Shown: positions 1-64,000 of the stretch, one piece after another
Numbering within the stretch: the stretch's first letter is position 1
How the letters are laid out: every line of letters begins with the position of its first letter
NCBI GenBank assembly: GCA_963704905.1
Contig: CAVPHZ010000001.1
Coordinates: 1,089 to 65,088, forward strand
Origin: Candidatus Chisholmbacteria bacterium
GTDB taxonomy: Bacteria > Patescibacteriota > Microgenomatia > UBA1400 > Chisholmbacteraceae
Length of the DNA stretch: 64,000 bases
Direction of reading: 5' to 3'
Made by a program: the position numbers and the translations under genes
Notes under the pieces: model-generated
Seen by the model: only the letters and a program-made list of their open reading frames with translations
The model's database searches: none
Told to the model about the DNA's origin: nothing

Positions 1-1732
1 TTTTGGCATTTATTTTTTTAATATCCTCTGGAAAATCGATTGCTTCGAGTATCTGTACCTCACCCGAGTTGGCGTCTACTTCAACTAGGTCATTGTCTGC
101 TAGGACCTTAGTAGCATTTTTAGTAGCAACTATGCATGGGATATTAAATTCTCTAGAAACAATAGCTGCATGACATGTCACCCCACCTTCATCTGTTACT
201 ATAGCTACAGCTTTACGAATAGCTATCATATAGTCTGGAGTCGTCATTTTGGCGACCAAAACATCGCCTTTTTTCACCTTTTCTAGTTCAGAAAGTTTAT
301 TAATAACCTTAACTTTACCAGTTACTTTTCCTCTACATGCTACATTACCCTTAATTACTCTTTTCAGTGAACTGGTTGGAGACACAATATTAAACCTCTC
401 TATAGCTTCGATGATTTTGTCTCCACCAATTATTGTTTTTATTTTTCCGTTGAACATTAGAAAAGCCCATCCCTTTTCTCGAGCTTTTACTTTCTTATGA
501 ATACTCTTTTTAGAAACATCTCCCAGCAGTCCTTTGATTATTTCCTTATGGGAAAGTTGTTTTACCTGTCTTTTTGTTAAGCCCAAGCGAGCACCAGCCT
601 CGTAAAACATTGGTAAATGGTAGTAGTGAGCCTGACAAATTGTATCTTTTCGATAAATTCTTAAATGAATGTATTCCTGTAAAAACTTAACCTGCTCTCG
701 AAGCGACCTGGTTGCTTTTATTTTCTTGAAAGCTTTTTCTAACTTAAGGTTGAAATGTCTTTCCTGGCTTTTTAATCTATTCTGCTCTTTTTTTGGATCA
801 TCAACGTTGTCAACAATATTTTTTATCTCTTCCTTAAAGTACTCTCTGGTAAGTGGTTTGTGAAAGATACTCCATAGCGAAAGCCAACAATACTTCTCTG
901 TGTGTTTATTAATTAATCTTTTAGCTTTGGCATTGAAACCATTTGTCTTTACATACGAGGCAATAACTAGAGCGTCATCTCGTTCTTGGTTAGTTAGAGC
1001 TGCTGGGGATAAAAGAAGTTCGAAAATTTTTTTATCCTTTACCTTGTGCTTAATTTTTTCCTCAAAGTGTCTTTCTATTCCATGTGGAACAGTAACGAAT
1101 GGAAACACTGCTACATAGTGTTTATAAAACCTTTTTAATTGTTTTACCAATGCTTGATTGTCTAACTTTTTTACATCGGTCTGATAAATAACTTTAGAAA
1201 TCTCAACAAGTTTGTCACAAGTTGTTTTACATAGAGCAATATCCTTGGATGCAAAGTTTGGATCAGAGTCTATTAGGTCGGCAATTGCTCTTCCTAAATC
1301 ATGAAGTTCTTTTTTGGAATAATATACTCCGTGGGTAAATTCATTTAACCAAAGGTTTTTAACAGATACTCCATAAATCTTCTTTAACTTATATTGGTTA
1401 GCTTCAGCTAGAGCTGAAGTAAATGAGTGTGATGTCTGTCGATTTAATATCTTCACCCAGTTGAATTTTGTCTCTTTTGTTAATTTCACTGAACCTTCAA
1501 TTATGTCTTCCAAAGCATTGAAATGCTTATAATCCCTATTTAATCGATAAAACTTAAATTTGCCTTTGACCTCGGCATTTACTATTTTTTGTTTTTCCAA
1601 AGTCATTAATGCACGATAGACAGAGTTAGGGTATAAGGACGAAAATCTCACCAGCTCATTTATGTAATAAGATTTGGCTGGATTATTAAACAATATACTT
1701 AATATCTTTTTAGAGGTTTTAGACAACTGCAT
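1..1732 (-). CDS. PEP-utilising enzyme mobile-domain protein with N-terminal winged-helix domain. Partial: the gene runs off the window edge.
   Basis: Minus-strand frame starts at ATG (revcomp 1730-1732) and is open to position 1. The track lists no ORF here, consistent with the stop lying off-window. N-terminus has an HTH-like stretch (LYPNSVYRALMTLEKQKIV). The C-terminal visible part has GGVTCHAAIVSREFNIPCIVATKNAT, the phospho-histidine mobile domain signature of the PEP synthase / PPDK family. Confidence 0.6.
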   Translation of the reverse strand, partial: MQLSKTSKKILSILFNNPAKSYYINELVRFSSLYPNSVYRALMTLEKQKIVNAEVKGKFKFYRLNRDYKHFNALEDIIEGSVKLTKETKFNWVKILNRQTSHSFTSALAEANQYKLKKIYGVSVKNLWLNEFTHGVYYSKKELHDLGRAIADLIDSDPNFASKDIALCKTTCDKLVEISKVIYQTDVKKLDNQALVKQLKRFYKHYVAVFPFVTVPHGIERHFEEKIKHKVKDKKIFELLLSPAALTNQERDDALVIASYVKTNGFNAKAKRLINKHTEKYCWLSLWSIFHKPLTREYFKEEIKNIVDNVDDPKKEQNRLKSQERHFNLKLEKAFKKIKATRSLREQVKFLQEYIHLRIYRKDTICQAHYYHLPMFYEAGARLGLTKRQVKQLSHKEIIKGLLGDVSKKSIHKKVKAREKGWAFLMFNGKIKTIIGGDKIIEAIERFNIVSPTSSLKRVIKGNVACRGKVTGKVKVINKLSELEKVKKGDVLVAKMTTPDYMIAIRKAVAIVTDEGGVTCHAAIVSREFNIPCIVATKNATKVLADNDLVEVDANSGEVQILEAIDFPEDIKKINAK

Positions 1733-1839
1733 AAAAGTCTTATCATTATACAATGATATTGTATAATATCAAATTATGAAGCGAATAGGAAATTATGGTG
1801 AAAAACCTGCTGAATTTCCTGGACTGCACTCTTAAAACT

Positions 1840-1878
1840 TTCAACCAGGGTGTTCGAAATAACTAAACGTGGGGTCAC
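1840..1878. repeat. conserved intergenic motif, copy A (TTCAACCAGGGTGTTCGAAATAACTAAACGTGGGGTCAC)
   Basis: Shares 31 of 32 nt with copy B. The extended 5' part (TTCAAC-AGGGTG) is shared with copy D. Confidence 0.8.
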
Positions 1879-1892
1879 GATGAATTTATAAA

Positions 1893-1915
1893 AGAGCCGT
1901 ACATCGGCTCTTTTA
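1893..1915. terminator. GC hairpin AGAGCCG-TACAT-CGGCTCT plus T tract, identical to 5642-5660
   Basis: Lies 15 nt downstream of motif copy A, inside a divergent promoter region. It cannot terminate either flanking gene, which suggests the motif plus hairpin is a discrete unit. Confidence 0.45.
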
Positions 1916-2011
1916 TGTTATTAGTATTCTAACGAATGTTCTTTACATACTCTCAGCTTTTTCTCAGATATTATTTGTATCCTTGGGTTTGTTAAATCAA
2001 AAAGGAGTTAT

Positions 2012-2347
2012 ATGGCTGAAAAAAAGAAAGAAGAAATTGCCGAAAATGAAGTCAAAAAGACTAAGAAGAAATCAAATGCCAAGCTTTGGATCATTGGAAT
2101 ACTGATTGCGCTTTTAGCATTTGCTGGATTTAAGTTCTACAGCTTCCGGCAGGATACGAACAAGCGTTTTGAGGTTGCTCAACAACAACGGGATATTATG
2201 ATCGATTCGTGGAGAGAGCAAGGATTAAGTGATGAAGAGATCGAAGAGCGTTTAGAGAATTTCAGAAAAGATCGTAGCAGTGGAGATCGACCTCCTGGAG
2301 CTGGAATATTTCGCTTGTTTAGAGGTGGACGAGGTCCTGGAAGGTAA
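2012..2347 (+). CDS. small membrane-anchored hypothetical protein with a Gly/Arg-rich C-terminus
   Basis: Lys-rich N-terminus followed by one TM helix (LWIIGILIALLAFAGF). Immediately precedes the efflux adaptor gene. Confidence 0.45.
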   Translation: MAEKKKEEIAENEVKKTKKKSNAKLWIIGILIALLAFAGFKFYSFRQDTNKRFEVAQQQRDIMIDSWREQGLSDEEIEERLENFRKDRSSGDRPPGAGIFRLFRGGRGPGR

Positions 2348-2349
2348 AT

Positions 2350-3600
2350 ATGATTTCAAGCTTAATTGATTTTGTTTCTCAGAGGATAAAGAATGTTATT
2401 ACTTGGTTCAAGAAAGCGTCACGCATTAAGCAAGTTGTTGTAATTGGTGTAGTTGTATTGGTCCTTTTTTTTGCGTATCGCAGTTTGAGTCAAGACACTT
2501 CTGAAGTTAGTTACCGCACAGAACCGGTTACCACAGATACTATTGTTAATATCATTTCTGAAACTGGAGAAATTTCCATCACTGGAAAAACTGATGTTTT
2601 GTCAACCATAACTGGGATTGTTGAAGAAGTGTATGTTGAAAATGGCGACGTGGTGCAGCGTGGACAGAGTTTATTTAAAGTAACAAGTACAGCAACCGAG
2701 GAAGAACGAGCCAAGGCTTATGCAGATTATACAAAGGCAAAAGCTGACTTTGGTACAGCTGAAGCGAATGAGTACAGCCTGCAAGCAGATATGTTTGAAG
2801 ACTGGGATGAATTTAAAGAGTTAGCGGAGAGTGATGATTATGAAGATATGAGCTCCGATAACCGTAATTTGCCTGAGTTTCATATCCCTGAAAAAGATTG
2901 GTTGGCATCTGAAGCTCAATACGTAAATCAAGAACAAGTGATTGCTCAGGCCAAAGCCAGTGTTAGTGAAACTTGGCTTGCTTATCAGGCAACTATTGAT
3001 GGTGTGGTGAAGTCAACTGCAAATGGAACGGTTGCAAATCTTGCGATCGCTTCTGGACGACATGTCGATAGCAGTTCAACGGCTTTGATGGTAACGAGCG
3101 ATGAGAGCGCATGGGTGGAGTTAGCGCTTAACGAAACGGACGTTGTTACTGTCGAAGCTGGCCAATCGGCAGTTGTTTCGGTTGATGCTTTGAAAGGACA
3201 AGAGTTTTCAGGAACAGTTGAGCGAGTAGATGAGGTTGGCACGGTCGAGTCCGGAGTGGTTACTTACAACGTTTACATCTCTCTGCCTGAAATTGATTCA
3301 TCTGTTAATCCGGGAATGACAGTGCAAGTGGATATTGAAACGCAAAAGAAAGAAAACGTCCTGGTTGCACCCAACAGCGCTATTGAACCGTATCAAGGTG
3401 GTAGGGCTGTGCAAGTTTTGGATGAGTCAACCGAAGAGTTACTTTACTACCCAATTGAGGTGGGCATTGTTGGACCAATAAACTCTGAAGTAATAAGTGG
3501 TTTGAAAGAAGGTCAGGAAATAGTAGTGAGCCAAACTGATAATGGAAGTGATGATCAAAGTAGTGGAGGTGGAATCTTCCCCGGTCCAGGTAGAAACTGA
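2350..3600 (+). CDS. efflux periplasmic adaptor (membrane fusion protein, HlyD/MacA family)
   Basis: N-terminal TM anchor and a biotinyl/lipoyl-like hairpin (GKTDVLSTITGIVEEVYVENGDVVQRGQSLFKV). Size and position directly upstream of the ABC ATPase and permease fit an adaptor. Confidence 0.8.
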   Translation: MISSLIDFVSQRIKNVITWFKKASRIKQVVVIGVVVLVLFFAYRSLSQDTSEVSYRTEPVTTDTIVNIISETGEISITGKTDVLSTITGIVEEVYVENGDVVQRGQSLFKVTSTATEEERAKAYADYTKAKADFGTAEANEYSLQADMFEDWDEFKELAESDDYEDMSSDNRNLPEFHIPEKDWLASEAQYVNQEQVIAQAKASVSETWLAYQATIDGVVKSTANGTVANLAIASGRHVDSSSTALMVTSDESAWVELALNETDVVTVEAGQSAVVSVDALKGQEFSGTVERVDEVGTVESGVVTYNVYISLPEIDSSVNPGMTVQVDIETQKKENVLVAPNSAIEPYQGGRAVQVLDESTEELLYYPIEVGIVGPINSEVISGLKEGQEIVVSQTDNGSDDQSSGGGIFPGPGRN

Positions 3601-3609
3601 GGTAGGCTA

Positions 3610-4314
3610 ATGAAAACTAAAGATAAACAGCCAATCATCAACTTCAAAAATATTCGAAAAACGTATGTCACTGGACCAGTGACTTATGAAGCGTTGCGTG
3701 GAATTACTTTCAAGATCTTTGAAGGAGAGTTTGTTGCGATCATGGGACCGTCTGGTAGCGGAAAGTCGACGATTATGAACATCATTGGAGCTCTGGATGT
3801 TCCGACTTCCGGCCAGTATTTGTTAAAAGAAAAAGATATTTCTTCGTATGACGAGGATGATCTGTCTGAAATTCGCAATCAGGAAGTTGGTTTCGTATTT
3901 CAAACGTTTAATCTTTTACCCAGAACTACAGTGCTCAAGAATGTTGAGCGGCCCATGATGTATGCAGGTATTCCTGCTGATGATCGGAATAAAAGAGCCA
4001 TGGATACATTAAAGAATGTTGGCCTTGAAGATAAAGCTGATAATTTGTCCAATCATCTTTCAGGAGGACAGATTCAACGTGTGGCTATTGCTCGGGCTTT
4101 GGTTATGAATCCATCTATACTTCTGGCTGATGAGCCAACAGGTAATTTGGATAGCACAACAGCAAATGAAATTATGGAGTTTTTTGAAAAACTTAACAAC
4201 GCCGGGAGCACTATTGTGGTGATTACTCATGAAAAAGAGATTGCCGAATTTGCCAAGCGAATTATTTACGTCAAAGATGGAGTTATTGATACGGATAGGA
4301 AAAACAATAAATAA
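3610..4314 (+). CDS. ABC transporter ATP-binding protein (MacB/LolD type)
   Basis: Walker A GPSGSGKST, ABC signature LSGGQIQRVAIARAL, Walker B LLADEPTGNLD. Confidence 0.9.
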   Translation: MKTKDKQPIINFKNIRKTYVTGPVTYEALRGITFKIFEGEFVAIMGPSGSGKSTIMNIIGALDVPTSGQYLLKEKDISSYDEDDLSEIRNQEVGFVFQTFNLLPRTTVLKNVERPMMYAGIPADDRNKRAMDTLKNVGLEDKADNLSNHLSGGQIQRVAIARALVMNPSILLADEPTGNLDSTTANEIMEFFEKLNNAGSTIVVITHEKEIAEFAKRIIYVKDGVIDTDRKNNK

Positions 4315-4317
4315 ACT

Positions 4318-5502
4318 ATGGATTTTAAAGAACTCATCCTACTCGCATTAGACGCACTAAAGAGCAATTTGGTGAGAACTTCACTCACGATGCTAGGCAT
4401 CATTATCGGAATCGCTTCTGTGATTGCGATTATTTCTCTAGGAGAAGGGTCAACGGCTTCGATTGTCAGTGACATTTCTTCTCATGGAGCCAATGTAATT
4501 ACCGTTTCACCTGGTCTATCACAACGAGGTCCTGGTCAGAGTGCAGGAACTGTTACTACGTTAACGACAGATGACGGTGAAAGTATCAGCGAGCTTGAAA
4601 ATGTTGTGGCGGTTAGTGCCGTTGTTAATAAAAGTGAACAAATAGTGGCAAATGCAGAAGAAACGAATGCTTCTATTCGAGGGGTTGAAGAAACCTATGC
4701 AGAAATTCAGTCACTTGAGTTAACCAGCGGTTTATTTTTTGAAGCAGGTGACGTTGAGGGGATGTCCAGAGTTGTGGTGCTGGGTGATGAAATTGTAGAA
4801 GAATTGTTTGGGGAGGGAGCTGAAATTATTGGAGAGACTGTGAGGATCGATGCTCGAACTTTTAGAATTGTTGGAGTGGCTTATGAAGATTCAAGCGCCT
4901 ACATCCCACTAACAACTGCTCAAAAAGTGATGTTTGGCCAAGATCATGTTGATAGCATCAGCGTTGCAGTCACTTCTACAGAACTTGTTGAGTCGACGAT
5001 GTCTGTTATTGAAGAACTTTTATTACTTGAACATGAAATTGATGACCCAGAACTTGCCGATTTTAATGTGCGAAGCTCTCAAACATTTGTTGAAACAATT
5101 AGCAGCGTTACTGGAACGTTAACAACATTACTTTCTGGGATTGCTGCAATTTCTCTTCTTGTCGGTGGGATTGGAATCATGAATATCATGTTGGTAACGG
5201 TAACCGAACGGACCAAAGAAATTGGTTTGCTTAAAGCCATTGGCGCAAAAAGAAAAGATATCTTGACCCAATTTTTAATCGAGGCGATCGTGCTCACTAT
5301 GTTTGGGGGTTTAATCGGAATGCTTTTGGGTGGAGGGATTGCGTATGTTGCTTCTTCGGTTATGAACATTCCGTTTGTAGTGAGTATTTCTTCGGTTCTT
5401 TTGGCTTTTGGAGTTTCAGCTGGAGTGGGAATTACCTTTGGCTGGTATCCGGCTAACAAAGCTTCTCGTCTCAATCCCATCGATGCTCTACGCTATGAGT
5501 AG
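4318..5502 (+). CDS. ABC transporter permease (FtsX/MacB family)
   Basis: N-terminal TM helix, a large periplasmic domain and C-terminal 3-TM FtsX-like region (GIMNIMLVTVTERTKEIGLLKAIGA). Confidence 0.85.
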   Translation: MDFKELILLALDALKSNLVRTSLTMLGIIIGIASVIAIISLGEGSTASIVSDISSHGANVITVSPGLSQRGPGQSAGTVTTLTTDDGESISELENVVAVSAVVNKSEQIVANAEETNASIRGVEETYAEIQSLELTSGLFFEAGDVEGMSRVVVLGDEIVEELFGEGAEIIGETVRIDARTFRIVGVAYEDSSAYIPLTTAQKVMFGQDHVDSISVAVTSTELVESTMSVIEELLLLEHEIDDPELADFNVRSSQTFVETISSVTGTLTTLLSGIAAISLLVGGIGIMNIMLVTVTERTKEIGLLKAIGAKRKDILTQFLIEAIVLTMFGGLIGMLLGGGIAYVASSVMNIPFVVSISSVLLAFGVSAGVGITFGWYPANKASRLNPIDALRYE

Positions 5503-5573
5503 ACTAACTGAAATTTAAATTTGGTTTAAATATACTTCGAAGATCTTTAATTATTTCTATAAAATCACTTACT

Positions 5574-5605
5574 AAGGTGTTCGAAATAACTAAACGTGGG
5601 GTCAC
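5574..5605. repeat. conserved intergenic motif, copy B (AAGGTGTTCGAAATAACTAAACGTGGGGTCAC)
   Basis: Near-identical to copies at 1840-1878, 7969-8000 and 12521-12558. Confidence 0.8.
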
Positions 5606-5641
5606 TTCACATTCGTTCAGTGCAAGCATAAGGCAATTATA

Positions 5642-5663
5642 AGAGCCGTACATCGGCTCTTTA
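5642..5663. terminator. GC hairpin AGAGCCG-TACAT-CGGCTCT followed by a T-rich tract. Sequence identical to the hairpin at 1893-1911.
   Basis: Perfect 7-bp stem with 5-nt loop, 140 nt downstream of the permease stop. May terminate the efflux operon and/or a small RNA starting at motif copy B. Confidence 0.5.
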
Positions 5664-5781
5664 TCATCTGACTCAACTGTGGGTATATTAATTCTTTAAA
5701 AAAATTAAGTTATTGTTGATTTTGTGTTGCGAATAACTGCCTGTTATCCATAATTAATATATAATCAAAGTTGATAAAAAT

Positions 5782-6177
5782 ATGGACACATATAACTGGT
5801 ACTCACAATTAATCAAACCTTCCTGGGCACCACCTTCTTGGCTATTCGGACCAGTATGGACATTTCTTTATCTTTTGATAGCTGTTTCTTTTGGTAAAGT
5901 GTTTCTCTTAACGTTTCAAAAAAAAATATCGATTATTGTCGCCTTGCCTTTTATCCTGAACCTCATTTTTAATTTAGCCTTTACCCCTTTGCAATTTGGC
6001 TTGAGAAGCAATTCGCTGGCGTCCGTTGATATTCTGTTGGTTCTTGTAACGCTCATCTGGTCTATTGTTGCAATATATCCTCACGTTCGGTGGATTGCGT
6101 ATGTCCAAGTTCCTTACTTACTGTGGGTTTCGTTTGCAACTATATTGCAATTAGCTATTACTTACTTAAATAGATAA
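5782..6177 (+). CDS. TspO/MBR family membrane protein (short form)
   Basis: N-terminal NWYSQLIKPSWAPPSWLFGPVWTFLYLLIA matches the TspO signature W-Y-x-L-x-K-P-x-W-x-P-P-x-W-x-F-x-x-x-W-T-x-L-Y. Four to five TM helices. Confidence 0.6.
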   Translation: MDTYNWYSQLIKPSWAPPSWLFGPVWTFLYLLIAVSFGKVFLLTFQKKISIIVALPFILNLIFNLAFTPLQFGLRSNSLASVDILLVLVTLIWSIVAIYPHVRWIAYVQVPYLLWVSFATILQLAITYLNR

Positions 6178-6178
6178 T

Positions 6179-6577
6179 ATGATTGCCAAACTTTACTTCA
6201 TTGCGCTACCGGTATTTTTAGTAATCGACATGCTATGGCTGGGATTGGTGGCAAAGAATTTTTACGCCAAACAAATCGGGTTTTTGATGAAATCAGATAT
6301 CAACTACACAGCGGCAATTATTTTTTATTTACTTTTTGTCGGTGGTCTTGTGCTGTTCGTCATTTCTCCAGCAATTGAGAAGGGATCATGGTTACATGCT
6401 TTGACTTATGGGGCATTGTTTGGATTGATTACCTACGCAACTTATGACTTAACAAACTTAGCCACCATTAAGGACTGGCCATTTTTAGTAACTATGGTTG
6501 ACTTAATATGGGGAACGGTTCTTGCTGCTTCAGTATCTGGGATCAGTTATTTTATTGCTGATAAGCTTGGATTGTGA
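6179..6577 (+). CDS. small 4-TM membrane protein (DUF2177-like)
   Basis: Hydrophobic 132-aa protein. Start codon is 2 nt after the TspO stop. Confidence 0.4.
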   Translation: MIAKLYFIALPVFLVIDMLWLGLVAKNFYAKQIGFLMKSDINYTAAIIFYLLFVGGLVLFVISPAIEKGSWLHALTYGALFGLITYATYDLTNLATIKDWPFLVTMVDLIWGTVLAASVSGISYFIADKLGL

Positions 6578-6628
6578 AAAATATATTCTTGATGTAATTA
6601 AATTGCAGCGATTTTGAACTAAAGCAAC

Positions 6629-7405
6629 TCATCTTTTAGGAGGCAGAGGAATCAACAAACTCGTTTTTCTTCTGTACTCTTGATACTTCACATTTTCAAC
6701 ATATTTCTGATCATACTTTTTTTCCAGTAGAGGAATTCCACTTACAAACATTAAAATATACGTGATAAAGATTGGACCGATTATTGTCAACCAAGCCAAT
6801 CCTTGTAATGTTGGCATGACAATAAGGTAAATACCCCACCAAACAAGCATCTCCCCAAAGTAATTCGGATGTCTCGAATATTTCCATAACCCCGATTGAA
6901 TCCACATATCTTTGTTCTTTGGATTGCTTTTGAATTTAAACTTCTGTCCGTCAGCAATTGATTCAAGTAATAATCCCATTAACCACACAATCATTCCCAT
7001 AATCATAATGGAACTGACTGGGATGCTATCAGATTGAGTGAGTATCAATATTGCAGGTAGCATGATTATCCAGACTGCTATCCCTTGAAATACCCAAAAC
7101 TGTAAGAAAGACAACAAATTTTCCCTCTTGTCGTCAAAACGACTATCCTTTTTAATTCTTAAAATCCGTATAACAAGGTAGGATATCAATCTTATTGCCC
7201 ATATGATTATCATCAATGTAATGAGTATTTGAATTGGAAAATAGGTTTGGTTGGTAAAGTTCAAAAAAAGTGCAAGTATAATGAAAGTTATGCCATAGGT
7301 AAAATCGGTAAACTTATCAGTTTTTAGAGCAAAGGCAACAATAAAAAACAAAAGGTTAATGCCCAAACTCAAGGCAAATGTAAGACTATATGGATTCATG
7401 AACAT
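6629..7405 (-). CDS. DUF1295 family membrane protein (steroid 5-alpha-reductase / ICMT-like fold)
   Basis: Multi-TM protein with the motif WKYSRHPNYFGEMLVWWG typical of the DUF1295 / methyltransferase-like family. Confidence 0.6.
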   Translation of the reverse strand: MFMNPYSLTFALSLGINLLFFIVAFALKTDKFTDFTYGITFIILALFLNFTNQTYFPIQILITLMIIIWAIRLISYLVIRILRIKKDSRFDDKRENLLSFLQFWVFQGIAVWIIMLPAILILTQSDSIPVSSIMIMGMIVWLMGLLLESIADGQKFKFKSNPKNKDMWIQSGLWKYSRHPNYFGEMLVWWGIYLIVMPTLQGLAWLTIIGPIFITYILMFVSGIPLLEKKYDQKYVENVKYQEYRRKTSLLIPLPPKR

Positions 7406-7439
7406 GGCTATACTTTAACAAAAACCTAGGGAAAATAAT

Positions 7440-7871
7440 ATGCGACTATGGAGTCTACATCCTAAATATCTTGATACTCAAGGCCTAGTTGCTGTATGGA
7501 GAGAAGGATTGCTGGCAAAAAAGGTGTTGGAAAGAAAAACTAAAGGTTATACTAAACATCCTCAACTGATTAGATTTAAAAAGCATCCATTCCCTTTAAA
7601 AGCCGTTGATCATTACTTGATTTATATATTCTATGAATCTGAAAATAGAGGTTTTCATTTTAGGCGGAGTAAAGTTGAAAAAGCACAAGATAAAATTAAT
7701 ACAATAACAGTTACTTCAGGTCAAATTGAATACGAGTTTAATCATTTAAAGAAGAAGTTAAGTCAAAGAAACCCTATTTTGTATAAAAATCTACTTATGA
7801 CTAAAAATATCGACACCCATCCTCTATTTGAGGTTATTAAGGGCAATGTCGAAACGTGGGAAAAAATATAA
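7440..7871 (+). CDS. pyrimidine dimer DNA glycosylase (endonuclease V / Pyr_excise-like)
   Basis: N-terminus MRLWSLHPKYLDTQGLVAVWREGLLAKKVL resembles T4 endoV-type proteins (RINLxxxxELxDQHLxAExREL). Confidence 0.6.
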   Translation: MRLWSLHPKYLDTQGLVAVWREGLLAKKVLERKTKGYTKHPQLIRFKKHPFPLKAVDHYLIYIFYESENRGFHFRRSKVEKAQDKINTITVTSGQIEYEFNHLKKKLSQRNPILYKNLLMTKNIDTHPLFEVIKGNVETWEKI

Positions 7872-7913
7872 ATGCTAAAGATATTATTAGAAGTAGTTTG
7901 AAATAAAGTAATA

Positions 7914-7943
7914 GCTTGAGTGAAACAATCATTGCAAGCTTTT
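7914..7943 (+). terminator. candidate rho-independent terminator (AGCTTG...CAAGCT plus TTT)
   Basis: 6-bp stem with 15-nt loop and a T tract, 40 nt after the glycosylase stop. Confidence 0.3.
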
Positions 7944-7968
7944 AATTATTACGAATATTTCTATAACT

Positions 7969-8000
7969 AAAGTGTTCGATATTATTAAACGTAGGGTCAC
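7969..8000. repeat. conserved intergenic motif, copy C (AAAGTGTTCGATATTATTAAACGTAGGGTCAC)
   Basis: Diverged copy with 5 substitutions, located between convergent genes. Confidence 0.7.
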
Positions 8001-8054
8001 TTGTTAATTTTGTGAAGTTCAGTGAATGGTGTTCAAGGTTATTCATAGGTTAGA

Positions 8055-8603
8055 TTATGACTTTAACTTTGTGGAATATTTTTCTTTTAAAGCTTTGAGT
8101 TTTGGCGAAATGACGAACGTGCAGTACGCAGCAGACGAATTATTAATATAGTAATTCTGGTGATACTCCTCCGCTTTAAAAAACTCTGTTAAGGGTACTA
8201 TTTGGGTGACAATTTTATCCTTATATTCTCCGCTCGCGCTCAACTCTTTTAGCAGCTTATTTGCAATATCTTTCTGCTCGTCATTAATATAGAGAATTAT
8301 TGATCGATATTGTGTTCCAGTATCAGATCCTTGCCTGTTTATAGTGGTGGGATCATGTGAATGCCAGAATATATCCAGAAGATCTCTGTAGGAGATCATT
8401 TGGGGATCAAATTCTATACGAACCGTCTCTGCATGTCCGGTGTCCGTATTGCTAACTTGATCATAGGTCGGATTGTTTACTGACCCACCAGCATAACCGG
8501 GAGTCACTGATATGACACCTTTTATCTGCTGGAAGATTGCTTCTGTGCACCAAAAACAGCCTCCTCCAAATACAGCAATTTGTTTATTTTTCATCCTTAC
8601 CAA
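8055..8603 (-). CDS. msrA: peptide methionine (S)-sulfoxide reductase MsrA
   Basis: Catalytic motif GGGCFWCTEAIF and GYAGG. Overlaps msrB by 20 nt. Confidence 0.9.
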   Translation of the reverse strand: MVRMKNKQIAVFGGGCFWCTEAIFQQIKGVISVTPGYAGGSVNNPTYDQVSNTDTGHAETVRIEFDPQMISYRDLLDIFWHSHDPTTINRQGSDTGTQYRSIILYINDEQKDIANKLLKELSASGEYKDKIVTQIVPLTEFFKAEEYHQNYYINNSSAAYCTFVISPKLKALKEKYSTKLKS

Positions 8604-8952
8604 TAAACTTCAGAGACATTGAATTGACGCAGTGACGAGTATTCTTGGGTGTATCACCTTCACCTTCAAAAACATGACCTAAGTGCGCACCGCATGAATT
8701 ACAGGTAATCTCAGTTCTGCGACCATCAGCATCTAGAGTTCGTTTTACTGCATCGTCTATTTCTTGATCAAAGCTAGGCCATCCGCAGTGTGCGTCAAAT
8801 TTATCTGAAGAATTATATAGTGGAGCATCACATTGCTTGCATACATAGACCCCATCCTCAAAAAATTCGTCGTACTTTCCCGTGAAGGGGGCTTCCGTGC
8901 CCTTGTCGATAATCACTCTTTTTTCTTCTTCAGTTAATTGATTTACTTTCAT
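8584..8952 (-). CDS. msrB: peptide methionine (R)-sulfoxide reductase MsrB
   Basis: SelR fold motifs CKQCDAPLY...HCGWPSF and CNSCGAHLGHVF (two CxxC zinc sites, catalytic Cys). Confidence 0.9.
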   Translation of the reverse strand: MKVNQLTEEEKRVIIDKGTEAPFTGKYDEFFEDGVYVCKQCDAPLYNSSDKFDAHCGWPSFDQEIDDAVKRTLDADGRRTEITCNSCGAHLGHVFEGEGDTPKNTRHCVNSMSLKFIGKDEK

Positions 8953-8954
8953 GT

Positions 8955-10682
8955 TTATCCAAATGTAAAAGCAAATAGTTCTAGATTGTTATCTTGGAAG
9001 ATTAGCTTGAGAGTATGTTTTCCAGGACTATCTAAACGGATGAGTTTGTAGAGCCTGTCCTTATCCACAGTTATAATTCCATCATCTACGTCTGCCCCCT
9101 TGTTGGTGGCGTCAACCGTCTGGCCATCAAGTGTTACTTCAATCCTACCGGCGCCGTTTTTCGACCTCATGACAAGAAATACTTCACTGGCTTCAAAATT
9201 TAAAATCAATGATCCACCTTGAGTTGGCTTTGCATATTCTTCTCCGATTTCCCAAGTGCTGGTATACGCAAAGCGATTGGGAAGTAAAGTATTGGGAGCT
9301 GAATATTCTTGTGGTGCGTTTTGGATGATGCGCTCTGGTGATTGAAAGTATTCGATTCTACCATAGCCCAAATAGAGCTCCGGTGTACGAGCTGTAATCG
9401 TATATTCAGGATTATCAATAGTTGTTTGGTTAACTTCAGTACCTGCTTCTTTGAGTAATGTTTGTATCACTTTTTCTGTTTCGTCGTAATCACCTTCACC
9501 ATAGTGGTGGTAACGAATATTCCCCTTCGCATCGATAAGATATTTTGCAGGCCAGTAATGATTGTCGTATGCTCGCCAAGTTGCGTAGTCATTATCCTGC
9601 ATGATTGGGTACGTTAACTCAAAGTCGTTGACGGCATCTTTTAGATTGTTAATGTCTTTTTCAAATTCAAACTCAGGTGTATGGACACCAATAATTACAA
9701 GTCCTTCATCACCATACTTTTCATTCCAACTCTTAAGGTAAGGTAGTGTTCGGATGCAATTAATGCAGGTGTAGGTCCAAAAGTCGATCAGGACAACTTT
9801 TCCCCGCAATTGCTCAAGTGTGAGCGGATCGCTATTTACCCATTCTCCACCAGGTATGAGATTTGGCGCAGTTCCTTCCTCTTCGAGCATTTCAAACATT
9901 GGTCTTCCCTTCTCTTCTGATTTTCCATTTGCATCTCCACGAAGACTTTGGAGTTCTTTTTGCACTGCTTGGTTTTCTTCCAACTTTGTCAGGCCTGTTC
10001 CATAGCTTGGGAAAGCATCTAGCACGAAGGTCTGAATTTTTCGATCGTAGTTAAAGTGTATGCCAATTGCTGTCAGGATCATCAGCATTCCAAAGGCTTT
10101 TTGAATTTTGCCAGTGTTGCTCACAAGCGTAGGTACTCGTGAGAGGAGTCCCTTTCCACCATAGAGAATTGCGAGCATCGGTAGTGCTGTGCCTACTGAA
10201 TACGCAAGCGTAATCATGAAGCTGGCTTGGGTAACCTCTCCGGTTAAAGCAAGTGAAATTACCGAGGCAAGAATTGGCCCAACACATGGGGTCCATATGA
10301 GACCAATACTTATACCGACAAGAAGACCGCCAAAAAAACCTTGGCCGCTTGTTGATGTTGGAACGATACCTGATAATTTTGAAAAGAGTTTTTCCATCTC
10401 GAGCTGAAATCGAGGTACGAGCAGGCTTACACCAAACAACCCCACAACGAGCACGGAGAGCACGCGTAAACTGTCAGCAGGTATACCAATTGCTTTCACA
10501 ATTGCAGTGAGAAATAAGGTGAAAAAGGTGAAGCTGATAATAAATCCCGTGACTACACCAAAAGGCCGTCTTTTACCACCTGAAACAGAACTCGATAACA
10601 CTATCGGGAGAATAGGTAAGATGCAAGGAGAAAGTATAGTTACAACTCCTGCCAAAAATGCAAAGCTAATGAGAACAATCAT
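8955..10682 (-). CDS. CcdA/DsbD-type thiol-disulfide transporter fused to a TlpA-like thioredoxin domain and a C-terminal beta-rich domain
   Basis: N-terminal 6-8 TM region with two Cys (LSPCILPIL, WTPCVGPIL) as in the DsbD / cytochrome c biogenesis family. Then WTYTCINC (CxxC) in a thioredoxin fold. A ~150-aa C-terminal domain is of unknown type. Confidence 0.8.
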   Translation of the reverse strand: MIVLISFAFLAGVVTILSPCILPILPIVLSSSVSGGKRRPFGVVTGFIISFTFFTLFLTAIVKAIGIPADSLRVLSVLVVGLFGVSLLVPRFQLEMEKLFSKLSGIVPTSTSGQGFFGGLLVGISIGLIWTPCVGPILASVISLALTGEVTQASFMITLAYSVGTALPMLAILYGGKGLLSRVPTLVSNTGKIQKAFGMLMILTAIGIHFNYDRKIQTFVLDAFPSYGTGLTKLEENQAVQKELQSLRGDANGKSEEKGRPMFEMLEEEGTAPNLIPGGEWVNSDPLTLEQLRGKVVLIDFWTYTCINCIRTLPYLKSWNEKYGDEGLVIIGVHTPEFEFEKDINNLKDAVNDFELTYPIMQDNDYATWRAYDNHYWPAKYLIDAKGNIRYHHYGEGDYDETEKVIQTLLKEAGTEVNQTTIDNPEYTITARTPELYLGYGRIEYFQSPERIIQNAPQEYSAPNTLLPNRFAYTSTWEIGEEYAKPTQGGSLILNFEASEVFLVMRSKNGAGRIEVTLDGQTVDATNKGADVDDGIITVDKDRLYKLIRLDSPGKHTLKLIFQDNNLELFAFTFG

Positions 10683-10694
10683 ACATCAAACTTT

Positions 10695-10985
10695 CTACCT
10701 ATCCCCCATCATGATGTCATTGTCATCCATCATTGTTTCACCTTCCGATGTCGCCTCTTTATCCTCCATCATTGCGTCATCGTCTTCCATCATTTTATCT
10801 TCATTATCCATCATTGCGTCATCGTCTTCCATCATTTTATCTTCATTCTCCATCATTTCTTCTGATGTTTCTCCAGTTGTTGTCGGAGCAAATGCAGATT
10901 GCTGAGATTGAAGTAATACATAACCAAAGACTAGCGCGATAATTCCAATGATTACTATTATTGTTGTCTTATTCATATATATCAC
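10695..10985 (-). CDS. membrane-anchored acidic Met-Met repeat protein
   Basis: One N-terminal TM helix, then MMENEDKMMEDDDAMMDNEDKMMEDDDAMMEDKEATSEGETMMDDNDIMMGD with nine Met-Met dipeptides. Encoded by a ~45-bp tandem repeat at 10761-10852. Lies 12 bp upstream of the CcdA-Trx gene on the same strand. Confidence 0.55.
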   Translation of the reverse strand: MIYMNKTTIIVIIGIIALVFGYVLLQSQQSAFAPTTTGETSEEMMENEDKMMEDDDAMMDNEDKMMEDDDAMMEDKEATSEGETMMDDNDIMMGDR

Positions 10986-11042
10986 CTCCTTTGCTAATAC
11001 ATACTAAGGTATTTCAGAGATAATTGTCAAGTATACTTTACA

Positions 11043-11411
11043 TCATTGACGGATGCGGCTATACATTCTGGATGCTATCTTGGAGAGCACCATCAAAGAT
11101 AGAGTGTAGACTAACCAGGGATCGACATTATGTCTGAAGCTCTGAATAACTACACCCAAAATAAGCATCGATGTTCCTGTTAAAAACGATATTCTACCGG
11201 CATTAAGTCTATGAAATTCTTCCCTTTCATCTGTAGATCGCTCCATCCAGATTAACGAAGCAAATACGATGAATGCCAGAATGAGAAGTACGCTTGCCAT
11301 GAGTGCAAATGAATCTGGCATTAATAGCTTGGTTGGCTGAATAAAGAGCAATAAAATACTCAGCATGATGCCTGCTGTGATGATTTCACTTCTAAGGTTA
11401 TTATTTCTCAT
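11043..11411 (-). CDS. 4-TM membrane protein (DUF2975-like partner of an XRE regulator)
   Basis: Hydrophobic 122-aa protein. Start overlaps the stop of the upstream XRE gene. Confidence 0.45.
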   Translation of the reverse strand: MRNNNLRSEIITAGIMLSILLLFIQPTKLLMPDSFALMASVLLILAFIVFASLIWMERSTDEREEFHRLNAGRISFLTGTSMLILGVVIQSFRHNVDPWLVYTLSLMVLSKIASRMYSRIRQ

Positions 11412-11614
11412 GATTCTATTGTAAATATTTTTTCAACCGGTGTCTTGAAGTATTTTGAAATTTTTATTGCAAGAGAGACTGATGGTGTGTAATTCCCTTT
11501 CTCAATCGCAATTATCGTTTGCCTTGTCACATTTACAACATCGGCCAATTCTTCCTGAGTGGTTTTATTTTTTTTACGTAGACTATAAACGTTGTTGTTT
11601 ACTTTTTCCTTCAT
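11408..11614 (-). CDS. XRE-family helix-turn-helix transcriptional regulator
   Basis: LRKKNKTTQEELADVVNVTRQTIIAIEKGNYTPSVSLAIKISKYF is a classic Cro/C1 HTH. Confidence 0.8.
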   Translation of the reverse strand: MKEKVNNNVYSLRKKNKTTQEELADVVNVTRQTIIAIEKGNYTPSVSLAIKISKYFKTPVEKIFTIES

Positions 11615-11797
11615 TTATTCGCTCTATTCATCATCCTTATACCATACCTTGCCGTTTCATATCACATTTTATGAAACTCCGCTGACACCCTAGCGGAGAA
11701 TATTTTTTTACTACATTGTAGTTACTGAAATATTAATAAGGGGTATTCCTATTTGAAGTTCTTTAACGGTATCAATCCAGTTTTTCAAACGCAGTTA

Positions 11798-11825
11798 AAT
11801 TAACTCCATGTAGGGTCACGATTAT
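11798..11825. repeat. partial fifth copy of the intergenic motif (TAACTCCATGTAGGGTCACGAT)
   Basis: Matches the 3' half of copy A (TAACTAAACGTGGGGTCACGAT) at 18 of 22 nt. Confidence 0.45.
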
Positions 11826-11910
11826 ATTCGTGGTCTATGAATCATTTTAATTATCTTGTGAAAGCGATATACGAAATTGCTGATATAGAATTCAAAATAT
11901 TTTTTTATTA

Positions 11911-12384
11911 CTATTTTTTGTTCATCTGATTTTCTAAATGTTTCTCAATCTTCTCAACGTTAGTCGGCTTAAGCATTTCCTGAAGTGTTTTATCGCTAGA
12001 AACATCGACTCCAGAATGCTGACAGAGTTTAGTAACCAGCTCGAGAATTTTAGTTATTTCTTCTTCCGTTACGATGTCTACTTGTAAATCTGCTTCCTCT
12101 CTTAGACTGTTGACTTTTTCTTCTCTGTTTTGAGAAACGAGAACAATGACTGAGAGTATGATCGCTTCTAATGAGACGATCATGGTCAAGAGACCAAATG
12201 GAAATGGGTCGAATGGTTTGACTTTCGGATTGAAACCGAGATTGAGAACAATCCAAACTATAAACCAAGCAACATTCAACAGTAAAAATGCAATACTTCC
12301 GAATTTGGAGGTTAGCCAGTCAGCGATCTTTTCTAAAGTACTGCGTTGCGCATCGGCTTTCGCTTTAATACTTTTAATAATCAT
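11911..12384 (-). CDS. DUF1003 family membrane protein
   Basis: Two TM helices with the conserved FDPFPFGLL...SLEAIILSVIVLVSQNR pattern. Confidence 0.65.
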   Translation of the reverse strand: MIIKSIKAKADAQRSTLEKIADWLTSKFGSIAFLLLNVAWFIVWIVLNLGFNPKVKPFDPFPFGLLTMIVSLEAIILSVIVLVSQNREEKVNSLREEADLQVDIVTEEEITKILELVTKLCQHSGVDVSSDKTLQEMLKPTNVEKIEKHLENQMNKK

Positions 12385-12520
12385 ATGTTAATTCCTTATT
12401 ATCTTATTACTTGAATAAGTGGATATGTTATTCTTTCAAAAAAATAAACTGGTCATGTGCCTTAATCTACATCCAGCATTAAGGCTGGGAGAATATCCTT
12501 TTTATAATAATACAACCTTT

Positions 12521-12558
12521 TTCAACAGGGTGTTCGAAATAACAAAACGCGGGGGACC
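12521..12558. repeat. conserved intergenic motif, copy D (TTCAACAGGGTGTTCGAAATAACAAAACGCGGGGGACCA)
   Basis: Shares the extended 5' part with copy A. Followed at 12578-12593 by a 16-nt perfect palindrome TTCTAGAGCTCTAGAA. Confidence 0.75.
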
Positions 12559-12793
12559 ATCGTCTTGAGTCAATACTTTCTAGAGCTCTAGAACACAAGA
12601 AATCAGTATTACCTTCTCTTGTTTTCTTAGTAATTCCTGATATACTGATATCATTAGTTCTTTTGAAATACTTGAACTACTAGCTTAATTTTTTCTAATT
12701 GATCTTCTTTGGTTATTAAATGAAATCTCCCCTAGAAGCGAATAGACAAATTCCCAAGTAGTGATTCAAAAAGTGAATTGGAGGTGAAAAGAA

Positions 12794-13081
12794 ATGGCTA
12801 CCAAACTATATGTTGGTAATTTGGACTATAACGTCACAAGCGACCAACTCGGAGAGCACTTTGCCCAGGCTGGAAAAGTTGTTGAGGTCAATGTGATAAG
12901 TGACCGTTTTTCAGGTCGATCTAAAGGTTTTGCATTTGTTGAAATGGGAAGTGAAAAAGAAGCAAAAGAGGCAATAACGCTGTTGAATGATAAGGATTTT
13001 CTAGGAAGAAACATTATTGTTAACGAAGCGAGACCAAAAACTGACTCAAATTTCAGACCTAATCAGCGATCAAGTTATTAA
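12794..13081 (+). CDS. RRM-domain RNA-binding protein
   Basis: RNP-2 KLYVGNL and RNP-1 KGFAFVEM motifs. Confidence 0.85.
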   Translation: MATKLYVGNLDYNVTSDQLGEHFAQAGKVVEVNVISDRFSGRSKGFAFVEMGSEKEAKEAITLLNDKDFLGRNIIVNEARPKTDSNFRPNQRSSY

Positions 13082-13123
13082 CTTTTAATTATTTCTATTT
13101 CTCAATAAGGGAGACTACGTACA

Positions 13124-13630
13124 ATGAATGACAGTAAATCATTTCGGGTCGGGGGGATGATCGTTAGGTTCGGTGAAGTGTGTCAAATTATTAGAATTGA
13201 GAAAAAAGATAATGCTGATGGAATTTCAGAAGAAATACTGGTTTATAAACCATATTATGCTGGGCAACAAGTCAATGAAGTGACTTATTCTATCTCAGTT
13301 AATAACTTGTCTTTAGCTTCAATACGAAAACCAATTTCTCAGAAAGGGTTGTTAGACTTAATCGAAGTTCTTTCTAAAACGATCGAAACTGATGTGCCTA
13401 TCAATATTATTGAATCCAAAGAAGCCTTCAATTCAAATGATCCGCATGATATTGCATATACTTTAAAAAGAATCTGGACTGAAAAAAAAGATAATGCTGA
13501 TGGAATAAGTAAGTCAAAAAGTGATCTTTACAAGACTTATATGAAAATATTAGTTGAGGAAGTCGCACTTCTTAATAAGACTACCATCATTGAGGCTGAA
13601 AAAATAATAACGAATGCACTAGAGAATTAG
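13124..13630 (+). CDS. hypothetical protein, possibly CarD/CdnL-like N-terminal domain, with an internal repeat
   Basis: N-terminus FRVGGMIVRFGEVCQIIRIEKK...EILVYKPYY resembles the CarD Tudor-like domain. The peptide EKKDNADGIS occurs twice, encoded by a ~23-nt direct repeat at about 13203-13225 and 13486-13508. Confidence 0.35.
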   Translation: MNDSKSFRVGGMIVRFGEVCQIIRIEKKDNADGISEEILVYKPYYAGQQVNEVTYSISVNNLSLASIRKPISQKGLLDLIEVLSKTIETDVPINIIESKEAFNSNDPHDIAYTLKRIWTEKKDNADGISKSKSDLYKTYMKILVEEVALLNKTTIIEAEKIITNALEN

Positions 13631-13975
13631 ATGAACAAGAAAATTAAGAAAACTGCAATGCGAACACCGTTTGGTGATTATATCAATGAGCTTGAGCGAA
13701 TTGATAAAGATTTGAAAGACAGTGATGAATATGGTTCTTTTCTTATCTTGACATTAGTAGAAGAGATCGGAGAAATGGCAAGAGCTTATCTTGCAAAGCA
13801 TGGTAGGAAGAAGACTAATATTGCAGCGCAAAAAGATGAAACATATGAACAGGAATTGGGAGATATTGTAGTTGCCATCTTACGATTTGCACGCATTAAG
13901 AACATTAATTTAGATCAAAGAGTTAAGTATTCAATGAAAAAGATATCTAGGAGACGAAAGGATCCTAAGATATAG
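13631..13975 (+). CDS. MazG-like nucleotide pyrophosphohydrolase (small single-domain)
   Basis: EEIGEMARAY and ELGDIVVAILRFA helices characteristic of the all-alpha NTP-PPase fold. Confidence 0.65.
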   Translation: MNKKIKKTAMRTPFGDYINELERIDKDLKDSDEYGSFLILTLVEEIGEMARAYLAKHGRKKTNIAAQKDETYEQELGDIVVAILRFARIKNINLDQRVKYSMKKISRRRKDPKI

Positions 13976-14122
13976 ACATTTCATTCAAACAATATCTTGC
14001 TAGCTGGCAGGTTATATTATCAAGCTACTGTTCAATACAATTTACAGGCAAAAATTGCAAAGGCTTCTCTAATTATTTCCTGAAACACTCTTCATGAGGG
14101 GCTTAAGAAAGATCACCAATAC

Positions 14123-14635
14123 TTAGTATCCAAACTTCTCTTTATACTCGTTGCGAAGATTCTCAAGTCGTTGTTTTATTGCGTGAGGATTTTCAACCTT
14201 ATCGATCAATACTTCTGCCTGTCCTGTTCCAGCAGTGTTAATAATGATAGCTCCCGTATTAAATAACCATTTCTCGATTACATTATCTCTAACTTGGATA
14301 TCAGTGATTTTGTTGAAATCTACACTTGTAAGATTTCTCGATAACCAACCTTGGTGAATTAATACTCTTTTGTTAGTAAACGCATACCGAAATGCTTGAG
14401 ATAAATAAAATTTGAAGTAGAATAGCGTATACAATAGAAAGAATATACCAATAATTAAAATCGCTGTTAAGATGCCTAGACTCATACCTATGAGAAATCC
14501 TCTATGGAGATATTTTTCACCGGGACCAAAGTCGAGTTTAATTTCCTCTCCGCGAGTAAGAACTTTATTCCAATCAAAGTGTTGGGTTAACTTGCTTGGT
14601 ATAGCCATACTTGAATACTGATCGTATTGTAGCAA
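14123..14635 (-). CDS. bacterial PH-domain (bPH_2 / DUF304) membrane protein
   Basis: Two TM helices followed by KRVLIHQGWLSRNLTSVDFNKITDIQVRDNVIEKWLFNTGAIII, as in the YdbS/YdbT family. Confidence 0.65.
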   Translation of the reverse strand: MLQYDQYSSMAIPSKLTQHFDWNKVLTRGEEIKLDFGPGEKYLHRGFLIGMSLGILTAILIIGIFFLLYTLFYFKFYLSQAFRYAFTNKRVLIHQGWLSRNLTSVDFNKITDIQVRDNVIEKWLFNTGAIIINTAGTGQAEVLIDKVENPHAIKQRLENLRNEYKEKFGY

Positions 14636-14710
14636 ACTTTTCTAAAATGATGAGATGTATATATCCATGCAGTTGCGGTAATAGTCTCGAGTTGTTATGA
14701 TGTTTTACAC

Positions 14711-14926
14711 ATGTGTTTTGCTTTGCCGCTTCAAGTTACATCTGTAAAAAAAACTCAGGCTATAATGGAGGACGGTCGGCATGTTAACCTGGCTATGATT
14801 GGAAAAGTAACAAAAGGTGATTGGTTACTTGTAAAATCCAACTTAGCATTTGAAAAACTGAGTAAGAAAGACGCGATATCCATTCGTTCAGCTATCAAGG
14901 AGGTTTCTGATGAACTCAAAATTTAA
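14711..14926 (+). CDS. hypC: [NiFe]-hydrogenase assembly chaperone HypC/HupF family
   Basis: N-terminal MCFALP (HypC signature MC-x-x-x-P with Cys2) and GDWLLVKSNLAFEKL matching HypC's GQWVLVHVGFAM region. 71 aa. Confidence 0.7.
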   Translation: MCFALPLQVTSVKKTQAIMEDGRHVNLAMIGKVTKGDWLLVKSNLAFEKLSKKDAISIRSAIKEVSDELKI

Positions 14927-15836
14927 ACACGGCATCTATCTGGCGCTCGGAACGGCACTGTTTTCAGGTGTTGCTAATTTTGCAAATAAGTTTGCTTTAC
15001 AATCAGTTAGTGATCCACTTGTTCACACAACTGCAAAAAATATTTTGGTTGGGTTACTCGTCATTTCATTGCTATTGGCTTCTAAAAAACTATCTTCTCT
15101 CCGTAATTTAGATCGGAAGCAATTGCTTATGTTATTGGCAATTGGGGTTGTCGGTGGGAGTTTACCTTTCTATTTATTTTTCACAGCTCTTTCACAAATT
15201 CCTGCCATCAATGCTGCCTTAATACATAAAACACTTATCTTTTGGGTTGCCTTGTTAGCACTACCTTTATTGGGGGAAAAAATTTCTATAAAACAGATAG
15301 GTGCATTAGGGCTTATTTTTTCTGCTAATCTTGTGGTTGGAGGATTTAAGGGATTTCAACTTTCTCTACCGGAATTGATGGTCTTAATGGCAACCATCCT
15401 TTGGTCAGTCGAAAATATTATTGGCAAGATCGTACTTCGTACTGTTGATCCTGATATTGTTGTTGCAGCGAGAATGGGAATTGGTTCAATGATTCTTCTT
15501 GGAGCGGTTTTATTATCAGGTAAAACACCCATACTCACCTCACTTTCTATTCATCAGTTGAGTTTAGTTGGGCTGACTTCCCTATTACTATTTGGATACG
15601 TAAGTACATGGTATCGAGCCTTAAAGCATGCTCCGGTTACACTGGTTGCCACGGTTCTTACTCTTGCAACACTTATTACCAATGGGCTTTCTGCGGTTTT
15701 TATCACACGGTCCTTGACGTTTGAGCAATTTTCCCAATTCATACTCATTACTGCTGGTGTTTGGTTTTTTATCGTCACTTCTGGAAAGCTCAAACCCTCA
15801 ACTGAACTCAACCTCTCGACAGCGGTCAAGGTTTAG
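14910..15836 (+). CDS. EamA/DMT-family 10-TM transporter
   Basis: Two EamA-like 5-TM halves. Overlaps the hypC stop. Confidence 0.7.
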   Translation: MNSKFKHGIYLALGTALFSGVANFANKFALQSVSDPLVHTTAKNILVGLLVISLLLASKKLSSLRNLDRKQLLMLLAIGVVGGSLPFYLFFTALSQIPAINAALIHKTLIFWVALLALPLLGEKISIKQIGALGLIFSANLVVGGFKGFQLSLPELMVLMATILWSVENIIGKIVLRTVDPDIVVAARMGIGSMILLGAVLLSGKTPILTSLSIHQLSLVGLTSLLLFGYVSTWYRALKHAPVTLVATVLTLATLITNGLSAVFITRSLTFEQFSQFILITAGVWFFIVTSGKLKPSTELNLSTAVKV

Positions 15837-15838
15837 TC

Positions 15839-16579
15839 ATGGATGGTGTACTTACTTGCGCGCGCTATGCGTTTGCCCCAAACTACTACAAATACTGTGG
15901 ACCAGATGCTAATCGTGGGATTGCTGCGTATCTTAAAGAGGGGGTGTCAGATTCAGGTCTTTCAAGTTACCTTTCAGAATTTGCCGTTCTCTACCCGTAT
16001 TTAAAGCTCATTGCGCATGAAAATGGGTATTCAGATCCTTTTGATCCAAAAGTTGTTGAGGCATATTGGGTTGGAAATCAACTGCTTGAAAAAGTTGGCA
16101 TGGACTCATTTAGCGATCATCTGCTCTATGGTCAGCGATTAAAACATCGAATTCCAAAGAAATCGTTAAAATGGATCATTGATAAAGTTCCAAAGGGAGC
16201 GAAGATTCATCATAGTTTTCATGTTTTTTCTATATTCACCAGGACAGGTCATCACACTGTTGAACATACACTAGATACTATGGATCAATGCAGGATCGGC
16301 TGGGGCAGAATTGTTAAGTCAATAAGAAAAGATCAAACGTTGAACATACGCGTTAAGAGTCAAAAATTGATTTATGAACATGGAAAGATACTATTTAATG
16401 ATGGTGTCTTTAGAGATGTCACTCTCCCAGTTGATAACGATTTTAAATCGTCGCTGAAAATTGGTGATTGGGTATCTTTTCATTGGGGATATGTGTGTGA
16501 CAAAATCACCAAATCTCAGGCATATCGACTTGCCTTTTATACGAAGCATAACTTAGTATTAGCGAATGGAACAATTTAA
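15839..16579 (+). CDS. conserved hypothetical protein with Cys-rich N-terminus inside the hydrogenase locus
   Basis: MDGVLTCARYAFAPNYYKYCGPD... has no family I can name. Translationally coupled with the flanking genes. Confidence 0.45.
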   Translation: MDGVLTCARYAFAPNYYKYCGPDANRGIAAYLKEGVSDSGLSSYLSEFAVLYPYLKLIAHENGYSDPFDPKVVEAYWVGNQLLEKVGMDSFSDHLLYGQRLKHRIPKKSLKWIIDKVPKGAKIHHSFHVFSIFTRTGHHTVEHTLDTMDQCRIGWGRIVKSIRKDQTLNIRVKSQKLIYEHGKILFNDGVFRDVTLPVDNDFKSSLKIGDWVSFHWGYVCDKITKSQAYRLAFYTKHNLVLANGTI

Positions 16580-16591
16580 GATACTATAGTA

Positions 16592-17143
16592 ATGAATAAA
16601 GCGTTACGACTCCTCCTGATAACTGATAGTTTCATCCTCATTTCATCAGCTATGTTCGGTCCTATTTATGCAATCTTTGTACAAGAGATTGGCGGTGGGA
16701 TTTTAGAGGCGAGTTGGGCAGTTGCAGTATTTTCATTTATTACTGGTATTTCACTATATTTTTTCGCACGGTTTGAAGATCAGATGAAAGAACAGGAGCT
16801 CGCGCTAGTATTCGGATACTTCGTTTTGGCAATTGGGTATTTTGGTTATCTATTCGTTCACTCACTTCCCTCTCTTCTTCTTATGCAAGCAATTCTAGGT
16901 ATTGGAAAGGCAGTCTATACTCCTGCATATGATGGGTTGTATTCGATTCATCTTGATAGGAAGAAGGCTGCATCTCAATGGGGAGCTTGGGAGATGATGG
17001 CATATATCATTTCGGGTATTGGTGCTGTTGTTGGTGGACTACTTGCAAATGCATTCGGATTTAGTATTCTTTTTGTCATCATGGGAATGCTATGTGTGTT
17101 TGGAGCTTTTGTAATCTGGCTGCAACCGAGAAAGGTATTATGA
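16592..17143 (+). CDS. 6-TM membrane protein (MFS half-transporter-like)
   Basis: 183 aa, six predicted TM helices. Stop overlaps the protease start (ATGA). Confidence 0.45.
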   Translation: MNKALRLLLITDSFILISSAMFGPIYAIFVQEIGGGILEASWAVAVFSFITGISLYFFARFEDQMKEQELALVFGYFVLAIGYFGYLFVHSLPSLLLMQAILGIGKAVYTPAYDGLYSIHLDRKKAASQWGAWEMMAYIISGIGAVVGGLLANAFGFSILFVIMGMLCVFGAFVIWLQPRKVL

Positions 17144-17580
17144 ATCAGAATTATCCTAAACCACTTGAGATCAAACGCATTAAATTAGACCCGTCGAAAA
17201 AGCGGGTATCAGTATTTGGGAATTCGCTCGTGGATAAAGATTCAATTTCGATTCGAATTCTCCCTGAATTACGAAAACGATTTCCGCACATAGAGTTCTT
17301 GGTAGAGGATCCGACAGAAACACTCAATCCACCGGATGACGAATGGTGGATTATTGACGCTGCTGAAGGAGTGAAACGAGTTGAGCTGATAGAAGATCTT
17401 ACGAAAATAGAGCCGACACAAAGTACCAGTGTTCATGATTATGATCTTTCTTTCGACTTATTTCTTCTGCAAAAACTTGGTAAACTTCCAAAAATGAAGA
17501 TAGTGATTGTGCCGTTTGAGTTTACTGTGAAAAAAGCTGTGAAAGAAGTTACAAGAATCCTCAAAGCCAGCGGATTTTAA
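17140..17580 (+). CDS. [NiFe]-hydrogenase maturation endopeptidase (HycI/HyaD-like)
   Basis: VFGNSLVDKDSISIRILPEL..IIDAAEG..VHDYDL parallels the HycI motifs VGNSMMGDDGAG / IVDA / HNMPL. Start set at the internal ATG at 17140 overlapping the upstream stop. The track ORF begins at 17092. Confidence 0.55.
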   Translation: MNQNYPKPLEIKRIKLDPSKKRVSVFGNSLVDKDSISIRILPELRKRFPHIEFLVEDPTETLNPPDDEWWIIDAAEGVKRVELIEDLTKIEPTQSTSVHDYDLSFDLFLLQKLGKLPKMKIVIVPFEFTVKKAVKEVTRILKASGF

Positions 17581-18850
17581 GGAAGTGAGTCGCACAGCTG
17601 ATACAAGGGTCGTAGGCTCGGATGAATTTTTCTATTTCGAATGAAATCTGATCTTTTTCCTCATCTATGTTTCCTTCAACAACTCCTATGAGATTTTTTT
17701 CAATGCTGATTTGATTTTGTCCTGTTGGAACAATAATGTCAGCGTGAGTCACCTTGCGATCTTTAATATCATACTTGTGATACAGCAATCCACGTGGAGC
17801 TTCGATTACTCCTATTCCAACGCCTTCTGTTTGTTGTGCTGTGATTAAATGCTCTTTGGGATAATCGGATTGTTTGTCGAGAATATCAAGACTTTCATCA
17901 ATGCAATGTAGAACTTCAATTGCTTGTGCTAGATTGTTGTGAAATATATTTGTTGATGGAAATTGTTCTAAAGCTGTTGCAGCATCTTGCTTGGCGCTTG
18001 GATGAAGAAGATCTTTATTCAAGTTCATTCTTGGTAGCGCTCCAACCATGAACCTGTTTCCCTGAAATTTATATCCCGATGCTTGTGAATATGGAATAAC
18101 TGTGTGGTCGAGATACTCGCGGATATTTTCCTCTTCTATCTTCTGACCTTTACTTGAAGTAACTTTCCCTTCCAAAAAATCGTAGTCGTTTCCCTTCAGT
18201 GCAACAAATGTCGTATCGTCCAGATATTCAAATGGGCATCTATAAAATACTTCAATTAAACGGAGTGCAGCAGGACGAGCTTCTTTGAGCATTCCAATAG
18301 ATTTTTCAATTTCGGCTTTTTCAGGATACTTAGAAAAACCTCCAACCATTGGGTATGGAGCATGGACGCTCCTGCCTCCAAAGGTAATTGATAGTTGGTT
18401 ACCCGCAGCTTTTATTATAAATGTATCGTGAAGGAGCTGATGTTCTTTTTCATCGTTTTCATCAAATTCCAATATCGAATCTTTTCCTAATACATCTGGA
18501 AGTGAAAAAACATAGAGGTGAAGACCGTGATCTCGTATGTTTAAGCCATTGTTTACTAGTCTGCGCATGCGTTTTGTTTGGTTTGATGGAATAATTCCAA
18601 CTCCTTTTTCCACCGCTTCAATACTGCAAAGCAGATGGGCGTTGGAGCAGGTTCCACAGATCCGAGCGACAAGTTGCGGTACTCCCATGACATCTTTACC
18701 TCGAATCGCTTGTGTGTAGAAACGCTTGAAATCGGTGAGTTGAAAATGAAGCTCTTCAACTTTTCCATTTCGAACCTTCACGTCCATGCCTGCATTGCCC
18801 TCAATCTTGCTGATTTCTTCTACTGATAGGTCAAAATTTGACTGATGCAT
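17561..18850 (-). CDS. [NiFe]-hydrogenase large subunit (group 3-like, cytoplasmic)
   Basis: L1 motif RICGTCSNAH near the N-terminus and L2 motif DPCISCATH 7 residues from the C-terminus. 429 aa, similar in size to group 3 alpha subunits. Confidence 0.85.
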   Translation of the reverse strand: MHQSNFDLSVEEISKIEGNAGMDVKVRNGKVEELHFQLTDFKRFYTQAIRGKDVMGVPQLVARICGTCSNAHLLCSIEAVEKGVGIIPSNQTKRMRRLVNNGLNIRDHGLHLYVFSLPDVLGKDSILEFDENDEKEHQLLHDTFIIKAAGNQLSITFGGRSVHAPYPMVGGFSKYPEKAEIEKSIGMLKEARPAALRLIEVFYRCPFEYLDDTTFVALKGNDYDFLEGKVTSSKGQKIEEENIREYLDHTVIPYSQASGYKFQGNRFMVGALPRMNLNKDLLHPSAKQDAATALEQFPSTNIFHNNLAQAIEVLHCIDESLDILDKQSDYPKEHLITAQQTEGVGIGVIEAPRGLLYHKYDIKDRKVTHADIIVPTGQNQISIEKNLIGVVEGNIDEEKDQISFEIEKFIRAYDPCISCATHFLKIRWL

Positions 18851-18875
18851 ACCTATGGATTCTAAATCTTAGCCG

Positions 18876-19409
18876 TTAACCGTTTGGCGATTGATCTGTT
18901 TGCTTTTCTCCTTCTTGAGATGGTGTAGTAATATTAAACTTCTCTAGTGCTTGAGCTAATACTGCCATGAACGTATCTGTATCCATAGGACAACCTGGTA
19001 CTATTGCATCAACTTGTACGACTTCGTTAAGTTTCATAACTTTTTCTGCATAGTTAAACTTCTCAAGAATGTGTTGTATCTCTGCTTTGGTTGTATCATC
19101 AAATAAATTTCTCTGAGCTGATGGGAATCCAGTTACTGCGCATGAGCCAATTGCGACTAGCATTTTCGAGACGCCTCTGATTTGTCGTAGTTTTTCAGCT
19201 TGAGATTCGCTTGAAATAGCCCCCTCGACAAAGGCAACGTCAAGTTCGTCAAGTACATTTTTTGTTTGCAATACTTTAGCGTGTCGGATATCGAGAATCT
19301 TTTTCCACTCGAAGAAGTGCTCGTTGAGCAGTTCGGTCATCATAATAGTTGAATCTTCACAGCAGGTGAAGCTAAACCAACCAATACGGAGTTTTTTTTG
19401 CTGTTCCAT
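18876..19409 (-). CDS. [NiFe]-hydrogenase small subunit, minimal form (NuoB / oxidored_q6-like, proximal-cluster domain only)
   Basis: Cys ligands in GWFSFTCCEDS, GSCAVTG and VPGCP. Only 177 aa and lacks medial/distal cluster motifs. Directly upstream of the large subunit on the same strand. Confidence 0.7.
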   Translation of the reverse strand: MEQQKKLRIGWFSFTCCEDSTIMMTELLNEHFFEWKKILDIRHAKVLQTKNVLDELDVAFVEGAISSESQAEKLRQIRGVSKMLVAIGSCAVTGFPSAQRNLFDDTTKAEIQHILEKFNYAEKVMKLNEVVQVDAIVPGCPMDTDTFMAVLAQALEKFNITTPSQEGEKQTDQSPNG

Positions 19410-19410
19410 G

Positions 19411-19629
19411 CTATTTCTTTTTTAAAAATGGGAATTTATACTTCACGATACCCAGGAGATAAAATATCTCAAGTACACCAAACGTTTGAATCAGAAGGAG
19501 GGCGATAAACCATTTCTTGTCATCTCGGTTTGCTGACACCCACAGTGCTAAACCTTTCCAAGGAACTGACCATAGCTGGAGAATGAGGATGAGCCAAGGA
19601 TTTTGATTAATGAGTTGTTGAATGTTCAT
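19411..19629 (-). CDS. small 2-TM membrane protein
   Basis: 72-aa hydrophobic ORF, 2 nt upstream of the small subunit gene. Confidence 0.3.
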   Translation of the reverse strand: MNIQQLINQNPWLILILQLWSVPWKGLALWVSANRDDKKWFIALLLIQTFGVLEIFYLLGIVKYKFPFLKKK

Positions 19630-19683
19630 TTCTCTTTCTACAATTGTGTAGAATTTTATATAACTCGATTGTAAAATTGAGTG

Positions 19684-20250
19684 CTATCCACGACTATATT
19701 TACCTACCAAACTTGTCTGAGCAATAATATGTCCTTCCATCGCTGCTTCGAGCGTCGCTTTTGTTGTTCCTGAAGAAAGCTCTAGTATCGTGTCAAGGGC
19801 GTAGAGTTTGAAGAAATAACGATGCTCCTGACCGGATGGAGGACAAGGCCCACCATAGGAGTTATTACCAAAATCATTCAGACCTTGTATTGAGCTTGGT
19901 GGAGGGCTTCCCTCCGGGATTTGATCGAACTGTGGTGGAATATCAAATATAATCCAATGAACCCAGGTTTTTACTGGTGCGTCAGGATCATCGATAATTA
20001 ATGCCAAACTCTTTGTTTCTTCTGGTATTCCTGAAAAGCTTAAGGATGGATTGATATTTTCTCCATCGCAGGTATATTTTCTTGGAATACTTTCATTGTC
20101 ATTAAATACTGTGCTTGAAATGTGTAATGGGTTCATAATTTTCTCAACCTGATTAGTACTCGGTTTTATCTGGCTATTGATATGAAGGCTATTGCAGCCT
20201 GATAGAAGCATAGCAAAAACGAAGAAAGTTGATAAGTGCCTCCGATTCAT
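19684..20250 (-). CDS. YbhB/YbcL (PEBP / Raf-kinase-inhibitor-like) family lipoprotein
   Basis: Lipobox LLSGC, then YTCDGENINPSLSFSGIPEETKSLALIIDDPDAP and HRYFFKLYALD, which are PEBP-family signatures. Confidence 0.85.
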   Translation of the reverse strand: MNRRHLSTFFVFAMLLSGCNSLHINSQIKPSTNQVEKIMNPLHISSTVFNDNESIPRKYTCDGENINPSLSFSGIPEETKSLALIIDDPDAPVKTWVHWIIFDIPPQFDQIPEGSPPPSSIQGLNDFGNNSYGGPCPPSGQEHRYFFKLYALDTILELSSGTTKATLEAAMEGHIIAQTSLVGKYSRG

Positions 20251-20517
20251 CTAATTTTTTCTTTTTCCAAGATCCTTACTTGATAAGGTCATTGCAAGCA
20301 TCTTACCCAGCTCTAGAGAAAATTTCTGTGCCTGATTTTTACTCATCCCTATTCGGGCTACAATTCGAATATTTCCGGTGTTCCCTAGGCGTTGCATGAC
20401 ATCAAATACCACCCCATCTTGATTTGCTGTGATACCAATGTTATCTGTGTACAGTATTGGCGTTTTATCTAGGTTAATATTAACTCGAGTGTTTGAAGAT
20501 TCCTTTTGTTCTGCCAA
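20251..20517 (-). CDS. DUF3467-like small protein
   Basis: 88 aa. Pattern ILYTDNIGITANQDGVVFDV...RIVARIGMS fits DUF3467. Weak call. Confidence 0.4.
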   Translation of the reverse strand: MAEQKESSNTRVNINLDKTPILYTDNIGITANQDGVVFDVMQRLGNTGNIRIVARIGMSKNQAQKFSLELGKMLAMTLSSKDLGKRKN

Positions 20518-20541
20518 GCTTACTCACTTCCTTTCTTATTT

Positions 20542-20787
20542 TTATTTTACGTTAAGCTTCTCAGTGAGTTCGTTATTTGAGGGTTCAACAAAGATATCAC
20601 CATCAGGAAAAATAATAGTTGGGATGGATTTCAACCCATTATTTATTTTTATAACAAATTCATAAGCACCTGGTTCGGAGTCAACATCATGATATTCATA
20701 GTCAACTTGATGCTTATCTAACAGACTCTTAGAACGAACGCAATCTCCACACCAAGCTGCGCCGTAGAATTGAATCTTTTTGTTCAT
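20542..20787 (-). CDS. glutaredoxin-like protein (NrdH/YruB type)
   Basis: KIQFYGAAWCGDCVRSK has a CxxC active site in a thioredoxin fold. 81 aa. Confidence 0.7.
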   Translation of the reverse strand: MNKKIQFYGAAWCGDCVRSKSLLDKHQVDYEYHDVDSEPGAYEFVIKINNGLKSIPTIIFPDGDIFVEPSNNELTEKLNVK

Positions 20788-20798
20788 GCAGATCCATT

Positions 20799-21404
20799 TT
20801 ACCTTGCTGTGTCGAGTCTTTTCTGAACCTCATTCCAATTTACAACATTCCACCATGCTTCGATATACTCCGCACGACGATTCTGGTATTTGAGATAATA
20901 GGCATGCTCCCATACGTCTATCCCTAGCAGAGGAGTATTTCCTTTCATGATAGGTGTATCTTGATTTGGAGTCGAGCAGACATGCAGCTCTCCCTGTTCT
21001 AGCGTTAACCATGCCCAACCACTTCCAAATCGAGTTAAAGCAGAATTTGTGAACTCTTTCTTGAAATTTTCAAAACTCCCAAAACTTGCTATGATCTCGT
21101 CTGAGAGTGAACCCTCAGGCTTGCCACCCGCTTTTGCGGATAAGCTTAACCAAAACAGTGAGTGATTTGCATGCCCCCCGCCGTTATTCTGAACTGCAGT
21201 TCGTATCTCTTCTGGAAGTTGGGAAAGATTTGATAAGATTGTATTAATATCTTGGTTTGCTAGATCTTCTCTCCCTTCCAGTGCAGTGTTTAGTTTGCTG
21301 ACGTACCCCGCATGATGTTTGCTGTGATGAATAGTCATCGTTTGCTCATCGATGTGAGGTTCTAACGCTTTATATGCGTAAGGTAATTCTGGTAATGTAT
21401 ACAT
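20799..21404 (-). CDS. sodA: Fe/Mn superoxide dismutase
   Basis: [30 protein letters not shown] and [18 protein letters not shown] metal-ligand motifs. Start placed at the ATG 7 nt after a strong SD AAAGGAGGTG (revcomp of 21411-21420). The track start at 21464 is likely too long. Confidence 0.9.
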
Positions 21405-21556
21405 TTCTTTCACCTCCTTTCGGTGATTCTGATATTTACCGTTTAGTATAGATTGTTGTGACACGAGATGCTGTGACTTTTGTTACAAGATTACTTTTCA
21501 ACTCTTCAACTTTTCAATCTCCAGTGGTTATCTCTTTGTCGTGTTAGAATGAACTC

Positions 21557-21988
21557 ATGGGATCGTTACTGCTTTTTCTCCAAGTGGGTTTGATATTCTT
21601 CCAATTTTTGTTTAGCGATCTGATTTCCGTGTTTCTTTTTCCTCATTTGTTACTACTTTTCATAGTTGGAATTGGAGTAGCGCTTTGGGGCTTTTTCAGC
21701 CTCGGCCGCTCATATTCCCCACTTCCGAAACCAAAAGAGGATAATCAGCTTTCACAGCGAGGTGTGTATCGGTTTATTCGGCATCCTATTTATACTGGTC
21801 TTTTTTTGATTTGTCTGTCTTTCTTACTATCAAGGATACATGCGCTTTCGATCATCACCTTTGGGTTAGTTGTTTATATCACAAATAAAAAGGCCAATCT
21901 TGAAGAAGATTTATTAATCAAAAAACATCCAACATATAAAACATATAGAAAGTCGGTTCGAAAATTCTTTCCTTTTGATCTCAGTTAA
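21557..21988 (+). CDS. ICMT/PEMT-family membrane methyltransferase
   Basis: RGVYRFIRHPIYTGLFLICLS motif (RHPxY-x-G) after 3 TM helices. Confidence 0.65.
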   Translation: MGSLLLFLQVGLIFFQFLFSDLISVFLFPHLLLLFIVGIGVALWGFFSLGRSYSPLPKPKEDNQLSQRGVYRFIRHPIYTGLFLICLSFLLSRIHALSIITFGLVVYITNKKANLEEDLLIKKHPTYKTYRKSVRKFFPFDLS

Positions 21989-23031
21989 TTCTGCTTTAGA
22001 TGCACCACTTGTTGTGGAAAAGGCACTTCTATCTTTTCTTTTTGTAGGCGCTTAGTAATGGCTTTAACTAGCTCGTGAATGGTTCTCCCTCGCTTGGAGG
22101 GCTGGGCAATAGTTCCCATAACCTCAAGTTCAACAGCAAAATCTCCAAATTTTCTGAATCTCACTCTTGGCTTTGGATCTTTTAAGATATATTTCTGGGC
22201 ACTGGTAACATCAACAAGAATGTTTTCTACTTTATCAAGATCAGCGCTGTATGAAACTCCAAGAGGTACCCGTATTCGAAGTTCTGGGTTCAGACCTGTC
22301 TCGTTGATTACTGCGTCGGTTGCCAAAATAGAATTTGGAACAGTGAGGAGAACATTATCTCTTGTCCGAATTTTTGTACTCCGCATGCCTATCTGTATCA
22401 CTTCTCCGCGGTATGTGTCTTTGATGATGACATAATCGCCGGTCTTATATGGCTTGTCTAAAAATATTGAAACTCCACCAAAGATATTGGCTACTGTGTC
22501 TTTAGCTGCAAATGCCACTGCAATACCAACTACTCCGGCGGATGCCAATGCAGGAGTAATGTTTATCCCCCAAACTGAAAGAATGGTAAGAATAATAATA
22601 ATTGCAGCTGCGATAATGACTACGTTATCGAGAAATGGTAACAGATCTCCGATACTATTTTGTTGTCCGTCTTCAATCTTTTCTTCTAACTTCGTAAAGA
22701 ATATCCGAGAGATTCCGATTCCTGCAATTCCCCAAAAAATGATTCCTGCAGTGACCAGCGTATTGTTTATCGGATCTAGTGCCTTTTCTGGTAATCCAAA
22801 CGTTTGAGCGGTAATATACCCTCCGATAAGTATCACGCTCCAAAATACTGGTTGTTTGGTAACGTTGATGATCTGATCATCGATTTTCGTTTTTGTTGTA
22901 CCAACCAGACTCAGGAGGATTTTTTCAAATACCCATTTCACAATTTTCCCAGCAATGATCGTTCCTGCGAGAATACTTATTGCTGATAGATATGGTGGTG
23001 CTCCACTTTGAAGAATGTCTTGCATTATCAA
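21985..23031 (-). CDS. mechanosensitive ion channel, MscS family
   Basis: TM region followed by the MscS beta domain FGGVSIFLDKPYKTGDYVIIKDTYRGEVIQIGMRSTKIRTRDNVLLTVPNS. Confidence 0.85.
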   Translation of the reverse strand: MIMQDILQSGAPPYLSAISILAGTIIAGKIVKWVFEKILLSLVGTTKTKIDDQIINVTKQPVFWSVILIGGYITAQTFGLPEKALDPINNTLVTAGIIFWGIAGIGISRIFFTKLEEKIEDGQQNSIGDLLPFLDNVVIIAAAIIIILTILSVWGINITPALASAGVVGIAVAFAAKDTVANIFGGVSIFLDKPYKTGDYVIIKDTYRGEVIQIGMRSTKIRTRDNVLLTVPNSILATDAVINETGLNPELRIRVPLGVSYSADLDKVENILVDVTSAQKYILKDPKPRVRFRKFGDFAVELEVMGTIAQPSKRGRTIHELVKAITKRLQKEKIEVPFPQQVVHLKQN

Positions 23032-23115
23032 TAATATAACATAACTTATTTTAGACTCGTTTTAATATTTTTAAGAAAGTAAAACGGTGATCAATTTATT
23101 TCAAAAATGACTACA

Positions 23116-23421
23116 TCAATTCAGATTTGGTTTCTTAGGAGGCGTTGCATCAATAGGTCTTTGATGAGGTTTTTTTCCAGCTTGTCTTTTTTTAGCTTCT
23201 TCGGTTGTGAACACCCTGGCCCAACTTATCTTTCCGTTTTCGTCTCTCACCGGAGTATATTTTCCTTTATCATCTAGTGGTACTTCTGGCATTGCATCTT
23301 TTGGCTCAGGTTGTGGTGACTCTATGTCATCTTGCATACTCTTCAATTCGTTTTCTTTGTAATTTCTACAAACGTAGAATAATTCATCAATAATTAATGC
23401 TATATGATATTCTTCAACCAT
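23116..23421 (-). CDS. hypothetical Lys/Pro-rich protein
   Basis: 101-aa ORF, low complexity, no recognisable motif. Confidence 0.3.
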   Translation of the reverse strand: MVEEYHIALIIDELFYVCRNYKENELKSMQDDIESPQPEPKDAMPEVPLDDKGKYTPVRDENGKISWARVFTTEEAKKRQAGKKPHQRPIDATPPKKPNLN

Positions 23422-24268
23422 GCAAATTGGATGTCATGTTTCGATTTCTGGAGGGTTGGATAAAAGTATTGATCGCGCGGTAGAGCGAGGTGCAAACTGT
23501 CTGCAATCATTCGCTAGCTCTCCAAGATCATTAAAAACAACCTCATTTGATGACCATGTGGTGGATCAATATCGAATAAAGAAAAAAGAATCTGGAATTG
23601 GGGAGCATTATTTCCATGCTCCATATCTAATAAATCTGGCTCATGAGAATAAAAGCTACGTTACGGCTTCAGTAGAAACACTCATCTTTTATCAGCAATT
23701 TTCTGGCGGTATCCATGGTTCTGGCACGATTGTTCATGTTGGAAGTCATAAAGGTCGTGGGTTTGAATCAGTCCAGCCAGCTGTTTCACGAGCAATCGTT
23801 GAGGTGTTAGAGCAAACTCCTAGTGGTGTACGATTGTTACTTGAAAATGCTGCTGGACAAAAGGGTGTCATTGGTGATTCTTTTGATGAGCTGGAAGTGC
23901 TTATTGCATCGGTTCCGAAGAAACTTCAATTAAAAATTGGGATTTGTCTTGATAGCCAACATGCTTTCGCGAGTGGACATGATGTACGAACCAAGGAGGG
24001 AGTAGATCGAATGCTTTCGGTTTTTGATAACGTTATTGGATTGGAGTTTTTACATGTCATCCATGCGAATGACTCAAAGATCGAATTTAACAGTCATAGA
24101 GATCGGCACGAAAATATTGGTAGCGGTTTTATCGGAAAAGAAGGTTTTCGGCACTTGGTCAATCATCCAAAACTGAAACATCTCCCGTTTATACTCGAAG
24201 TTCCAGGTGAGAACCGCAGCGGTCCAAGAAAGATAGATGTTGAGGGTCTCAAACAACTGGTGGAATGA
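23420..24268 (+). CDS. nfo: endonuclease IV (AP endonuclease family 2)
   Basis: MQIGCHVSISGG, HAPYLINLA, VHVGSH, LENAAGQ, CLDSQHAFASGHD and IHANDS are the metal-ligand motifs of Nfo. Confidence 0.85.
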   Translation: MQIGCHVSISGGLDKSIDRAVERGANCLQSFASSPRSLKTTSFDDHVVDQYRIKKKESGIGEHYFHAPYLINLAHENKSYVTASVETLIFYQQFSGGIHGSGTIVHVGSHKGRGFESVQPAVSRAIVEVLEQTPSGVRLLLENAAGQKGVIGDSFDELEVLIASVPKKLQLKIGICLDSQHAFASGHDVRTKEGVDRMLSVFDNVIGLEFLHVIHANDSKIEFNSHRDRHENIGSGFIGKEGFRHLVNHPKLKHLPFILEVPGENRSGPRKIDVEGLKQLVE

Positions 24269-24271
24269 TTC

Positions 24272-25085
24272 TCAGCGCTTAATGAATGCCAATAGTTTGG
24301 AAAGTTTGCTGTGCTCTTTAAGCGAGTTTATTAACACGACATATACTGCCCACATCATGACACCCGAGAAGACAAATTGACTGTCTTTTCCATAGATCTG
24401 AAACATTTCTCCACCAACGGCAGGGCCGACGATCCTGCCAATACTTCCCGATGATTGTAATAAACCCAAAACACCTCCATATTCCTCTGGTGACACAGTT
24501 TCTGAAGCAAGTGCTTGAATAGTTGGATTTTGAAATACCGTTTCCAAATGCGATAAACAAGATAGAAACATACGCCATCTTCGCTACAGTACTAAAATGA
24601 AGCAGAAACAATCCTACTCCTAATAACAACACACCGCCTTGCAGCAGCTTTCGCTCACCAAAGTGGCTCACTAGTTTTGGTAGTAATGCGAGTTGGGTTA
24701 TAACGCTGATTACTCCAGCAAAAGAGAATAGCCAGCCTGTTTCTCTTGGCCCGTATTGGAATGTTCCTTGCGTCCATAATGCAAAGGTTGCCGTCATTGC
24801 AGAGAATGCAAAGTTGATAAGTAGAAATGAGATTATGAGTACACCGATAGGTTGTGCCCGAAGCACTTCCATGAGAGGCTTGAGAGAAAAGGCAGACTTT
24901 TCTTGTTGAGCTGTTTTCGCTATATCCACAGTTTCTTTCAAGAAAAATAATGTGGTTATTACAGAGAGCATTGAGACAGCTGCCGCAAAAAAGGCTGGAG
25001 TAGAATAACTTATGGTTGAAAGCAGATCACCAATCGCTGGTCCGAGAATAAAACCGATGCCAAAAGCGGCTCCGATAAGTCCCAT
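24272..25085 (-). pseudogene. MFS transporter, N-terminally truncated and frameshifted
   Basis: ORF 24318-25085 starts at the MFS TM5 motif GLIGAAFGIGFILGPAIGD, so about 140 aa of the N-terminus is absent. Its last ~85 aa are off-frame. The true C-terminus continues in another frame (ORF 24272-24571, ...GVMMWAVYVVLI), implying a frameshift near 24540-24570. Confidence 0.55.
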
Positions 25086-25184
25086 ACCTTTAGCACGATT
25101 CTTTTTGGCGGAGTTAGCAATGGTTTTTTGGACATAAGCAAAGATTATATCCGGTACTGGTTTATGCCGTCACTGAGGAAAGTA

Positions 25185-25820
25185 CTACTCACCCACATCG
25201 TGGAAGCGTTGTTCAATATCAATTGTTGTTTCTGGACCATGACCAGGGTAGATAATCATATTTTTTTGGAAACTCAATACTCTTGTGACTGAATCAGAAA
25301 GTTCATTTGGTTGACTGTAGGAAAAATCAGTTCTGCCTACACTTCCTCCGGAAAAGAGAAGATCTCCAACAATGATGATATTATCCGCCTTACTGGCAAG
25401 CGATACACTGCCAGGAGTATGGCCAGGAGTATGAAGAACTTTTAAACAGAGATTCTTTGTTTTTAACTCATCTTCGGGTTTGAGATAGTAATCAATTTTA
25501 GGAGGCGGGCCTGCCTCAATACCGGTAAAGTGGATAGATGTTTGGTTCATTCTTTTGACAAGAAATTCATCTTTTTTGTGAATGAGGAAGGGAATGTTGA
25601 ATGCGAGCTGAAGCTCCATTGCAGCCATGATGTGGTCAAAATGACCGTGTGTGGCAATTATCTTTACGGGAGATAAATGCAATTTTAATATTGTATTGGT
25701 GATGTATTCGGCATCATCTCCGGGATCGATGATCATTGTTTCTTTGGATTTGTTATCGTAAACGAGATAACAATTACTCTGAAGTTGGCCAACGACGAGT
25801 TGTTGTATTTTCATTAGCAC
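25185..25820 (-). CDS. MBL-fold metallo-hydrolase (glyoxalase II-like)
   Basis: ATHGHFDH metal-binding motif and HTPGHTPG. Confidence 0.8.
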   Translation of the reverse strand: MLMKIQQLVVGQLQSNCYLVYDNKSKETMIIDPGDDAEYITNTILKLHLSPVKIIATHGHFDHIMAAMELQLAFNIPFLIHKKDEFLVKRMNQTSIHFTGIEAGPPPKIDYYLKPEDELKTKNLCLKVLHTPGHTPGSVSLASKADNIIIVGDLLFSGGSVGRTDFSYSQPNELSDSVTRVLSFQKNMIIYPGHGPETTIDIEQRFHDVGE

Positions 25821-26392
25821 TATATTTCATTGATATCTATCGTTATGTGGGTGCCATCTTCTTCTTCATTTATAATGACTGCACCTTCGAAGTCGTTTTT
25901 TGATATTCCAAACACCGTTGCATTTGTAATATCTGTTCTCGTTGCGATGCTCCACCCAGTATCAATGAGATTTTGCTCATAATACTTCACAACATCTGAT
26001 AACGTATCAGAAGATCGTTGCTCTGTTACAGATCCGCTGTCTGTGGTAACTGTACTTTCTATTTCAGTGTCAGGGTATAAGGGAATCACATCTTGGATAT
26101 CAACCTTGCTTAATTGCGGACCTGCTGAAAACGTTGCTTCATCTGTACTTAGCATTATTTCCTCAGACAGATCCATTTCTGCTTCAGCTTCCTCTTCAAG
26201 AGATTGTTGATTGACTGATTGATCTTGTAGAGATTTTTGAGTTAAATATCTAGAGAGGTTTGTAAAAATACCATAAGCGACAACTGCTCCAGCAACAATG
26301 GTAATAAGCACCTCTACGAACTTTCGTTCCTGTTTCTGCTGATTGATACGAGTTGATTTACTTGAGGACGATTCTAGATGATCTTTTTTCAC
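25820..26392 (-). CDS. membrane-anchored acidic hypothetical protein
   Basis: N-terminal TM helix followed by a Ser/Glu/Gln-rich ectodomain. Start overlaps the next gene's stop. Confidence 0.4.
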   Translation of the reverse strand: MKKDHLESSSSKSTRINQQKQERKFVEVLITIVAGAVVAYGIFTNLSRYLTQKSLQDQSVNQQSLEEEAEAEMDLSEEIMLSTDEATFSAGPQLSKVDIQDVIPLYPDTEIESTVTTDSGSVTEQRSSDTLSDVVKYYEQNLIDTGWSIATRTDITNATVFGISKNDFEGAVIINEEEDGTHITIDINEI

Positions 26393-27192
26393 TTATTCAC
26401 CTGATTTCACTCTCTTTTTATCATAGTTTTTGCTTTAACTGTAGGTGTAATCTGTGGCTATTGTACAATGGTGTAGTGGACGTATTGTATGTGGTTATTG
26501 CTTCTACTATTGCAGTTTTTATAGGTACGTTTTCTGGCTATGGTATCTCTATTGCTCTCGTACCAATCCTTACACTCGTTCTTCCGTTACCTGAGACTCT
26601 TTTCTATTCAAGCATTATTTATCTAGCTCATATGCTTCACAAAGTCAGTCAACTCAGAGAACATGCTCAACTTAATTTAGTCATTCAATTTGGATTGCTT
26701 GCATCGGTTTTCAGTCTGATTGGCGCTTTACTCATCAGTCTCATGCCGACAAGAGGGTTAGAACGATTACTTGGGTTATATGTACTAGCTTATATTGGGT
26801 TTATGCTTTTTGATCCAAAATTCCGAATCACAAATACCACGAATGTGACTTTAGTCGGTGCTATTTCATCAGGCTTTCTCTCTGGATTTTTTGGTTTTGC
26901 ACGGGCAGTTCAATCACTCGTTCTCTCGACATACGTACTTACCGAGTATGACCTCTTTGCAACGAGCACTTTGGTTACCTTGATGATAACGTTTGCCCGT
27001 ATGACGGGGTATTTCATCGGAGGAATTCGCCTCTCCTCAACATTGTTACTCGCAATGATCTTTTCGATTCCACTCTCATTTGTTGCTGAAGTCGTTGCGA
27101 AGCGTAGTTCATCTGGATTTTCTACTCGAAACGTTCGGATCGTAATTGGAGTTATCTTTTTTCTTCTCGGTCTTCGGTTAAGTTTTTTTTAA
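26353..27192 (+). CDS. TauE/SafE (DUF81) family membrane permease
   Basis: Two 4-TM repeats with Gly-rich helices (GTFSGYGISIALVPIL; GFFGFARAV). The true start is probably downstream of 26353, possibly a GTG/TTG near 26460, because the first 40 nt overlap the opposite-strand gene. Confidence 0.55.
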   Translation: MIYLRTILDDLFSLIHLISLSFYHSFCFNCRCNLWLLYNGVVDVLYVVIASTIAVFIGTFSGYGISIALVPILTLVLPLPETLFYSSIIYLAHMLHKVSQLREHAQLNLVIQFGLLASVFSLIGALLISLMPTRGLERLLGLYVLAYIGFMLFDPKFRITNTTNVTLVGAISSGFLSGFFGFARAVQSLVLSTYVLTEYDLFATSTLVTLMITFARMTGYFIGGIRLSSTLLLAMIFSIPLSFVAEVVAKRSSSGFSTRNVRIVIGVIFFLLGLRLSFF

Positions 27193-27242
27193 CAAATTCA
27201 AATGTGATTGCGATTACTTTGTTGCACTTCTAGCGTGTTAGA

Positions 27243-27491
27243 ATGAGATTGATGAAATGCGAGATCAAGGAGCCGACTGAACTTGTGAATTTTGGAGCTA
27301 CAGGCGACCCTACAAGAAGAATACTCCTGCCGGCTCGGGCACATGATTGTTTACTTGCTAAAAATATTCCCATTGGTGAAAGTCTTGACATGTCTCATGT
27401 TGAACCTGGAAAATATAATGTTGCTGGTTTTCCGTTAAAATTTATCAGTATAGATGGTTCTCCAGCTAGGGTAGTTTTAATTAGTGAGTAA
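27243..27491 (+). CDS. hypothetical protein
   Basis: 82-aa ORF with no recognised motif. Confidence 0.25.
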   Translation: MRLMKCEIKEPTELVNFGATGDPTRRILLPARAHDCLLAKNIPIGESLDMSHVEPGKYNVAGFPLKFISIDGSPARVVLISE

Positions 27492-27499
27492 AATTCAAT

Positions 27500-28340
27500 A
27501 TGTATATTGCAGTAGATGTTGGAGGCACGAGTACACGGATAGCTACATCTCGTGCTGGAAAAACTATTCATGATAAAGAGCGCTTTTCTACATCTCAGTC
27601 TTTCGAGATTGAAGTGAAGAGATTGTTCAAACAGTTAGAGAGCTTATTGGTCAGAATAAGTTAGATGGCGCTAGCGATTGGTGTTCCTGGAAGAATTGAT
27701 CATGATCGAATGTAGAGACTCTTTCGGTTCTCTAATTTACCTTCATGGAGTAATAAAGAAGTCTGTAAAATATTTCATAATGAACTCATGGCAAATATTC
27801 TACTCGCAAATGATGCTGAATTGGCAGCTTTAGGAGAAGCGACCATTGGTGCAGGAAAAAATCATCGAATTGTCGCATTTATCTACAGTAAGTACCGGGA
27901 TTGGAGGTTCACTTGTAATAGATAGGAAGCTTAGTCCCTGCTTGGACCAATACAGAACCAGGCACTATGTTTGTCTTCTTTGAAGAAGGGTCGGGTAATC
28001 AGATAACGAGCTGATTGGGAAGGACTATGGATCAGGACTAGCATTTGAAGAAACGCTATGGTAGTTTCTCCTGAAAAAAGTGCAATGATCCGATATATGT
28101 GGTAGAGCATGCTGCAAATTCTCGGACGGGGTGTAATTTCTGTTATACACGTGTGGTCTCCTGAAATTCTCGTTATTGGTGGAGGACTTTCACTAAAAGG
28201 AGAACTTCTTTTTGAACCGTTGAAAATTACGTTATGACCAATCTAACTTTGTTACCATCCACCCCAGCAGTAGTTCACGGAAAACTTGGTGATGATGCAG
28301 GGCTTTATGGTGGGTTTGCTCTTCTGAAGGAAAAAGAATA
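27500..28340 (+). pseudogene. ROK-family sugar kinase (glucokinase-like) broken by multiple frameshifts and stops
   Basis: MYIAVDVGGTSTRIA (ROK N-terminus), ALAIGVPGRIDHD, NDAELAALGEATIGAG and C-terminal GKLGDDAGLYGG are all present but in three different frames interrupted by stop codons. No ORF of 60 aa or more is in the track here. Confidence 0.6.
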
Positions 28341-28345
28341 AACAG

Positions 28346-30742
28346 CTACTTCTTTAAGGCTATTTTTAACACCTCATCCATGTGGGAAACGAAGTGGAAT
28401 TTGAGGTCATTTTTTACATGCTCGGGTATGTCCACTAAATCTTTTTTGTTGTTTTTAGGTAAGATTATCTCTTTCAAGCCTCCTCGGTGAGCGGCAATGA
28501 TTTTTTCCTTTAGTCCTCCAATTTCCAACACTCTTCCCCGAAGTGTAACTTCTCCGGTCATCCCTACCTCTCGTCTGGTTGGCTTTTTGGTGAGCGCTGA
28601 CACGAGTGCAGTGGTAATCGTCACTCCTGCAGAGGGACCGTCTTTGGGAACTGCTCCCTCAGGAACGTGTATGTGAACGTCAATTGACTTATGAAAACCC
28701 TGATTAAGCTTTAGCTCTTTCCATCTGCTTCGAACATAGGAGAGTGCGGCCTGACCTGATTCCTTCATGACTTCTCCGAGTTTTCCCGTGAGAATAAGTT
28801 TTCCTTTTCCTGGCATCAGTGCAACTTCAACGAAGAGAATGTCTCCACCCGCTTGGGTATATGCAAGTCCTGTGGCTAGTCCAATTTCATCTTTTTTCTC
28901 AGCCAGTGTCTCTGAGAATTTCTCTGGTCCGAGATAGTCGCTTAGGGTATCTTTTGTAATAGATACTTTTCCTTTTTTTCCTTCGGCAACTTTCCGAGCA
29001 ACTTTTCTGCTTACCTTAGAAAGTTCCCGTTCAAGATTGCGGACCCCAGCTTCTCGTGTATAGCGCTGAATGATCTTTCGTAGTATTGTTATTGGGATTA
29101 ATATCTGCTTCTGGTTCAAACCATTGGCTCCAAGCACTTTGTCGATAAGATGGCGTTTGGCGATATGAAATTTTTCATCTTCTGTATATCCGGAAAAACG
29201 AATGATTTCCAAGCGGTCTCTCAGCGCCGGGGGGATAGTATCTAAAACATTGGCTGTGGTAATAAAGGTCACTTCACTGAGATCAAACGGAACCTCAAGA
29301 TAGTGATCTGAAAATTCTTTATTTTGCTCTGGATCAAGAGCTTCCAGAAGAGCAGAGGATGGATCCCCACGGAAATCCGCTCCAACTTTGTCAATTTCAT
29401 CTAACATAAATACCGGATTTTTGCTTCCTGATGTGCGAATCCCTTGAATAATTCTTCCTGGCATAGCTCCTACATATGTTCTTCTGTGCCCACGAATTTC
29501 TGCTTCGTCACGTATTCCTCCAAGTGACATTTTAATGAATTTTCTCTCGAGCGCTCGCGCAATTGAACGGCCGATTGACGTTTTTCCCACACCAGGTGGA
29601 CCTACAAAACATAAAATCGTCGGAGTAATTCTATCGTCCACTGCTTCTCCGTTTGCTTCCTCTTGTTTTTTTGCTTTCTTTTGGGATAACGTTTCTTTAA
29701 TTTTCAAAACTGCAAGATACTCGATGATTCTCTCTTTCACATCCTTGAGTGCGTAGTGGTCATCATCGAGAACTTTTTGTGCTTTCTTGAGTGATACTTT
29801 ATTGGTTGTACGTTTGCTCCAAGGCATCTCGACCATGGTTTCAAGCCAGGTTCTAATGTAACCGGCCTCAGGATTGTGGGCAGACATTTGCGTCAGTCGT
29901 TTGAGCTCTTTCACAGCTTTTTCTCTAGCCGTTTTCGGCATTTTTGCATCGACGATCTTCCTCTTTAACTGTTTGGCTTCTTCGTCATCTTCTGTCTCGT
30001 CGCCGAGTTCTTTTTGAATGGTCTTCATTCTCTCTCTTAGCACTGCTTCACGCATGCTTTTATCGAACTTCTTTTGGGTTTTGCTGGCAATCTTTCGTTC
30101 AATTTCCAGAATTTTAATTTCGTGGTTGAGATGATCGAGCGTCTGTTCAAGCCGGTCTTTTACATTTACGAGTTCGAGCAAGTGCTGTTTTTCTTCGGTC
30201 TTAATATCAAGAGTCGAAGCGATTTGATCTGCTAACTCGCTCGGCTTCACCTCACCCATAAGCTTCATAAAGCTTAAGAATTCGACCGACTTGCCTAAAT
30301 TGACTGCTTTTTTGAACTCGTTTACCAAATGCTTCACGACTGCCTCAAGTTCGTGTGAATCTTCTATAATCTCAGGCATAGCCGCAACCTCTGCAAGCAT
30401 GTGCTCTCCATTATCAGAAATGCTTTGAATGCGGACCCTGTTTAACCCCTTCACGATAGCGTTTACTTCACCATTTGATTTCAAGGTTTTTTCAATGAGA
30501 CAAAGGGTTCCAATTTTATAGACATCTTCTGAAGTTGGGTCTGAAAGTGAAGCGTTGCGCTGCGTAACAAATACGATTTGCCTGTTTGTTTGGAAAGCAG
30601 TTTTTACCCCCGCAATTGATTTTTTCCGACCAAAGACAAGTACTTGTTCAGTATGAGGGAATACTACTCCTTCTCGAATTGCTACCAGTGGTAGTCGGAG
30701 TGTATCTTTCGAATCTGGTGGTTTATTGAGTATGACTGCCAT
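28346..30742 (-). CDS. lon: ATP-dependent protease Lon
   Basis: N-terminal LON domain, AAA+ Walker A GPPGVGKTS, and protease domain with catalytic PKDGPSAG. 798 aa. Confidence 0.95.
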   Translation of the reverse strand: MAVILNKPPDSKDTLRLPLVAIREGVVFPHTEQVLVFGRKKSIAGVKTAFQTNRQIVFVTQRNASLSDPTSEDVYKIGTLCLIEKTLKSNGEVNAIVKGLNRVRIQSISDNGEHMLAEVAAMPEIIEDSHELEAVVKHLVNEFKKAVNLGKSVEFLSFMKLMGEVKPSELADQIASTLDIKTEEKQHLLELVNVKDRLEQTLDHLNHEIKILEIERKIASKTQKKFDKSMREAVLRERMKTIQKELGDETEDDEEAKQLKRKIVDAKMPKTAREKAVKELKRLTQMSAHNPEAGYIRTWLETMVEMPWSKRTTNKVSLKKAQKVLDDDHYALKDVKERIIEYLAVLKIKETLSQKKAKKQEEANGEAVDDRITPTILCFVGPPGVGKTSIGRSIARALERKFIKMSLGGIRDEAEIRGHRRTYVGAMPGRIIQGIRTSGSKNPVFMLDEIDKVGADFRGDPSSALLEALDPEQNKEFSDHYLEVPFDLSEVTFITTANVLDTIPPALRDRLEIIRFSGYTEDEKFHIAKRHLIDKVLGANGLNQKQILIPITILRKIIQRYTREAGVRNLERELSKVSRKVARKVAEGKKGKVSITKDTLSDYLGPEKFSETLAEKKDEIGLATGLAYTQAGGDILFVEVALMPGKGKLILTGKLGEVMKESGQAALSYVRSRWKELKLNQGFHKSIDVHIHVPEGAVPKDGPSAGVTITTALVSALTKKPTRREVGMTGEVTLRGRVLEIGGLKEKIIAAHRGGLKEIILPKNNKKDLVDIPEHVKNDLKFHFVSHMDEVLKIALKK

Positions 30743-30880
30743 ATTTTGAACTCTAGCAGTATAATTTATAGAGTGCTAATTGTCAACCAATATTTTTTAT
30801 TATTTCTCCTCAAGAAGAATCGATTTATCCTAACATGCTCATGATTTATCTGCAAGAGAATGCATTCCTAGGAGAATTGC

Positions 30881-31345
30881 TTAGCGTCTCGATCTTGGTC
30901 TTATTTTATCTTTTGAGTCAATGATGATGGTTACCGGTCCGTCATTTACGAGCTCAACCTCCATATAATCACCAAATGAACCGGAGGAGACTTTGATGTC
31001 ATACTCTTTTAGCTCCTCAATAAACTGTTTATATAACTGGTTTGCTCTTTTGGGTTCTGCAGCGTCGATAAAGCTTGGCCTGTTTCCTTTTCTAGTACGT
31101 GCGTACAGGGTGAATTGAGATACTACAAGCACCTCACCACCTCCATCTATGAGAGTTTTGTTCATTAATCGATGTTCATCCTGCAATATACGAAGATTTG
31201 CTGTTTTTGTAGCTACATACTCTACGTCTTTCTTTGTATCCGAATGGGTCGCAGCAAACAAGACAAGGAACCCTTTTTTGATGGATGATTGCTTCTTTTC
31301 ACTTGTAACTGTAGCTCTAGATACTCTCTGAATGATCACCTTCAT
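30881..31345 (-). CDS. dtd: D-aminoacyl-tRNA deacylase
   Basis: MKVIIQRV start, SQFTLYA and NDGPVT motifs of the Dtd fold. Confidence 0.9.
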   Translation of the reverse strand: MKVIIQRVSRATVTSEKKQSSIKKGFLVLFAATHSDTKKDVEYVATKTANLRILQDEHRLMNKTLIDGGGEVLVVSQFTLYARTRKGNRPSFIDAAEPKRANQLYKQFIEELKEYDIKVSSGSFGDYMEVELVNDGPVTIIIDSKDKIRPRSRR

Positions 31346-31468
31346 AGTGACTTTGACTCATAAAAATTATAGGCAGTTGATTATACCTCTCGATCATAGT
31401 GTTGTATGTATCAACTATCACAGTTGAAAACGTTGCATCAGACTCATTTTTTCTCTACCATATAGTAT

Positions 31469-32062
31469 ATGGCCTCGCAAAACATTCAGGACTCAATTAC
31501 TGAAAGATACCAACAAATTCAAGCGCTTTCCCCTTCTGATGAAACTGCAGATTTTGGTAATGAACCTTCTGTGCCAATTTCGACATTTTTAAGTTTATCA
31601 TTGTTTATATTTTTCTTTGTGGTCATCTTTTTAGGATTTCTTCCGCTCGTGCTTGAACGATTTCGAGACTTTAAACGATTTCAGATGGCATTGTTGCTGG
31701 CTTTTGTTGGTGCAGCTCTACCGCTTACAATGGGTCTGTTGTTTCAGAGAAGCGGTCTGTTGACAAGAGCATCCGTGGACGAAATGCCGCAGAATATACA
31801 GGTTTCCGTTGCTGATGATTCATTTCTTGTGCGCTGGGAGACACCTGGAGAGCAATTTGGTGCACTCCATTATGGTTTGCAGCCTTACTCATCGGCGCTC
31901 ACGGCCAATGTTTTGGAAATCGATGGTTTGGAAAAGTCTACTGATCATGAAGTTGTTGTAGAAGGACTTGAACCAAGTACGGATTACTACTTCGAAATTC
32001 TCTCAGGAGCACGGTGGTATAACAACCAAGGTGTTCTTCTGCATGTTATGACTTCTCCGTAA
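31469..32062 (+). CDS. membrane-anchored protein with a fibronectin type III-like domain
   Basis: TM helix, then FLVRWETPGEQ...LEPSTDYYFEI, which resembles the FN3-like N-domain of purple acid phosphatases. Confidence 0.4.
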   Translation: MASQNIQDSITERYQQIQALSPSDETADFGNEPSVPISTFLSLSLFIFFFVVIFLGFLPLVLERFRDFKRFQMALLLAFVGAALPLTMGLLFQRSGLLTRASVDEMPQNIQVSVADDSFLVRWETPGEQFGALHYGLQPYSSALTANVLEIDGLEKSTDHEVVVEGLEPSTDYYFEILSGARWYNNQGVLLHVMTSP

Positions 32063-32069
32063 GAGATGT

Positions 32070-33356
32070 TCAACGGGCAAAGATAACTGCATTAGGAAGG
32101 CTCCTGCCAGGTCCCGCAAGATATCTGCCGTTGTAGTATAAGGCTGAAGATCCTCCACCATCTAAATTCATCGCGTGATCAACGCCAAGACTCATAAATA
32201 TTTCAGCAAGATCGGGCACAGAAGCACCTCGAGCTACCACAAGGTATGCTACCTTTCCTTTAATCCCTAACCCAGAGCGTGTTGATCTTGTCACTTTAAG
32301 GTAATCATTTAAAGAATCGCCATTACCTAACACGTTCTGCCCTCCTGAGACCAAAGCTGGATAATTCACTATTGCTGCCTTTAGATCACCAACACCCCCA
32401 AATGAGTTTGCGTCTTTAAAAAAGTACGGGTTTGATCCACCGTCAAATGCTATCATGGTTCTCCCATTCCAGAATAATGTTGTTCCGTTTATCCATCGAC
32501 TTTGCCTGGTGTTGAATAATCCGAAATCAAACGAGTTCACCTTCCCCGCACAAGTTGAGTAATCCTGAGGGCAAAAATAGGTACCATTGATACCTGCAAA
32601 CCCACCACTTTCCGCAATATATTGTGCAAGTGATTTGGTAGGACAATTATCAGAACAGTCATTTTCGTTGGCTGAATCAGTTATCACACGAACTCCATTG
32701 AGGTCAATTTTGACAAGATCGATGAGAAAAGACCCTTTGCTTGTCGATACTGAGATTCGTCCAGACCCTAGACCTGGTACAGATGTTGGGAGTTGGGCTG
32801 CCTGTGCTGCATGCTGTTTTGCTTCTTGCTCAGCAATAGAGGCAAGTCTGTCTTCAAGTAGTTTTTCTAGAAGTACGTTGATTTCGTTCAAGGTTGATCT
32901 TGCCTCCTCGTAGTTTCTTCCGAATATTTTTTCTAGAGCGTTTCCAAGTTTTTGCTCAGGTTCTTTGATATCGATACCTTGGCTTTCATAGTCAATCAAT
33001 TTCTGTTGACTAAACAGGTATGCGTCAATTGTTTCTTCAATTTCTTCTAACTTCTCTTGAGGTTCACTGTTTTGGAGTTTTGATAATTCTACTGCGATAG
33101 ACTCATTTGCCGTTCTTTCGCCTGTAATCACTGACTCAAGTTGTTTAACTTCATCTTCAAGTGATCGAGTGAACTGAGTACTTTGATTTCTTACCTGAAT
33201 TATTTCAGCAATTAACCCACCGACCATTACTAGGAGGAGAAGAATTACAATCGCATGTGTTCGGTTTGAGGGGATTTTTGATTTTAGTTTCGCAATTTGA
33301 AGTTTTTTACCCGTTACGCCCGCAAAAATATTTTTTAGTCTATCGACTGCAGGCAT
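32070..33356 (-). CDS. membrane-anchored coiled-coil protein with a C-terminal phosphodiester glycosidase (NAGPA-like) domain
   Basis: N-terminal TM and coiled coil. C-terminus has GINGTYFCP and HAMNLDGGGSSALY, typical of the phosphodiester glycosidase family. Confidence 0.65.
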   Translation of the reverse strand: MPAVDRLKNIFAGVTGKKLQIAKLKSKIPSNRTHAIVILLLLVMVGGLIAEIIQVRNQSTQFTRSLEDEVKQLESVITGERTANESIAVELSKLQNSEPQEKLEEIEETIDAYLFSQQKLIDYESQGIDIKEPEQKLGNALEKIFGRNYEEARSTLNEINVLLEKLLEDRLASIAEQEAKQHAAQAAQLPTSVPGLGSGRISVSTSKGSFLIDLVKIDLNGVRVITDSANENDCSDNCPTKSLAQYIAESGGFAGINGTYFCPQDYSTCAGKVNSFDFGLFNTRQSRWINGTTLFWNGRTMIAFDGGSNPYFFKDANSFGGVGDLKAAIVNYPALVSGGQNVLGNGDSLNDYLKVTRSTRSGLGIKGKVAYLVVARGASVPDLAEIFMSLGVDHAMNLDGGGSSALYYNGRYLAGPGRSLPNAVIFAR

Positions 33357-33395
33357 AGTAGTCTCGCTTCGCTATTACTACAAAATCAAGTTGAT

Positions 33396-33764
33396 TTATG
33401 CCTTGATCTTGCTCATTGCTTCTTTTACAAGCTCTTCCGGTGTGTATTCTTGCTTGCTTAAAAATGCAGCCGCACCAAGTTCAAGAGCTTTTTTTGGATT
33501 TTCACCTTGATCGTAATTACTCATCACAACAACAGGTGTATCGGTCATTTCTTCATCTTCTTTCAATTCCTTGAGCACTGTCAGGCCAATTTTCTCAGGC
33601 AAGATGACATCCATTAAAATGAGGTCAGGTTTCTCTTGCTTGGCAAGCTCAAGTCCTTTTTTGCCATCATTTGCTATATGCACTTTTGCACCGAGCAGCT
33701 CGAGCTCAGTTGTATATAAGTTGACAAGATTCTTGTCGTCCTCAATAAGTACTACTTTTACCAT
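33396..33764 (-). CDS. single-domain response regulator (CheY-like receiver)
   Basis: VLIEDDKNL..DLILMDVILP..PVVVMSN with receiver-domain Asp residues. Confidence 0.85.
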   Translation of the reverse strand: MVKVVLIEDDKNLVNLYTTELELLGAKVHIANDGKKGLELAKQEKPDLILMDVILPEKIGLTVLKELKEDEEMTDTPVVVMSNYDQGENPKKALELGAAAFLSKQEYTPEELVKEAMSKIKA

Positions 33765-33815
33765 AACTAACTCCTTCTGATGAAGCGTAGCATACTCATC
33801 AATTCTCTTTCAAGG

Positions 33816-35468
33816 TTATTTCTTCAGTGGAAGTGTAAATGAAAAGGTCGATCCTTTACCCTCTTGAGATTCAACCCAGATTTTTCCCCCATGTGCCTCG
33901 ATGATACCTTTGGCAACCACCAATCCTAGTCCTGTCCCCTCTGCAGTTCGTGGTTTATTGGTGGTGAGCTGAGCAAATTTGGAAAACAATCTGCTTTGCT
34001 CTTCGGATTTCATGCCATTACCTGTGTCTTTTATTGAGATGGTGGCTTCGTTCTCATTTTTAGAAAGTTTTATTGTGATACTTCCCTTTTCTGTAAATTT
34101 AATTGCATTACTTAATAAATTCGTTAACACTTGACCAATACGAGATGGATCAAAGATTCCTTTTACCTTCTCTGCTTCAATTTCTGTTGTTATTTTGAGA
34201 TTCTTCTCCTCTGTAAGTGGTGTAAATTCGCTGACTTTAAGTTCGATGAGTTTCACGATGTCAGCCTCAGTTTTGTCTATCTGCATTTTTTCTGCTTCAA
34301 TTTTTGCAACATCGAGTAAGTCATTCACAATGGCGAGCATGTTCTCGCTGCTATTTTTTATCATGGTGAGGTATTCATTTTTCTTTTCTTCTGGAAAACC
34401 TTCCTTATGTGACATAATTGCGCTGCTTGCACCTTTGACTGCGGTCAGAGGAGCGCGAAGCTCATGAACCATCATTGCTATAAAATCCTCACGAAGACGT
34501 TCAAGTTCTTTTTCTTTTGATATGTCATGAAAAACCATTACCACACCGATGAGTTTCTCTCGCTTATCGCTCACTGGTGAAATGAGGACCCGTACTGCAG
34601 TGTCGCTGAGTACGAGTTCCTCGATAATTTTCGACTCTTGGGATTTCAGTACTTCATCGACTTCTCTAGGAACATTTAATTTTCCTCCAAGGACATCGAC
34701 CAAGTCATAGAGCGTTGGATCTTCATCTTTAATGCCGAGCAAATATATGGCAGCGGGATTAATCAACTGGAGCTCTGATTCACGATCGATCATAATCACA
34801 CCGTCCGGCATAGAGTGAAGCATGGACGACATTTTGCCTTGCTCTATTTCTAAAACGTGTCTGAGTTTTGAAACTGCGGTTGACGCCTGATTGACGATAC
34901 GATAAAGAATTGTGGTTTCTCCCACTTGATACTTCCCTGGAATTTTTGAAGCGATATTCATGAGTCCTGCCAGTTTGTCATTGATTACAACTGGAATGTT
35001 GAAGTACGATCCGATTTCTTGTTCAACTTGGTCATCGACAAAGGTTCCGGTGGTGATTTCTTCGATAGGATTTTGTCGAACTTGATACCCTAATGCTTCG
35101 ACAGAGGCAAACATGCTTTCTCTCATCGTGTCAATGAATTTTTGATTCACGGATTCTTTCAGATGGATTTTTAAAACACTTTTATCTTTATTGAGAAGGA
35201 TTGAACTTACAGTTGAATATGAGAAAAGTCTCCCTATTGAACTGGTGATGACGTCAATTATTTTCTCCTCATTTAATTCATAGCCAAATCTCTCTCCGAG
35301 TTCTCGCAGTATTTCTGCTTCATATGCCTCTTTTTTGAGTTCACCTTCACGAGCACGTAATTTTTGTTTTGCGATTTTTTCTTTTTGTATTGACTGTGAA
35401 ATGAGAAAACCACCTCCAGCGAGGATGAGCGGAAAAAGTATTGCGGCGAGGAGAATGGGCAGTTCCAT
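33816..35468 (-). CDS. sensor histidine kinase (TM anchor, sensory region, HisKA, HATPase)
   Basis: H-box [13 protein letters not shown]-box [10 protein letters not shown]-boxes DTGNGM and [18 protein letters not shown]. Confidence 0.9.
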
Positions 35469-35485
35469 GATTATAAATTACACAT

Positions 35486-35782
35486 TTATTGAAGTACGCG
35501 CTTTTGAATGTCGCTTAAGAAATTCGGATAATATCGACTGATAGCTGTGAAATCAAATTCCTTGAGAAGATCTTCTTTTGGTTCTTGCTCTAGTAAAAAT
35601 TCGAACGACTTTTTGAGTAGTACTTCAGGCTTAATATGACCTTTCGTCAAGCGAATATGATCGGTTCTATTCAAACTTACCTTGTGCTCGGTTTGAGAGT
35701 TATTATTTTTCACGATCACCTGAAACACCATTACTTGGTTTTCAGCTATTTTTGTAACGATAATTTCTAATCCAGTTCCCAT
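35486..35782 (-). CDS. hypothetical protein
   Basis: 98-aa ORF 17 nt upstream of the kinase gene on the same strand. Confidence 0.3.
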   Translation of the reverse strand: MGTGLEIIVTKIAENQVMVFQVIVKNNNSQTEHKVSLNRTDHIRLTKGHIKPEVLLKKSFEFLLEQEPKEDLLKEFDFTAISRYYPNFLSDIQKRVLQ

Positions 35783-35822
35783 GCACTTAAGTATCGCACA
35801 CCTGCATTCGTAATGGCAATGG

Positions 35823-36704
35823 ATGCCATGGTGTATGATAAATCACGATATGAATACAGCAGAGCCTTATAAAGCAGGAAAAGTAGCCATTGTCGGTAGG
35901 CCAAATGTGGGAAAATCGACACTCCTTAACGCCCTGGTTTTACATAAAGTGGCTATCGTTTCCCCAAAACCACAAACTACTCGATCTCAGATTGTAGCTC
36001 ATTTGGAAGAGGAGCGAGGACAACTATTTTTTTTAGATACACCTGGCTATTATTCAACCCGGTCAGGAGCTACACATTTCAATGCACTTGTTTCCCATAC
36101 GATAGAAGAGGCGGATGTGGTTATCTATGTTGTGGATCATACTCGAGACTGGGGTCAAGAAGAGGAAAAGATTTGGAACATGATTCAAGCTAGTGAAAAG
36201 CCGGTTATTCTGGCAATTAATAAGACTGATATTACCTCCCCGACATATAAAGATTCCTATATTGCACTTCTTAAACCTCATGTTCAGGAAGTTGTGGAAG
36301 TTTCTGCGCAGCGAGAAACACATATCAAATCACTTATCAACCTTCTGTTTACATACTTACCTCTAGGAGAGCGGGATGATTCTGTTGATTATTTTCCAAC
36401 GCCCTTGCTCTCTCAGGATAGTAAAGAATACCTCGCTGAGTTAGTTCGGGAGAAGATCTATCAGCTTACTGGACAAGAAGTTCCATACCAAACGAGCGTA
36501 CGCATAGAATCGGTCGAAGAAGATGATGAGAAAAATACTTTACTTGTTAAAGGAAAAATTCTCGTTTCTGATAAACGATATAAACCAATGTTAATTGGCA
36601 AACAAGGTAGAAAGATTAACGAAATAAAAAGTGCGGTTCGAAAAGAACTCCATGTTGCAACTGGAAAGTCTATATCTGTATCTCTCCAGGTAGATGTTGA
36701 GTAA
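35823..36704 (+). CDS. era: GTPase Era
   Basis: G1 GRPNVGKST, G3 DTPG, G4 NKTD, and a C-terminal KH domain. The true start may be the internal Met (MNTAEPYKAGKVAIVG). Confidence 0.9.
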   Translation: MPWCMINHDMNTAEPYKAGKVAIVGRPNVGKSTLLNALVLHKVAIVSPKPQTTRSQIVAHLEEERGQLFFLDTPGYYSTRSGATHFNALVSHTIEEADVVIYVVDHTRDWGQEEEKIWNMIQASEKPVILAINKTDITSPTYKDSYIALLKPHVQEVVEVSAQRETHIKSLINLLFTYLPLGERDDSVDYFPTPLLSQDSKEYLAELVREKIYQLTGQEVPYQTSVRIESVEEDDEKNTLLVKGKILVSDKRYKPMLIGKQGRKINEIKSAVRKELHVATGKSISVSLQVDVE

Positions 36705-36934
36705 GAGTCAACGACAGTTATTTATTTCAATTTCCGGTACTTGTCTTAAAGCTCTCTTGTATTCAGATTCTATTTGAACTTTATTAGTGGAACTGGGAGT
36801 ACGCAAGGAATCAACCCTAAGGACATTTGAAAAGAGCGTAATAGAAAATTGATAGAATGCTATTATCAATATTATAAATAGTAATACTTGTACCCCGCCG
36901 TTGTTTTCATTATCAGCAGGGCTTTCTGCAATTC

Positions 36935-37513
36935 TTATATGTTATTCGTATTTTCTAAAATCTCATCGAGATCTCCGCCATTCCATTTTTGAATTTCGTT
37001 TCCCTGCGCATCAACTTGCACAAAGGTATGTTGGCTTACAATGCCGTATTTTTTCTTGAGTGTTGATTCTTTATCATAATCAGTCTTGAGAATAGTAAGA
37101 CCTGCTGGGATTTCATCGAGACGACTTGTAATGTCTTGCTCGGCTGCTCGGCAAAACGGACACCAGGTCGCGTGGAAAAAGAGAACGGCCGTACCATTAT
37201 TAGCTGTGGCCTGCGTAAGATTTTCCTGCGAGTATTTGACATATTCACCTGCTGAACCACTTTTCATCATCGCATCGCCATTCGTATCCATAGCGTTGTC
37301 TTCATGATCACCTGATGTTGCGTCTCCATTTGGGGTTTGTGCCATTTTACTGTCACTGCCATTTTCAGTACTTGTGCTTGGTTGTGATGTGCTCGTTAAC
37401 GTCTGTGTGTCCGAGGCTGTTTTTGACGCATTCAGCACAAATATTCCACCGATACCAAGAACTGCAACAAGACCAATGACTATTAATACACCTTTATTCA
37501 TAATTCTACTCAC
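36935..37513 (-). CDS. membrane-anchored thioredoxin-family protein
   Basis: Signal/TM helix and Ser/Thr-rich linker, then LFFHATWCPFCRAAEQD (CxxC). Confidence 0.7.
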   Translation of the reverse strand: MSRIMNKGVLIVIGLVAVLGIGGIFVLNASKTASDTQTLTSTSQPSTSTENGSDSKMAQTPNGDATSGDHEDNAMDTNGDAMMKSGSAGEYVKYSQENLTQATANNGTAVLFFHATWCPFCRAAEQDITSRLDEIPAGLTILKTDYDKESTLKKKYGIVSQHTFVQVDAQGNEIQKWNGGDLDEILENTNNI

Positions 37514-37716
37514 CTCCTTTCGAAAATTTGTTCAATTATTCTTCTTAATATTCGCATTGTACTTTTTTTTGCAGCGGAATATTGTGCCATAGATGACATC
37601 TTTACGTATTCATAGTTTTGAGTTAGAAGTATCTCACGTACCTTCAAATCCAGTGGAGCAATTTCCTGTTTTTTTCTTCAAATCTGGTATGTTTAGATTA
37701 TAGGGAAGGAATATCG

Positions 37717-38040
37717 ATGACACCAATTTATGCACAATCAGTTAATGTTGATAAGCCTATTGGCTTTCAAATCACTGATATTGGTACGCTCGTAAGCGGA
37801 ACGATTGGTGTCGCTTTTTTAATCACTGGAATCATCATTTTTGGATTTATTGTCTTCGGCGGCATACTCATGATCACTTCGTCAGGAGATAAGACTCAAA
37901 CCGAACGGGGAAGAAATGCAATCTCTGGAGCTTTGGTTGGATTAGGTATCGTTGCAGCTGCGTGGGCGATCATGTTGTTGGTTAATTACTTCTTTGGCGT
38001 GAATTTTACCGGCTCGCTTTCGCTTCCGACGTTTTACTAA
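37717..38040 (+). CDS. small two-TM pilin-like protein (CPR-type T4SS pilin-like family)
   Basis: GIIIFGFIVFGGILMITSSGDKTQTERGRNAISGALVGLGIVAAAWAIMLLVNYF matches the G-G-I-x-x-I-T-S-x-G...A...I...A-W-A-I pattern of TrbC/VirB2-like pilins common in Patescibacteria. Confidence 0.45.
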   Translation: MTPIYAQSVNVDKPIGFQITDIGTLVSGTIGVAFLITGIIIFGFIVFGGILMITSSGDKTQTERGRNAISGALVGLGIVAAAWAIMLLVNYFFGVNFTGSLSLPTFY

Positions 38041-38367
38041 CTTCCCAGGAGAATATCACTCATATCTGCTGTCATGTCTGCAAGACGCGCCAATTCAGAT
38101 GGCGTCATTTCACGGACTTCATCAACAGTTAGTCCACATAATAATGCATCAGATTGCTCCCAGACGGTTAATTTCCTATGCCCAATTGGCGCTTCTGGCT
38201 CTTGCGAAGGGACGTTTGGTTGCAATTCTGATAATGCCATGATCATAAAATACATGGTTGTCTCGATTTTTTCAAGAGAATGCAGTATATCTGGTAAAAT
38301 AATTCAGCTGACGCTATTGCCGGGTGTTTACACTGAACAATGTGAACACATTTTATAAAGCATGTAA

Positions 38368-38441
38368 TGCCGGGTGGTGAAATGGTATCACGGCTGGCTC
38401 TGAACCAGTTATTCTAGGTTCGAATCCTAGCCCGGCAGCCA
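38368..38441 (+). tRNA. tRNA-Gln (anticodon CTG)
   Basis: Manual fold: acceptor stem TGCCGGG/CCCGGCA with the U1-A72 pair typical of bacterial tRNA-Gln, D-arm GTGA-AATGGTA-TCAC, anticodon arm GCTGG-CTCTGAA-CCAGT with anticodon CTG, T-arm CTAGG-TTCGAAT-CCTAG, discriminator G, encoded CCA. Confidence 0.85.
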
Positions 38442-38508
38442 AATCGCGAACTCGGATTCGAACCTTCGTATTTCCATAATTGAAAAAGTATAAATTAAAG
38501 CATAATAT

Positions 38509-38787
38509 ATGAACATGGGTTCATATAATTGCTGTGTTCCAGAAACCAAAGAGTTTACACAAGTAAGTTCTCTATCAACACTGTTAAAGTTGGTAGGTGA
38601 GGAAAGTAGGTTGAAGCTTCTGTGCCTGCTTCATCAAGGAGAGCATTGTGTGTGTGAAATGCTAGAGCACTTTGACATGTCGCAAAGTTTGGTGTCGCAT
38701 CATTTGTCGGATTTAAAGGAAGCTGGATTAGTGAGCATCCGAAAAGATGGAAGACAAGTACATTACTCACTTACTGCCAAGAGGTGA
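38509..38787 (+). CDS. ArsR/SmtB-family metalloregulator
   Basis: LLCLLHQGEHCVCEMLEHFDMSQSLVSHHLSDLKEAGLV is a winged HTH with Cys pairs at the ArsR metal-site position. Confidence 0.85.
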   Translation: MNMGSYNCCVPETKEFTQVSSLSTLLKLVGEESRLKLLCLLHQGEHCVCEMLEHFDMSQSLVSHHLSDLKEAGLVSIRKDGRQVHYSLTAKR

Positions 38788-38814
38788 TAAAGTTACTAAT
38801 TCGATATTTTCTAT

Positions 38815-39111
38815 GTGAGAGGAAAAGATATGAAAATCCAGGTTTTAGGTTCAGGTTGTACTACCTGTAAAAAGTTGTATGAAACTACCAAAGAAGCAGT
38901 TAAGGACATGGAAGGTGAATATGAAGTTGAATATGTCACTGGAACAGATGGCACTCAGAAAATAATCGAGCTAGGTGCTATGAATAGTCCGGTACTGGCA
39001 GTAAATGACCAAATTGCTATGACTGGTTTTACTCCCGACTTAAGAAGATTCAAGACAAAATTAAGAAACTTACCTAATGGATATTTTCGCCCCAATTCAA
39101 GCCTTGTCTGA
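38815..39111 (+). CDS. thioredoxin-like protein (redox-active disulfide protein 2 family)
   Basis: MKIQVLGSGCTTCKKLYE with a CxxC at the N-terminus of a short Trx fold, commonly paired with ArsR and arsenic permeases. The C-terminal 20 aa overlap the next ORF, so the end is uncertain. Confidence 0.6.
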   Translation: MRGKDMKIQVLGSGCTTCKKLYETTKEAVKDMEGEYEVEYVTGTDGTQKIIELGAMNSPVLAVNDQIAMTGFTPDLRRFKTKLRNLPNGYFRPNSSLV

Positions 39112-39643
39112 TGAGGTCACCTACCAGTGGCTGAGTATTACTCAAGGCTCGTATTTAGGGAAAGCGGTCAACTTTTTTATCTATGATGTGATCAAGATTG
39201 GTCTACTTTTGATTGCCATCAATTACCTGATGGCGATGGTTAGATACTATTTACCTGTAGCTAAAATAAACCAAGTATTAACCGGTAAAAACTGGTATGG
39301 GCTGGACTATTTAGTGGCAGCACTACTGGGCGTGGTTACCCCTTTTTGTTCTTGCTCATCGATCCCACTGTTTATCGGTTTTTTATCTGCTGGTATCCCA
39401 ATTGGCGTGACCTTTACATTCCTCATTAGCTCCCCTTTGGTTAATGAAGCTTCACTCTTTCTATTTCCGGCTATGTTTGGTCTCAAAATCACCCTGCTTT
39501 ACAACCTGATCGGTATGCTGGTGGCAATCATCGGTGGCTGGTTGATAGGTAAGTTATCCATGGAGCGGTTTATCCAACCCGAGTTTAAAAGCATTACATC
39601 AACTGCAAAAATACAAGAAGATGAAGGTGATAAAACGCCATGA
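39077..39643 (+). CDS. ArsP-like permease (DUF318 / PF03773), N-terminal half
   Basis: TPFCSCSSIPLF motif of organoarsenical permeases. Ends in a hydrophilic linker, and the stop overlaps the next start (ATGA). Confidence 0.6.
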   Translation: MDIFAPIQALSDEVTYQWLSITQGSYLGKAVNFFIYDVIKIGLLLIAINYLMAMVRYYLPVAKINQVLTGKNWYGLDYLVAALLGVVTPFCSCSSIPLFIGFLSAGIPIGVTFTFLISSPLVNEASLFLFPAMFGLKITLLYNLIGMLVAIIGGWLIGKLSMERFIQPEFKSITSTAKIQEDEGDKTP

Positions 39644-40056
39644 GAAAATTGGCAGTATCTTGGTGGCATGATGGCATGACTATCACCAAGCAAATATTTC
39701 CATATGTGGTACTAGGTGTGGCAATCGGTGCTATAATTCACGGCTTTGTACCTGATAGCTTTGTGAGTCAGTACCTCAGCACTGACGCCTGGTGGGTCAT
39801 TCCCGTTGCAGTTATTGCCGGAGTACCTCTTTACGCCAATTCAGTCAGTGTCATCCCAATTGTAGAAGCATCCGTAGGCAAAGGCGTCATGATTGGTACG
39901 GCTTTAGCTTTTATGACTGCCATTGTGACTCTATCAATCCCGGAGGCATTGATGCTAAAAAAAGCCATGAAGTGGCAGCTACTGGCTGCGTTTTTTGGGA
40001 TTACTATTATTGGCATTATGATTATCGGCTATGTATTTAATGCCATATCAACTTAA
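39640..40056 (+). CDS. ArsP-like permease, C-terminal half (separate ORF)
   Basis: 4-TM continuation. The combined length of 326 aa equals a single typical family member. Confidence 0.6.
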   Translation: MRKLAVSWWHDGMTITKQIFPYVVLGVAIGAIIHGFVPDSFVSQYLSTDAWWVIPVAVIAGVPLYANSVSVIPIVEASVGKGVMIGTALAFMTAIVTLSIPEALMLKKAMKWQLLAAFFGITIIGIMIIGYVFNAIST

Positions 40057-40097
40057 GCCTTGGGCAGAGCTGGAAGGGTTAGAGTTGTTGCTTGTTG

Positions 40098-40134
40098 AGT
40101 AAAATAGGTTCGAATAGCGTCCGAGGTCGCCAGC
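40098..40134 (+). repeat. T-loop-like repeat R1 (TAAAATAGGTTCGAATAGCGTCCGAGGTCGCCAGC)
   Basis: 35-nt core identical to R2 at 41479-41513. It is related to R3 and R4, not to the tRNA-Gln 3' end. Contains GGTTCGAAT, and an inverted segment AGGTTC...GAACCT spans 40106-40164. Confidence 0.8.
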
Positions 40135-40193
40135 CCCCTCAAGTAGCCTGAATCACGGTCAGAACCTCTCTTAGGAATTGGTATACTTTTTGG

Positions 40194-41348
40194 ATGAGCC
40201 TTCATAAAAATGTAAGATTGCTGACTTGGTTTAATTTTTTCTTGGATTTCAGATTGTATGCTCCGATCATGGCAATATACTTTTCTAGGGTTACTGGGTC
40301 GTATGCTCTGGGAATGAGTGTGTTTTCTATTACCATGCTGTCAGCTGCTATTTTTGAGATACCCACAGGAGTGTATTCAGACATAATTGGAAGAAAGAAA
40401 ACTATAGTTTTGGGTGCAGTAACAACACTCGTTTCAGTAGTAATGTATGCTATTGGGACTATTTATTGGGTGCTGTTGTTTGGGGCAGTGTTTGAGGGAT
40501 TAGCCAGATCATTTTATAGTGGCAACAATGATTCGATGCTGCATGATAGCCTGGCTGAACAAGGTCAGGAGAAAGAATATGCCCAATACTATGGAAAAAC
40601 AAGTTCGGCATATCAAATAGCATTGGCGATAGTGGCGGTATTAGGGTCAGTAATTGCGTATTTTTCATTTGGGCTGGTGATGTGGTTGTCGGTGATACCG
40701 GCGTTGATTGGATTGATATTCAGCATGGAGATGGTAGAGCCGAAGGTGGTGAGTGAAAAGAGTGCTAATGTATATGTTCATTTAAAGGAAGCGGTGAATA
40801 ATTTTAGAAAAAATGATCGGCTAAGAAAAATAAGTATTGCTTCTATCGTGGGTTATGTAAAAGGTGAGTCTGCACATTTATTCTTACCAGTATATTTTGA
40901 ACTCCTAATTCCAATATGGGCAATAGGCGTGGTGAGATTTTTTACTCACGCTGGAGCTGCGATTAGCTTTTATTCAAGCGGGAAATTGATAAAAAAATAT
41001 GGGGAATTGAAAATGCTTTTGTCAGGTACAGGCTATAGTTTTGTGAGTAACATTTTTGCCTTGCTACTAGCCTCTGTTATCTCGCCATTTGTTATAGCTA
41101 CAAATAGCTTGTTTTTTGGGGTAGTTACATCTTCTAAGAGTTCGTTGCTGCAAAAAGAGTACAGTCAATCACAGAGATCAACTATGGGATCGCTAAACTC
41201 TTTGGCTGGAGGAATTGTGTTTGCAATGGTGGTATTTTTGCTGGGGCTAGTGGCAGATATGCTGACGCCAACAAGAGCGCTGATACTACTGCAATTTTTA
41301 GGATTGATACCACTAGTTATTTGGTGGAGGTTGTATCGGAATGACTAG
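40194..41348 (+). CDS. MFS-type transporter (12 TM)
   Basis: 384 aa hydrophobic protein. GVYSDIIGRKKTIVLG fits the MFS loop 2-3 motif. Flanked by R1 and R2. Confidence 0.55.
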   Translation: MSLHKNVRLLTWFNFFLDFRLYAPIMAIYFSRVTGSYALGMSVFSITMLSAAIFEIPTGVYSDIIGRKKTIVLGAVTTLVSVVMYAIGTIYWVLLFGAVFEGLARSFYSGNNDSMLHDSLAEQGQEKEYAQYYGKTSSAYQIALAIVAVLGSVIAYFSFGLVMWLSVIPALIGLIFSMEMVEPKVVSEKSANVYVHLKEAVNNFRKNDRLRKISIASIVGYVKGESAHLFLPVYFELLIPIWAIGVVRFFTHAGAAISFYSSGKLIKKYGELKMLLSGTGYSFVSNIFALLLASVISPFVIATNSLFFGVVTSSKSSLLQKEYSQSQRSTMGSLNSLAGGIVFAMVVFLLGLVADMLTPTRALILLQFLGLIPLVIWWRLYRND

Positions 41349-41477
41349 ATAGGTGATTCATGACTTCTAAAACGAATCCGAACAGTAAAAAGTTTGGATA
41401 TGAAAATGAAACAAAACACCTAGGGTTTGGTACATTCATATGGTAGCGCAGGTATATAATGAATGCTACCTACTTGA

Positions 41478-41513
41478 CTAAAATAGGTTCGAATAGCGTC
41501 CGAGGTCGCCAGC
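41478..41513 (+). repeat. T-loop-like repeat R2
   Basis: Direct repeat of R1, 35 of 35 nt. Confidence 0.8.
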
Positions 41514-41551
41514 ACGTCTCAGGATTTCTTCGGATTTGATAAAATTATTGT

Positions 41552-42016
41552 ATGAAAACTTCATCAAAAAAGTATTCACAACTTTTTCTTCTGCTAACAG
41601 ATGCTGTTAAAGCATTCTTAAATGAAGTCAATAGACATAGTCTTTCGGATAAGGCTACCGAAGAGTGGACTGTTAAAGATGAATTATGTCATATTGCATT
41701 TTGGCACGATTATTATGCCCAAAATTATGCTGCATTAGCCGCAGGCACTAAACCTTTTCTTTTTGTCTCTAAAGGTGGCTCGACCCGAAATCAAGAAGGA
41801 GTTAATAAACTAAAACGCAAGTCTCAAAAGTATCTGGTTACTTTGTTAAATAATGCTCAAATAAGTTTGTATGACAACATTGTAGTAAAACAGGTTCCCA
41901 AAATGACCTACATAGTTGGAAAAGAGTATAAAACAGAAAAGTTTCTTGAAATAATAATCGGGCACATTAATAGACATACAATACTGGTAAGACGCGCAAA
42001 AAAGATTAACAAGTAA
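41552..42016 (+). CDS. hypothetical protein (DinB/ClbS-like four-helix bundle?)
   Basis: 154 aa. WTVKDELCHIAFWHDYYAQN is suggestive of the DinB_2/ClbS fold. Weak call. Confidence 0.3.
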   Translation: MKTSSKKYSQLFLLLTDAVKAFLNEVNRHSLSDKATEEWTVKDELCHIAFWHDYYAQNYAALAAGTKPFLFVSKGGSTRNQEGVNKLKRKSQKYLVTLLNNAQISLYDNIVVKQVPKMTYIVGKEYKTEKFLEIIIGHINRHTILVRRAKKINK

Positions 42017-42063
42017 ATGTATTAATATAAGGTTGTGTAGAACCCGAAAGTAATAATTCAAAG

Positions 42064-42140
42064 AAATAGGTTCGAACTCTGTCCACGGTTGGCAGCACGA
42101 CTGGACAACCATGTAACCGTACCCTTGCGGTTCAGGCCTT
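42064..42140 (+). repeat. T-loop-like repeat R3 (AAATAGGTTCGAACTCTGTCCACGGTTGGCAGCACGA plus structured tail)
   Basis: Shares AAATAGGTTCGAA, GTCC and CAGCACG blocks with R1 and R2. Followed by hairpin AACCG-TACCCTTG-CGGTT. Confidence 0.6.
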
Positions 42141-42236
42141 CAAAAACCCCGAATAACTGAATCTTTTCCTTGATGTGAGAAGCGTCTATTGCTACTGAGA
42201 AAGCCGGAATGGGCTAATTTTATGAGAGCAATCCCT

Positions 42237-42848
42237 CTAATGATCGTGAAGTTCTTTTTCTTTTAAGATTTCGCCTTTAACCGCTTTTTCCACTGCATGA
42301 ATAAATATTACATATGATTCTATAAATTTTCTTCCAGATGAGACATCATCAACTCCGTAGTTAGATTTCTCCTGAAGTGTATGAAAAAGGTGGGCAATAA
42401 CCTTTTTGTTTCCAGGATTCTTGATATGTTTGATGACATCATCTAACGTTTTTGTTTTCACTGCTGTATCGGCCATGGCAATTTCCGGCTCAACCGAACC
42501 GGCTGGTTTGATACCCTCATACTCTGCTCCTTCTCCCTCGCGATGAATCTTTACTAACGTTTCGAAAAACTCCATATCTGCTTGGTCTTTTTCTTCTTTG
42601 GATTTAGCCTTTTTCCTTTTATCTCTGGCTCTTTTTAACGCTTTTCTGATCTCTACTTCGTTTTCCGGTTTAACCCAAATAAGAACATAATTAACGTTTT
42701 CAGTATTAAGAGCTTTTCTGGCTGCGTTGACCACAGGGCCATCCAGTGTATCGCAGTGGGCTGACACCTTGTCCGGTGATACGAAAGATACAACTACAAA
42801 AAATATAAGGACTGTAAGCAGCCGGAAAAATGTTTTCTTGTTTTTCAT
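42237..42848 (-). CDS. secreted hypothetical protein
   Basis: Signal peptide (FFVVVSFVSPDKVSA), a Lys-rich central region, 203 aa. Confidence 0.4.
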   Translation of the reverse strand: MKNKKTFFRLLTVLIFFVVVSFVSPDKVSAHCDTLDGPVVNAARKALNTENVNYVLIWVKPENEVEIRKALKRARDKRKKAKSKEEKDQADMEFFETLVKIHREGEGAEYEGIKPAGSVEPEIAMADTAVKTKTLDDVIKHIKNPGNKKVIAHLFHTLQEKSNYGVDDVSSGRKFIESYVIFIHAVEKAVKGEILKEKELHDH

Positions 42849-43111
42849 ATCCTAAGAGTAAATATAAGAAAAAAATATAAAATCGTCAAGATTATTGCGA
42901 AAAACATATAAATCTTTTAATACTGTCTCATTTGTCTCATTTAGCCTGGATGTGAGACAATCGAATAGTTGAGTTATCAACGAAGTTTGCAAGCTACGCT
43001 TATAAGGACCCAAAGGGTCCCGTGCGTCATGCTCAACCAAGAATTTTAACCTTGAAAATAGCCACCGAAGTGGGATAGTTTAAACCTTTGGTTAAATAAA
43101 AATGAAATATT

Positions 43112-43459
43112 ATGACAAATAAAATCCTTAACATTACGCTTATAAAAATTACACATACTGTAATTTGGCTAATAATGGCATCAGCAGTGTTTTATATCTT
43201 ATATTGTGGCATCAGCGGCAATTTGAATAGAACACTATATTTCACCATTTGTTTGATCCTCTTCGAAATTGTAGTGCTTATACTCAATCATTGGGCTTGT
43301 CCACTCACAATCGTAGCCAAAAAGATAAAACCTGACTGGAAAGACGGAGACGACATTTTTCTGCCAAAATGGCTGGCAATACATAATAAAATGATTTTTG
43401 GAACCCTATTTATTATTGGAATTGTTGTAGTCATTTTCAGACTATTATTGAAATTTTGA
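43112..43459 (+). CDS. small 3-4 TM membrane protein
   Basis: 115-aa hydrophobic ORF. Confidence 0.4.
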   Translation: MTNKILNITLIKITHTVIWLIMASAVFYILYCGISGNLNRTLYFTICLILFEIVVLILNHWACPLTIVAKKIKPDWKDGDDIFLPKWLAIHNKMIFGTLFIIGIVVVIFRLLLKF

Positions 43460-43498
43460 AACAAAAACAAACGACATGTGGTTGGCATTTACGGATAT

Positions 43499-43530
43499 AA
43501 AATAGTTTTGAACCCTGTCCACAGTTCGCT
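43499..43530 (+). repeat. T-loop-like repeat R4 (AAAATAGTTTTGAACCCTGTCCACAGTTCGCT), degenerate
   Basis: Same block order as R3, with substitutions. Confidence 0.5.
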
Positions 43531-43598
43531 ACTGAATATTTTCCTAAACAGAAGTTTAATCCGAGCTATCTATCGACCAGGCTCTAAATGAAAGTAGC

Positions 43599-45173
43599 TT
43601 ATTGAAATCCTTCTTTTATCTCTTCTGTAACGTCGAGAAATTCAAATGGAAGCTTATCATCGTTGAAGTAGCTTTTATCGGGAAGTAATTCAAAATCTGC
43701 TCCGAAGTAGGTATTAAAGAGTATTGGAAATGTATTTACCGGTGTAATCGAGTCATAAAAGTATTCCTCAGCAAGGGGTGCGTAATAGGCGTAGAGGATA
43801 TACATACGTTCCTTGACTCCTTCAATCGGTGGTGGTCTGGTCCACTTTCCTGGATGTCCAAGCGTAGTAGCTGATCCATGATCTGATTGAATAATAATAA
43901 CTGGTGGGTTACTAGATCGATTTACTATTTTCTCTACCGTTTCAAGCGTGCGGGTTGATGCGAATTGTAGCTGTTTTAAATAGTTGACCCGGTCTGAAAA
44001 GGAATCACCAGTAAGCTCAAGCACTTGATCTGGAATGGGATTGCACCGTTTTCATCAAAAAGGTATGGAGGGTGGGGAATGTTGAGGTGAGCGAGGGTGA
44101 ATTTGTTTCCTCTCTGATACGGAATCTCTGTCAGCTGGTCAAACGTATATTGCACATTGGCTCTTGCTTGATCGGCTAAAGCGTTTTTGATGAATGGAGA
44201 AAGTGCAGTTGTTTGGAGAAAAACTATGTAGAATTCATTAATTGCAAAGTGCTGCCCAAAAAACGTGAAGGTATTTCCATTACTGTAATTGATATCGGCT
44301 ATCTCAAGATTATCCGTCGGCCCAATCCCTGAAGCAAAGTTGATGATTGTGTATCCATGACTTTTTAGAAACTGTGCTGCATGATTTTGGTGAATCAATT
44401 GATTGGCAAAGCGAAAATCAGTTGTATCGTTCTCTAAGACATCCGCATACTCATTGATATACACAAAATTCAGGCTAGAGGAAAGCGAAAATGGTGTGTG
44501 AGCATAATTACTTTTTGCATTTCTGGCAACTCGGAAACCTAAATTCTCAAGACCTTCTATAAAATCGTTGTTATCAAAGTAAAATATTTTTTCCAACGTA
44601 TCGCTACGTGCATAGGCATCAAGAATTATGTAATAGATGTCAGGACTTACGCTTTGCTCTGAGATGCGTAGGCTTGATTCATTTTCAGTGCTGTTTAGTT
44701 GTTGCTTCACAGTGGTTTCATTGCTGTAGATAGAAATGACTTGAAACAGAATCAAGGTAAGAGAGGCAATATTCAAAAAGTGATTGACCTTTATTCTTGA
44801 CTGCGATGATTTTTTTAGCTTGATTGCAACAGCAGTTAAAACAATGATCATAAGCGGTATGAGAATTTTGTGAGGACCGATCACTAATCCTTCCCCAATT
44901 GGAATAAATATATTTTTTAATAACGATGCGATGTGGCCATAGGAGAAAAATATACCTATGATTACCGATGAGAATATCGCACTCTTCACCCAAGATTTGA
45001 ACAGCACTTTTCCACTTAACCATAGGAGGAGATGCTCCGGTGAGTGCAAAAATGATTGGCTGAAATATTATCTGAATTCGCATTTCTTCTTGATTATGCG
45101 AGTAGAAAAATAATAATGGATAGATAGCGAATAGGAGCGGATGAACGATGATATTTTTTATTATTTGCTTCAT
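43599..45173 (-). pseudogene. membrane-anchored sulfatase / alkaline-phosphatase superfamily enzyme interrupted by two frameshifts
   Basis: Three overlapping minus-strand ORFs in different frames: an N-terminal TM region (44718-45173), a TM plus catalytic N-lobe (43976-45049, YIILDAYARSD) and a C-lobe (43599-44024, IIIQSDHGSATTLGHPGK). Frame changes lie near 45045 and near an A5 run at about 44030. Confidence 0.5.
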
Positions 45174-45310
45174 CTTTTTTCTAGAAGGTACATTGTGCTT
45201 TAGGCTTCTTTCAACGACAGTCTATTGACAATCTTGTAAAACTTCAAATTGAAAATATTTCTGTAGTGCATGAATATGCATCCATTCGGATTTGTAAAAT
45301 TGCAGGATCA

Positions 45311-45583
45311 TTATTCCTGTTTTTCGGTTTCATCTTTCGAGCCAAAAATTGTTTTTAATTTTTTCGCCATTTTCTTCATGTTAACCCAAAAAGTTTTCAT
45401 AAAAAATCCAACACTAATGAGGCCTGCAATGATCACCTGCGCGATAAAGCTGCCCGTTCCCGGATCAAGATATGCATATGCAGGTCTTGGTAATGCGAGA
45501 GCTGCTAGCACAATGATGAAGATAACTGTAATCGTGAGTTGTGATTTTTCACGTTTCATGGTGAACATTATAGCCGTAGTCAA
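45311..45583 (-). CDS. small 2-TM membrane protein
   Basis: 90-aa ORF with two hydrophobic helices. Preferred over the overlapping plus-strand ORF 45270-45602, which lacks protein-like composition. Confidence 0.3.
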   Translation of the reverse strand: MTTAIMFTMKREKSQLTITVIFIIVLAALALPRPAYAYLDPGTGSFIAQVIIAGLISVGFFMKTFWVNMKKMAKKLKTIFGSKDETEKQE

Positions 45584-45862
45584 GAATGCTTTAAAGCGTT
45601 GACCTTTTTTTATACATACACAAGCTTGAGATTCATAACAGGATTAAGTTTTTATTGTTCATCATGTGTGAGATTGTGTTGGTGAACAATTGTTGATGAT
45701 GCAATAAAAATGATCGCAACCTTTCCTTCCAGTAATTTTAATCAATCATCCGATATTCCTTATCTCTAAGTGAGACTCTTGTTCTCCTTATTTGAAAGCT
45801 GAATTTCAAATTGCTTCTCATAATTATATTCATAATTGATATACTAAATACTGAGCGCGACT

Positions 45863-46807
45863 ATGATAAAAAGACTAATTAACTTACTTTCTTTAACTGG
45901 AATTGGCTTCGCATTATTTTTTGTGGATTTGAAATACCCCGATATTAATCTTCGAAAAGGATACATCACTGCCTTTGCTACTGCGGTGTGTTACTTTCTT
46001 CTAAAGATGTTATTGGATGAAATAGTAGTTAGAAAGATCAAAACTGCCAAAACCCGTTATTCCCTTCGAAAAGTAACATCAATGTTTTTCTTGGTATTTT
46101 TAGCCATCGTCATGCTTCGAATTTGGCTTCCTAATGCTCAGGCTTTACTCGTATCGTACGGATTGATTGCTGCTGGAGTAGCAATTGCTCTTCAGGATTT
46201 TTTCAAAAATATTGTTGCTGGAATAATTATTTTTGTTAGTGGCACATATCGGGTTGGTGATCGCATTGAGATCAATGGAAAATTTGGTGATGTCATTGAT
46301 ATCGATATATTCTATACCTCACTTTTAGAGATTAGAGAATGGGTTGCAGGAGATCAGGCTACGGGTAGAATTGTGTCAATTCCCAATGGATATATTTTGT
46401 CAAACACCATTAATCATTACACTAAAGACCATGACTTTATCTGGGATGAAATCATGCTACCTATTACCTATCAAAGCAACTGGGAAAAAGCAGTACAACT
46501 AATTAAAGAAGTTGTCACTGAAGAAACAAAAGCGATTACCAAACAGGCAGAGGATGAATTCACTGCTCTGGAAAAAAAATATTTTGTTTCAAGAAGAAAT
46601 GTTGAGCCAGATGTGTTTTTAATGCCGACTGATAACTGGATTACATTTCACATTCGTTATATTGCTGAGGTTCGAGAGCGAAGAATTCTCCACAACAAAC
46701 TTGTTAAACTCATTCTAAAGATAGCTGAAGAGCACTCTGATATAACAATCGCCTCAACTACTATGGAGATTGTCGGTTTGCCTGATATACGAGTTGCAAA
46801 AACATAA
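45863..46807 (+). CDS. mechanosensitive ion channel, MscS family (second paralog)
   Basis: 3 TM helices, then GTYRVGDRIEINGKFGDVIDIDIFYTSLLEIREW...GRIVSIPNGYIL, the MscS beta-domain signature. Confidence 0.8.
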   Translation: MIKRLINLLSLTGIGFALFFVDLKYPDINLRKGYITAFATAVCYFLLKMLLDEIVVRKIKTAKTRYSLRKVTSMFFLVFLAIVMLRIWLPNAQALLVSYGLIAAGVAIALQDFFKNIVAGIIIFVSGTYRVGDRIEINGKFGDVIDIDIFYTSLLEIREWVAGDQATGRIVSIPNGYILSNTINHYTKDHDFIWDEIMLPITYQSNWEKAVQLIKEVVTEETKAITKQAEDEFTALEKKYFVSRRNVEPDVFLMPTDNWITFHIRYIAEVRERRILHNKLVKLILKIAEEHSDITIASTTMEIVGLPDIRVAKT

Positions 46808-46835
46808 ACAATACTTCATGAAAGGAGGTGAAGCT

Positions 46836-47399
46836 ATGTTAACTAAACTTGTTACTGAAACTACAAATGCGGTGGTTGCTGCTGTGAAAGGTGTTGATGA
46901 TATCCTGTCAGCGCTTCGAGGTGCAGTGAAAAACCAAATCACTGGAGCGTTTAAAGACGTGAGTGATATTGGAACTTCCGGAATGGATGCAGTGACTGCA
47001 GTAGTCACAGGAGGAGTGAAAAGCTCCGGTCAGATCGGTGCATCAGTACTTGATGTGGCTCGGGCTACGGTTCATGCTGCGGTTATGAGTGTATCAGAAG
47101 CTGGTGGTGATGTAGTCATGGCTGCAAGAAAAGCAGCCCGTGGAGCAGTATCTGGAGCAAATGAGATTGGCAAGGATGTCGGGAGTGCTGCTGTTGGAGC
47201 TGTTGAGGGTGCTATTAAAGCAGCTGGATCTGTCGGAAAAGGTACTACTGAGGTTACTCGGGAAGCTATTACTGGCGCTGTTCGCGCAGCCGATGAAATC
47301 GGTGGTCAAGCAGGAGCAACAGTCAGGAAAGCTCTACTCTCGGCTGCATCCCTTCCAAAAGACGTTGTAGAGAGCGCTATAAACGGAAGTAAAAAGTAG
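46836..47399 (+). CDS. Ala/Gly/Val-rich repeat protein (LEA/phasin-like amphipathic helices?)
   Basis: Strong SD AAAGGAGGTG 6 nt upstream of the ATG at 46836. The track ORF starting at 46770 overlaps the mscS gene end. 187 aa of repetitive A/G/V with periodic D/E/K/R, no TM helix. Confidence 0.5.
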   Translation: MLTKLVTETTNAVVAAVKGVDDILSALRGAVKNQITGAFKDVSDIGTSGMDAVTAVVTGGVKSSGQIGASVLDVARATVHAAVMSVSEAGGDVVMAARKAARGAVSGANEIGKDVGSAAVGAVEGAIKAAGSVGKGTTEVTREAITGAVRAADEIGGQAGATVRKALLSAASLPKDVVESAINGSKK

Positions 47400-47506
47400 A
47401 ATACGATTTATTTTTGCCTACAATAATTTATATCAGCTATCGATTCAATAAATGATGAGATCGTTGATGAAATTTGTTAGTAGTTTCTATTAGTGCAATC
47501 TAAGAT

Positions 47507-47552
47507 GTTGTTCGAAATCCTCCCATTGGGATAGCGGAACCTTCGTGTTTCC
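47507..47552. repeat. divergent relative of the GTTCGAAAT-type intergenic motif (GTTGTTCGAAATCCTCCCATTGGGATAGCGGAACCTTCG)
   Basis: Shares GTTCGAAAT with motif copies A-D, and GGAACCTTCG with the sequence following tRNA-Gln. Lies upstream of gene 47586. Confidence 0.3.
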
Positions 47553-47585
47553 AGTAAACTCGATTCACTTCAAATACTTGATATA

Positions 47586-48311
47586 ATGAGGATTATGAAA
47601 ATTGTTAAATTTTTACTAGTATCGATTTTAATTTTAATACTCATTGTAATTCTGGTTCTGGGCTATTTTGGTTTTATTCCAGCACTATCAAATCTGATGG
47701 GAACTAATAAGCCTAGAGATTTGGGTGTAATGTACTCAGAAGAAATGTATCTTTCAGGTCTTGAAAAAAGCGGAGTAGAAATAAAAACATTACCAATCAG
47801 CTCGGGAGAAACCATTTCCTACGAAGGGAGTCATTCTGTGACAGCCTCATTTACTGATGATGAATTAACCTCAAATTCTCACTGGAAAGAAGAGTGGTCA
47901 GATTTTCCAATTCGAGAAGTTCAGGTGCGAATCAATGATGATAATAGCGCTGAAGTATCTGGAGTCCTTGTACTCGATAAGATGGATGACTTTCTTGCGA
48001 CTATGAATATCAGTCCAGAAGGGTATCGTGAAGCATTGAGCCGAGCAAAGATTCCAATCACTGATATTGCATTTTATGGAAAAGGAACTGGTGTTGCTCG
48101 GAACAATTCGCTCGAGATTAGCATTTCAGCCGTTGAGGTCGGACGATTTCCGGTTCCAATAGGAATTGTCGATGAGTATCAAGATGATTTAGCAAGTTTT
48201 GGAGAAACGCTGATGACAAGAATTCCAGGATTTTCTGTTAATGAAGCACTATTTGAAAATGGATCTATCTTCTTCAACGGTACTCTCCCCGATGCAGAAT
48301 TGAAACGCTAG
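47586..48311 (+). CDS. membrane-anchored hypothetical protein
   Basis: N-terminal TM helix, 241 aa, no recognised motif. Confidence 0.45.
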   Translation: MRIMKIVKFLLVSILILILIVILVLGYFGFIPALSNLMGTNKPRDLGVMYSEEMYLSGLEKSGVEIKTLPISSGETISYEGSHSVTASFTDDELTSNSHWKEEWSDFPIREVQVRINDDNSAEVSGVLVLDKMDDFLATMNISPEGYREALSRAKIPITDIAFYGKGTGVARNNSLEISISAVEVGRFPVPIGIVDEYQDDLASFGETLMTRIPGFSVNEALFENGSIFFNGTLPDAELKR

Positions 48312-48426
48312 TTAGTTTTGTCAATACGATTTATCTAATTTAGAAATGTTTGATAAATTAATAATTAATTTCGTTTGTAAAGCTTTACTTGGATACTAGT
48401 GGTCAGGATATGAATAGAACTACTAC

Positions 48427-48879
48427 ATGACCAACACAAAAGATAAATCAGTGCTTAGGTGGTTAGTCTATACAACTCGATATATTTCTATTAAAGAAAT
48501 TGGTAAATTTTATCTGACAATTACCATTCCGCTGTTCTACCTGTTTTGTCTTTACATTATTGCAAGATTTCCTCATACGATATCTTTTCCAATTACTTAT
48601 GTGTATGCAGGATTGCTTTTAAGTTTTGTCGGAATAGTATTTTGGTTTCTCAGCTTTATTCAACTCGGAAAATCTTTTGGAGTATTACCTCAAAAGCAGA
48701 AGAGAATCCGCAGAGGTATCTATCGATATCTCAAGCACCCAATGTACGTAGGAATGAGTCTGACGTATGTTGGTTTAGGATTGGCTAACCAGTCTCAGCA
48801 AGGTCTGTTTGTTACTTTATTGTTACTCATTCCTTTGCTGGTGTTGAGAGCTTCGCTTGAAGAAAATAAATTAAGTTAA
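48427..48879 (+). CDS. ICMT/PEMT-family membrane methyltransferase (second paralog)
   Basis: RGIYRYLKHPMYVGMSLTYVGLGL motif after TM helices. Confidence 0.6.
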   Translation: MTNTKDKSVLRWLVYTTRYISIKEIGKFYLTITIPLFYLFCLYIIARFPHTISFPITYVYAGLLLSFVGIVFWFLSFIQLGKSFGVLPQKQKRIRRGIYRYLKHPMYVGMSLTYVGLGLANQSQQGLFVTLLLLIPLLVLRASLEENKLS

Positions 48880-48996
48880 TATTCGGAAATATCAATTAAT
48901 GCTGTCTCTTAAGACTTTAGCAGAGTGGCTGAGAAGAAATTAATATTTCAAGTAAATGAATTAGTCTGATGCGAGTGTAATTTTAAAATGGATAAT

Positions 48997-49806
48997 TTAG
49001 TTCAAGAGCTGATCAATAGCACTTTGAAAAACAGTAAATGGCTGGGCTCCGATGACTAATTGTCCATCGATATTTCCATCACCTGAGGATTTCCCTATTA
49101 CGAAGCTGGGTGTTCCTGAAGCTCCGGCAGCCTGTGCGTCTGCTTTGTCTTTTTTCACTTCTTCACCCTGTGCATTATCTTGAAGACAAGATGTGAAGCT
49201 ACTGGTATTCAAGCCAACATCGCTAGCTATTGATTGAATATCATCATCATTTAAACCATTTCCGTTAGAAATGGTTCTGTTAAATATCTCGTCGTGGTAT
49301 TCGAAGTATTTACTATCTCCACCCTGTTCTCGTGCACAATTGGCAGCAATTGCTTCCTTGGTTGCCATTGGATCATGAAAAGGAAGCGGAAGATCACGAT
49401 AGACTATTTTCACTTTCCCTGTATCAACATATTCTTTCTTTATCTGAGGTAGTGTTTCATCATAATGGCGCTTGCAGAATGGACATTCGTAGTCAGAAAA
49501 TTCAATGATTGTCACTGGAGCATTTGCATCACCAATTACCGGATCATCATCAACTGAAACAATAGAATTCGATGGTGGAGGTTGGCCTGGATCTGTTCCT
49601 TGGTTCGGTTGTGTTCCTCCTTGTGGCACTCCATCTTGTTGTGATCCAGTTAGTTGCGTTTTACTACCTTTTAGGAGTTCTAGTTGGCCCTGAAATCTTC
49701 CGATCAAAAATGCAGCAACTATCAATAGCAGAATCAAGAGAGGGGTAGCTGTTTTTTTCGATGGAACTGGGACTGAAATTGTTTTTTTCTCCATAACTCT
49801 TCGCAC
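48997..49806 (-). CDS. DsbA-family thiol:disulfide oxidoreductase, membrane-anchored
   Basis: N-terminal TM, Pro/Gln-rich linker, then IIEFSDYECPFCKRHY (CPFC active site). Confidence 0.8.
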   Translation of the reverse strand: MRRVMEKKTISVPVPSKKTATPLLILLLIVAAFLIGRFQGQLELLKGSKTQLTGSQQDGVPQGGTQPNQGTDPGQPPPSNSIVSVDDDPVIGDANAPVTIIEFSDYECPFCKRHYDETLPQIKKEYVDTGKVKIVYRDLPLPFHDPMATKEAIAANCAREQGGDSKYFEYHDEIFNRTISNGNGLNDDDIQSIASDVGLNTSSFTSCLQDNAQGEEVKKDKADAQAAGASGTPSFVIGKSSGDGNIDGQLVIGAQPFTVFQSAIDQLLN

Positions 49807-49857
49807 CTTTCTACTACTCAGTGTAGTAGTTACTCGTTTACCGTGTCAAGACCTAAA

Positions 49858-50811
49858 TTACTTAAAATGAGAAAATGATGTGGCTTCTGAGAAGAATTTT
49901 CTCGAGTGCTGCTGTTCACAAGCAGTTTGATTTTCGAGTACTGTTTGACTTTCCGCCTTGCTCTCGGTTGGCAATAAAAAAAGTGCAAGAAACAGAAGAG
50001 TTAAAAACAACAATGATTTTGATACGGTTTTCGGTACAGTAAAAAAAGATTCTCGCTTGCCGTACTCATTAAGTTGAAGTATTCGCAATTTCAACGATTG
50101 GTTTTGAAATGATGGTGTGTATGGAAGAGCTGGCATAGAAACAATCTTTGCAAGAGCTGATTTTAAAAATCGATTTGTACTTTGAGTTTGTAAGACATAT
50201 TTATCAGCCTGCAGTTCTATATGCGTATGATAGAGAGAGACAAGTTCTCGAACTATCGGTACAAAGAAGAATACGTCTTTAATAATTTGGCTGAAGAATA
50301 ATTTCAGTGAGTGTCTTTGCTTGATGTGTGCGAGCTCATGAAGAATCACTGCTTCTAGCTCTTGGTCGTTGATCGTTTTGAGCAGGTGTTCTGAAAGAAG
50401 TATCGTTTTCTTGAAAAATCCGAGACTTAGTGCCAAGGGATTATTATTACTAATTATTCTTATATTTATCTTCTCAAATTCCATTTTGTTCACAATGTTA
50501 GCTATACGCTTATATCCAGACTTCGATTTTGCTTCTTGAAAGGACTGGATTCTGCTTATCATCTTCACGAGTGACAAACTGGTGCTAATCACTACTACCA
50601 GAACCATGAAGGTTAGGAGACTCGCTATAAATATCCCAATTATATGCGTCGGGGAAGAAAGAAAAGCACCCAGCGATTGCTGACAGTATTCTATATAGTG
50701 AACCACTGTCGATTGTACATATTTATTCACTAACAGTAATCCAGCGAACCCAATGGAACCGGCTATGAGAAGTAGGGAATAAAATATTTGATCATCTTTC
50801 TTTAACTTCAT
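49858..50811 (-). CDS. BlaR1-like M56 peptidase with a minimal extracytoplasmic tail
   Basis: 4 TM helices, then HELAHIKQRH (HExxH) in the M56 position, a terminal TM helix and a ~35-aa tail. No penicillin-binding sensor domain. Confidence 0.75.
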   Translation of the reverse strand: MKLKKDDQIFYSLLLIAGSIGFAGLLLVNKYVQSTVVHYIEYCQQSLGAFLSSPTHIIGIFIASLLTFMVLVVVISTSLSLVKMISRIQSFQEAKSKSGYKRIANIVNKMEFEKINIRIISNNNPLALSLGFFKKTILLSEHLLKTINDQELEAVILHELAHIKQRHSLKLFFSQIIKDVFFFVPIVRELVSLYHTHIELQADKYVLQTQSTNRFLKSALAKIVSMPALPYTPSFQNQSLKLRILQLNEYGKRESFFTVPKTVSKSLLFLTLLFLALFLLPTESKAESQTVLENQTACEQQHSRKFFSEATSFSHFK

Positions 50812-51208
50812 TGAGCAATTTGAGAATATTCTCCCTTTCTTCCCGTGGTAATTTACTTATGCCACGAGCAAACGCAGCAGAAGCATCAGTACCATACACC
50901 TGCGATAATGACCTCACTGTGCTGGTAATAATTCGCTGGACAACTTGTGATTTACTCAGCTTTGGACTGTAGACAAACGCCTTTCCAACTTTTTTTCTGG
51001 ATACGATTTTTTTAGAATGCAACCTATCCAGAATCGTCATCACAGTTGTATAAGCGATCTTTTTCTTCGCTTTTAAACAACGATGAACGTCGTTTACCGT
51101 TGTCTCATCATGATTCCAAAGACAATCCATGATTTTTCTTTCCAGTGGTCCTAGGGTGGTGCTTTGGGTCATACTACAGATTGTAGTAAATAATTGAACC
51201 AATCGCAA
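50792..51208 (-). CDS. BlaI/MecI/CopY-family winged-helix repressor
   Basis: LGPLERKIMDCLWNHDETTVNDVHRCLKAKKKIAYTTVMTILDRLHSKKIVSRKK is the Penicillinase_R fold. No C-terminal Cys cluster. The true start is probably the internal Met (MTQSTTL...). Confidence 0.8.
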   Translation of the reverse strand: MRLVQLFTTICSMTQSTTLGPLERKIMDCLWNHDETTVNDVHRCLKAKKKIAYTTVMTILDRLHSKKIVSRKKVGKAFVYSPKLSKSQVVQRIITSTVRSLSQVYGTDASAAFARGISKLPREERENILKLLNEVKER

Positions 51209-52069
51209 TTATTTTTGATTCTTGAGTGCTGATTTTAGGAGCCTGTAAAAGAGATAACTTCCAACGACCACAAAGAGAATATTTATTCCAGGAATATTTT
51301 TAGTAACATTTGTGACAGATATGGCTGTATTTTGAATGGTCTGAATAACTGCAGACTCGTCAGACGGCATCCCAAGCATTCCGACCGAAGAAAGAATTAT
51401 CGTCAAGGTTCCCGTCACGGTGAATATTGCAGCGGCAATGAGGTTTGAGACGAAAACAGGATACTCTTTTTTTCCTAAGCGAATTATTCCAAGTTTCCGT
51501 TTCAGTAGTGGTTTTTCTAAAATGTTTCGTTTTTCAATGAACAGCGAGGCAATATAGAGTGGAGCAACCATGCCAAATACATAACTTAATCCGACTCCAA
51601 GCGCTTGGAATGTTGATGAACTCAGAGTGCTTAGAGCTATGACACCAATAAGAACCGGAGCACAACAGGCAGAAGTGATGCCAGAGAAAACACCTAATGT
51701 AAATGTGGAAAAGATGTCATTTTTTTGTTTTCCACTACTCAATGCAAAATTCGGCATTGGTAGTTTTATCCCCAGAAGTGAAAAAATTGCTACAAGCAGC
51801 ATAAAAAACCCTCCTACAATGTAGGTTTGGTCATGGAGCTGGAAAAAGAGTGTTGATAGCGCTTTGGCTCCTAAGACGACAGGTAGCATGACTACAAATA
51901 TTCCCAACGAATATACAATTGTCATTAAGAGAATTCTTTTTTTCTCTTTGAAAATATTTGCAAAGTACGCTGGAAGAAGGTATGAAATACAGCAAGGCGC
52001 AAACAGCGCAACCATCCCAGCTGCAAAGGCAGCAATAAGAGAAACCTGGTAGAGCGCTGATTGTCCCAT
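51209..52069 (-). CDS. CcdA/DsbD_2-like cytochrome c biogenesis-type membrane protein
   Basis: LFAPCCISYLLP in TM1 and GITSACCAPVLIG later are paired-Cys motifs, in a multi-TM protein. Confidence 0.65.
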   Translation of the reverse strand: MGQSALYQVSLIAAFAAGMVALFAPCCISYLLPAYFANIFKEKKRILLMTIVYSLGIFVVMLPVVLGAKALSTLFFQLHDQTYIVGGFFMLLVAIFSLLGIKLPMPNFALSSGKQKNDIFSTFTLGVFSGITSACCAPVLIGVIALSTLSSSTFQALGVGLSYVFGMVAPLYIASLFIEKRNILEKPLLKRKLGIIRLGKKEYPVFVSNLIAAAIFTVTGTLTIILSSVGMLGMPSDESAVIQTIQNTAISVTNVTKNIPGINILFVVVGSYLFYRLLKSALKNQK

Positions 52070-52072
52070 AAT

Positions 52073-54244
52073 TTAGATTTCCACTTTGAGATTTGCTTTG
52101 CGCAGAGTCATTGCGTTGATGACAACAATAACTGAGGAGAGACTCATCAGGAGAGCTCCAAATGCTGGTGTGAGTTTAAAACCAAGCGGAATAAAGAGAC
52201 CAGCTGCAGCAGGTATAGCAACGATGTTGTACCCTAGTGCCCACCAAAGATTTTGAACCATTTTGTTATACACTTTTCTTGAAAGAACGATTAAGCGGAC
52301 AATATGCTGAGGATTACTCTGTGTGAGTACAATATCACCAGCTTCGACGGCTACATCTGTTCCTGTACCAATTGCTATACCTACATCGGCTTGTGTTAAT
52401 GCCGGAGCGTCATTGACCCCATCACCCGCCATAATAACAACATTTCCTTCATCCTGTAGCTTCTTAAGATATTTGTATTTATCCTCCGGTAAAACTTCGG
52501 CAAATACTTTGTCTATCCCTAACTCTCTTGCGACCGGTTCCGCAGCTGCCTTCGTATCGCCTGTCAACATTGCAACTTTCACTCCCAGTTTGTGAAGTTC
52601 TTCTACTGCTTTTTTTGACTCTTCTTTAATCTGGTCACTAAGGGAAAAAATACCAATGATTTCCTTATTACTTGCAACAAACACAGGAGTTTTTCCTTGG
52701 TTGGAAATATCAGTAAGGACTGACTCTGCTTTTTCATTCCATACATTCTTCTCTTCCATAAGACGCTTGTTACCAAGAAAGTATGACTCCCCTCCTATAT
52801 TCGCTTGCATACCTCTTCCTGAAAGATTTTTTACATTCTTTGCTTCTGGTATCTTTACTTTCTGTTTATTTACATACTCCACAATCGCCATTCCAATGAC
52901 ATGAGAAGAATGTTGTTCAATTGCCCCTGCTACGGTGAGAAGGTTCTCTGTATTCCGTTGAAGTACTTCTACACCTGTAACACCAAAGTTTCCTTCAGTT
53001 AACGTTCCAGTCTTATCAAAAACCACATAGTCCGCTTTTTTAACTATTTCAATTTTTCCCATATCTTTCATGAAGACACCGTTTTTTACGGCTAAACGAG
53101 TAGCTATAGTTGAAACTGTAGGTATTGCTAACCCTAAGGCATGTGGACAGGCAATAACGAGCACTGTGATAGCGAGCGTTATTGCAAAGACAAACGATTG
53201 ACCGACAATCAAAGACCATACTAAGAGCGTGATCATTGAAACCGTGAGTGCTGAGAGTGTTAACCACTTCGAAGCACGGTCAGCCAATTTTTGAGCAGAC
53301 GGTTTGGTTTTCTGAGCTTTTGAAATAAGATCTTGAATTTGGCCGATCGTCGATGACTCTCCAACGCGTAATAGCTTTACCTCAACTGAACCGTCGATGC
53401 TAATAGCTCCAGCAACAACCTCTGCGCCTTTTCCTTTTTCAACTGGTTTGGATTCTCCGCTGAGGTGGGCTTCATTGAAATTAGCACTCCCCTTGATAAT
53501 CTCTCCATCGGCTGGAACTTTTTCTCCAGGTTTGACAAGTACAATGTCTCCTTCTTTAAGTCTATCTAGGGGAACATCTTTAACTTTGCCATTTTTTTTG
53601 AGATGTGCTTCTTTTGGTAGAAGTTTTGCTACTTCCTGAAGCGCATCACCAGCTGCCGTTGATGATTTTGCCTCGAGAAAGTGACCAAAGAGTAGAACCC
53701 AAATTAGCGTTGCTATTTCCAGATAAAACTCGACCTGTAATGCAGGAACAAATGTTGAAGCGACTGAAAATAGATAACCAGCGCCGACACCTAATGAGAC
53801 TAAAGTCATCATTCCAAATTGCTTGGCTTTAATTTCATGCTTTGCATGCTCAAAGAACACAAGTGAAAAGTAAAAGATGATGGTTGCGATGATGAACTCT
53901 AAGTATGGTCTAAGAAAGAAGTCGGGAATTCCGAGAAATTGAACTGCTGGTTTGCTGAATAATGCAAGAGGAACAAGTAGAACTGTTACAATAAAAAATC
54001 TTCCCAGAAATTCACTCGCTGCTCCTTCACCTACCATCATTGACTGATGTTCATGCCCTTCGTGATTTCCATGTTGATGATCCTCGTGATGTTTATGTTC
54101 ACCTTCACCATTTTTTTCCACCAAGTCCATGCCGCATTTTGAGCAAGACCCTGGTTTATTGCTCCTGACCTTAGAATGCATAGGACAATAGTATGATCCT
54201 TCTCCTTCGTCATGATGATCTTGGTGACCTTCACAACAAGACAT
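52073..54244 (-). CDS. copB: P1B-type heavy-metal ATPase of the CopB class (CPH motif) with a His-rich N-terminus
   Basis: DKTGTLT, GDGVNDAPAL, TGDT and the transmembrane CPH (IACPHALGL). N-terminus HQDHHDEGEGSYYCPMHS...CSKCGM...HKHHEDHQHGNHEGHEHQ. Start set at the ATG preceded by the RBS AGGAGAA (MSCCEG...). The track start at 54340 would overlap the upstream gene. Confidence 0.9.
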   Translation of the reverse strand: MSCCEGHQDHHDEGEGSYYCPMHSKVRSNKPGSCSKCGMDLVEKNGEGEHKHHEDHQHGNHEGHEHQSMMVGEGAASEFLGRFFIVTVLLVPLALFSKPAVQFLGIPDFFLRPYLEFIIATIIFYFSLVFFEHAKHEIKAKQFGMMTLVSLGVGAGYLFSVASTFVPALQVEFYLEIATLIWVLLFGHFLEAKSSTAAGDALQEVAKLLPKEAHLKKNGKVKDVPLDRLKEGDIVLVKPGEKVPADGEIIKGSANFNEAHLSGESKPVEKGKGAEVVAGAISIDGSVEVKLLRVGESSTIGQIQDLISKAQKTKPSAQKLADRASKWLTLSALTVSMITLLVWSLIVGQSFVFAITLAITVLVIACPHALGLAIPTVSTIATRLAVKNGVFMKDMGKIEIVKKADYVVFDKTGTLTEGNFGVTGVEVLQRNTENLLTVAGAIEQHSSHVIGMAIVEYVNKQKVKIPEAKNVKNLSGRGMQANIGGESYFLGNKRLMEEKNVWNEKAESVLTDISNQGKTPVFVASNKEIIGIFSLSDQIKEESKKAVEELHKLGVKVAMLTGDTKAAAEPVARELGIDKVFAEVLPEDKYKYLKKLQDEGNVVIMAGDGVNDAPALTQADVGIAIGTGTDVAVEAGDIVLTQSNPQHIVRLIVLSRKVYNKMVQNLWWALGYNIVAIPAAAGLFIPLGFKLTPAFGALLMSLSSVIVVINAMTLRKANLKVEI

Positions 54245-54261
54245 ATGTTCTCCTAACCTTG

Positions 54262-54861
54262 TTAATTTCTCTTTTTTCCTGCAATACCTTTCAAAAAGTA
54301 GATGCTTCCTGTCGTTAGAAACATGACTAGTAAGATCCAAGTAATTATTCCTCCAAGACCATACATACCATGATTAAATTTAGTTGCTTTTGTATTACCA
54401 CCAATCATCCAGGGTCGCTTCCCTGAACTATTTCCGTTGGACATATGCGAGGCAAACATTCCTCGATATGTTCCTTCACTATCATTCCCACAGCCAAGAA
54501 ATCTTGATCCCATTACAATATGAGCATTATCAAGTGATTCGGACCCCTCTCCACCCATCATACGGTCCATTCTTTCATGAAGTTCTGGATCTGGATGCAT
54601 AACTCCCATCCAGGCATCTCCGAGACGTTCAAACTCATCATTCGTCACTTCGTCACAATTTAGTTCACTTATTATGCTTACACCATGAGCTGATAAAACA
54701 TTTTCTAAAACCTCATCAATTTCTTCACTATGAGTATCTAGTTCAGCTTGAGATTCATTTTCGGAATCAAACCCCATCATGCCCATCTGTGCATTGACTG
54801 AACCGGTATAAGTGATAACGAGCGCTAATGCAAACAAGGTTGATATGATTGTTCTCTTCAT
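54262..54861 (-). CDS. secreted Met/His-rich protein with a C-terminal TM anchor (putative periplasmic Cu-binding)
   Basis: Signal peptide, then MGMMGFD, MGVMHPDPELHERMDRMMGG, MFASHM and MYGLGG segments, and a terminal TM helix. Confidence 0.45.
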   Translation of the reverse strand: MKRTIISTLFALALVITYTGSVNAQMGMMGFDSENESQAELDTHSEEIDEVLENVLSAHGVSIISELNCDEVTNDEFERLGDAWMGVMHPDPELHERMDRMMGGEGSESLDNAHIVMGSRFLGCGNDSEGTYRGMFASHMSNGNSSGKRPWMIGGNTKATKFNHGMYGLGGIITWILLVMFLTTGSIYFLKGIAGKKRN

Positions 54862-54878
54862 GTGTTCTCCTTTTTTTT

Positions 54879-55103
54879 CTAGCTTTTTATAACATTGGCG
54901 GTAATGGTTACTTCTAGACTAGGATAATTGATATTATCTGTTTCAATGTAAATGGTGCGGGTAAGTTTTCCGAGATCAGTATCATCTTTGTGAACTGCTG
55001 GATCAAAACTCACTTTTACTTTTGTGGACTCATATGGCGCGAGGGAATTCTTTTCAACTTCAGCGCTTGTACATCCGCAAGATGTTGAGACTCTAGTGAC
55101 CAT
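54879..55103 (-). CDS. DUF1573-family small protein (C-G-C motif)
   Basis: VSTSCGCTSAEVEKN...VSFDPAVH...IYIETDNINYPSLEVTITANVI parallels the 57411-57905 paralog. Confidence 0.5.
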   Translation of the reverse strand: MVTRVSTSCGCTSAEVEKNSLAPYESTKVKVSFDPAVHKDDTDLGKLTRTIYIETDNINYPSLEVTITANVIKS

Positions 55104-55149
55104 TATTGGCTGAAGGGAGTAAAATTAGTGAGTGTAAATTCTGTGTTTT

Positions 55150-55611
55150 CTACATCTCCGTAAATGACTGTTCCCAGCTCTTGATTTTCGGTGTCAAGCT
55201 AACCTCAACGTTCACTTCCCTGTAGGCATTAATTCCACCGACAAGATCGCTAACATTTGTATATCCCAGTTCCACAAGTTCTTTGCTGGCTGAGTCACTC
55301 ATTGAACCTGAGCGGCAGTAGACGAAAAGTGGCGTATTTTTGTCTTGGGGAAGTTGTGAAAGGTTCTGTGAGATTTGATTATAGGGAATGAACGCATCAG
55401 TTCCTGAAATGTGCTGTTGTTCTGGAATATGTACGTCAAGGATAAATGTATCTTTGTTGTTGATAATGTCCTGTGCTTCGAGTGCACTTACTTTTTTAAC
55501 TCCTGACTCACTTACCATGGTTTGTCCCTCTTCTCCTTTTGATTCATTTGGTATCTGCGAGTTACGTGTAGATAAATATCCACAATCCAACAAGTACAAG
55601 TATCGCAACAA
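55150..55611 (-). CDS. rhodanese-domain sulfurtransferase
   Basis: FVYCRSGSMSDSASKELVELGYTNV has the active-site Cys loop of the rhodanese fold. Confidence 0.75.
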   Translation of the reverse strand: MLRYLYLLDCGYLSTRNSQIPNESKGEEGQTMVSESGVKKVSALEAQDIINNKDTFILDVHIPEQQHISGTDAFIPYNQISQNLSQLPQDKNTPLFVYCRSGSMSDSASKELVELGYTNVSDLVGGINAYREVNVEVSLTPKIKSWEQSFTEM

Positions 55612-55744
55612 TAACTATTCTAATGTTTTTCATCGTTATCTCCCTTTTATATTAGTTTGCTCCAACGTGATCGTCACTCGGGACTCAAATTCTATAGGGT
55701 CATTTGAAAATAGCGATACTGTTCTGGTTACAGGTCCGAACTAG

Positions 55745-56265
55745 ATCAGGGTGTACTGTTGGATCATAGAAAACTCTAAGGATTGCAGTGTCTCCCGGGC
55801 GGATAGCTCACTTTCCAGTTTTTAGGATTTTCCTGTCCGTGCCCCTCCATTGTAAATGTTGGTCCGACTTCCCCGTCATAGACGAGCCGCTACGGATGTG
55901 CAGCCGCACGATGAGCTCAGTTTATGAATTTCTAAATCACTTTCTCCAAGATTTTTAAATTCAAAGTCGGTTGATACAGTTCCTTTTGCTTGACTTACTT
56001 TTCCTAGATCCTGCTTAACTTCACGAATCTCAATCTTCGGTGCGTCAGCTGGGGCAAGCTCTGCCAATTTTTGTTTTAACGCATCTTGGTCCTCCATGTT
56101 TGTTAATCTATCGATACCAAATTGTTTCGCCGTTGCCAGTATCACTTCATCTTTTGAAGATCCGCCTAATATTTGCTGGTCGATGTAATCAATCATTTGA
56201 ACCATCGCTCCGCAACATGGCTTTTCTTTATTTAAAGGTTGTCCGCAACAGGGACAAGTGAACAT
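55745..56265 (-). pseudogene. DUF1573-like paralog with an N-terminal Cys-rich segment; C-terminal half disrupted
   Basis: ORF 55876-56265 ends abruptly right after SSSCGCTSVAARL. In shifted frames the sequence continues with ...GHGQENPKNWKVSYPPG and ...ETLQSLEFSMIQQYTLI, resembling the paralog C-terminus (LEFSLSANVIN) but about 30 aa shorter. Confidence 0.4.
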
Positions 56266-56437
56266 CGGATATACTTCACTTGCCTCAACTGGTTTAATGA
56301 TTGTTTGCTTTGTGGTATGAGTAGTGTTTTTGAAATGGACTAAGTGCTGTGTTCAGTGGAGTCGACAGCAGAGCGACTAGTATCACTAGTGTTGAAAGCT
56401 GCCAGAACAGTCTTTCCCTGTTGATATTCTTCATGAT

Positions 56438-57403
56438 TTAGGCTCCACATCCTCCTCCACCTTGTGCTGGCTGTGGAAGGCTTTTAATTTTTTGTCTAGT
56501 TGTCTGATACCCTTGAGCACTCGAATACTGCGCACTCAGTGCAAGTTTCGGGTCCACTTGGTTCCACTCCTGACCTTGTTCCTTAAAATAGGTCGCAAGC
56601 TCAATGTAAGTTTGCGGAAACCAGAGTGAATTCACTTTAAGTGCAACATCGTACATTTCCTGTTCACTCACTCCATTGGCAGCCATTAGCTCCAAAAGAC
56701 CTAACATTGCCATTCCGTGGTTACAGTCAGGAAAATGGGTTGAGTTCCCACAACATGGTCTGTAAATATTTTGAGATACAGTGTCGACTAATGCTTGCTG
56801 TTGGCCGGTCAGAGTAACGTACGGATGAGTAGAGTAGTGCTCCATTGCTGGTGTTTTACTCAGTGACCAACCACCGGTTGCGGCAAACTTGCTGGCATCA
56901 CCGCCGAATTGTGCATCCGTCATTTCACCGTTTTCTAAAATGTCATTTTTGTTAGCTAACCCAAATGCCCAGAGCATATCCAGAAGAAAACGGCTGTTTT
57001 GTTGGTTCAAGACAACTGTATCGTTGAACTCTCCCGTAAGCATCTGTTCGTCGTTTTCTTGGAGTCCACCTTGAAACAATGTCTTGAGCTTTTGTTCGTC
57101 AATCACCCCATCATCTACCATGCGTTTTCCTAAATCACCCCAGGTAATGGGGAGCTCTACCCCCTCAGCTGGGATAACGATTTTTTGTTGTTCTGATACT
57201 TCCACTTGACTAGTTGGTTGGTTAGCGTTGCTTTGCGTGGAAGCTTTCTGAAAAGCTGGATTTCTTACCTTGAATTTAGGTTCAATCTTCACGGTAAATA
57301 GCTGAAGGAAAACAAGTAACCCAAAGAGAATAAGCGCCGAAGATTTCCAAAATTTTTCTGGATCCTTCATGAGATTAGGTTTTTTAATAATCTGTTTGGG
57401 CAT
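56438..57403 (-). CDS. secreted/membrane-anchored hypothetical protein with a Cys/His motif
   Basis: N-terminal TM helix, 321 aa, RPCCGNSTHFPDCNHGM motif and a C-terminal GGGGCGA. Confidence 0.45.
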   Translation of the reverse strand: MPKQIIKKPNLMKDPEKFWKSSALILFGLLVFLQLFTVKIEPKFKVRNPAFQKASTQSNANQPTSQVEVSEQQKIVIPAEGVELPITWGDLGKRMVDDGVIDEQKLKTLFQGGLQENDEQMLTGEFNDTVVLNQQNSRFLLDMLWAFGLANKNDILENGEMTDAQFGGDASKFAATGGWSLSKTPAMEHYSTHPYVTLTGQQQALVDTVSQNIYRPCCGNSTHFPDCNHGMAMLGLLELMAANGVSEQEMYDVALKVNSLWFPQTYIELATYFKEQGQEWNQVDPKLALSAQYSSAQGYQTTRQKIKSLPQPAQGGGGCGA

Positions 57404-57410
57404 ATGCCTC

Positions 57411-57905
57411 CTAGTTGATTACATTGGCTGATAATGAGAATTCTAGATTGGAATTATTTTGGTCATTGGTTTCTACTGACACAATTCTAGTTATCTGTCC
57501 TGTTCCTGATGGACCATGAAAAGCAGGGTCGAAGGTTACGACAAGTTCGGCTTCCTGACCAGGTTCAAGTTCACCGAGCCAAGATGAATTTGAATGCATT
57601 CCGAAGTATGGACTTTGTTGTCCATTGATGATGACCTTCGCTTCAGTGCACATACATGACGTTTTAATATTGGCTAACTGAAGTGGGCTGGATCCTGAAT
57701 TTTTTATCATGAAGCTCTTATGTACGACCCCGCCAGTTAAGGTAATTGTTCCCCAATCGTGGGTTGATTCTTGTATTTCTGCCTGAGCTTGTGCAGTCGT
57801 TTCAATTCGTGGTGGACTTGGCGCTCTTGAAGCAAGGACTACGCCACCTATAAGTAATAGTACTGTAGCTCCTACCACCAGAGAAACAATTTTTGAATTA
57901 CTCAA
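57411..57905 (-). CDS. DUF1573-family protein, membrane-anchored (C-x-C variant SCMCT)
   Basis: N-terminal TM, then IKTSCMCTEAKV..VVTFDPAFHGPSGTGQITRIVSVETNDQ..LEFSLSANVIN. Confidence 0.5.
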   Translation of the reverse strand: MSNSKIVSLVVGATVLLLIGGVVLASRAPSPPRIETTAQAQAEIQESTHDWGTITLTGGVVHKSFMIKNSGSSPLQLANIKTSCMCTEAKVIINGQQSPYFGMHSNSSWLGELEPGQEAELVVTFDPAFHGPSGTGQITRIVSVETNDQNNSNLEFSLSANVIN

Positions 57906-58402
57906 TTTTTTCTCCTCTTATTTATGTACTTCTTTCTATCTTTTATAAACTTTTCTTTACATCCAGAAGCACAGAAATAATACGCTTCCTTGTTTAGATT
58001 TACCGCTACTGCGGCGGTTTTTGGACTCAGTCTCATGCCACAAACAGGGTCGATCACAACTGGAACCAGATCTTTCATTCTCCATTTAAGTTCCTCTGAA
58101 AGAATGACATCATCTTTTTGTTGATCGAGAAGCATTTCGCGAAATAAATCTGAGGCTTTGACAATGTTTGGATGAGAAAGTTTGTAGTAGATCGCCGTGC
58201 CGTTCCTCCGAGTTTCTACTACACCATGTTCTCGAAGAACTGACAGATGTTGAGACAGATTCGCCTGGGGAAGTCCAAGCATATCTTGCATTTCTGAAAC
58301 TGAGAGCTCTTGATCGCGAAGAAGGTGGATTATTTCAACACGTTTTTGACTGGCAAGGGCTTTATAGAGCATCTCGTGAAGTTTAAATACTTTGTTATAC
58401 AT
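57902..58402 (-). CDS. ArsR-family HTH regulator fused to a C-terminal TRASH/YHS metal-binding domain
   Basis: ArsR HTH (LASQKRVEIIHLLRDQELSVSEMQDMLGLPQANLSQHLSVLREHGVV), then DPVCGMRL...YYFCASGCKEKF, the TRASH/YHS Cys pattern. Confidence 0.75.
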   Translation of the reverse strand: MYNKVFKLHEMLYKALASQKRVEIIHLLRDQELSVSEMQDMLGLPQANLSQHLSVLREHGVVETRRNGTAIYYKLSHPNIVKASDLFREMLLDQQKDDVILSEELKWRMKDLVPVVIDPVCGMRLSPKTAAVAVNLNKEAYYFCASGCKEKFIKDRKKYINKRRKN

Positions 58403-58503
58403 GTTTATATTCGCATATACGAATATTTAAGAGTATATTTATTCAAGATTAATCTGTCAAGCAGTAATTGGAGTAAATATTTGTAGAATAAACCGGTCTA
58501 GGC

Positions 58504-59385
58504 CTATTGAAGTATTGATGATGCGTCAAAAAGGAAGTCTTCCGATCCGACTATTTTTGGCATGACACCATCCCATTTTTCGATAAAGAGTTTTTGGTTA
58601 TCGAGCTTAATTTTTTCAAGGACTTGTGCATCCAGAGTCTGCCTTTGCAATCGCTGTTCTTCAGCTTGCCCTTCCGCTTTAGTGATTCTTGCTTCCTTCT
58701 GGAATTTCGCCTGCTCAGCAATATTTTCTTCTGTTTCTACCTTTACGGCTTCTATCTGTTTGGTCTCGATCGCACTGATGTATTGATCTGTAAATTTTAT
58801 CTCACGTATCCCAACAGAATCTAAAACAAGCCCATTGTCTTCAAACGTGTTTTTGAGTGCATTGAATATTTCATTTTGGACTTGCACCGAACCATCACCG
58901 GTGTATAGCGTATCTGCAGTAAATCTTCTAGGAATGTTTCTTGCCCAAATTCTTGATTCGGTTTTGACTACCTTTTCCACTAGTGATGTTTCTGAGCCGA
59001 TATTCTGCGCTACCCAAGCTGCCTTGGTCCGGTCAATATTAAATCGAACGGTATAAAAGATATTTACTTGCTGTCCGTCTTCTGTATTTGTATCCACTGG
59101 TTCATCTTTGTAGTCTGCCTCGGATGATCTTTGTTTTTCTGCTGTAGTAGTTTCATAGATAATTTTTTTTGTATTATATGTTGTTACGCGTTCAACTAGA
59201 GGAATAACAAAATGTGGACCAGGATCCAATACGCGGCCAGTAACTTTTCCAAATCGGGTTACGACTCCAACTTCCCCGGCTGAGACGATCTTGAATGAGA
59301 GGAGCATGACTGTGATCGGGAGGAGAATGTAAACGATGTATTTTTTTACTTCGCTGAGCTCTGGAATTCTAAAATAGGTTTCCAT
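58504..59385 (-). CDS. SPFH/band-7 (prohibitin / HflC-like) membrane protein
   Basis: N-terminal TM, then VVTRFGKVTGRVLDPGPHFVIPLVERV and a coiled-coil C-terminus. Confidence 0.8.
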   Translation of the reverse strand: METYFRIPELSEVKKYIVYILLPITVMLLSFKIVSAGEVGVVTRFGKVTGRVLDPGPHFVIPLVERVTTYNTKKIIYETTTAEKQRSSEADYKDEPVDTNTEDGQQVNIFYTVRFNIDRTKAAWVAQNIGSETSLVEKVVKTESRIWARNIPRRFTADTLYTGDGSVQVQNEIFNALKNTFEDNGLVLDSVGIREIKFTDQYISAIETKQIEAVKVETEENIAEQAKFQKEARITKAEGQAEEQRLQRQTLDAQVLEKIKLDNQKLFIEKWDGVMPKIVGSEDFLFDASSILQ

Positions 59386-59560
59386 CGCTTGGATAGTATC
59401 ATATCTTATAGGATTAGTAAAATTCTATTTTAAATACAAACCTATTCGTATGAAAAAGCAAGTTGATTATTGTGCTCTAGGTAACAGGTAAGTTGGTACC
59501 AATTCACCATGATGATGAAAGATTACTTATTGAATCACTTTTGATTGGCGGTGATACTAT

Positions 59561-59776
59561 ATGGATAACGATCATAACTCAACCTCACATTCAATGACTT
59601 GTCCAGTTGAAGGATGCGGTCGTCGAATTGAAGTTCATGCGCACAATGATGATGATGCTGTCATGAAAATAATGCAAGCTGGGAAGGCTCACTTTGGTGA
59701 AATGCACCCAGGTGCTACTGGTATGTCACCTGAAGAAATGGAAAGTATGACGCGAAAATTAATGAAAAAGCACTAA
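59561..59776 (+). CDS. DUF1059-like small metal-binding protein
   Basis: 71 aa. MTCPVEGCGRRIEVHAHNDDDAVMKIMQAGKAHFGEMHP fits the C..GC...H...H pattern of DUF1059. Confidence 0.4.
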   Translation: MDNDHNSTSHSMTCPVEGCGRRIEVHAHNDDDAVMKIMQAGKAHFGEMHPGATGMSPEEMESMTRKLMKKH

Positions 59777-60017
59777 TAAATGCTTAGTGAAAGTAAAAAA
59801 TATTAGCTCTCCCTCCCAGGACGAACTCAAGATATGGAACCTTTTTTAAAGTGAATTCGTATATTGATTTTCTTCTGGCTTCTTCGTAATATGTCTCTAA
59901 GAAGTTGTGTTTAAGGAATCTGGTGAAATTCCAGAACTGTGCCGCAACTGTAATCCGACTTAAAGCTCGGTAAGTCAGAAAACTAACAACTTCTAGTATC
60001 CCGAGCAGGAGAAATTC

Positions 60018-60917
60018 ATGTCGAAAGAACTTCATCAATTCACGCAAGCTGTACTAGAATTTCCCCCTCCGCAACGCTTTGAAGAACTCGCATCTGAAAT
60101 TCATGAGACTAATCGCCTTCCCGATCCATATCTATTTGTGTTTGACGAGCAGACAAATCAGTTTATTACGCCAGCTGGAGAGTCTGTAGTTGATAACATT
60201 GTTACTGATTCGTACTTAGGTGCAGTTGAATATTCAGCATGGCAACGAATACAAGACTGGTCAAGTAACAATGCGTCTGGATTGGCGCTTTGGTTCAGCC
60301 CACCATTTGAAAGGGAAGGTTACGAAAATTCAAAATTTATTATTCATGAACTTTCGCTTCTGGAAACTGGAGAAAAAATTATTTTCAACAGAGCAGTTAT
60401 TTTGGACATCGAAGCTCAAGAGCTTCTCGATTTGGCAAATGCTCTGTCTTCAAAAAAAATCATGAATCCTGAAATGCTCCGTTCCCAACCGTTATTTCCA
60501 AATCTGCAAGATTTTCAACACTGGTTTGCAAATGAACTATCAGGAATTACTTATCAGACTGGGATTATAGAATCTGGGCGAGATCTACTTTTAAAACGGG
60601 AGGCTTATGCCTCAGCTCAGGATATTTATTCTTCAATTGCTATAGTTGGAGAAGATCTCTTTTCATCTCAAATGTACGCTGCTGCTGTTCGTGAAGCTGA
60701 AGATCGAGAACTTATTGGTGAACATTCAAGGAGCTGTCCACCTGGTCAGTCAAAACAATCTACAGCGTTTGAAAAAGCTCTGGAATACTCTTCGAATAGT
60801 AATGAGAAAAGGCTAAATTGTACTTGTCCATTCTGTAAAAAGAAGGTTACAGCTACCATTTTAAATAATAAAATTCACTGTCCAGAATGTAAGAAGAGTG
60901 TTCCTTATGAATGTTGA
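60018..60917 (+). CDS. hypothetical protein with a C-terminal zinc ribbon
   Basis: 299 aa. The C-terminus CTCPFCKKKVTATILNNKIHCPECKK has two CxxC pairs. The rest matches no family I can name. Confidence 0.45.
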   Translation: MSKELHQFTQAVLEFPPPQRFEELASEIHETNRLPDPYLFVFDEQTNQFITPAGESVVDNIVTDSYLGAVEYSAWQRIQDWSSNNASGLALWFSPPFEREGYENSKFIIHELSLLETGEKIIFNRAVILDIEAQELLDLANALSSKKIMNPEMLRSQPLFPNLQDFQHWFANELSGITYQTGIIESGRDLLLKREAYASAQDIYSSIAIVGEDLFSSQMYAAAVREAEDRELIGEHSRSCPPGQSKQSTAFEKALEYSSNSNEKRLNCTCPFCKKKVTATILNNKIHCPECKKSVPYEC

Positions 60918-61043
60918 GTCCCATGTGAATTGTATTGTTCGTCTAAACAGCGAGCAATACCAGCTATAATTGATGTGATGAAGTCATCTGATGTTTAAAA
61001 CTCTATAGCCAATTTTAAAAGAGTAATACTGTGAATAGCTATT

Positions 61044-61811
61044 ATGAAGGTGAAAAAGCCAATCAAAGAATTGTTAAAAAGCTTAACAAATGGGATCTCT
61101 TTAGTCCTTGGAGAAAACTTACTTGGATTCTATTTAACTGGCTCTCTTACCTATGATGATTTTAATCCTTTGCGAAGTGATATTGATTTACTAGCAGTAG
61201 TGAGGAAGCCGTTAAACTCTAAGGAATTAGTACAAATTAAAAAGCTCCATCTGAAAATTGAAAATCAATTTAAGAAGTGGGCGAAACGAATTGAATGCTC
61301 ATATCTGCCGGTTGAATTGATGAAGAGCATTCTTCCGCCAAAAAAACCTCGTCCCTACTATGGTGAAGGTGTTCTTTATCCACAAGCACCATATGGCAAC
61401 GAATGGATAATCAATCAATACTTGTTATATTACTATAGTGTTGCGTTAAAAGGACCAGAATTCTCTAGCTTAGTAGACAAACCGATTGATATCAAAGATG
61501 TCCAAGATGCATGCAGGAAAGATCTCGTTGATGAATGGCAACCAAAGATACAGGAACCTAAGTATCTAAACAATAGCCATTATCAATCATATGTCATACT
61601 GAATCTCTGTCGCATTCTCTATACCATTAAAAAAGATGATGTCGCTTCAAAGTCTGTTTCATCAAAATGGGTTATTAACAATTTCGGAGATCATTGGGGA
61701 GATCTAATCAGAGAGGCTGACACTTGGAGTTATGGAAAGCAAATGAACCGAAGAGGAGAAACTATAGATTTTATTAAATTTGTTTTGGAAAAAGTTAAAA
61801 ACGTAAAATGA
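61044..61811 (+). CDS. ANT(3'')/ANT(9)-like nucleotidyltransferase (AadA fold: NTase domain plus DUF4111)
   Basis: GSLTYDDFNPLRSDIDLLAVV is the Pol-beta NTase motif (GS...D.DLL.VV). The C-terminal YVILNLCRILYTIKKDDVASKSVSSKWVI matches the DUF4111 helix of aminoglycoside adenylyltransferases. Confidence 0.6.
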   Translation: MKVKKPIKELLKSLTNGISLVLGENLLGFYLTGSLTYDDFNPLRSDIDLLAVVRKPLNSKELVQIKKLHLKIENQFKKWAKRIECSYLPVELMKSILPPKKPRPYYGEGVLYPQAPYGNEWIINQYLLYYYSVALKGPEFSSLVDKPIDIKDVQDACRKDLVDEWQPKIQEPKYLNNSHYQSYVILNLCRILYTIKKDDVASKSVSSKWVINNFGDHWGDLIREADTWSYGKQMNRRGETIDFIKFVLEKVKNVK

Positions 61812-61832
61812 AAACAATATTGAGGAGGGTAC

Positions 61833-62414
61833 ATGGCAGTTAGAAAAACTATTCAAGTTGGTCATCCAGCACTTAAAGCAAAAAATCAGGAGATTAGAAG
61901 CTTTAGGTCTCCAAAACTAAAACAACTGATTCATGATTTGAAAGACACGATGGAAGATGTTGGGCTTATCGGAATTGCCGCTCCGCAAATCGCTGAAAAT
62001 TACCAAGTCTTTCTCACACATCCAAGAAAAACTAAAGATAGGACTGGAGATGGTGATAAACTCAGGATCTATCTCAATCCTACGATAGTTACGACGTCCA
62101 AGAAGCAGAGTATTATTTATGAAGGATGCGGGAGTGTGCTGACTGGTGCTCTATTTGGTCCGGTTCAAAGACCTGCAGAAATCACTGTTGAGGCATTTGA
62201 TGAAAAAGGAGATAAATTTCAGCTATGCTGTGATGGTATTTTGGCAAGAGTAATTCAGCATGAAATCGATCATCTCAGAGGTATCGAGTTTCTTGAATGT
62301 GTACATAATTACAAACAAATGATGACAGATGAGTATTATCGACTTCGCATCAAAACCTTAAAACAACATATGAAAGCTTCAATGATTACGAAAGTGGAAT
62401 ATAAGAAGATATGA
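61833..62414 (+). CDS. def: peptide deformylase
   Basis: Motif I GIAAPQI, motif II EGCGSV, motif III QHEIDHLRG. Confidence 0.85.
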   Translation: MAVRKTIQVGHPALKAKNQEIRSFRSPKLKQLIHDLKDTMEDVGLIGIAAPQIAENYQVFLTHPRKTKDRTGDGDKLRIYLNPTIVTTSKKQSIIYEGCGSVLTGALFGPVQRPAEITVEAFDEKGDKFQLCCDGILARVIQHEIDHLRGIEFLECVHNYKQMMTDEYYRLRIKTLKQHMKASMITKVEYKKI

Positions 62415-62672
62415 TTGACACTACGAGTATGAATCAAGATAAAAATTGGAGATACCTGTTTGTAATCAAGATGTATGATTTCTTTGGAATGGATGTGACA
62501 AAAATAATTTCTGACGAAAAGAGATTTTAACGGACTGCAGATCTTGTCATTAATTCACTCGCACTTACAATACTCGGGATACTCTTTCCGATATTTTTAG
62601 TCTTTCTCGGTATTTCGTACTGATAATTCTTCTGTTTTGATATACAATGTGATCTTTCTATACGTATAGATA

Positions 62673-63062
62673 TTGTTTATATTCATTAGTGTTTATCATA
62701 TGGGAAAAGAAGCTCTCGCACATCATATTCGGAATATTGGAATGACTCTTCAAGGGGAGAGTGATGTGGGAAAAATTAAACAATGGGCTAAACAACATAC
62801 TACGCACCTAAGCAGAATGTTCGGCGAGGAATCGGGTGAGCCTATTTATCCTGGATTACAAACCCCTGATGGAAGAAAGCAGTATGCAGCTACATTAGTA
62901 GAAATGGCAGTAGCAAAAAGCGAAGGACAATTGCATGTGATTCCTGATTTTAGGCCAGATGGAGAGCCGAATTTCGACGAGCTCTGTGATCACTGTGGAA
63001 ATCGTTGTGTTGATGAATGTAGAAAATCTAATCTTCCATTTGTAATAATTGGTGGACATTAA
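62673..63062 (+). CDS. hypothetical protein with a C-terminal Cys cluster
   Basis: 129 aa. CDHCGNRCVDEC near the C-terminus. The start may be the internal Met at about 62701. Confidence 0.3.
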   Translation: MFIFISVYHMGKEALAHHIRNIGMTLQGESDVGKIKQWAKQHTTHLSRMFGEESGEPIYPGLQTPDGRKQYAATLVEMAVAKSEGQLHVIPDFRPDGEPNFDELCDHCGNRCVDECRKSNLPFVIIGGH

Positions 63063-63199
63063 TACCTCTGCTAAAGTAGCCTCTCCTACCTTACAACTGG
63101 ATTCACTATTTCTGTAGGTTGCTATATTTCTCACAGGTTTGAGATGCGATAATTTTCAGACCATTGAGATGTTCACTTTATTACTTGAAATATATTTAT

Positions 63200-63961
63200 T
63201 TAGACGGATATGTGTTCGGGAGTGAAAAAGGTTAGAAGATACATAATAACCACTCCAGCGATAAGTAGAACAATTTTTTTACTAGCATTTGCTCCCTTTT
63301 CCTCTTCTCCTACCATTGGAAGAAAGTCGCTTGCACCCAGATAGAGAAAAACTCCTGCAGATATTGCAAGAAGTATAGCGACTATTCCACGTGATTCATT
63401 TGTAAACATTAATACTAGAAAAGCACCTGGAAATGTTGCAAGTGCGGAGAGAAAGTTTGCTATAAATGTTTTTTTCTCAGACCAACCAGCAGCTACAAGA
63501 ACGCCAAAATCCCCTATCTCATGTGGTGTTTCATGAAGAAACGTGGCAAATGCAACAACGAAACCAAACATAGGATCTGTTAAGTATGCAGCTCCAATTG
63601 CGACACCATCAATGAAGTTGTGAATCGTATCACCAAACAATACCAGTGGAACTGAATGTTTTAGAGATTTTGTTTCTGGCGTTTCATGATGATGAAGATG
63701 GGCAAAAAACTGTTCAAACAGAAATGAGAGAAGAAAAGCGACAAGAAGATACAGGTACGCAGAATCTCCCAAATCGTGTACTGCCTCTGGAAGAAGATGT
63801 AAGAGTGAAACAGAAAGCAAGACACCTGCTGCAAAAGGCACAGCATATTTACACAGTGTTTGTGACCATGATTTTTTTACAAGAAACACAACTCCGCCAA
63901 TCAAGCCGGCGATGCTTCCTATTGTTGCTAACAGTAATATCGATGGAATTGAATTGCTCAT
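63200..63961 (-). CDS. ZIP-family divalent metal transporter (ZupT-like)
   Basis: HNFIDGVAIGAAY and HETPHEIGDFGVLVAAG signature helices, 8 TM helices. Confidence 0.85.
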   Translation of the reverse strand: MSNSIPSILLLATIGSIAGLIGGVVFLVKKSWSQTLCKYAVPFAAGVLLSVSLLHLLPEAVHDLGDSAYLYLLVAFLLSFLFEQFFAHLHHHETPETKSLKHSVPLVLFGDTIHNFIDGVAIGAAYLTDPMFGFVVAFATFLHETPHEIGDFGVLVAAGWSEKKTFIANFLSALATFPGAFLVLMFTNESRGIVAILLAISAGVFLYLGASDFLPMVGEEEKGANASKKIVLLIAGVVIMYLLTFFTPEHISV

Positions 63962-64000
63962 ATTTATAGTCTACCTGTAAATTCAATAAATACCAAAAAC

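What the first reader, a model, noticed from the sequence alone, without database searches (positions are those of the whole stretch)
8055..10985. Co-directional Met-Met repeat peptide, CcdA-thioredoxin fusion, MsrB and MsrA: a possible self-contained methionine-redox buffering operon
Four minus-strand genes are separated by 12 bp, 2 bp and a 20-bp overlap. The first encodes a membrane-anchored, highly acidic peptide with nine Met-Met dipeptides in ~50 residues. Next comes a DsbD/CcdA-type membrane electron conduit fused to a TlpA-like CxxC thioredoxin domain, then MsrB and MsrA. CcdA-Trx supplying electrons to extracytoplasmic Msr enzymes is established, for example in the pneumococcal CcdA-Etrx-MsrAB system. 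Adding a dedicated Met-rich, membrane-tethered peptide as first gene suggests a built-in sacrificial Met sink whose oxidised forms are recycled by the co-encoded reductases. Alternatively it is a Met-based Cu(I) binding site. The extra ~150-aa C-terminal domain on the CcdA-Trx protein is also unassigned.
Basis: partly seen in the sequence, partly recalled or inferred. Interest (0 to 1): 0.65.

Follow-up and report, generated by a model that had tools for sequence, protein, structure and literature searches.

The report
Surface Met-Met repeat peptide beside DipZ
A small, unannotated gene for a membrane-tethered peptide carrying seven evenly spaced Met-Met pairs sits in front of a known membrane electron exporter (DipZ) and two ordinary cytoplasmic methionine-repair enzymes. 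Similar Met-Met peptides recur beside DipZ genes in unrelated bacteria, but the co-encoded repair enzymes lie on the wrong side of the membrane to recycle it.

Summary
The four co-directional minus-strand genes are real, with the stated spacings of 12 bp, 2 bp and a 20-bp overlap (11 bp from the ATG start). Three details need correcting:
- The peptide starts at ATG 10976, behind an AGGAGG ribosome-binding site, and is 93 aa long.
- It has seven Met-Met pairs, not nine, at an exact 7-residue spacing.
- The "unassigned" C-terminal domain is Pfam PF17991. The 575-aa protein is a DipZ (PDB 2HYX, E=2e-57).

MsrB and MsrA have no signal or membrane segment, so they are cytoplasmic. The peptide tail and the DipZ thioredoxin domain face outward. 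None of 29 related DipZ loci carries this Msr arrangement.

The new result concerns the peptide. It is a "linker-only" member of a large class of exported Met-Met/acidic heptad repeats that no Pfam or NCBIfam model matches. In this class the repeat mostly tethers thioredoxins, cupredoxins and DM13 domains to the membrane in CPR bacteria. Free-standing versions lie directly beside DipZ/CcdA genes in 4 of 8 cases examined, including actinobacteria-like DipZ–peptide–ECF sigma–RskA clusters.

The best reading is a surface oxidant sink resembling MrpX, co-expressed with DipZ. Copper binding is the main rival.

The parts
11001..11030 (-). Promoter-like site TTGACA-18 nt-TAGTAT, about 25 nt upstream of the peptide start codon
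   Evidence: Consensus scan, 10 of 12 matches. The number of such sites in the region is not above the shuffled expectation, so this is suggestive only.
10984..10989 (-). Shine-Dalgarno sequence AGGAGG, 7 nt before ATG 10976
   Evidence: Read directly from the sequence.
10695..10976 (-). Met-Met repeat peptide gene: 93 aa plus stop, unannotated in the public protein collection
   Evidence: - ORF and translation.
- Closest homologue P0121 at E=3.2e-08.
- The class profile finds 131 clusters.
- The exact sequence is absent from the collection with either start, although the neighbouring genes are present.
10899..10970 (-). N-terminal signal-anchor helix, residues 3-26
   Evidence: - AlphaFold helix 3-26 with pLDDT about 90.
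- Kyte-Doolittle 19-residue maximum of 2.74.
- Lys3 on the N-side and an acidic C-side imply N-in/C-out.
- Pro follows the only Ala-x-Ala site, so cleavage is unlikely (inference).
10707..10856 (-). Acidic heptad-repeat tail with seven Met-Met pairs (residues 41-90), predicted disordered and extracytoplasmic
   Evidence: Met-Met positions and spacing; pLDDT 50-65, no secondary structure.
10765..10857 (-). 42-bp tandem duplication (2.2 copies, 98% identical) over a 21-bp period, kept in frame
   Evidence: Tandem Repeats Finder.
8955..10682 (-). DipZ, 575 aa. CcdA-type six-helix membrane domain (residues 3-207; Cys20 and Cys133), TlpA/Redoxin-like domain (about 283-412; C306-I-N-C309) and PF17991 beta-sandwich domain (433-575)
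   Evidence: - Pfam.
- PDB 2HYX/5CYY at E=2e-57 and CcdA 5VKV at 3.8e-10.
- Cysteine positions.
- Relatives are named DipZ by NCBI.
8584..8952 (-). MsrB, 122 aa, leaderless. Zn-site CxxC pairs at 38/41 and 84/87, resolving Cys56 (CGWP), catalytic Cys108 (RHC)
   Evidence: - Pfam SelR 1.6e-44 over residues 6-117.
- NCBIfam NF004036, 209 bits against a cut-off of 179.
- Motifs.
- No hydrophobic segment.
8055..8594 (-). MsrA, 179 aa from ATG 8594 (182 aa from TTG 8603), leaderless, with a GCFWC active site
   Evidence: - Pfam PMSR 2.4e-65.
- TIGR00401, 200.7 bits.
- Motif.
- The 179-aa form is the one on record.
11043..11411 (-). 122-aa membrane protein directly upstream. Syntenic with the DipZ cassette in relatives
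   Evidence: tblastn matches of 35-50% identity next to DipZ or an anchored thioredoxin in L005, L009, L021, L023 and L024. L043 has the same arrangement. No Pfam or NCBIfam family.
11408..11614 (-). 68-aa XRE-type HTH protein overlapping the start of the 122-aa gene. Candidate regulator of the cassette
   Evidence: Pfam HTH_3 3.1e-15. It is 63-70% identical and syntenic in L005, L009, L021 and L023.

Best explanation
This is an envelope redox and oxidative-stress gene cluster from a candidate-phyla-radiation (Microgenomates-type) bacterium. It is probably transcribed from its own promoter-like site as peptide-dipZ-msrB-msrA, downstream of a conserved HTH/membrane-protein pair.

**Shown**
- Gene 1 encodes a 93-aa signal-anchored peptide. 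Its tail is predicted to be disordered and consists of acidic heptads that each end in Ala/Lys-Met-Met.
- Gene 2 is a canonical DipZ. A CcdA conduit with its two membrane cysteines passes electrons to an outward-facing CxxC thioredoxin-like domain, followed by a CBM-like domain.
- Genes 3 and 4 are ordinary leaderless MsrB and MsrA.
- The peptide occupies the gene slot that holds an anchored thioredoxin or an anchored cupredoxin in relatives. It shares its N-terminal anchor with the cupredoxin. It is therefore a 'linker-only' derivative of a DipZ-neighbour protein.
- It belongs to a large class of exported Met-Met/acidic heptad repeats that no Pfam or NCBIfam model matches.
- Free-standing members of that class recur immediately beside DipZ/CcdA genes in separate lineages.

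**Inferred**
- The tail is outside the cell, by the positive-inside rule.
- The tail acts as a solvent-exposed thioether sink, in the manner of MrpX. It absorbs HOCl- or peroxide-type oxidants at the surface and shields the reduced cysteines of the DipZ relay and its clients.
- The cytoplasmic MsrA/B are co-expressed because they answer the same stress and draw on the same cytoplasmic thioredoxin pool. They do not recycle the peptide.
- Oxidised peptide would be replaced, or reduced by a partner not encoded here.
For: **Anatomy**
- ORFs, ribosome-binding site, promoter-like site and repeat.
- Domain identities.

**Topology**
- Anchor helix with a disordered tail.
- No hydrophobic segment in MsrA or MsrB, and six hydrophobic segments in DipZ with Lys/Arg-rich odd loops.

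**Gene slot**
- HTH-TM122-[anchored thioredoxin]-DipZ in L021, L005 and L043.
- An anchored cupredoxin sits directly upstream of the two closest DipZ relatives, which are 66-68% identical.
- Peptide against that cupredoxin: BLASTP E=4e-10, 38% identity over 72 residues.

**Class**
- The profile search finds 131 clusters. The 120 listed split into 64 thioredoxin, 16 cupredoxin, 8 DM13, 8 PG-binding, 3 FAS1, 5 with other domains and 16 with no Pfam domain; 12 of those 16 are free-standing peptides of 115 aa or less.
- 75% of Met in these linkers are paired, against 32% expected. The modal spacing is 7.

**Recurrence beside DipZ/CcdA**
- P0132 overlaps the start of a CcdA-type gene by 1 nt.
- P0196 and P0163 lie between DipZ and an ECF sigma/RskA pair in contigs of 64-65% GC.

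**Function**
- MrpX has 20% Met and 44% charged residues, is exported, and is oxidised sacrificially by hypochlorite (PMC4436054). The Brucella homologue BcrX behaves similarly (PMC8315932). The tail here has 22% Met and 48% charged residues.
Against: - No extracytoplasmic Met-sulfoxide reductase is encoded in the cluster or in the 64-kb window, so a sink here could not be regenerated by anything visible.
- Most DipZ loci lack any Met-rich ORF. Only L005 has one among 29, so the peptide is dispensable for DipZ function.
- The 98%-identical 42-bp duplication shows that the repeat is evolving by slippage, which is also compatible with a neutral low-complexity linker.
- Four of eight free-standing peptides examined are not near DipZ.
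- The cupredoxin ancestry points towards copper rather than oxidants.
- The class statistics are biased, because the profile was built from Met-Met sequences.
- No expression or oxidation data exist.
Confidence: 0.42

Rival explanations
1. Soft-metal (Cu(I)/Ag(I)) buffer or copper-delivery arm. The clustered thioethers of the tethered tail, with the carboxylates for Cu(II), capture copper at the surface. DipZ keeps nearby cysteines reduced, as TlpA does for ScoI/CoxB and as the Scs system does under copper stress (established knowledge, not tested here).
For: - The same gene slot holds an anchored cupredoxin (YHCTPHPNM copper site) in the two closest DipZ relatives. Its N-terminus is homologous to the peptide. 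L001 also has a cupredoxin two genes upstream.
- 16 of the 120 listed class members are cupredoxins with Met-Met linkers.
- Met-rich segments are well-known Cu(I) ligands.
Against: - The tail has no MxM, MxxM or MxxxM motif and no His or Cys. Every Met is in an adjacent pair, and pairs are 7 residues apart.
- No copper ATPase, chaperone or sensor lies in the cluster.
- Most class members are thioredoxins, not copper proteins.
- The window cluster carries msr genes, not cop genes.
Confidence: 0.25
2. The peptide is oxidised outside the cell, and its Met sulfoxides are reduced by the co-encoded MsrA/MsrB using electrons from the CcdA-thioredoxin fusion.
For: - The gene order is tight, with overlaps.
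- The composition resembles MrpX (PMC4436054).
- The DipZ thioredoxin domain weakly resembles the PilB-type thioredoxin domain that feeds periplasmic MsrA/B (NF010625, E=5.4e-06).
- CcdA-Etrx-MsrAB2 is an established pathway (PMC3914529).
Against: - MsrA and MsrB have no signal peptide or membrane segment, and there is no room for one. SpMsrAB2 has an anchor (PMC3914529) and MsrP is Tat-exported (PMC4436054).
- There is no slippery site that could fuse DipZ to MsrB across the 2-nt gap (inspection).
- The msr linkage is unique to this genome among 29 DipZ loci.
Confidence: 0.08
3. A domain-loss remnant or generic spacer. A deletion removed the cupredoxin or thioredoxin domain of the ancestral slot gene. 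It left the signal anchor and a slippage-prone acidic linker that is still expressed but has no specific role. Met-Met/Asp runs arise easily because ATG and GAT repeats are the same trinucleotide in different phases.
For: - N-terminal homology to the slot cupredoxin.
- A recent 98%-identical duplication.
- Orthologous thioredoxin linkers vary from Met-rich to Met-free.
- The ORF is not annotated in the public record.
Against: - The ORF has a strong ribosome-binding site and an intact frame.
- Free-standing peptides of the same composition are kept at the same position beside DipZ in different genomes although their sequences have diverged (P0196 and P0163).
- The motif persists in organisms of 64-65% GC, where Asp is not encoded by GAT repeats.
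- The strict pairing and heptad spacing are highly non-random.
Confidence: 0.15
4. A DipZ-docking or regulatory module. The Met-Met/acidic repeat is recognised by the DipZ ectodomain, for example by its PF17991 beta-sandwich, and so recruits client proteins. A free peptide would then modulate or compete for DipZ.
For: - Domains that carry the linker (thioredoxin, cupredoxin, FAS1) overlap with the proteins encoded next to DipZ here and in mycobacteria, where the neighbours are mpt70/mpt83 (PMC9861118).
- 4 of 8 free-standing peptides abut DipZ/CcdA.
Against: - There is no direct evidence.
- The PF17991 domain is described as carbohydrate-binding-module-like (reference cited in PMC9861118).
- Many DipZ-adjacent thioredoxins have no Met-rich linker.
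Confidence: 0.1

Closest known systems
MrpX / BcrX, the methionine-rich 'MXKDX repeat' periplasmic peptides of the yedYZ(msrPQ)-mrpX operons (Azospira suillum, Brucella)
   Same: - Small exported peptide made almost entirely of Met (about 20%) and charged residues.
- Encoded in an operon with methionine sulfoxide reductase genes.
- Low-complexity repeat.
   Different: - The repeat unit here is a 7-residue acidic unit ending in Met-Met, not the 5-residue MxKDx unit. No NCBIfam or Pfam model matches it.
- The peptide is membrane-tethered rather than soluble.
- The co-encoded reductases are cytoplasmic MsrA/B rather than exported MsrP.
- The recurrent genomic partner is DipZ/CcdA rather than MsrPQ with an ECF sigma factor.
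Pneumococcal CcdA1-Etrx1-MsrAB2 extracellular repair pathway
   Same: A CcdA-type conduit and an outward-facing thioredoxin-fold domain are encoded with MsrA and MsrB functions in one cluster.
   Different: - MsrAB2 is membrane-anchored and surface-exposed. Here MsrA and MsrB are separate and leaderless.
- The thioredoxin domain is fused to CcdA, together with a PF17991 domain, rather than being a lipoprotein.
- The pneumococcal operon has no Met-rich peptide.
Mycobacterium tuberculosis DipZ (Rv2874) and the SigK-RskA regulon (mpt83-dipZ-mpt70)
   Same: - Same three-part architecture: CcdA, thioredoxin-like domain and CBM-like PF17991 domain (E=2e-57 to 2HYX).
- Neighbours are small exported or anchored proteins.
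- The actinobacteria-like loci L044 and L048 place a Met-rich lipopeptide between DipZ and an ECF sigma/RskA pair.
   Different: - No Met-rich peptide has been described in the mycobacterial locus.
- The window cluster uses an XRE-HTH/membrane-protein pair instead of SigK-RskA, and adds msrB-msrA.
Met-rich Cu(I)/Ag(I) binding segments (CopC/PcoC, PcoE/SilE, CueO insert, Ctr1 'Mets' motifs)
   Same: A high density of thioether side chains in an exported, flexible segment, with a copper protein (cupredoxin) in the homologous gene slot of relatives.
   Different: - The canonical MxM/MxxM spacing and His residues are absent.
- Met occur only as adjacent pairs at 7-residue intervals in a strongly acidic background.

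Membership tests
DipZ (CcdA + thioredoxin-like + PF17991) | DsbD/CcdA membrane domain with one cysteine in each of two PC-motif helices | tested here: met
   PF02683 2.5e-10 over residues 3-207. CcdA structure 5VKV at 3.8e-10. Cys20 (SPCILP) and Cys133 (TPCVGP).
DipZ (CcdA + thioredoxin-like + PF17991) | Extracytoplasmic TlpA/Redoxin-type domain with CxxC, followed by the PF17991 beta-sandwich | tested here: met
   Redoxin 5e-13 and PF17991 4.4e-36 over its full length. C306-I-N-C309. 2HYX/5CYY at E=2e-57.
MsrB (PF01641) and MsrA (PF01625) | Catalytic domain with catalytic and resolving cysteines | tested here: met
   SelR 1.6e-44 and PMSR 2.4e-65. NF004036 and TIGR00401 score above their cut-offs. 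RHC108, C56GWP and GC13FWC16.
Extracytoplasmic CcdA-Trx-Msr repair pathway (pneumococcal type; PilB type) | The Msr enzyme carries a signal peptide or membrane anchor, so that it meets the exported thioredoxin domain | tested here: not met
   Highest Kyte-Doolittle 19-residue mean is -0.07 for MsrB and 1.13 for MsrA. The domains start at residues 6-10. SpMsrAB2 has a transmembrane segment (PMC3914529). A dedicated predictor such as SignalP or DeepTMHMM was not available.
MrpX / MXKDX-repeat methionine-rich peptide | Exported small protein with about 20% Met and about 44% charged residues | tested here: met
   Signal-anchor helix at residues 3-26. The tail has 14 Met and 30 charged residues out of 63. 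Reference values are from PMC4436054.
MrpX / MXKDX-repeat methionine-rich peptide | MxKDx pentapeptide repeat, or sequence homology to the family | tested here: not met
   The repeat is a heptad [DEN][ED]D[AK]MM[ED]. No NCBIfam or Pfam family with a meaningful score, even at E up to 5.
MrpX / MXKDX-repeat methionine-rich peptide | Co-encoded exported methionine sulfoxide reductase (MsrP/YedY with MsrQ) that regenerates the peptide | tested here: not met
   Only leaderless MsrA and MsrB are present. No other Msr was found in the window by tblastn. The rest of the genome could not be searched.
MrpX / MXKDX-repeat methionine-rich peptide | Oxidant-induced expression and sacrificial oxidation of its Met residues | not testable with these tools
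   This needs expression data and biochemistry.
Met-motif Cu(I)-binding segments | MxM, MxxM or MxxxM motifs, often with His | tested here: not met
   Met positions are 41/42, 48/49, 55/56, 62/63, 69/70, 82/83 and 89/90. There is no His or Cys in the peptide.
Exported Met-Met/acidic heptad-repeat class (defined here) | Signal anchor or lipobox, then repeats of [DEK][DE]D[AS]MM[EK] at about 7-residue spacing | tested here: met
   Profile A2 retrieves 131 clusters at E<=1e-3. Paired-Met fraction is 0.75 against 0.32 expected, with modal spacing 7. The window peptide seeded the profile, so its own membership is by construction.

The most novel reading that the evidence does not exclude
Met-Met/acidic heptad repeats are a dedicated partner module of the DipZ/CcdA extracytoplasmic reducing pathway. 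Either the DipZ ectodomain binds them, or DipZ-fed chemistry regenerates their oxidised thioethers. This would give CPR bacteria and some actinobacteria a surface methionine-redox buffer that works without any exported Msr enzyme, and it would finally assign a physiological substrate to DipZ.
Probability: 0.12. Interest if true: 0.8.

Novelty: new variant of a known kind. Interest (0 to 1): 0.55.

Why it matters
- The physiological clients of DipZ are still unclear, even in M. tuberculosis.
- Sacrificial Met-rich peptides have so far been shown only for proteobacterial MrpX/BcrX paired with MsrPQ.
- A recurrent, cross-phylum pairing of DipZ/CcdA with exported Met-Met repeat peptides and linkers suggests a surface antioxidant or metal-buffering device. 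It would operate in bacteria with tiny genomes and no outer membrane.
- The work also yields a concrete motif (DDAMM[EK], 7-residue spacing) that can be searched for and tested.
- It shows that an unannotated small ORF is probably a real gene.
- The operon itself, read as a closed methionine-redox loop, is not supported.

Tried and rejected
1. **Single-sequence word-index search with the peptide.** No hit.
2. **Exact-sequence context look-ups for the peptide and for the window's DipZ.** Nothing on record. The neighbourhood in the source genome beyond the window could not be read.
3. **Conservation of the four-gene order.** Rejected. None of 29 DipZ loci has msrB-msrA downstream. Only L007 has a divergently oriented msrB.
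4. **Met-codon leader peptide or attenuator controlling the msr genes.** Rejected for these reasons:
   - the ORF encodes a membrane anchor;
   - it has protein-level relatives;
   - it ends 12 nt before dipZ with no terminator-like structure in between.
5. **Frameshift or readthrough fusing DipZ to MsrB, which would put MsrB outside.** No slippery motif lies at TTT GGA TAA AC ATG, and no such fusion appeared among relatives.
6. **RiPP precursor.** No modifying enzymes are nearby.
7. **The palindrome AAGTATACTT abutting the -35 element as an HTH operator.** It is not enriched in the window, so the idea was left open.
8. **Opposite-strand ORFs 10507-10905 and 10733-10942.** These are mirror-image low complexity antisense to dipZ and the peptide, and are not genes.
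9. **AlphaFold of the peptide alone.** It gives only the anchor helix and a low-confidence tail. A fold search would be meaningless and was not run.
10. **Literature searches.** Methionine-rich + DipZ and methionine-rich + Patescibacteria returned nothing; methionine-rich + CcdA + copper returned one irrelevant paper.

Full report
**1. What is in the sequence**

Four minus-strand ORFs lie at 10695-10985, 8955-10682, 8584-8952 and 8055-8603. They are separated by 12 bp and 2 bp, followed by a 20-bp overlap, exactly as described.

Reading the DNA shows an AGGAGG at 10989-10984 and an ATG at 10976. The listed GTG start at 10985 lies inside that ribosome-binding site. The peptide is therefore most likely 93 aa long.

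A TTGACA-18-TAGTAT promoter-like site lies at 11030-11001. Such sites are not over-represented in the region, so it is only suggestive.

The peptide has these properties:
- It has a 24-residue hydrophobic helix after Met-Asn-Lys.
- Its 63-residue tail holds 14 Met, 26 Asp/Glu and 4 Lys/Arg.
- There are seven Met-Met dipeptides, not nine.
- Every tail Met is in a pair, and the pairs are spaced 7, 7, 7, 7, 13, 7 residues apart. Only 4 of 200,000 shuffles of the tail pair all Met.
- A 42-bp tandem duplication (98% identical) sits over an older 21-bp period.

**2. The three enzymes are ordinary members of known families**

The 575-aa protein contains DsbD_TM, Redoxin/AhpC-TSA and, at residues 433-575, Pfam PF17991 over its full length (4.4e-36).
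- Its ectodomain matches the M. tuberculosis DipZ structures 2HYX/5CYY at E=2e-57. Its membrane part matches CcdA 5VKV.
- It has exactly four cysteines: Cys20 and Cys133 in the membrane domain, and C306-I-N-C309.
- NCBI names its relatives DipZ.

The 'unassigned' C-terminal domain is therefore the known DipZ beta-sandwich. The literature describes it as carbohydrate-binding-module-like (reference cited in PMC9861118).

MsrB (SelR 1.6e-44; NF004036 above its cut-off) and MsrA (PMSR 2.4e-65; TIGR00401) carry the expected cysteines.

**3. Topology**

MsrB and MsrA have no hydrophobic segment. Their highest 19-residue Kyte-Doolittle means are -0.07 and 1.13, against 2.7 for the peptide anchor. Their catalytic domains start at residues 6-10. 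They are cytoplasmic.

DipZ has its Lys/Arg-rich loops after helices 1, 3 and 5. That places the thioredoxin-like domain outside, as in the published ectodomain.

The peptide has Lys3 on the N-side and an acidic C-side, so its tail should be outside. AlphaFold gives a confident helix at 3-26 and an unstructured tail. A Pro follows the only Ala-x-Ala site, so the anchor probably stays attached (inference).

In the pneumococcal precedent MsrAB2 is membrane-anchored (PMC3914529). In the MrpX system the reductase is Tat-exported (PMC4436054).

**4. Relatives**

The window comes from a CPR (Microgenomates-type) genome. Its DipZ is on record from a 772,908-bp contig. The best relatives are named Levy-, Woese-, Gottesman- and Shapirobacteria.

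Among 29 loci with a full DipZ, none has msrB-msrA downstream. One (L007) has a divergently oriented msrB.

What is conserved is an XRE-HTH (68 aa) plus a 122-aa membrane protein, followed by DipZ (L009, L023, L024). In L021 a membrane-anchored thioredoxin of about 165 aa sits between them, and L005 has the same order ending in a CcdA-only paralogue. L043 shows HTH, membrane protein and anchored thioredoxin up to the contig end.

The two closest DipZ relatives (66-68% identity) instead have an anchored cupredoxin directly upstream. Its N-terminus (MNKTLIFVVIAVLVLGGGYLLMSQQNAAPGTAPSTGEGSLED) aligns with the window peptide at BLASTP E=4e-10.

The Met-rich ORF thus occupies the slot of a DipZ-neighbour protein. 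It looks like the anchor and linker of such a protein without its folded domain. The window keeps a full anchored thioredoxin elsewhere, at 36935-37513.

**5. A wider class**

An exhaustive HMMER search with the peptide found 13 proteins. These included:
- an 89-aa free-standing homologue (P0121, 3.2e-08);
- small lipoproteins (P0127, P0132);
- an anchored thioredoxin (P0122) and a fasciclin protein (P0123), both with long Met-Met/acidic linkers.

A profile of seven such segments retrieved 131 clusters. The 120 listed break down as follows:

| Domain attached | Clusters |
|---|---|
| Thioredoxin | 64 |
| Cupredoxin | 16 |
| DM13 | 8 |
| PG_binding_1 | 8 |
| Fasciclin (FAS1) | 3 |
| PF03640 | 2 |
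| Cytochrome b5 | 1 |
| TSP3 | 1 |
| DUF4399 | 1 |
| No Pfam domain | 16 (12 of them 115 aa or shorter) |

Further properties of the class:
- The motif is [DEK][DE]D[AS]MM[EK].
- 75% of Met are paired, against 32% expected. The modal spacing is 7.
- These statistics are biased, because the profile was built from Met-Met sequences.
- The motif persists in contigs of 64-65% GC. This argues against a pure ATG/GAT slippage artefact.
- No Pfam or NCBIfam model covers it.
- Three literature searches turned up nothing relevant: two returned no paper and one returned a single irrelevant review.

**6. Recurrent neighbour**

Contexts of free-standing peptides:
- P0132 overlaps the start of a CcdA-type gene by one nucleotide.
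- P0196 (two contigs) and P0163 lie between a full DipZ and an ECF sigma/RskA-type anti-sigma pair in actinobacteria-like contigs. This recalls the SigK-RskA control of dipZ in mycobacteria (PMC9861118).
- P0121, P0127, P0191 and P0228 have no DipZ or Msr nearby.

Counting the window, 4 of 8 free-standing peptides abut DipZ/CcdA. That is far more than chance adjacency to a one- or two-copy gene would give (my estimate). None is near an Msr.

The converse does not hold. Only one of the 29 DipZ-ascertained loci (L005) carries a Met-rich segment.

**7. Interpretation**

The closed 'peptide recycled by co-encoded Msr' cycle is not supported.

The best-supported reading has three parts:
- The cluster is an envelope redox/oxidative-stress cluster.
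- A surface-tethered, disordered thioether-rich tail, functionally like MrpX, is co-expressed with the DipZ reducing relay.
- The cytoplasmic MsrA/B draw on the same thioredoxin pool.

The main rival is copper or other soft-metal binding. The cupredoxin ancestry and the cupredoxin members of the class support it. The absence of MxM/MxxM motifs and of His counts against it.

A remnant or spacer reading and a DipZ-docking reading cannot be excluded.

The Met-rich ORF is absent from the public protein collection with either start, although its neighbours are present. It is apparently unannotated.

**8. Verdict**

The enzymes are already known. The operon as a self-contained methionine-redox loop is not supported. 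The peptide is a new variant of the Met-rich sacrificial-peptide idea, and it belongs to an undescribed motif class that pairs repeatedly with DipZ. Interest is moderate (0.55). It would be higher if DipZ proves to act on or bind these repeats.

Noticed in passing
window 11043-11614 (-); L005, L009, L021, L023, L024, L043: A 68-aa XRE-type HTH protein and a 122-aa membrane protein with no family assignment overlap each other. They are syntenic with the anchored-thioredoxin/DipZ cassette in several CPR loci. They may be a membrane-linked regulator of the cassette.
   Followed up: partly
L044 3216-6659, L045 351-3794, L048 3229-6654: Actinobacteria-like contigs (GC 0.64-0.65 in L044 and L045) carry DipZ, then a 74-76-aa Met/acid-rich lipopeptide, then an ECF sigma factor and an RskA-type anti-sigma factor. 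This is a conserved arrangement reminiscent of the mycobacterial SigK-RskA/dipZ regulon.
   Followed up: partly
window 36935-37513 (-): A full-length membrane-anchored thioredoxin (WCPFC). It is a paralogue of the protein that sits upstream of DipZ in relatives. It has a short acidic linker containing AMD/AMM and is not next to any CcdA gene.
   Followed up: partly
L037 252-713, L038 1-171, L001 3424-3912: Membrane-anchored cupredoxins (YHC..H..M copper site) are encoded directly upstream of DipZ in L037 and L038, and two genes upstream in L001. This suggests that DipZ services a copper protein in some CPR bacteria.
   Followed up: partly
window 10695-10976 (-): The Met-rich ORF is missing from the 15-billion-protein collection with either possible start. 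DipZ, MsrB, MsrA and the 122-aa protein of the same contig are present. The ORF appears to be unannotated.
   Followed up: yes
window 38509-40056 (+): An ArsR-like HTH gene, then a small CxxC thioredoxin-like protein (MKIQVLGSGCTTCKK...), then a permease split into two overlapping ORFs. These were read from the translations only.
   Followed up: no
window 59888-60005 (+) and 38368-38438 (+): A cobalamin riboswitch (43 bits) and a tRNA gene are the only Rfam matches in the window.
   Followed up: no
window 11029-11038: A perfect 10-bp palindrome, AAGTATACTT, abuts the -35-like hexamer in front of the peptide gene. It could be an operator for the upstream HTH protein, but it is not repeated elsewhere in the cluster.
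   Followed up: partly
L046 5001-5836: The 115-aa peptide P0191, with DKDDDAMM repeats, is followed by a 163-aa ORF that also starts with the same repeat in another frame. Transposase and integrase genes lie on both sides.
   Followed up: no

Follow-up and report, generated by a model that had tools for sequence, protein, structure and literature searches.

Jaffe et al. (2020) (BMC Biol 18:69; PMC7304191) described a "hyd2" hydrogenase clade whose small subunits are truncated to a mean of 164 aa, whose loci lack beta and gamma subunits, and whose function is uncertain; they found beta and gamma subunits only alongside the sister clade hyd1. The locus analysed here, in a 64-kb stretch of DNA (the window) from the 773-kb genome of a Microgenomates, Chisholmbacteria-like CPR bacterium, is a member of this CPR/DPANN clade of group 3b-related hydrogenases, and the enzyme type singled out in a first-pass annotation of the window had thus already been described in CPR bacteria (PMC7304191). 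It shares with hyd2 the CPR host, a 3b-related large subunit on its own branch, and a nearby hypC; its small subunit has 177 aa against the published mean of 164, and with no essential difference it is one further member. Some hyd2 loci in that study, like some of our related loci, have PF07992 flavoproteins and FeS proteins as neighbours. A term search of that paper found in its account of hyd2 neither the near-universal convergent endopeptidase gene, nor the DUF6390 and EamA pair and fusion, nor the HypC without its histidine described below, and DUF6390 was named in no paper of the literature searched by term.

SH1, according to the same paper (PMC7304191), is a heterotetramer with beta and gamma subunits. 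SH1 and SH2 (Pyrococcus/Thermococcus HydABGD; PDB 9nez, 9e15, 5yxy) have the same L1 and L2 motifs and very short C-terminal tail as the window's enzyme, and the N-terminal 148 residues of SH1 delta (261 aa) align with the window's small subunit, in which the cluster motif reads C-C-E-D rather than C-Y-G-C. The C-terminal domain of SH1 delta holds further FeS clusters, and SH1 also has its beta and gamma (FAD/NADPH) subunits; that domain and both subunits are missing in the window. HoxY, of the group 3d NAD-reducing hydrogenase (5xf9_C, 189 aa), and HydS, of the electron-bifurcating NiFe-HydABCSL (7t2r_E, 179 aa), are small subunits of about 180-190 aa, both solved docked on FeS/flavin modules. 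These hold the proximal cluster only and pass electrons straight to the module, but their operons always include NuoE/F/G-like diaphorase subunits, unlike the window, and their large subunits are much more distant from the window's (110-140 bits, against 236). NuoB/PSST of complex I has the Oxidored_q6 fold in common with the window's small subunit, as well as a tandem Cys-Cys in the cluster-binding motif, which reads SCC in E. coli NuoB and TCC in the window; however, the partner of NuoB, within a membrane complex, is NuoD, from which the NiFe site has been lost, whereas the partner in the window is a fully liganded [NiFe] subunit with no membrane module.

Gene content of the locus

The ORF list reproduced all gene coordinates and motifs of the first-pass annotation (Table 1). 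The accessory genes are shown to form a convergent operon encoding HypC, a divergent HycI-type endopeptidase, an EamA permease and DUF6390; the 3' ends of the endopeptidase and large-subunit genes overlap by 20 bp. Pfam agrees with the earlier hypC and EamA transporter calls, HypC scoring 44.8 bits against a cut-off of 28.5. Searches for hyp genes and partners covered the 64-kb window: E. coli HypA, B, D, E and F queries had no match there, in keeping with the reported absence of hypABDEF, and the claim that no diaphorase, beta/gamma or membrane module is present was likewise borne out within it. Beyond the genes for glutaredoxin and superoxide dismutase (SOD), MsrA, MsrB and a DsbD-AhpC/TSA-thioredoxin-like fusion are encoded about 5-10 kb from the hydrogenase, and genes for AhpC-TSA and SOD likewise lie near the hydrogenase of the closest relative (L001).

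Table 1. Features of the hydrogenase locus and its surroundings in the window.
Feature	Position	Strand	Evidence or remark
HypC-family chaperone, 71 aa, begins MCFALP	14711-14926	+	Pfam HupF_HypC 1.4e-11
EamA/DMT-family permease, 308 aa	14910-15836	+	Pfam EamA 3e-30
DUF6390 protein, 246 aa	15839-16579	+	Pfam DUF6390 1.6e-53
Half-size (6-TM) MFS protein, 183 aa	16592-17143	+	Pfam MFS_1 1.8e-18
Divergent HycI/HybD family endopeptidase, 146 aa	17140-17580	+	Neighbourhood, invariant residues, profile matches
[NiFe]-hydrogenase large (catalytic) subunit, 429 aa	17561-18850	-	Pfam NiFeSe_Hases 4.7e-30
Truncated small subunit, 177 aa, single (proximal) FeS site	18876-19409	-	Pfam Oxidored_q6 3e-19
DUF5652 small membrane protein, 72 aa	19411-19629	-	Pfam 6.8e-19
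Glutaredoxin	20542-20787		Adjacent to hydrogenase
Fe/Mn-SOD	20799-21464		Adjacent to hydrogenase
PAS histidine kinase	33816-35468		~15 kb from hydrogenase

Catalytic and small subunits

The large subunit carries L1 as RICGTCSNAH (residues 63-72; R63-C65-G-T-C68...H72) and L2 as DPCISCATH (residues 414-422; D414-P-C416..C419..H422), the latter followed by a 7-aa tail, FLKIRWL. An alignment of 14 sequences shows no variation at its metal ligands, E17 or R353, and both motifs are found in all 84 related loci, where the tail starts FL(K/E/T) in every case. Group 3b models rank first in NCBIfam (alpha HydA 247 bits, ShyA 238, next type 136), the 247 bits falling below the equivalog cut-off, 880. 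Among solved structures P. furiosus SH1 alpha is nearest (E 7e-69, residues 7-425 aligned), and homologues of 54-76% identity occur in Chisholmbacteria, Microgenomates, Roizmanbacteria, WWE3 and Aenigmarchaeota. At the level of sequence, the catalytic subunit is shown to be a group 3b relative with every residue required for H2 chemistry in place, in line with the group-3-like subunit and canonical L1 and L2 first proposed.

In the small subunit, with motifs TCCEDS, GSCAVTG and VPGCP, the conserved cysteines are C16, C17, C90 and C140, exactly four being kept across 77 homologues. Of the 240 aa in the NCBIfam ShyD delta model, only positions 1-146 are matched, and on P. furiosus SH1 delta the match spans residues 3-148; the protein therefore lacks the C-terminal domain of medial and distal clusters. 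Every one of the best 120 homologues is 141-197 aa long, and truncation recurs in 73 of 81 related loci (family median ORF length 168 aa). A motif census found C-C, not C-x-x-C, in ~95% of family members, and in one alignment with the window's subunit the corresponding residues are SCC in E. coli NuoB and CNGC in E. coli HycG, upholding the earlier description of a proximal-cluster subunit with a NuoB-like C-C. The subunit is shown to be a flavodoxin-like domain holding one FeS cluster, with non-canonical ligation in which C-C-E-D replaces C-x-x-C. Because intermediate motifs such as TCCEGC occur in more distant relatives, we suggest that the C-C motif arose within hydrogenases.

These analyses confirm a real and intact nickel-iron hydrogenase consisting of just a catalytic subunit and a shortened small subunit with one cluster. 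This stripped-down heterodimer is the conserved state of a large clade, neither an oddity of one genome nor a local loss.

The maturation cassette

The endopeptidase gene adjoins the large-subunit gene in 78 of the 84 related loci. Its longest ORF (17092-17580, plus strand) encodes 162 aa, and the Met at 17140 gives 146 aa, as in the public gene call. Residues G27, N28, D34, D73, H99, D100 and D102 are invariant. Pfam HycI matches 25 of 40 family members and three NCBIfam protease models match 26, 24 and 16; hydrogenase-protease models are the sole recurring profile match, consistent with the HycI-like protease first annotated, yet their scores fall short of the curated thresholds. Searched by profile, PDB sequences yielded no protease, hhalign against E. 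coli HycI gave only 1.7% probability, and a single-sequence AF2 model had a pLDDT of 42.5, too low for use. SH1 alpha has been deposited in two lengths, 428 aa, and 424 aa with His as its last residue, and a very short cleaved tail is therefore normal in group 3b; the window's endopeptidase would cut off the 7-residue tail behind His422.

HypC has the canonical N-terminal M-C-x-x-x-P and lacks the conserved His (LLVKSNLAF, against VLVHVGFA in E. coli, in an alignment with E. coli HypC and 20 related-locus homologues); this His-less HypC accompanies the heterodimer in the window's subclade. DUF6390 and EamA accompany it as a pair in 66 of 84 loci and are fused in some (in L017 by Pfam; in L036 as judged from a 563-aa ORF). 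DUF6390 (AF2 model, pLDDT 93.5) has an all-helical, Cys/His-rich N-terminal domain (C7, C20, H124, H125, H128, C151), followed by an OB fold resembling that of HypC (H215, C220) and by a helix at the C-terminus. Its PDB matches, HypC included, cover the OB domain only; a HypC-like motif in it can be aligned with E. coli HypC, the His matching HypC His51, and the protein shows no similarity to HypD. DUF6390 is probably a maturation factor, and the EamA permease is a conserved member of the accessory cassette; the predicted role of both would be in cofactor or metal supply, not electron transfer.

Could DUF6390, alone or tethered to EamA, instead be the redox partner or membrane anchor, with its four conserved cysteines binding an FeS cluster? 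C7, C20 and C151 never vary and C220 hardly does, conserved His residues accompany them, and the tight linkage to the hydrogenase and the fusions would fit. However, the gene lies in the hypC/endopeptidase operon, apart from the structural genes, the C-terminal OB fold and its His are HypC-like, the cassette HypC has lost the His that DUF6390 carries, loci adjoining canonical hypCDEF are without DUF6390, and EamA is not known to carry a redox cofactor; we consider such a role unlikely.

The electron partner

With medial and distal clusters absent, the single cluster would have to pass electrons directly to a docking partner. Candidate partners are encoded at other loci: a Pyr_redox_2 protein with Rubredoxin_C/Reductase_C in 27, a Fer4_15 ferredoxin in 22, and either in 29 of 84. 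The flavoprotein gene ends at most 8 nt from the small-subunit start in 10 loci, in 9 of which a ferredoxin gene directly precedes it, and ferredoxin and flavoprotein in places form one operon with the hydrogenase. Pyr_redox_2 is fused to the small subunit in L005 and P0244, and a NuoF-like module in P0249, a parallel within hyd2 to HoxY and HydS. Alpha and beta subunits of 2-oxoacid:ferredoxin oxidoreductase (OFOR) are encoded within 7 kb in 12 of 84 loci, most also with an ADP-forming acetyl-CoA synthetase (ACS). HMMs of these families (ferredoxin, FNR-like flavoprotein, OFOR, ACS) had no match in the 64-kb window, a motif scan found no ferredoxin- or rubredoxin-like ORF there, and no locus of the window's 20-locus subclade has a ferredoxin, flavoprotein or OFOR within 10 kb; partner genes occur in 24 of 40 fully flanked loci outside the subclade against 0 of 20 inside, counts that ignore shared ancestry. 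It is thus from other subclades that the partner proposed here is extrapolated.

Given the cis partners and the OFOR and ACS neighbours in those lineages, the most likely function would be electron exchange between H2 and soluble ferredoxin, and, by way of a flavoprotein, with NAD(P)H; for a fermenting host its main use would be the release of surplus reductant as H2. The cis partner in other lineages would be a single-cluster ferredoxin with a ferredoxin/rubredoxin-reductase-type flavoprotein, or else the flavoprotein part of a small-subunit fusion; in this genome we suggest that it is encoded outside the window. We conclude that the locus probably encodes a hyd2-type cytosolic [NiFe]-hydrogenase exchanging electrons with a soluble ferredoxin/flavoprotein encoded elsewhere. 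The first-pass annotation had offered a stripped-down enzyme or partner subunits elsewhere: the former stands, conserved in the clade, and of the latter a soluble partner is likely, whereas canonical beta and gamma subunits are unlikely, the domain that relays electrons to them being absent from the small subunit.

An ordinary group 3b heterotetramer, with the genes for beta (FeS) and gamma (FAD/NAD(P)) at another place in the genome, would agree with SH1/SH2 alpha being nearest to the large subunit and with an FAD_binding_6/NAD_binding_1 protein encoded 1.5 kb upstream in one related locus (L091). We regard it as quite improbable, since the C-terminal domain of the small subunit is wholly missing, this truncation extends through the best 120 homologues and most related loci, no beta/gamma-like family recurs among the 84 loci, and beta and gamma were found only with hyd1 by Jaffe et al. 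(PMC7304191). The glutaredoxin, SOD and more distant stress genes, and the similar setting of L001, might instead suggest that H2-derived electrons feed thiol oxidative-stress defence (glutaredoxin/peroxiredoxin/Msr) rather than ferredoxin or NAD(P); but such neighbours are confined to the window and L001 with no recurrence across the 84 loci, are not found in L003 or L006 of the same subclade, and in no examined locus is a thiol reductase fused to or operonic with the hydrogenase, making this very unlikely. Least probable of all is an H2 sensor or decaying, non-catalytic relic, to which the minimal architecture, absent cis partner, reduced host genome (gene decay being common in such genomes) and PAS histidine kinase could point, as relatives from at least 570 species-level genomes keep all catalytic residues, a dedicated maturation cassette with its endopeptidase is co-conserved, a signalling gene is adjacent in none of the loci, and known H2 sensors (group 2b) differ in keeping three-cluster small subunits and having no cleaved tail.

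Two further genes are lineage-specific, being shared by the window and its closest relative (L001/L002) alone. The half-size MFS gene is inserted into the cassette and probably does not belong to the system; the DUF5652 gene, directly upstream of the small-subunit gene, is possibly co-transcribed with it.

The hydrogenase locus and its very likely membership in hyd2

The first-pass annotation described a compact [NiFe]-hydrogenase locus with a minimal two-subunit enzyme and no electron-transfer partner subunits. That finding is real and was correctly read, and its genes and coordinates agree exactly with our ORF list (see table). The large subunit carries L1 (RICGTCSNAH, residues 63-72) and L2 (DPCISCATH, residues 414-422) as annotated, followed by a seven-residue tail, FLKIRWL, and all four cysteines of the [NiFe]-ligand consensus (RxCGxCxxxH and DPCxxCxxH) are present. 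These cysteines are not substituted: the metal ligands, together with E17 (KIEGN) and R353 (EAPRG), are invariant in an alignment of 14 diverse large subunits, and the motifs occur in 84/84 related loci. The N-terminal Glu of the xEG motif serves in proton transfer, and both this Glu and the EAPRG Arg have catalytic roles.

Features of the hydrogenase locus and its surroundings, in window positions
Feature	Position	Strand	Source or remark
hypC	14711-14926	+	ORF list
EamA permease	14910-15836	+	ORF list
DUF6390 protein, 246 aa	15839-16579	+	ORF list; Pfam 1.6e-53
6-TM protein, half of an MFS transporter	16592-17143	+	ORF list; Pfam
162-aa ORF, endopeptidase candidate	17092-17580	+	ORF list
Large subunit, 429 aa	17561-18850	-	ORF list
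Small subunit, 177 aa	18876-19409	-	ORF list
3'-end overlap, large subunit and 162-aa ORF	17561-17580		20 bp
Oxidative-stress/repair genes, one flank	8055-10682	-	
Oxidative-stress/repair genes, other flank	20542-21464	-	
96-aa Met-rich ORF	10695-10985	-	
MFS transporter gene in two ORFs	24272-25085	-	255 aa and 99 aa, overlapping
Cobalamin riboswitch	59888-60005	+	43 bits, above gathering score
299-aa ORF	60018-60917	+	No Pfam family

The large subunit appears to be related to group 3b. Its best NCBIfam models are the group-3b alpha subunits HydA (247 bits) and ShyA (238 bits), with the next type at 136 bits, all read with the caveat that the HydA and ShyA scores lie far under their equivalog cut-offs of 880 and 700. 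Its top PDB match, end to end, is the alpha subunit of the Pyrococcus furiosus group 3b sulfhydrogenase SH1 (E 7e-69). Group 3b enzymes normally have a short tail that is cleaved off: SH1 alpha has one deposition of 428 aa and another of 424 aa with His as the last residue. Among the hyd2-type relatives, the tail begins FL(K/E/T) in 84/84 non-redundant loci. In contrast to the HydABGD/ShyABCD operons of group 3b, the window contains no gene for a beta (FeS, AsrA-like) or gamma (FAD/NAD(P), AsrB-like) subunit, as had been noted, and no beta/gamma-like family recurs among the 84 related loci.

Homologues of the large subunit number in the thousands, and the best 120, which are 54-76% identical, come from Chisholmbacteria, Microgenomates, Roizmanbacteria, WWE3, other Patescibacteria and Aenigmarchaeota. 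A protein identical to the window's large subunit is encoded on a 772,908-bp contig. When one genome per species was scanned, at least 570 genomes proved to encode a relative, and 80 loci were fetched. For the neighbourhood survey, ORFs were called in 84 non-redundant loci, HMMs were built from the window proteins, and neighbours within 7 kb were clustered.

The available text of Jaffe et al. (2020; PMC7304191) divides the group-3b-related hydrogenases of CPR bacteria into hyd1, which has beta and gamma subunits, and hyd2, a long branch with a consistently truncated small subunit (mean 164 aa) and no co-located beta or gamma subunits, with hypC nearby and some PF07992 flavoproteins and FeS proteins close to a subset of loci; of hyd2 its authors say that "its function remains uncertain." The window agrees with that text in every respect tested, having a truncated small subunit, no co-located beta or gamma subunit, a CPR host and hypC nearby. 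Because its homologues in Roizmanbacteria and other CPR bacteria are 54-76% identical, the window hydrogenase is very likely a member of hyd2. For this window the result is mainly a re-identification of a published clade, and the enzyme is a new member of a known but uncharacterised type.

The small subunit and its probable electron partner

The small subunit has the motifs first reported for it (TCCEDS, GSCAVTG and VPGCP), which provide the four ligands of a proximal cluster, with C-C-E-D in place of C-x-x-C in the first motif. The likeness to NuoB holds up: in a single alignment E. coli NuoB has SCC at this position and E. coli HycG has CNGC. Whereas group 3b delta subunits are about 240-260 aa long and carry medial and distal clusters, the 177-aa protein matches only positions 1-146 of 240 in the ShyD delta model and aligns only with residues 3-148 of SH1 delta, and its 120 best homologues are 141-197 aa throughout. 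Across 77 homologues C16 is conserved in 100%, C17 in 96%, and C90 and C140 within the range 96-100%; no conserved cysteines were found beyond these four, and E18 and D19 are conserved in about 100%.

A motif census found (S/T)CCED(S/N) in nearly all hyd2 members and the canonical xxCEGC in more distant relatives, with intermediates such as TCCEGC, a series suggesting that gain of the extra cysteine preceded loss of the canonical second one. In rare TCSEDS variants C17 is lost while C16 and D19 are kept, leaving two candidate modes of ligation, one with tandem cysteines and one with three cysteines and Asp (D19).

No ferredoxin, flavoprotein, OFOR or rubredoxin was found within the window. Across the clade, a protein of about 415 aa with Pyr_redox_2 and Rubredoxin_C/Reductase_C domains occurs in 27/84 loci, a Fer4_15/Fer4_13 ferredoxin of about 89 aa in 22/84, and at least one ferredoxin or Pyr_redox_2 flavoprotein in 29/84. 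In 9-10 loci the genes run ferredoxin, flavoprotein, small subunit, large subunit, and the gap between flavoprotein and small subunit is -3 to 8 nt, indicating a ferredoxin/flavoprotein/hydrogenase operon. In DPANN archaea the Pyr_redox_2 flavoprotein is fused to the small subunit, as in an Aenigmarchaeota locus (L005:2994-4487 (+), 497 aa) and in another representative (P0244, 500 aa). A NuoF-like FMN/4Fe-4S module is fused to the small subunit in a 702-aa protein (P0249), and the small and large subunits are themselves fused in a 566-aa protein (P0375). OFOR alpha/beta genes lie within 7 kb in 12/84 loci, most of which also have ADP-forming acetyl-CoA synthetase, and the solved single-cluster small subunits HoxY (5xf9_C) and HydS of NiFe-HydABCSL (7t2r_E) show that direct docking of this kind of subunit on FeS/flavin modules is feasible. 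Together these neighbours, fusions, OFOR/acetyl-CoA synthetase loci and structural precedents make it probable that the partner is a ferredoxin or flavoprotein in soluble form and that the enzyme helps to balance redox in fermentation.

In this respect the subclade to which the window belongs differs from the rest of the clade. Partner genes are present in cis in 0/20 of its loci, and in 0/13 of those with full flanks, versus 24/40 elsewhere (Fisher p ~8e-5, with loci treated as independent despite shared ancestry). Because its subclade has no partner genes in cis, we infer that the partner of the window hydrogenase is encoded in trans.

The accessory cassette and its proposed role in cofactor maturation

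The survey recovered the small subunit in 81/84 loci, a homologue of the 162-aa ORF in 78/84, a DUF6390/EamA cluster in 66/84 and HypC in at least 20/84. HypC is mostly confined to the window's subclade, and the 162-aa ORF homologue nearly always abuts the large subunit in convergent orientation. That DUF6390 and EamA share a cluster reflects their fusion in L017 (11726-13405 (-); EamA at residues 8-140 and DUF6390 at 316-558, by Pfam); a 563-aa ORF in L036 (11642-13333 (-)) is, from its length, probably a similar fusion. Both are Parcubacteria/Kerfeldbacteria loci, and the fusion-type proteins are about 560 aa long. Such fusion argues that the EamA permease and DUF6390 physically cooperate. 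Among the 84 loci, the half-MFS, DUF5652 and PBP genes are confined to the window and the relative closest to it, and we treat them as lineage-specific. A 426-aa protein without a Pfam match beside EamA-DUF6390 in locus L093 was considered as a relative of the large subunit and rejected as unrelated.

As first annotated, hypABDEF are absent from the window: E. coli HypA/B/D/E/F queries match nothing there, and hypC alone is present. The window's HypC-family protein (Pfam 44.8 bits, cut-off 28.5) has the Met-Cys-x-x-x-Pro motif at its N-terminus (MCFALP), with Lys in place of the conserved His51 (LLVKSNLAF versus VLVHVGFA in E. coli). The N-terminal Cys is retained and the conserved His missing in 17/17 HypCs compared from this type of cassette (L001, L003, L006, L007 and others), while the His is kept in 3/3 HypCs from Moranbacteria-type loci without DUF6390. 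One of these three, L069, has canonical hypDEF alongside. With E. coli queries, HypDEF adjoin hyd2 in L022 and L069 and HypAB adjoin the cassette in L054; canonical Hyp proteins therefore exist in some hyd2 hosts, and because of the HypAB in L054, DUF6390 is unlikely to be just a substitute for HypAB.

A second HypC-like family of about 148-190 aa, with an N-terminal extension bearing Cys and His, is found in 9 loci. It lies directly after the large subunit on the same strand in L021, L058, L070, L073 and L077, with no EamA gene near it in these five, and L005:1479-2000 is another site.

DUF6390 has invariant C7, C20, H125, H128, C151 and H215 and near-invariant H124 and C220 across 50 homologues. 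Its AF2 model (pLDDT 93.5) is all-helical over residues 1-152, followed by an OB fold (154-223) and a terminal helix. In Foldseek searches of the PDB only the OB fold found matches, Thermococcus kodakarensis HypC included (target TM-score 0.59-0.68). By hhalign, the DUF6390 motif GDWVSFHWGYVC aligns with GQWVLVHVGFAM of E. coli HypC, placing H215 on the HypC His. DUF6390 as a HypD analogue was rejected (hhalign probability 0.1%, no similarity). We infer that DUF6390 acts jointly with the EamA permease in maturation or cofactor supply. Our literature searches found no paper mentioning DUF6390 and nothing relevant on maturation genes in Patescibacteria/Parcubacteria, and no mention of the DUF6390/EamA/His-less HypC cassette was found in the available text of the hyd2 paper (PMC7304191).

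The 162-aa ORF, called in public annotation as 146 aa from a start Met at 17140, had been read as a HycI-like protease. It falls below threshold with both Pfam HycI (14.1 bits, cut-off 23) and TIGR00072 (11.8 bits, cut-off 47.45). Scanned singly, 25/40 family members match Pfam HycI (best E 3.8e-5), and 26, 24 and 16 of the 40 match three NCBIfam hydrogenase-protease models (best E 2.8e-6), all under the curated cut-offs; no non-protease family recurs among the 40 in Pfam and NCBIfam scans. The family has invariant G27-N28...D34, D73 and H99 (G-N...D, D, H-D-x-D), which may correspond to the acidic/Asp/His metal-binding triad of these proteases with its GN motif ahead of the first ligand. Its profile found no protease among PDB sequences, the best hits being chance matches (E 0.17), and hhalign against E. 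coli HycI gave 1.7% probability, a weak match that puts H99 on the His of TTHNMPL (His90). The single-sequence AF2 model of the 146-aa protein was unusable (pLDDT 42.5). With moderate confidence we take the ORF to be a divergent hydrogenase maturation endopeptidase (HycI/HybD/HoxW). In about half of the related loci, as in the window, the large-subunit and endopeptidase ORFs meet or overlap (distance 0). A promoter and terminator scan of 14000-20600 was uninformative, giving fewer sites than shuffled sequence.

A fuller reading, possible but on balance doubtful, is that hyd2 enzymes are self-sufficient, ferredoxin-dependent minimal [NiFe]-hydrogenases with a single cluster of non-canonical ligation (tandem Cys or Cys3 plus Asp) and a non-canonical maturation, in which a His-less HypC, DUF6390 (a new Cys/His-rich helical domain with a HypC-like OB fold bearing the missing His) and EamA would replace or supplement part of the Hyp machinery. 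On this reading the permease might, for instance, bring in a metal or the precursor of a ligand which such reduced genomes are unable to make. DUF6390 could instead be the redox partner, which is possible, although both its operon context and its HypC-like domain speak against it. Only lineage-specific neighbours (glutaredoxin, superoxide dismutase, MsrAB and the DsbD-peroxiredoxin-like fusion) hint at a tie to thiol-based stress defence. A canonical tetramer with beta and gamma encoded elsewhere in the genome is unlikely, since small subunits across the whole clade lack the relay domain. A sensor or relic is contradicted by the conservation of catalytic and maturation genes.

Much of microbial diversity belongs to the CPR/Patescibacteria and DPANN archaea, and we know of no hyd2-type member that has been characterised biochemically. 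If the heterodimer does use soluble ferredoxin, it would be among the simplest known [NiFe]-hydrogenase architectures and, being compact, would lend itself to heterologous expression. What is still of interest is the function of this very widespread minimal hydrogenase, for which the verdict in the available published text is still uncertainty despite its presence in at least 570 species-level genomes, together with the co-conserved DUF6390/EamA/His-less HypC cassette, which suggests that [NiFe] cofactor assembly has a variation not yet described.

Flanking genes

The oxidative-stress and repair genes on either side of the hydrogenase encode MsrA, MsrB, a 575-aa fusion of DsbD_TM, AhpC/TSA and Thioredoxin_10, glutaredoxin and an Fe/Mn superoxide dismutase; a similar set is found in the closest relative, L001, and not in other hyd2 loci. 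Adjoining the DsbD-like gene, the 96-aa ORF has an N-terminal TM segment followed by acidic Met-rich repeats (e.g. MMENEDKMMEDDDAMM), and its product might bind metal. The MFS transporter gene appears divided in a manner that suggests a frameshift or pseudogene. Directly downstream of the cobalamin riboswitch, the 299-aa ORF has a zinc-ribbon-like CPFC...CPEC motif and, judged from the riboswitch, is a putative B12-regulated gene of this reduced genome.

Follow-up and report, generated by a model that had tools for sequence, protein, structure and literature searches.

A tRNA-like repeat separating small gene units downstream of tRNA-Gln suggests an integron-like cassette array in Patescibacteria

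The window analyzed here is a stretch of 64,000 nucleotides of a Patescibacteria (CPR) chromosome. Both ARAGORN and Rfam (tRNA, 65 bits) called a tRNA-Gln(CTG) gene at 38368-38441 on the forward strand, where an earlier note on this DNA had placed the start of a probable integrated island. The gene order Lon-Dtd-...-Era-tRNA-Gln was kept in relatives, synteny with them (L085 and others) ended at tRNA-Gln, and two independent metagenome contigs (those behind L086 and L089) ended exactly at the tRNA-Gln 3ʹ end, in support of a variable island that starts at this point. It very likely extends beyond 45173. The compositional anomaly expected of such an island was not observed: its GC content was 0.386 versus 0.390 for the window, and its tetranucleotide distance was unremarkable.

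The array begins 13 nt past tRNA-Gln. The T-arm of the tRNA gene, AGGTTCGAATCC at 38416-38427, and GGATTCGAACCT at 38454-38465 form a perfect 12-bp inverted repeat, as read from the sequence. The inverted T-loop noticed earlier behind the tRNA gene is thus real, with its coordinates corrected by one nucleotide. On the forward strand GGATTCGAACCT is followed by TCGTATTTCCA, and the combined segment (38454-38476) is a short remnant of a motif found at the 5ʹ end of cassettes, which we call arm3, judged from arm3 profile hits and from comparing what lies downstream of tRNA-Gln in different loci. The arm3 motif was also found directly 3ʹ of tRNA-Gln in two other loci (L072 and L077).

The cargo of the first cassette spans 38509-40056 on the forward strand and consists of an ArsR regulator (HTH_5, 38509-38787), a thioredoxin-like protein (Thioredoxin_3, 38815-39111) and an ArsP_1 permease in two overlapping ORFs (39077-39643 and 39640-40056), all assigned by Pfam. 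The second cassette carries an MFS transporter (40194-41348, forward strand; Pfam and blastp), which was 42% identical to an MFS ORF of L006 that is likewise followed by the repeat described below (blastp, locus map). These Pfam matches upheld the earlier ArsR, Trx-like, ArsP-like and MFS assignments. The third cassette (41514-42063, forward strand), delimited by a DNA match to L007, comprises a leader with an extended -10-like element (TGATAAAAT, 6 nt before the ATG), a gene at 41552-42016 and a trailer. The product of this gene had been called DinB/ClbS-like. It showed no Pfam match of its own, the TIGR03084 match had an E-value of 0.011, and two homologues carry PF11716 or PF08020; the DinB/ClbS-like assignment is therefore kept as a weakly supported one.

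The protein that had been described as secreted is a DUF6448 protein (Pfam, 2.1e-47) with a signal-peptide-like N-terminus, encoded at 42237-42848 on the reverse strand and thus inverted relative to the array. Some cassettes in L056 and L059 are also inverted or have no repeat of their own, which weighs against the array reading given below. The last cassette opens with a longer arm3 motif (TTAACCTTGAAAATAGCCACCGAAGTGGGATAGTTTAAACCT, 43043-43091, forward strand; profile E 1.4e-10) and carries a small hydrophobic ORF of 115 aa (43112-43459, forward strand; ORF list), for which Pfam and further family searches returned no match. Behind it, three overlapping ORFs in different frames of the ORF list (43599-45173, reverse strand) look like one decayed gene, as the earlier note had held. 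The sulfatase-like identity given to this gene was dropped, since it had no support from Pfam, NCBIfam or PDB; only an SDHG-type motif and a match to phosphopentomutase at E 0.19 were found.

The four related repeats reported in consecutive spacers of this segment were confirmed with a family profile, and we refer to them as R. R1 (TAAAATAGGTTCGAATAGCGTCCGAGGTCGCCAGC, 40100-40134; E 1.7e-10) has its nearest stop codon 41 nt upstream, and R2 (41479-41513; E 1.4e-10) is identical to it. R3 (AAATAGGTTCGAACTCTGTCCACGGTTGGCAGC, core 42064-42096; E 4.2e-13) is the closest of the copies to the family consensus, and R4 (AAATAGTTTTGAACCCTGTCCACAGTTCGCTAC, core 43500-43532; E 1.4e-9), with which the array of R copies ends, has diverged furthest. 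The profile scored the four at E 1e-9 to 4e-13. Positions 40103-40134 equal 41482-41513 with 0 mismatches, while shuffled sequences are expected to give 0 such matches, and R1 and R2 showed 98% identity over 40 nt. All four copies lie on the forward strand within 3.4 kb (40.1-43.5 kb), each 37-129 nt downstream of the stop codon of a forward-strand gene, and the family profile found no fifth copy in the remaining 60 kb of the window.

R was not confined to this genome. In genome and metagenome collections, 49 copies of the consensus AAATAGGTTCGAACTCTGTCCACGGTTCGCAGC scoring at least 30 bits were found in 39 loci, a biased sample, as most of these loci were gathered with an R-derived pattern. 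The loci are unrelated, low in GC and mostly from Patescibacteria, and the conservation of R extended far outside the search pattern, for example to its free 3ʹ part TTCGCAGC. The position behind a gene was common as well: an ORF on the same strand ended at -12 to +70 nt before R in 30 of 44 distinct copies, compared with 14% of random positions. Same-orientation arrays of R were present in L003, L005, L006, L007, L010, L051 and L059. A same-strand tRNA-Gln gene (CTG or TTG) lay upstream in L007, L009, L010/L065, L051, L059, L067, L072, L077, L083, L097 and the window, so that R is found downstream of tRNA-Gln in 10 or more independent loci. Where tRNA genes cluster, Gln was always the last tRNA preceding the cassettes.

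The earlier note had also raised a MITE/REP-like family, a dispersed repeat that would lie in these spacers by chance. R is indeed a short, multi-copy intergenic repeat. REP and MITE elements, however, occur in both orientations as palindromes or with terminal inverted repeats and target-site duplication, and R does not behave in this way in the 64 kb: it lies on one strand only, clusters within 3.4 kb with none in the other 60 kb, lacks both a palindromic structure and terminal inverted repeats at its flanks, and forms no hairpin. Together with the tRNA-Gln link in the independent loci, this leaves the dispersed-repeat explanation with hardly any probability.

In an integron, cassette boundaries are marked by core sites (RYYYAAC ... 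GTTRRRY), and attC sites are imperfect hairpins of 55-140 nt with R''-L''/L'-R' pairing and extrahelical bases. An integron requires an adjacent IntI, a tyrosine recombinase, whereas a CALIN, an attC cluster lacking the integrase, does not. The attC-like bulged hairpin suggested for R1-R4 was not supported by RNA folding, in which the four copies with their flanks were at the level of shuffled sequences (z +1.16 to -1.48). Only the L006 junctions of R and arm3 folded (z -2.5 to -5.5). The arm3 motif, whose tail in the window repeats the R head in inverted form, follows R in L006, and the two give long hairpins of imperfect pairing that have AAC...GTT at their base. These hairpins, and the same-orientation array of single-gene cassettes with a 3ʹ repeat on each, are what a canonical integron remnant of the CALIN type would offer. 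Yet an inverted partner within 160 nt, or any 3ʹ partner, was missing in 42 of the 49 R copies, GTTCGAA does not fit GTTRRRY because it has a pyrimidine where a purine (the R of GTTRRRY) is required, no IntI was found, and R is conserved in sequence across phyla, as attC sites are not. We regard a CALIN as very improbable.

R instead resembles the end of a tRNA gene. The claim of no match between the repeats and the 3ʹ end of the adjacent tRNA-Gln was too strong, because AGGTTCGAA and the terminal GCAGC are common to R and the tRNA-Gln of the window. R aligned to the part from the T-loop to the 3ʹ end of other Patescibacteria tRNA-Gln genes, except for about 6 inserted bases; this insertion of about 6 nt was always the same and always present, and the boundary was conserved as AAATAGGTTCGAAC...GCAGC. 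On this alignment, R resembles a conserved mimic of that part of tRNA-Gln with about 6 extra bases.

This resemblance could have arisen if R copies were passive scars, displaced tRNA 3ʹ ends or attR remnants left by successive integrations of larger integrase-bearing elements at tRNA-Gln, whose mobility genes have since been deleted. Islands of this kind are documented: Prochlorococcus tycheposon islands show serial integration at tRNA genes and scattered partial tRNAs (bioRxiv 10.1101/2020.12.28.424599). Imperfect and exact tRNA-end copies were also found near our arrays. The forward strand carries at 47510-47553 a degenerate version of the T-loop region of tRNA-Gln, GTTCGAAATCCTCCC, together with GAACCTTCGTGTTTCCA (the latter matching 38461-38477 at 16/17); this is a possible former distal limit of the island, a weak, post-hoc observation. 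The only exact copy seen, 15 nt of the tRNA 3ʹ end, flanks a lone GIY-YIG gene behind tRNA-Gln in L065. It shows that single-gene insertions at the tRNA-Gln site do happen, which favors the cassette reading as well. Scars, however, would be expected to start as copies of the tRNA of their own host and to decay each in its own way, while R was nearly identical across genomes with different tRNA-Gln acceptor stems (CCCGGCA, TCCCCCA, CTCCCCA). The constant insertion would mean a tRNA end that was non-functional from the outset, and R ranks among the non-coding sequences with the highest conservation in dozens of unrelated contigs, which does not agree with the degenerate att sites proposed earlier. 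Integrase fragments were missing between the R copies, and the units there are single genes of 0.4-1.7 kb. Scars are thus an unlikely origin of R.

The array resembles tycheposon and P4-type islands in starting at a tRNA 3ʹ end, differing in relatives to the point of strain hypervariability, and having tRNA-derived repeats between cargo modules, with newer insertions nearer the tRNA. It differs in that the repeats of those islands truly copy part of the resident tRNA, and a complete element encodes a tyrosine recombinase along with replication or packaging genes; here we see a lineage-independent consensus with its insertion of about 6 nt, single-gene units and no recombinase.

The search for an integrase or recombinase was negative in the window. 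Pfam detected no recombinase, transposase or integrase domain, including Phage_integrase, in any window ORF of at least 250 aa, and no recombinase was seen in the 38 kb before or the 22 kb after the array. The "integrated element" is therefore one without visible machinery of its own. Among the related loci, each visible over 8-14 kb, no element-encoded integrase was found, and no recombinase was common to the 71 large ORFs of R loci. Neither a circular cassette nor an empty-site/filled-site pair from one population was seen, and R has no clear inverted-arm pair around a 6-8 bp spacer, unlike classical tyrosine-recombinase core sites.

Comparison between loci supported the proposal that the repeats are cassette junctions or att-type sites, as breakpoints of homology fell exactly at R edges and the same cassette followed either tRNA-Gln or R elsewhere. 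The window matched L007 (707-1297) with 79.7% DNA identity in a stretch that begins right after ...CAGCAC and stops at the last base of R. In the window, this ...CAGCAC closes R2, whereas in L007 it closes tRNA-Gln at its 3ʹ end, and the DinB-like cassette there directly adjoins the tRNA gene. Homologues of the DinB-like protein reached 88% amino acid identity, compared with 71% for the nearest Era homologue, and of the eight contexts examined, six were tRNA-Gln islands and two were an analogous tRNA-Trp island. Upstream of R, L056 and L060 are unrelated; their 99% identity sets in at the first R base. Variants of the left and right halves of R assort independently (TAGC with GCCAGC, TAGC with TTCGCAGC, CACT with GCCAGC, CTCT with TTCGCAGC). 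R edges cannot locate the crossover, because R is so conserved that homologous recombination within it gives the same breakpoints.

R might also act at the RNA level, as a 3ʹ-UTR element of accessory genes (tRNA-like punctuation, a processing or stability signal, or an unusual terminator) rather than as a recombination site. On the coding strand it follows stop codons closely, sometimes with the stop codon inside the motif, and it contains the T-loop-like GGTTCGAA; in some cassettes, a 5ʹ arm3 could pair with the 3ʹ R across the transcript. R alone, however, has no stable structure, and its only plausible stem of 5 bp (CGAAC/GTTCG) is broken by natural variants without compensation. It has no U-tract. 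In Rfam 15, the only matches in the window were the tRNA and a cobalamin riboswitch, and R and arm3 remained without a match even at E-values up to 5. Between L056 and L060, moreover, the gene upstream of R, which is on the opposite strand in L056, was replaced, whereas R and the DNA downstream of it stayed together, and the specific link to tRNA-Gln would be left unexplained. We consider a 3ʹ-UTR role quite unlikely.

If R and the tRNA gene were mere conserved anchors, RecA could swap cassettes after DNA uptake, and no dedicated site-specific enzyme would be needed. The flanks of R vary independently on both sides, no recombinase was found, and the cassettes are like the host in composition. 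Homology of 33-35 bp, however, is at the limit of what RecA needs for efficient exchange, and neither the conservation of a pseudo-tRNA sequence and its single orientation nor the exact placement of cassettes at the tRNA 3ʹ end and the analogous tRNA-Trp motif would be explained. RecA exchange as the whole explanation appears distinctly unlikely.

On balance, we consider the segment to be probably a tRNA-Gln-anchored, integron-like array of small mobile gene cassettes with R as the junction sites. A cassette would consist of a short leader with a -10-like element, one gene or mini-operon, a trailer of about 40-130 nt and an R of about 35 bp. Cassettes would come and go by site-specific recombination between the cassette R and either the resident tRNA-Gln 3ʹ end or an R of the array, joined at or near the common ...GCAGC end, and the outcome would be tRNA-Gln / c1-R / c2-R / c3-R / c4-R. 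A putative dedicated recombinase would act in trans. The logic would be that of an integron, with a fixed entry point, a single recombination site per cassette and a single orientation, but the sites would be double-stranded pseudo-tRNA ends instead of attC hairpins.

The array shares with integrons and CALINs (IntI/attI/attC) the ordered, same-orientation, mostly single-gene cassettes with one conserved 3ʹ site each, the fixed entry point at one array end, the accessory stress and resistance cargo, and the recurrence of one cassette in unrelated genomes. It differs in having sequence-conserved pseudo-tRNA ends of about 35 bp rather than structure-conserved hairpins, a tRNA gene's 3ʹ end in place of attI beside intI as the entry point (with no IntI found), cassettes apparently equipped with -10-like promoters of their own a few bases upstream of the start codon, and Patescibacteria hosts. 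CIMEs are att-flanked elements without their own integrase that can be mobilized in trans and accrete in tandem beside a tRNA or other target gene; they are decay products of ICEs or IMEs, usually several kb long, and their att sites are the same as in the parent element. In the present loci, in contrast, a large and diverse pool of one-gene units shares one conserved site across many lineages. The array thus looks like an integron-like way of collecting accessory genes that has been undescribed so far.

Repeats of this kind may not be limited to tRNA-Gln. L095 contains at least seven same-strand junction repeats of about 40 nt, which also start with AAATAG and end with the 3ʹ end of its own tRNA-Trp, GCCCCTGC; by their sequence, these repeats represent an analogous system.

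The window, part of a Patescibacteria genome, contains a single tRNA, tRNA-Gln(CTG) at 38368-38441, and four copies of R, a junction repeat of about 35 bp resembling a tRNA 3' end, lie 3' of it, all on the plus strand. The first two, R1 (40100-40134) and R2 (41479-41513), share 35 identical nt, a match not expected in shuffled sequence, and the other two, R3 (42064-42096) and R4 (43500-43532), have diverged. The R-family profile recovered R1-R4 at E-values of 1e-9 to 4e-13 and no further copy within 64 kb. Plus-strand genes for ArsR, Thioredoxin_3 and a split ArsP_1 permease precede R1, a plus-strand MFS transporter gene precedes R2, a plus-strand gene for a DinB/ClbS-like protein precedes R3, and an inverted DUF6448 gene with a small membrane ORF precedes R4. 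The gap from a plus-strand gene to its R was 37-129 nt.

The earlier note had proposed an integrated island downstream of tRNA-Gln, and comparison with relatives agreed with a variable island starting there. The order Lon-Dtd-x-response regulator-histidine kinase-x-Era-tRNA-Gln was kept in relatives up to the tRNA, and 3' of tRNA-Gln the window and the related locus L085 had no gene in common. Two independent metagenome contigs of relatives ended exactly at the tRNA-Gln 3' end (L086, end 11726; L089, end 8299), and the contig of L087 ended 93 nt past it, a pattern that assembly breaks in a strain-variable cassette region would produce. These sequence comparisons indicate that the tRNA-Gln locus is a hypervariable site. 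The decayed gene at 43599-45173 (minus strand), taken as the end of the island, is indeed broken into three frames, but its description as sulfatase-like was not reproduced by Pfam, NCBIfam or PDB sequence searches, and no family could be assigned. From 38.4 kb to the window end, the genes are all of accessory character (metal ATPase, DsbA, BlaI/BlaR1-like, rhodanese, AadA-like, ZIP), therefore the flexible region probably extends past 45173. A degenerate tRNA T-loop region with its downstream flank at 47510-47553, with 16/17 identity to 38461-38477, may be an older boundary of the island.

One genome per species was scanned with the degenerate pattern AAATAGKTTYGAANNNNGTCCNNRGT, which gave 12 matches. 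Seven of them were alike well beyond the search pattern, with the consensus AAATAGGTTCGAACTCTGTCCACGGTTCGCAGC; their sources were MAGs or SAGs of Patescibacteria (Gottesman-, Woese- and Saccharibacteria) and low-GC MAGs with the label Gammaproteobacteria. Another 34 loci came from a scan of metagenomes, largely of groundwater and sediment, and almost all scored 35-50 bits against the R profile. In total, there were 49 strong copies at 39 loci, gathered mostly with an R-derived pattern and each visible over a stretch of 8-14 kb. Same-strand arrays of R were found in L003, L005, L006, L007, L010, L051 and L059. A REP/MITE family is a rival reading, but a very unlikely one. R starts with (T[AG]A)AAATAG and has a sharp end after GCAGC. 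The stop codon of the upstream gene often falls within R, and a same-strand ORF ended -12 to +70 nt before R at 30 of 44 distinct copies, against 14% of random positions. An RNA 3'-end signal is an unlikely rival reading of R. Full-text literature searches, within the library covered, turned up no account of the motif or of an integron or tRNA-cassette system in Patescibacteria.

A tRNA-Gln (CTG or TTG) precedes R, with matching orientation, in L007, L009, L010/L065, L051, L059, L067, L072, L077, L083, L097 and the window, and in tRNA clusters it was the final tRNA ahead of the cassettes. A real tRNA-Gln cannot match the search pattern, thus this association was not built in. R can be aligned to tRNA-Gln from the T-loop to the 3' end, with about 6 extra bases in R (GGTTCAAATCCCTGTCC-CCCAGCA in L065 against GGTTCGAACTCTGTCCACGGTTCGCAGCA in R). 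A less likely reading is that copies of R are passive att scars. R was, however, essentially unchanged across genomes with differing tRNA-Gln acceptor stems, so it is not a copy of the local tRNA.

An attC-like bulged hairpin had been suggested for the repeats. Single-strand DNA folding of R1-R4 with flanks was at the level of shuffled sequence (z +1.16 to -1.48), and the attC-like hairpin was rejected for R; copies of D1, the second repeat family of the window, were also put through this folding. Rfam scans at gathering and permissive thresholds gave no match for the R repeats. A stem CGAAC/GTTCG within R was rejected as a conserved structure because natural variants break the pairing without compensation. 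No recombinase or transposase domain was found in any ORF of at least 250 aa in the whole window, and a Pfam scan of 71 large ORFs neighbouring R gave no integrase. A CALIN is a very unlikely reading of the repeats and their genes. The island also lacked the compositional shift that the earlier note had proposed to look for: GC was 0.386 against 0.390 for the window and the tetranucleotide profile was ordinary, with 7 of 58 equal-sized tiles further from the window profile than the island. A scan of viral contigs for R gave only chance-level matches (20 bits or less), and blastn of plasmid and phage collections with cassette plus R gave no match. A phage or plasmid origin was rejected on these scans. 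Circularised cassette contigs were searched for, and none was found.

The positions at which homology starts and stops were informative about R. The DinB-like cassette of the window and L007 707-1297 share 79.7% DNA and 77% protein identity. The homology begins directly after ...CAGCAC, which is the end of R2 in the window and the 3' end of tRNA-Gln(TTG) in L007, and ends at the final base of R. L056 and L060 are 99% identical from the first base of R onward and unrelated 5' of it. Left-half and right-half variants of R were found in all four combinations. These alignments indicate that R marks recombination joints. DinB-like homologues reached 88% identity, whereas the closest Era GTPase homologue to that of the window reached only 71%, which points to movement of the DinB-like cassette. 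Eight contexts of this gene were examined. It lies directly 3' of tRNA-Gln in L007 and L092, after R in the tRNA-Gln arrays of the window and L097, between a degenerate R-like end and a following R in L096, 4.4 kb inside a tRNA-Gln island in L093, directly after tRNA-Trp with a gap of 29 nt in a different lineage (L094 6899-7465), and within an array of a different but analogous repeat in L095.

Plain homologous recombination, with R as its anchor, would be another, unlikely reading of such joints. This reading, like passive att scars, an RNA 3'-end signal, a CALIN or a REP/MITE family, does not account jointly for the conservation across lineages, the fixed insertion that distinguishes R from real tRNA ends, its single orientation, its linkage to tRNA-Gln and the edge-precise breakpoints. 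The interpretation with the best support is that the window segment forms an integron-like cassette array anchored at a tRNA. Site-specific recombination would insert one-gene units, each with a conserved pseudo-tRNA-end site at its end, at the 3' end of tRNA-Gln or at an R already present, and the enzyme would not be locally encoded. Among published systems, the tycheposon islands with their partial tRNAs (bioRxiv 10.1101/2020.12.28.424599) come closest.

In an all-against-all ORF comparison of the R loci, the sole shared candidate for a recombinase was a family of small GIY-YIG nucleases, present in 6 loci and absent from the window. The genes, of about 90 aa (L059 2780-3126; L065 2683-3120; L057 2400-2990, minus strand; L007 224-713; L055 8793-9222), sit right beside tRNA-Gln or right 3' of R. 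Direct repeats built from tRNA fragments flank them: in L059 a 5' half is duplicated, in L057 there is a repeat of about 20 nt, and in L065 15 nt of the tRNA 3' end are perfectly duplicated. The L065 gene, located at tRNA-Gln, is an exact precedent for insertion of a single gene at the tRNA-Gln 3' end. Because each of these genes is itself a small insertion between tRNA-fragment repeats, the family was treated as cargo or selfish passengers, not as the engine, although it may instead take part in the mobility mechanism.

A second motif of about 45 nt, arm3 (TTAGCCTTGAAAAT..CCACCGAAGTGGGACAGTTCGAACCT), follows several R copies in L006 and has a tail that repeats the R head in inverted form. R and arm3 of L006 fold into a long imperfect hairpin (z -2.5 to -5.5). 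As 42 of the 49 R copies have no arm3-like partner, this hairpin cannot be essential to R. The motif is also found directly 3' of tRNA-Gln in L072 and L077, and in the window at 43043-43091 ahead of the last cassette. Around the tRNA 3' end of the window there is a perfect 12-bp inverted repeat (AGGTTCGAATCC at 38416-38427 and GGATTCGAACCT at 38454-38465), the second half of which is the inverted T-arm copy already seen in the earlier note. This copy is a short remnant of the arm3 tail.

Extended -10-like boxes (TGnTAnAAT) were identified by eye at 40178-40186 before the MFS gene and at 41537-41545 before the DinB-like gene. Boxes such as TGGTATACT, TGATAAAAT and TGGTTAAAT lie, again by eye, 4-7 nt ahead of the start codon without a Shine-Dalgarno sequence; the stretches are 40178-40193, 41537-41551 and 43079-43096 in the window and 2290-2322 in L096, where a common leader ATTTCTTCGGATTTGATAAAAT precedes different genes. 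This arrangement suggests that cassette genes give leaderless mRNAs from cassette-borne promoters. By carrying such elements, these units would differ from integron cassettes.

The array of L095 is in another Patescibacteria genome (GCA_037975395.1, JBAWSR010000009.1, 6928-13171) and consists of at least seven same-strand junction repeats of about 40 nt, AAAATAGAAGTTCCTGACATAGTTTACTAGCCCCTGCA, whose end matches the 3' end of the tRNA-Trp of that genome. Their layout is that of R, with an AAATAG start, GTTC, a spacer and an acceptor 3' end, and they exceed the true tRNA segment by 5-6 nt. Downstream of several of them comes a conserved leader that resembles a promoter, TAGCTTCAGATGATATAAT, then 7-9 nt and an ATG. 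The R-like architecture of a tRNA-Trp repeat suggests that pseudo-tRNA-end junctions reflect a general principle, not a single oddity. In the window, D1 (GGTGTTCGAAATAACTAAACGTGGGGTCAC) is present in intergenic copies on one strand at 1838-1883, 5565-5611, 7960-8004 and 12517-12564, with a partial copy at 11798-11822. Its copies stand between accessory modules, namely a MacAB-like efflux operon, TspO/DUF2177/DUF1295/pyrimidine-dimer glycosylase, MsrA/MsrB/DsbD, and DUF1003. The part of D1 from GTTCGAA onward measures 27 nt, equal to R, and the end, GGGGTCAC, might imitate the acceptor end of a tRNA with U1:A72. The tRNA-Gln/R island of L077 has genes with 70% DNA identity to the TspO-DUF2177 pair. 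D1 may be a second cassette array of like kind, anchored on a tRNA outside the window.

Patescibacteria (CPR) have tiny genomes with few recognisable mobile elements, and to our knowledge their acquisition of accessory genes is largely unknown. We tentatively propose, at less than even confidence, that they possess a general and undescribed gene-capture system equivalent to integrons in function, in which one-gene cassettes with pseudo-tRNA-3'-end sites would be serially inserted at particular tRNA 3' ends (Gln with R, Trp with the L095 motif, perhaps a third with D1) by a trans-acting enzyme and widely exchanged between lineages. Were a dedicated enzyme shown to act on the sites, they would represent a second, independent route to integron-style gene capture, based on tRNA mimicry in place of folded attC DNA, and a compact site-specific integration system with a universally conserved target. 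The conserved 33-35-bp junction site would offer a sequence handle for finding the flexible gene pool in metagenomes, for explaining assembly breaks at tRNA-Gln, and for a recombinase search.

Several minor observations were made in and around these arrays. The ArsP_1 permease (39077-40056) consists of two consecutive ORFs with an ATGA overlap at 39640-39643, and a second split transporter, an MFS protein at 16592-17580, is found as ORFs 16592-17143 and 17092-17580; both are either genuine two-piece genes or frameshifts. A small membrane protein just 5' of the tRNA (37717-38040) had a sub-threshold match to the Mbov_0395 family (E 1e-6, 28 bits, cut-off 40), a family of pilin-like conjugal transfer proteins. 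A TrwB/VirD4-like gene occurs in the tRNA-Gln island of L093, and a T4SS-pilin-like gene in L094 close to tRNA-Trp. A 21-nt periodic repeat resembling TCATCGTCTTCCATCATTTTA, with at least 5 units at 10696-10860, lies in or overlaps ORFs at 10507-10985; its probable minus-strand product is a repetitive peptide, either acidic or histidine-rich. A cobalamin riboswitch at 59888-60005 (Rfam, 43 bits), unexpected for a reduced Patescibacteria genome, is located immediately 5' of an unassigned 299-aa ORF at 60018-60917.
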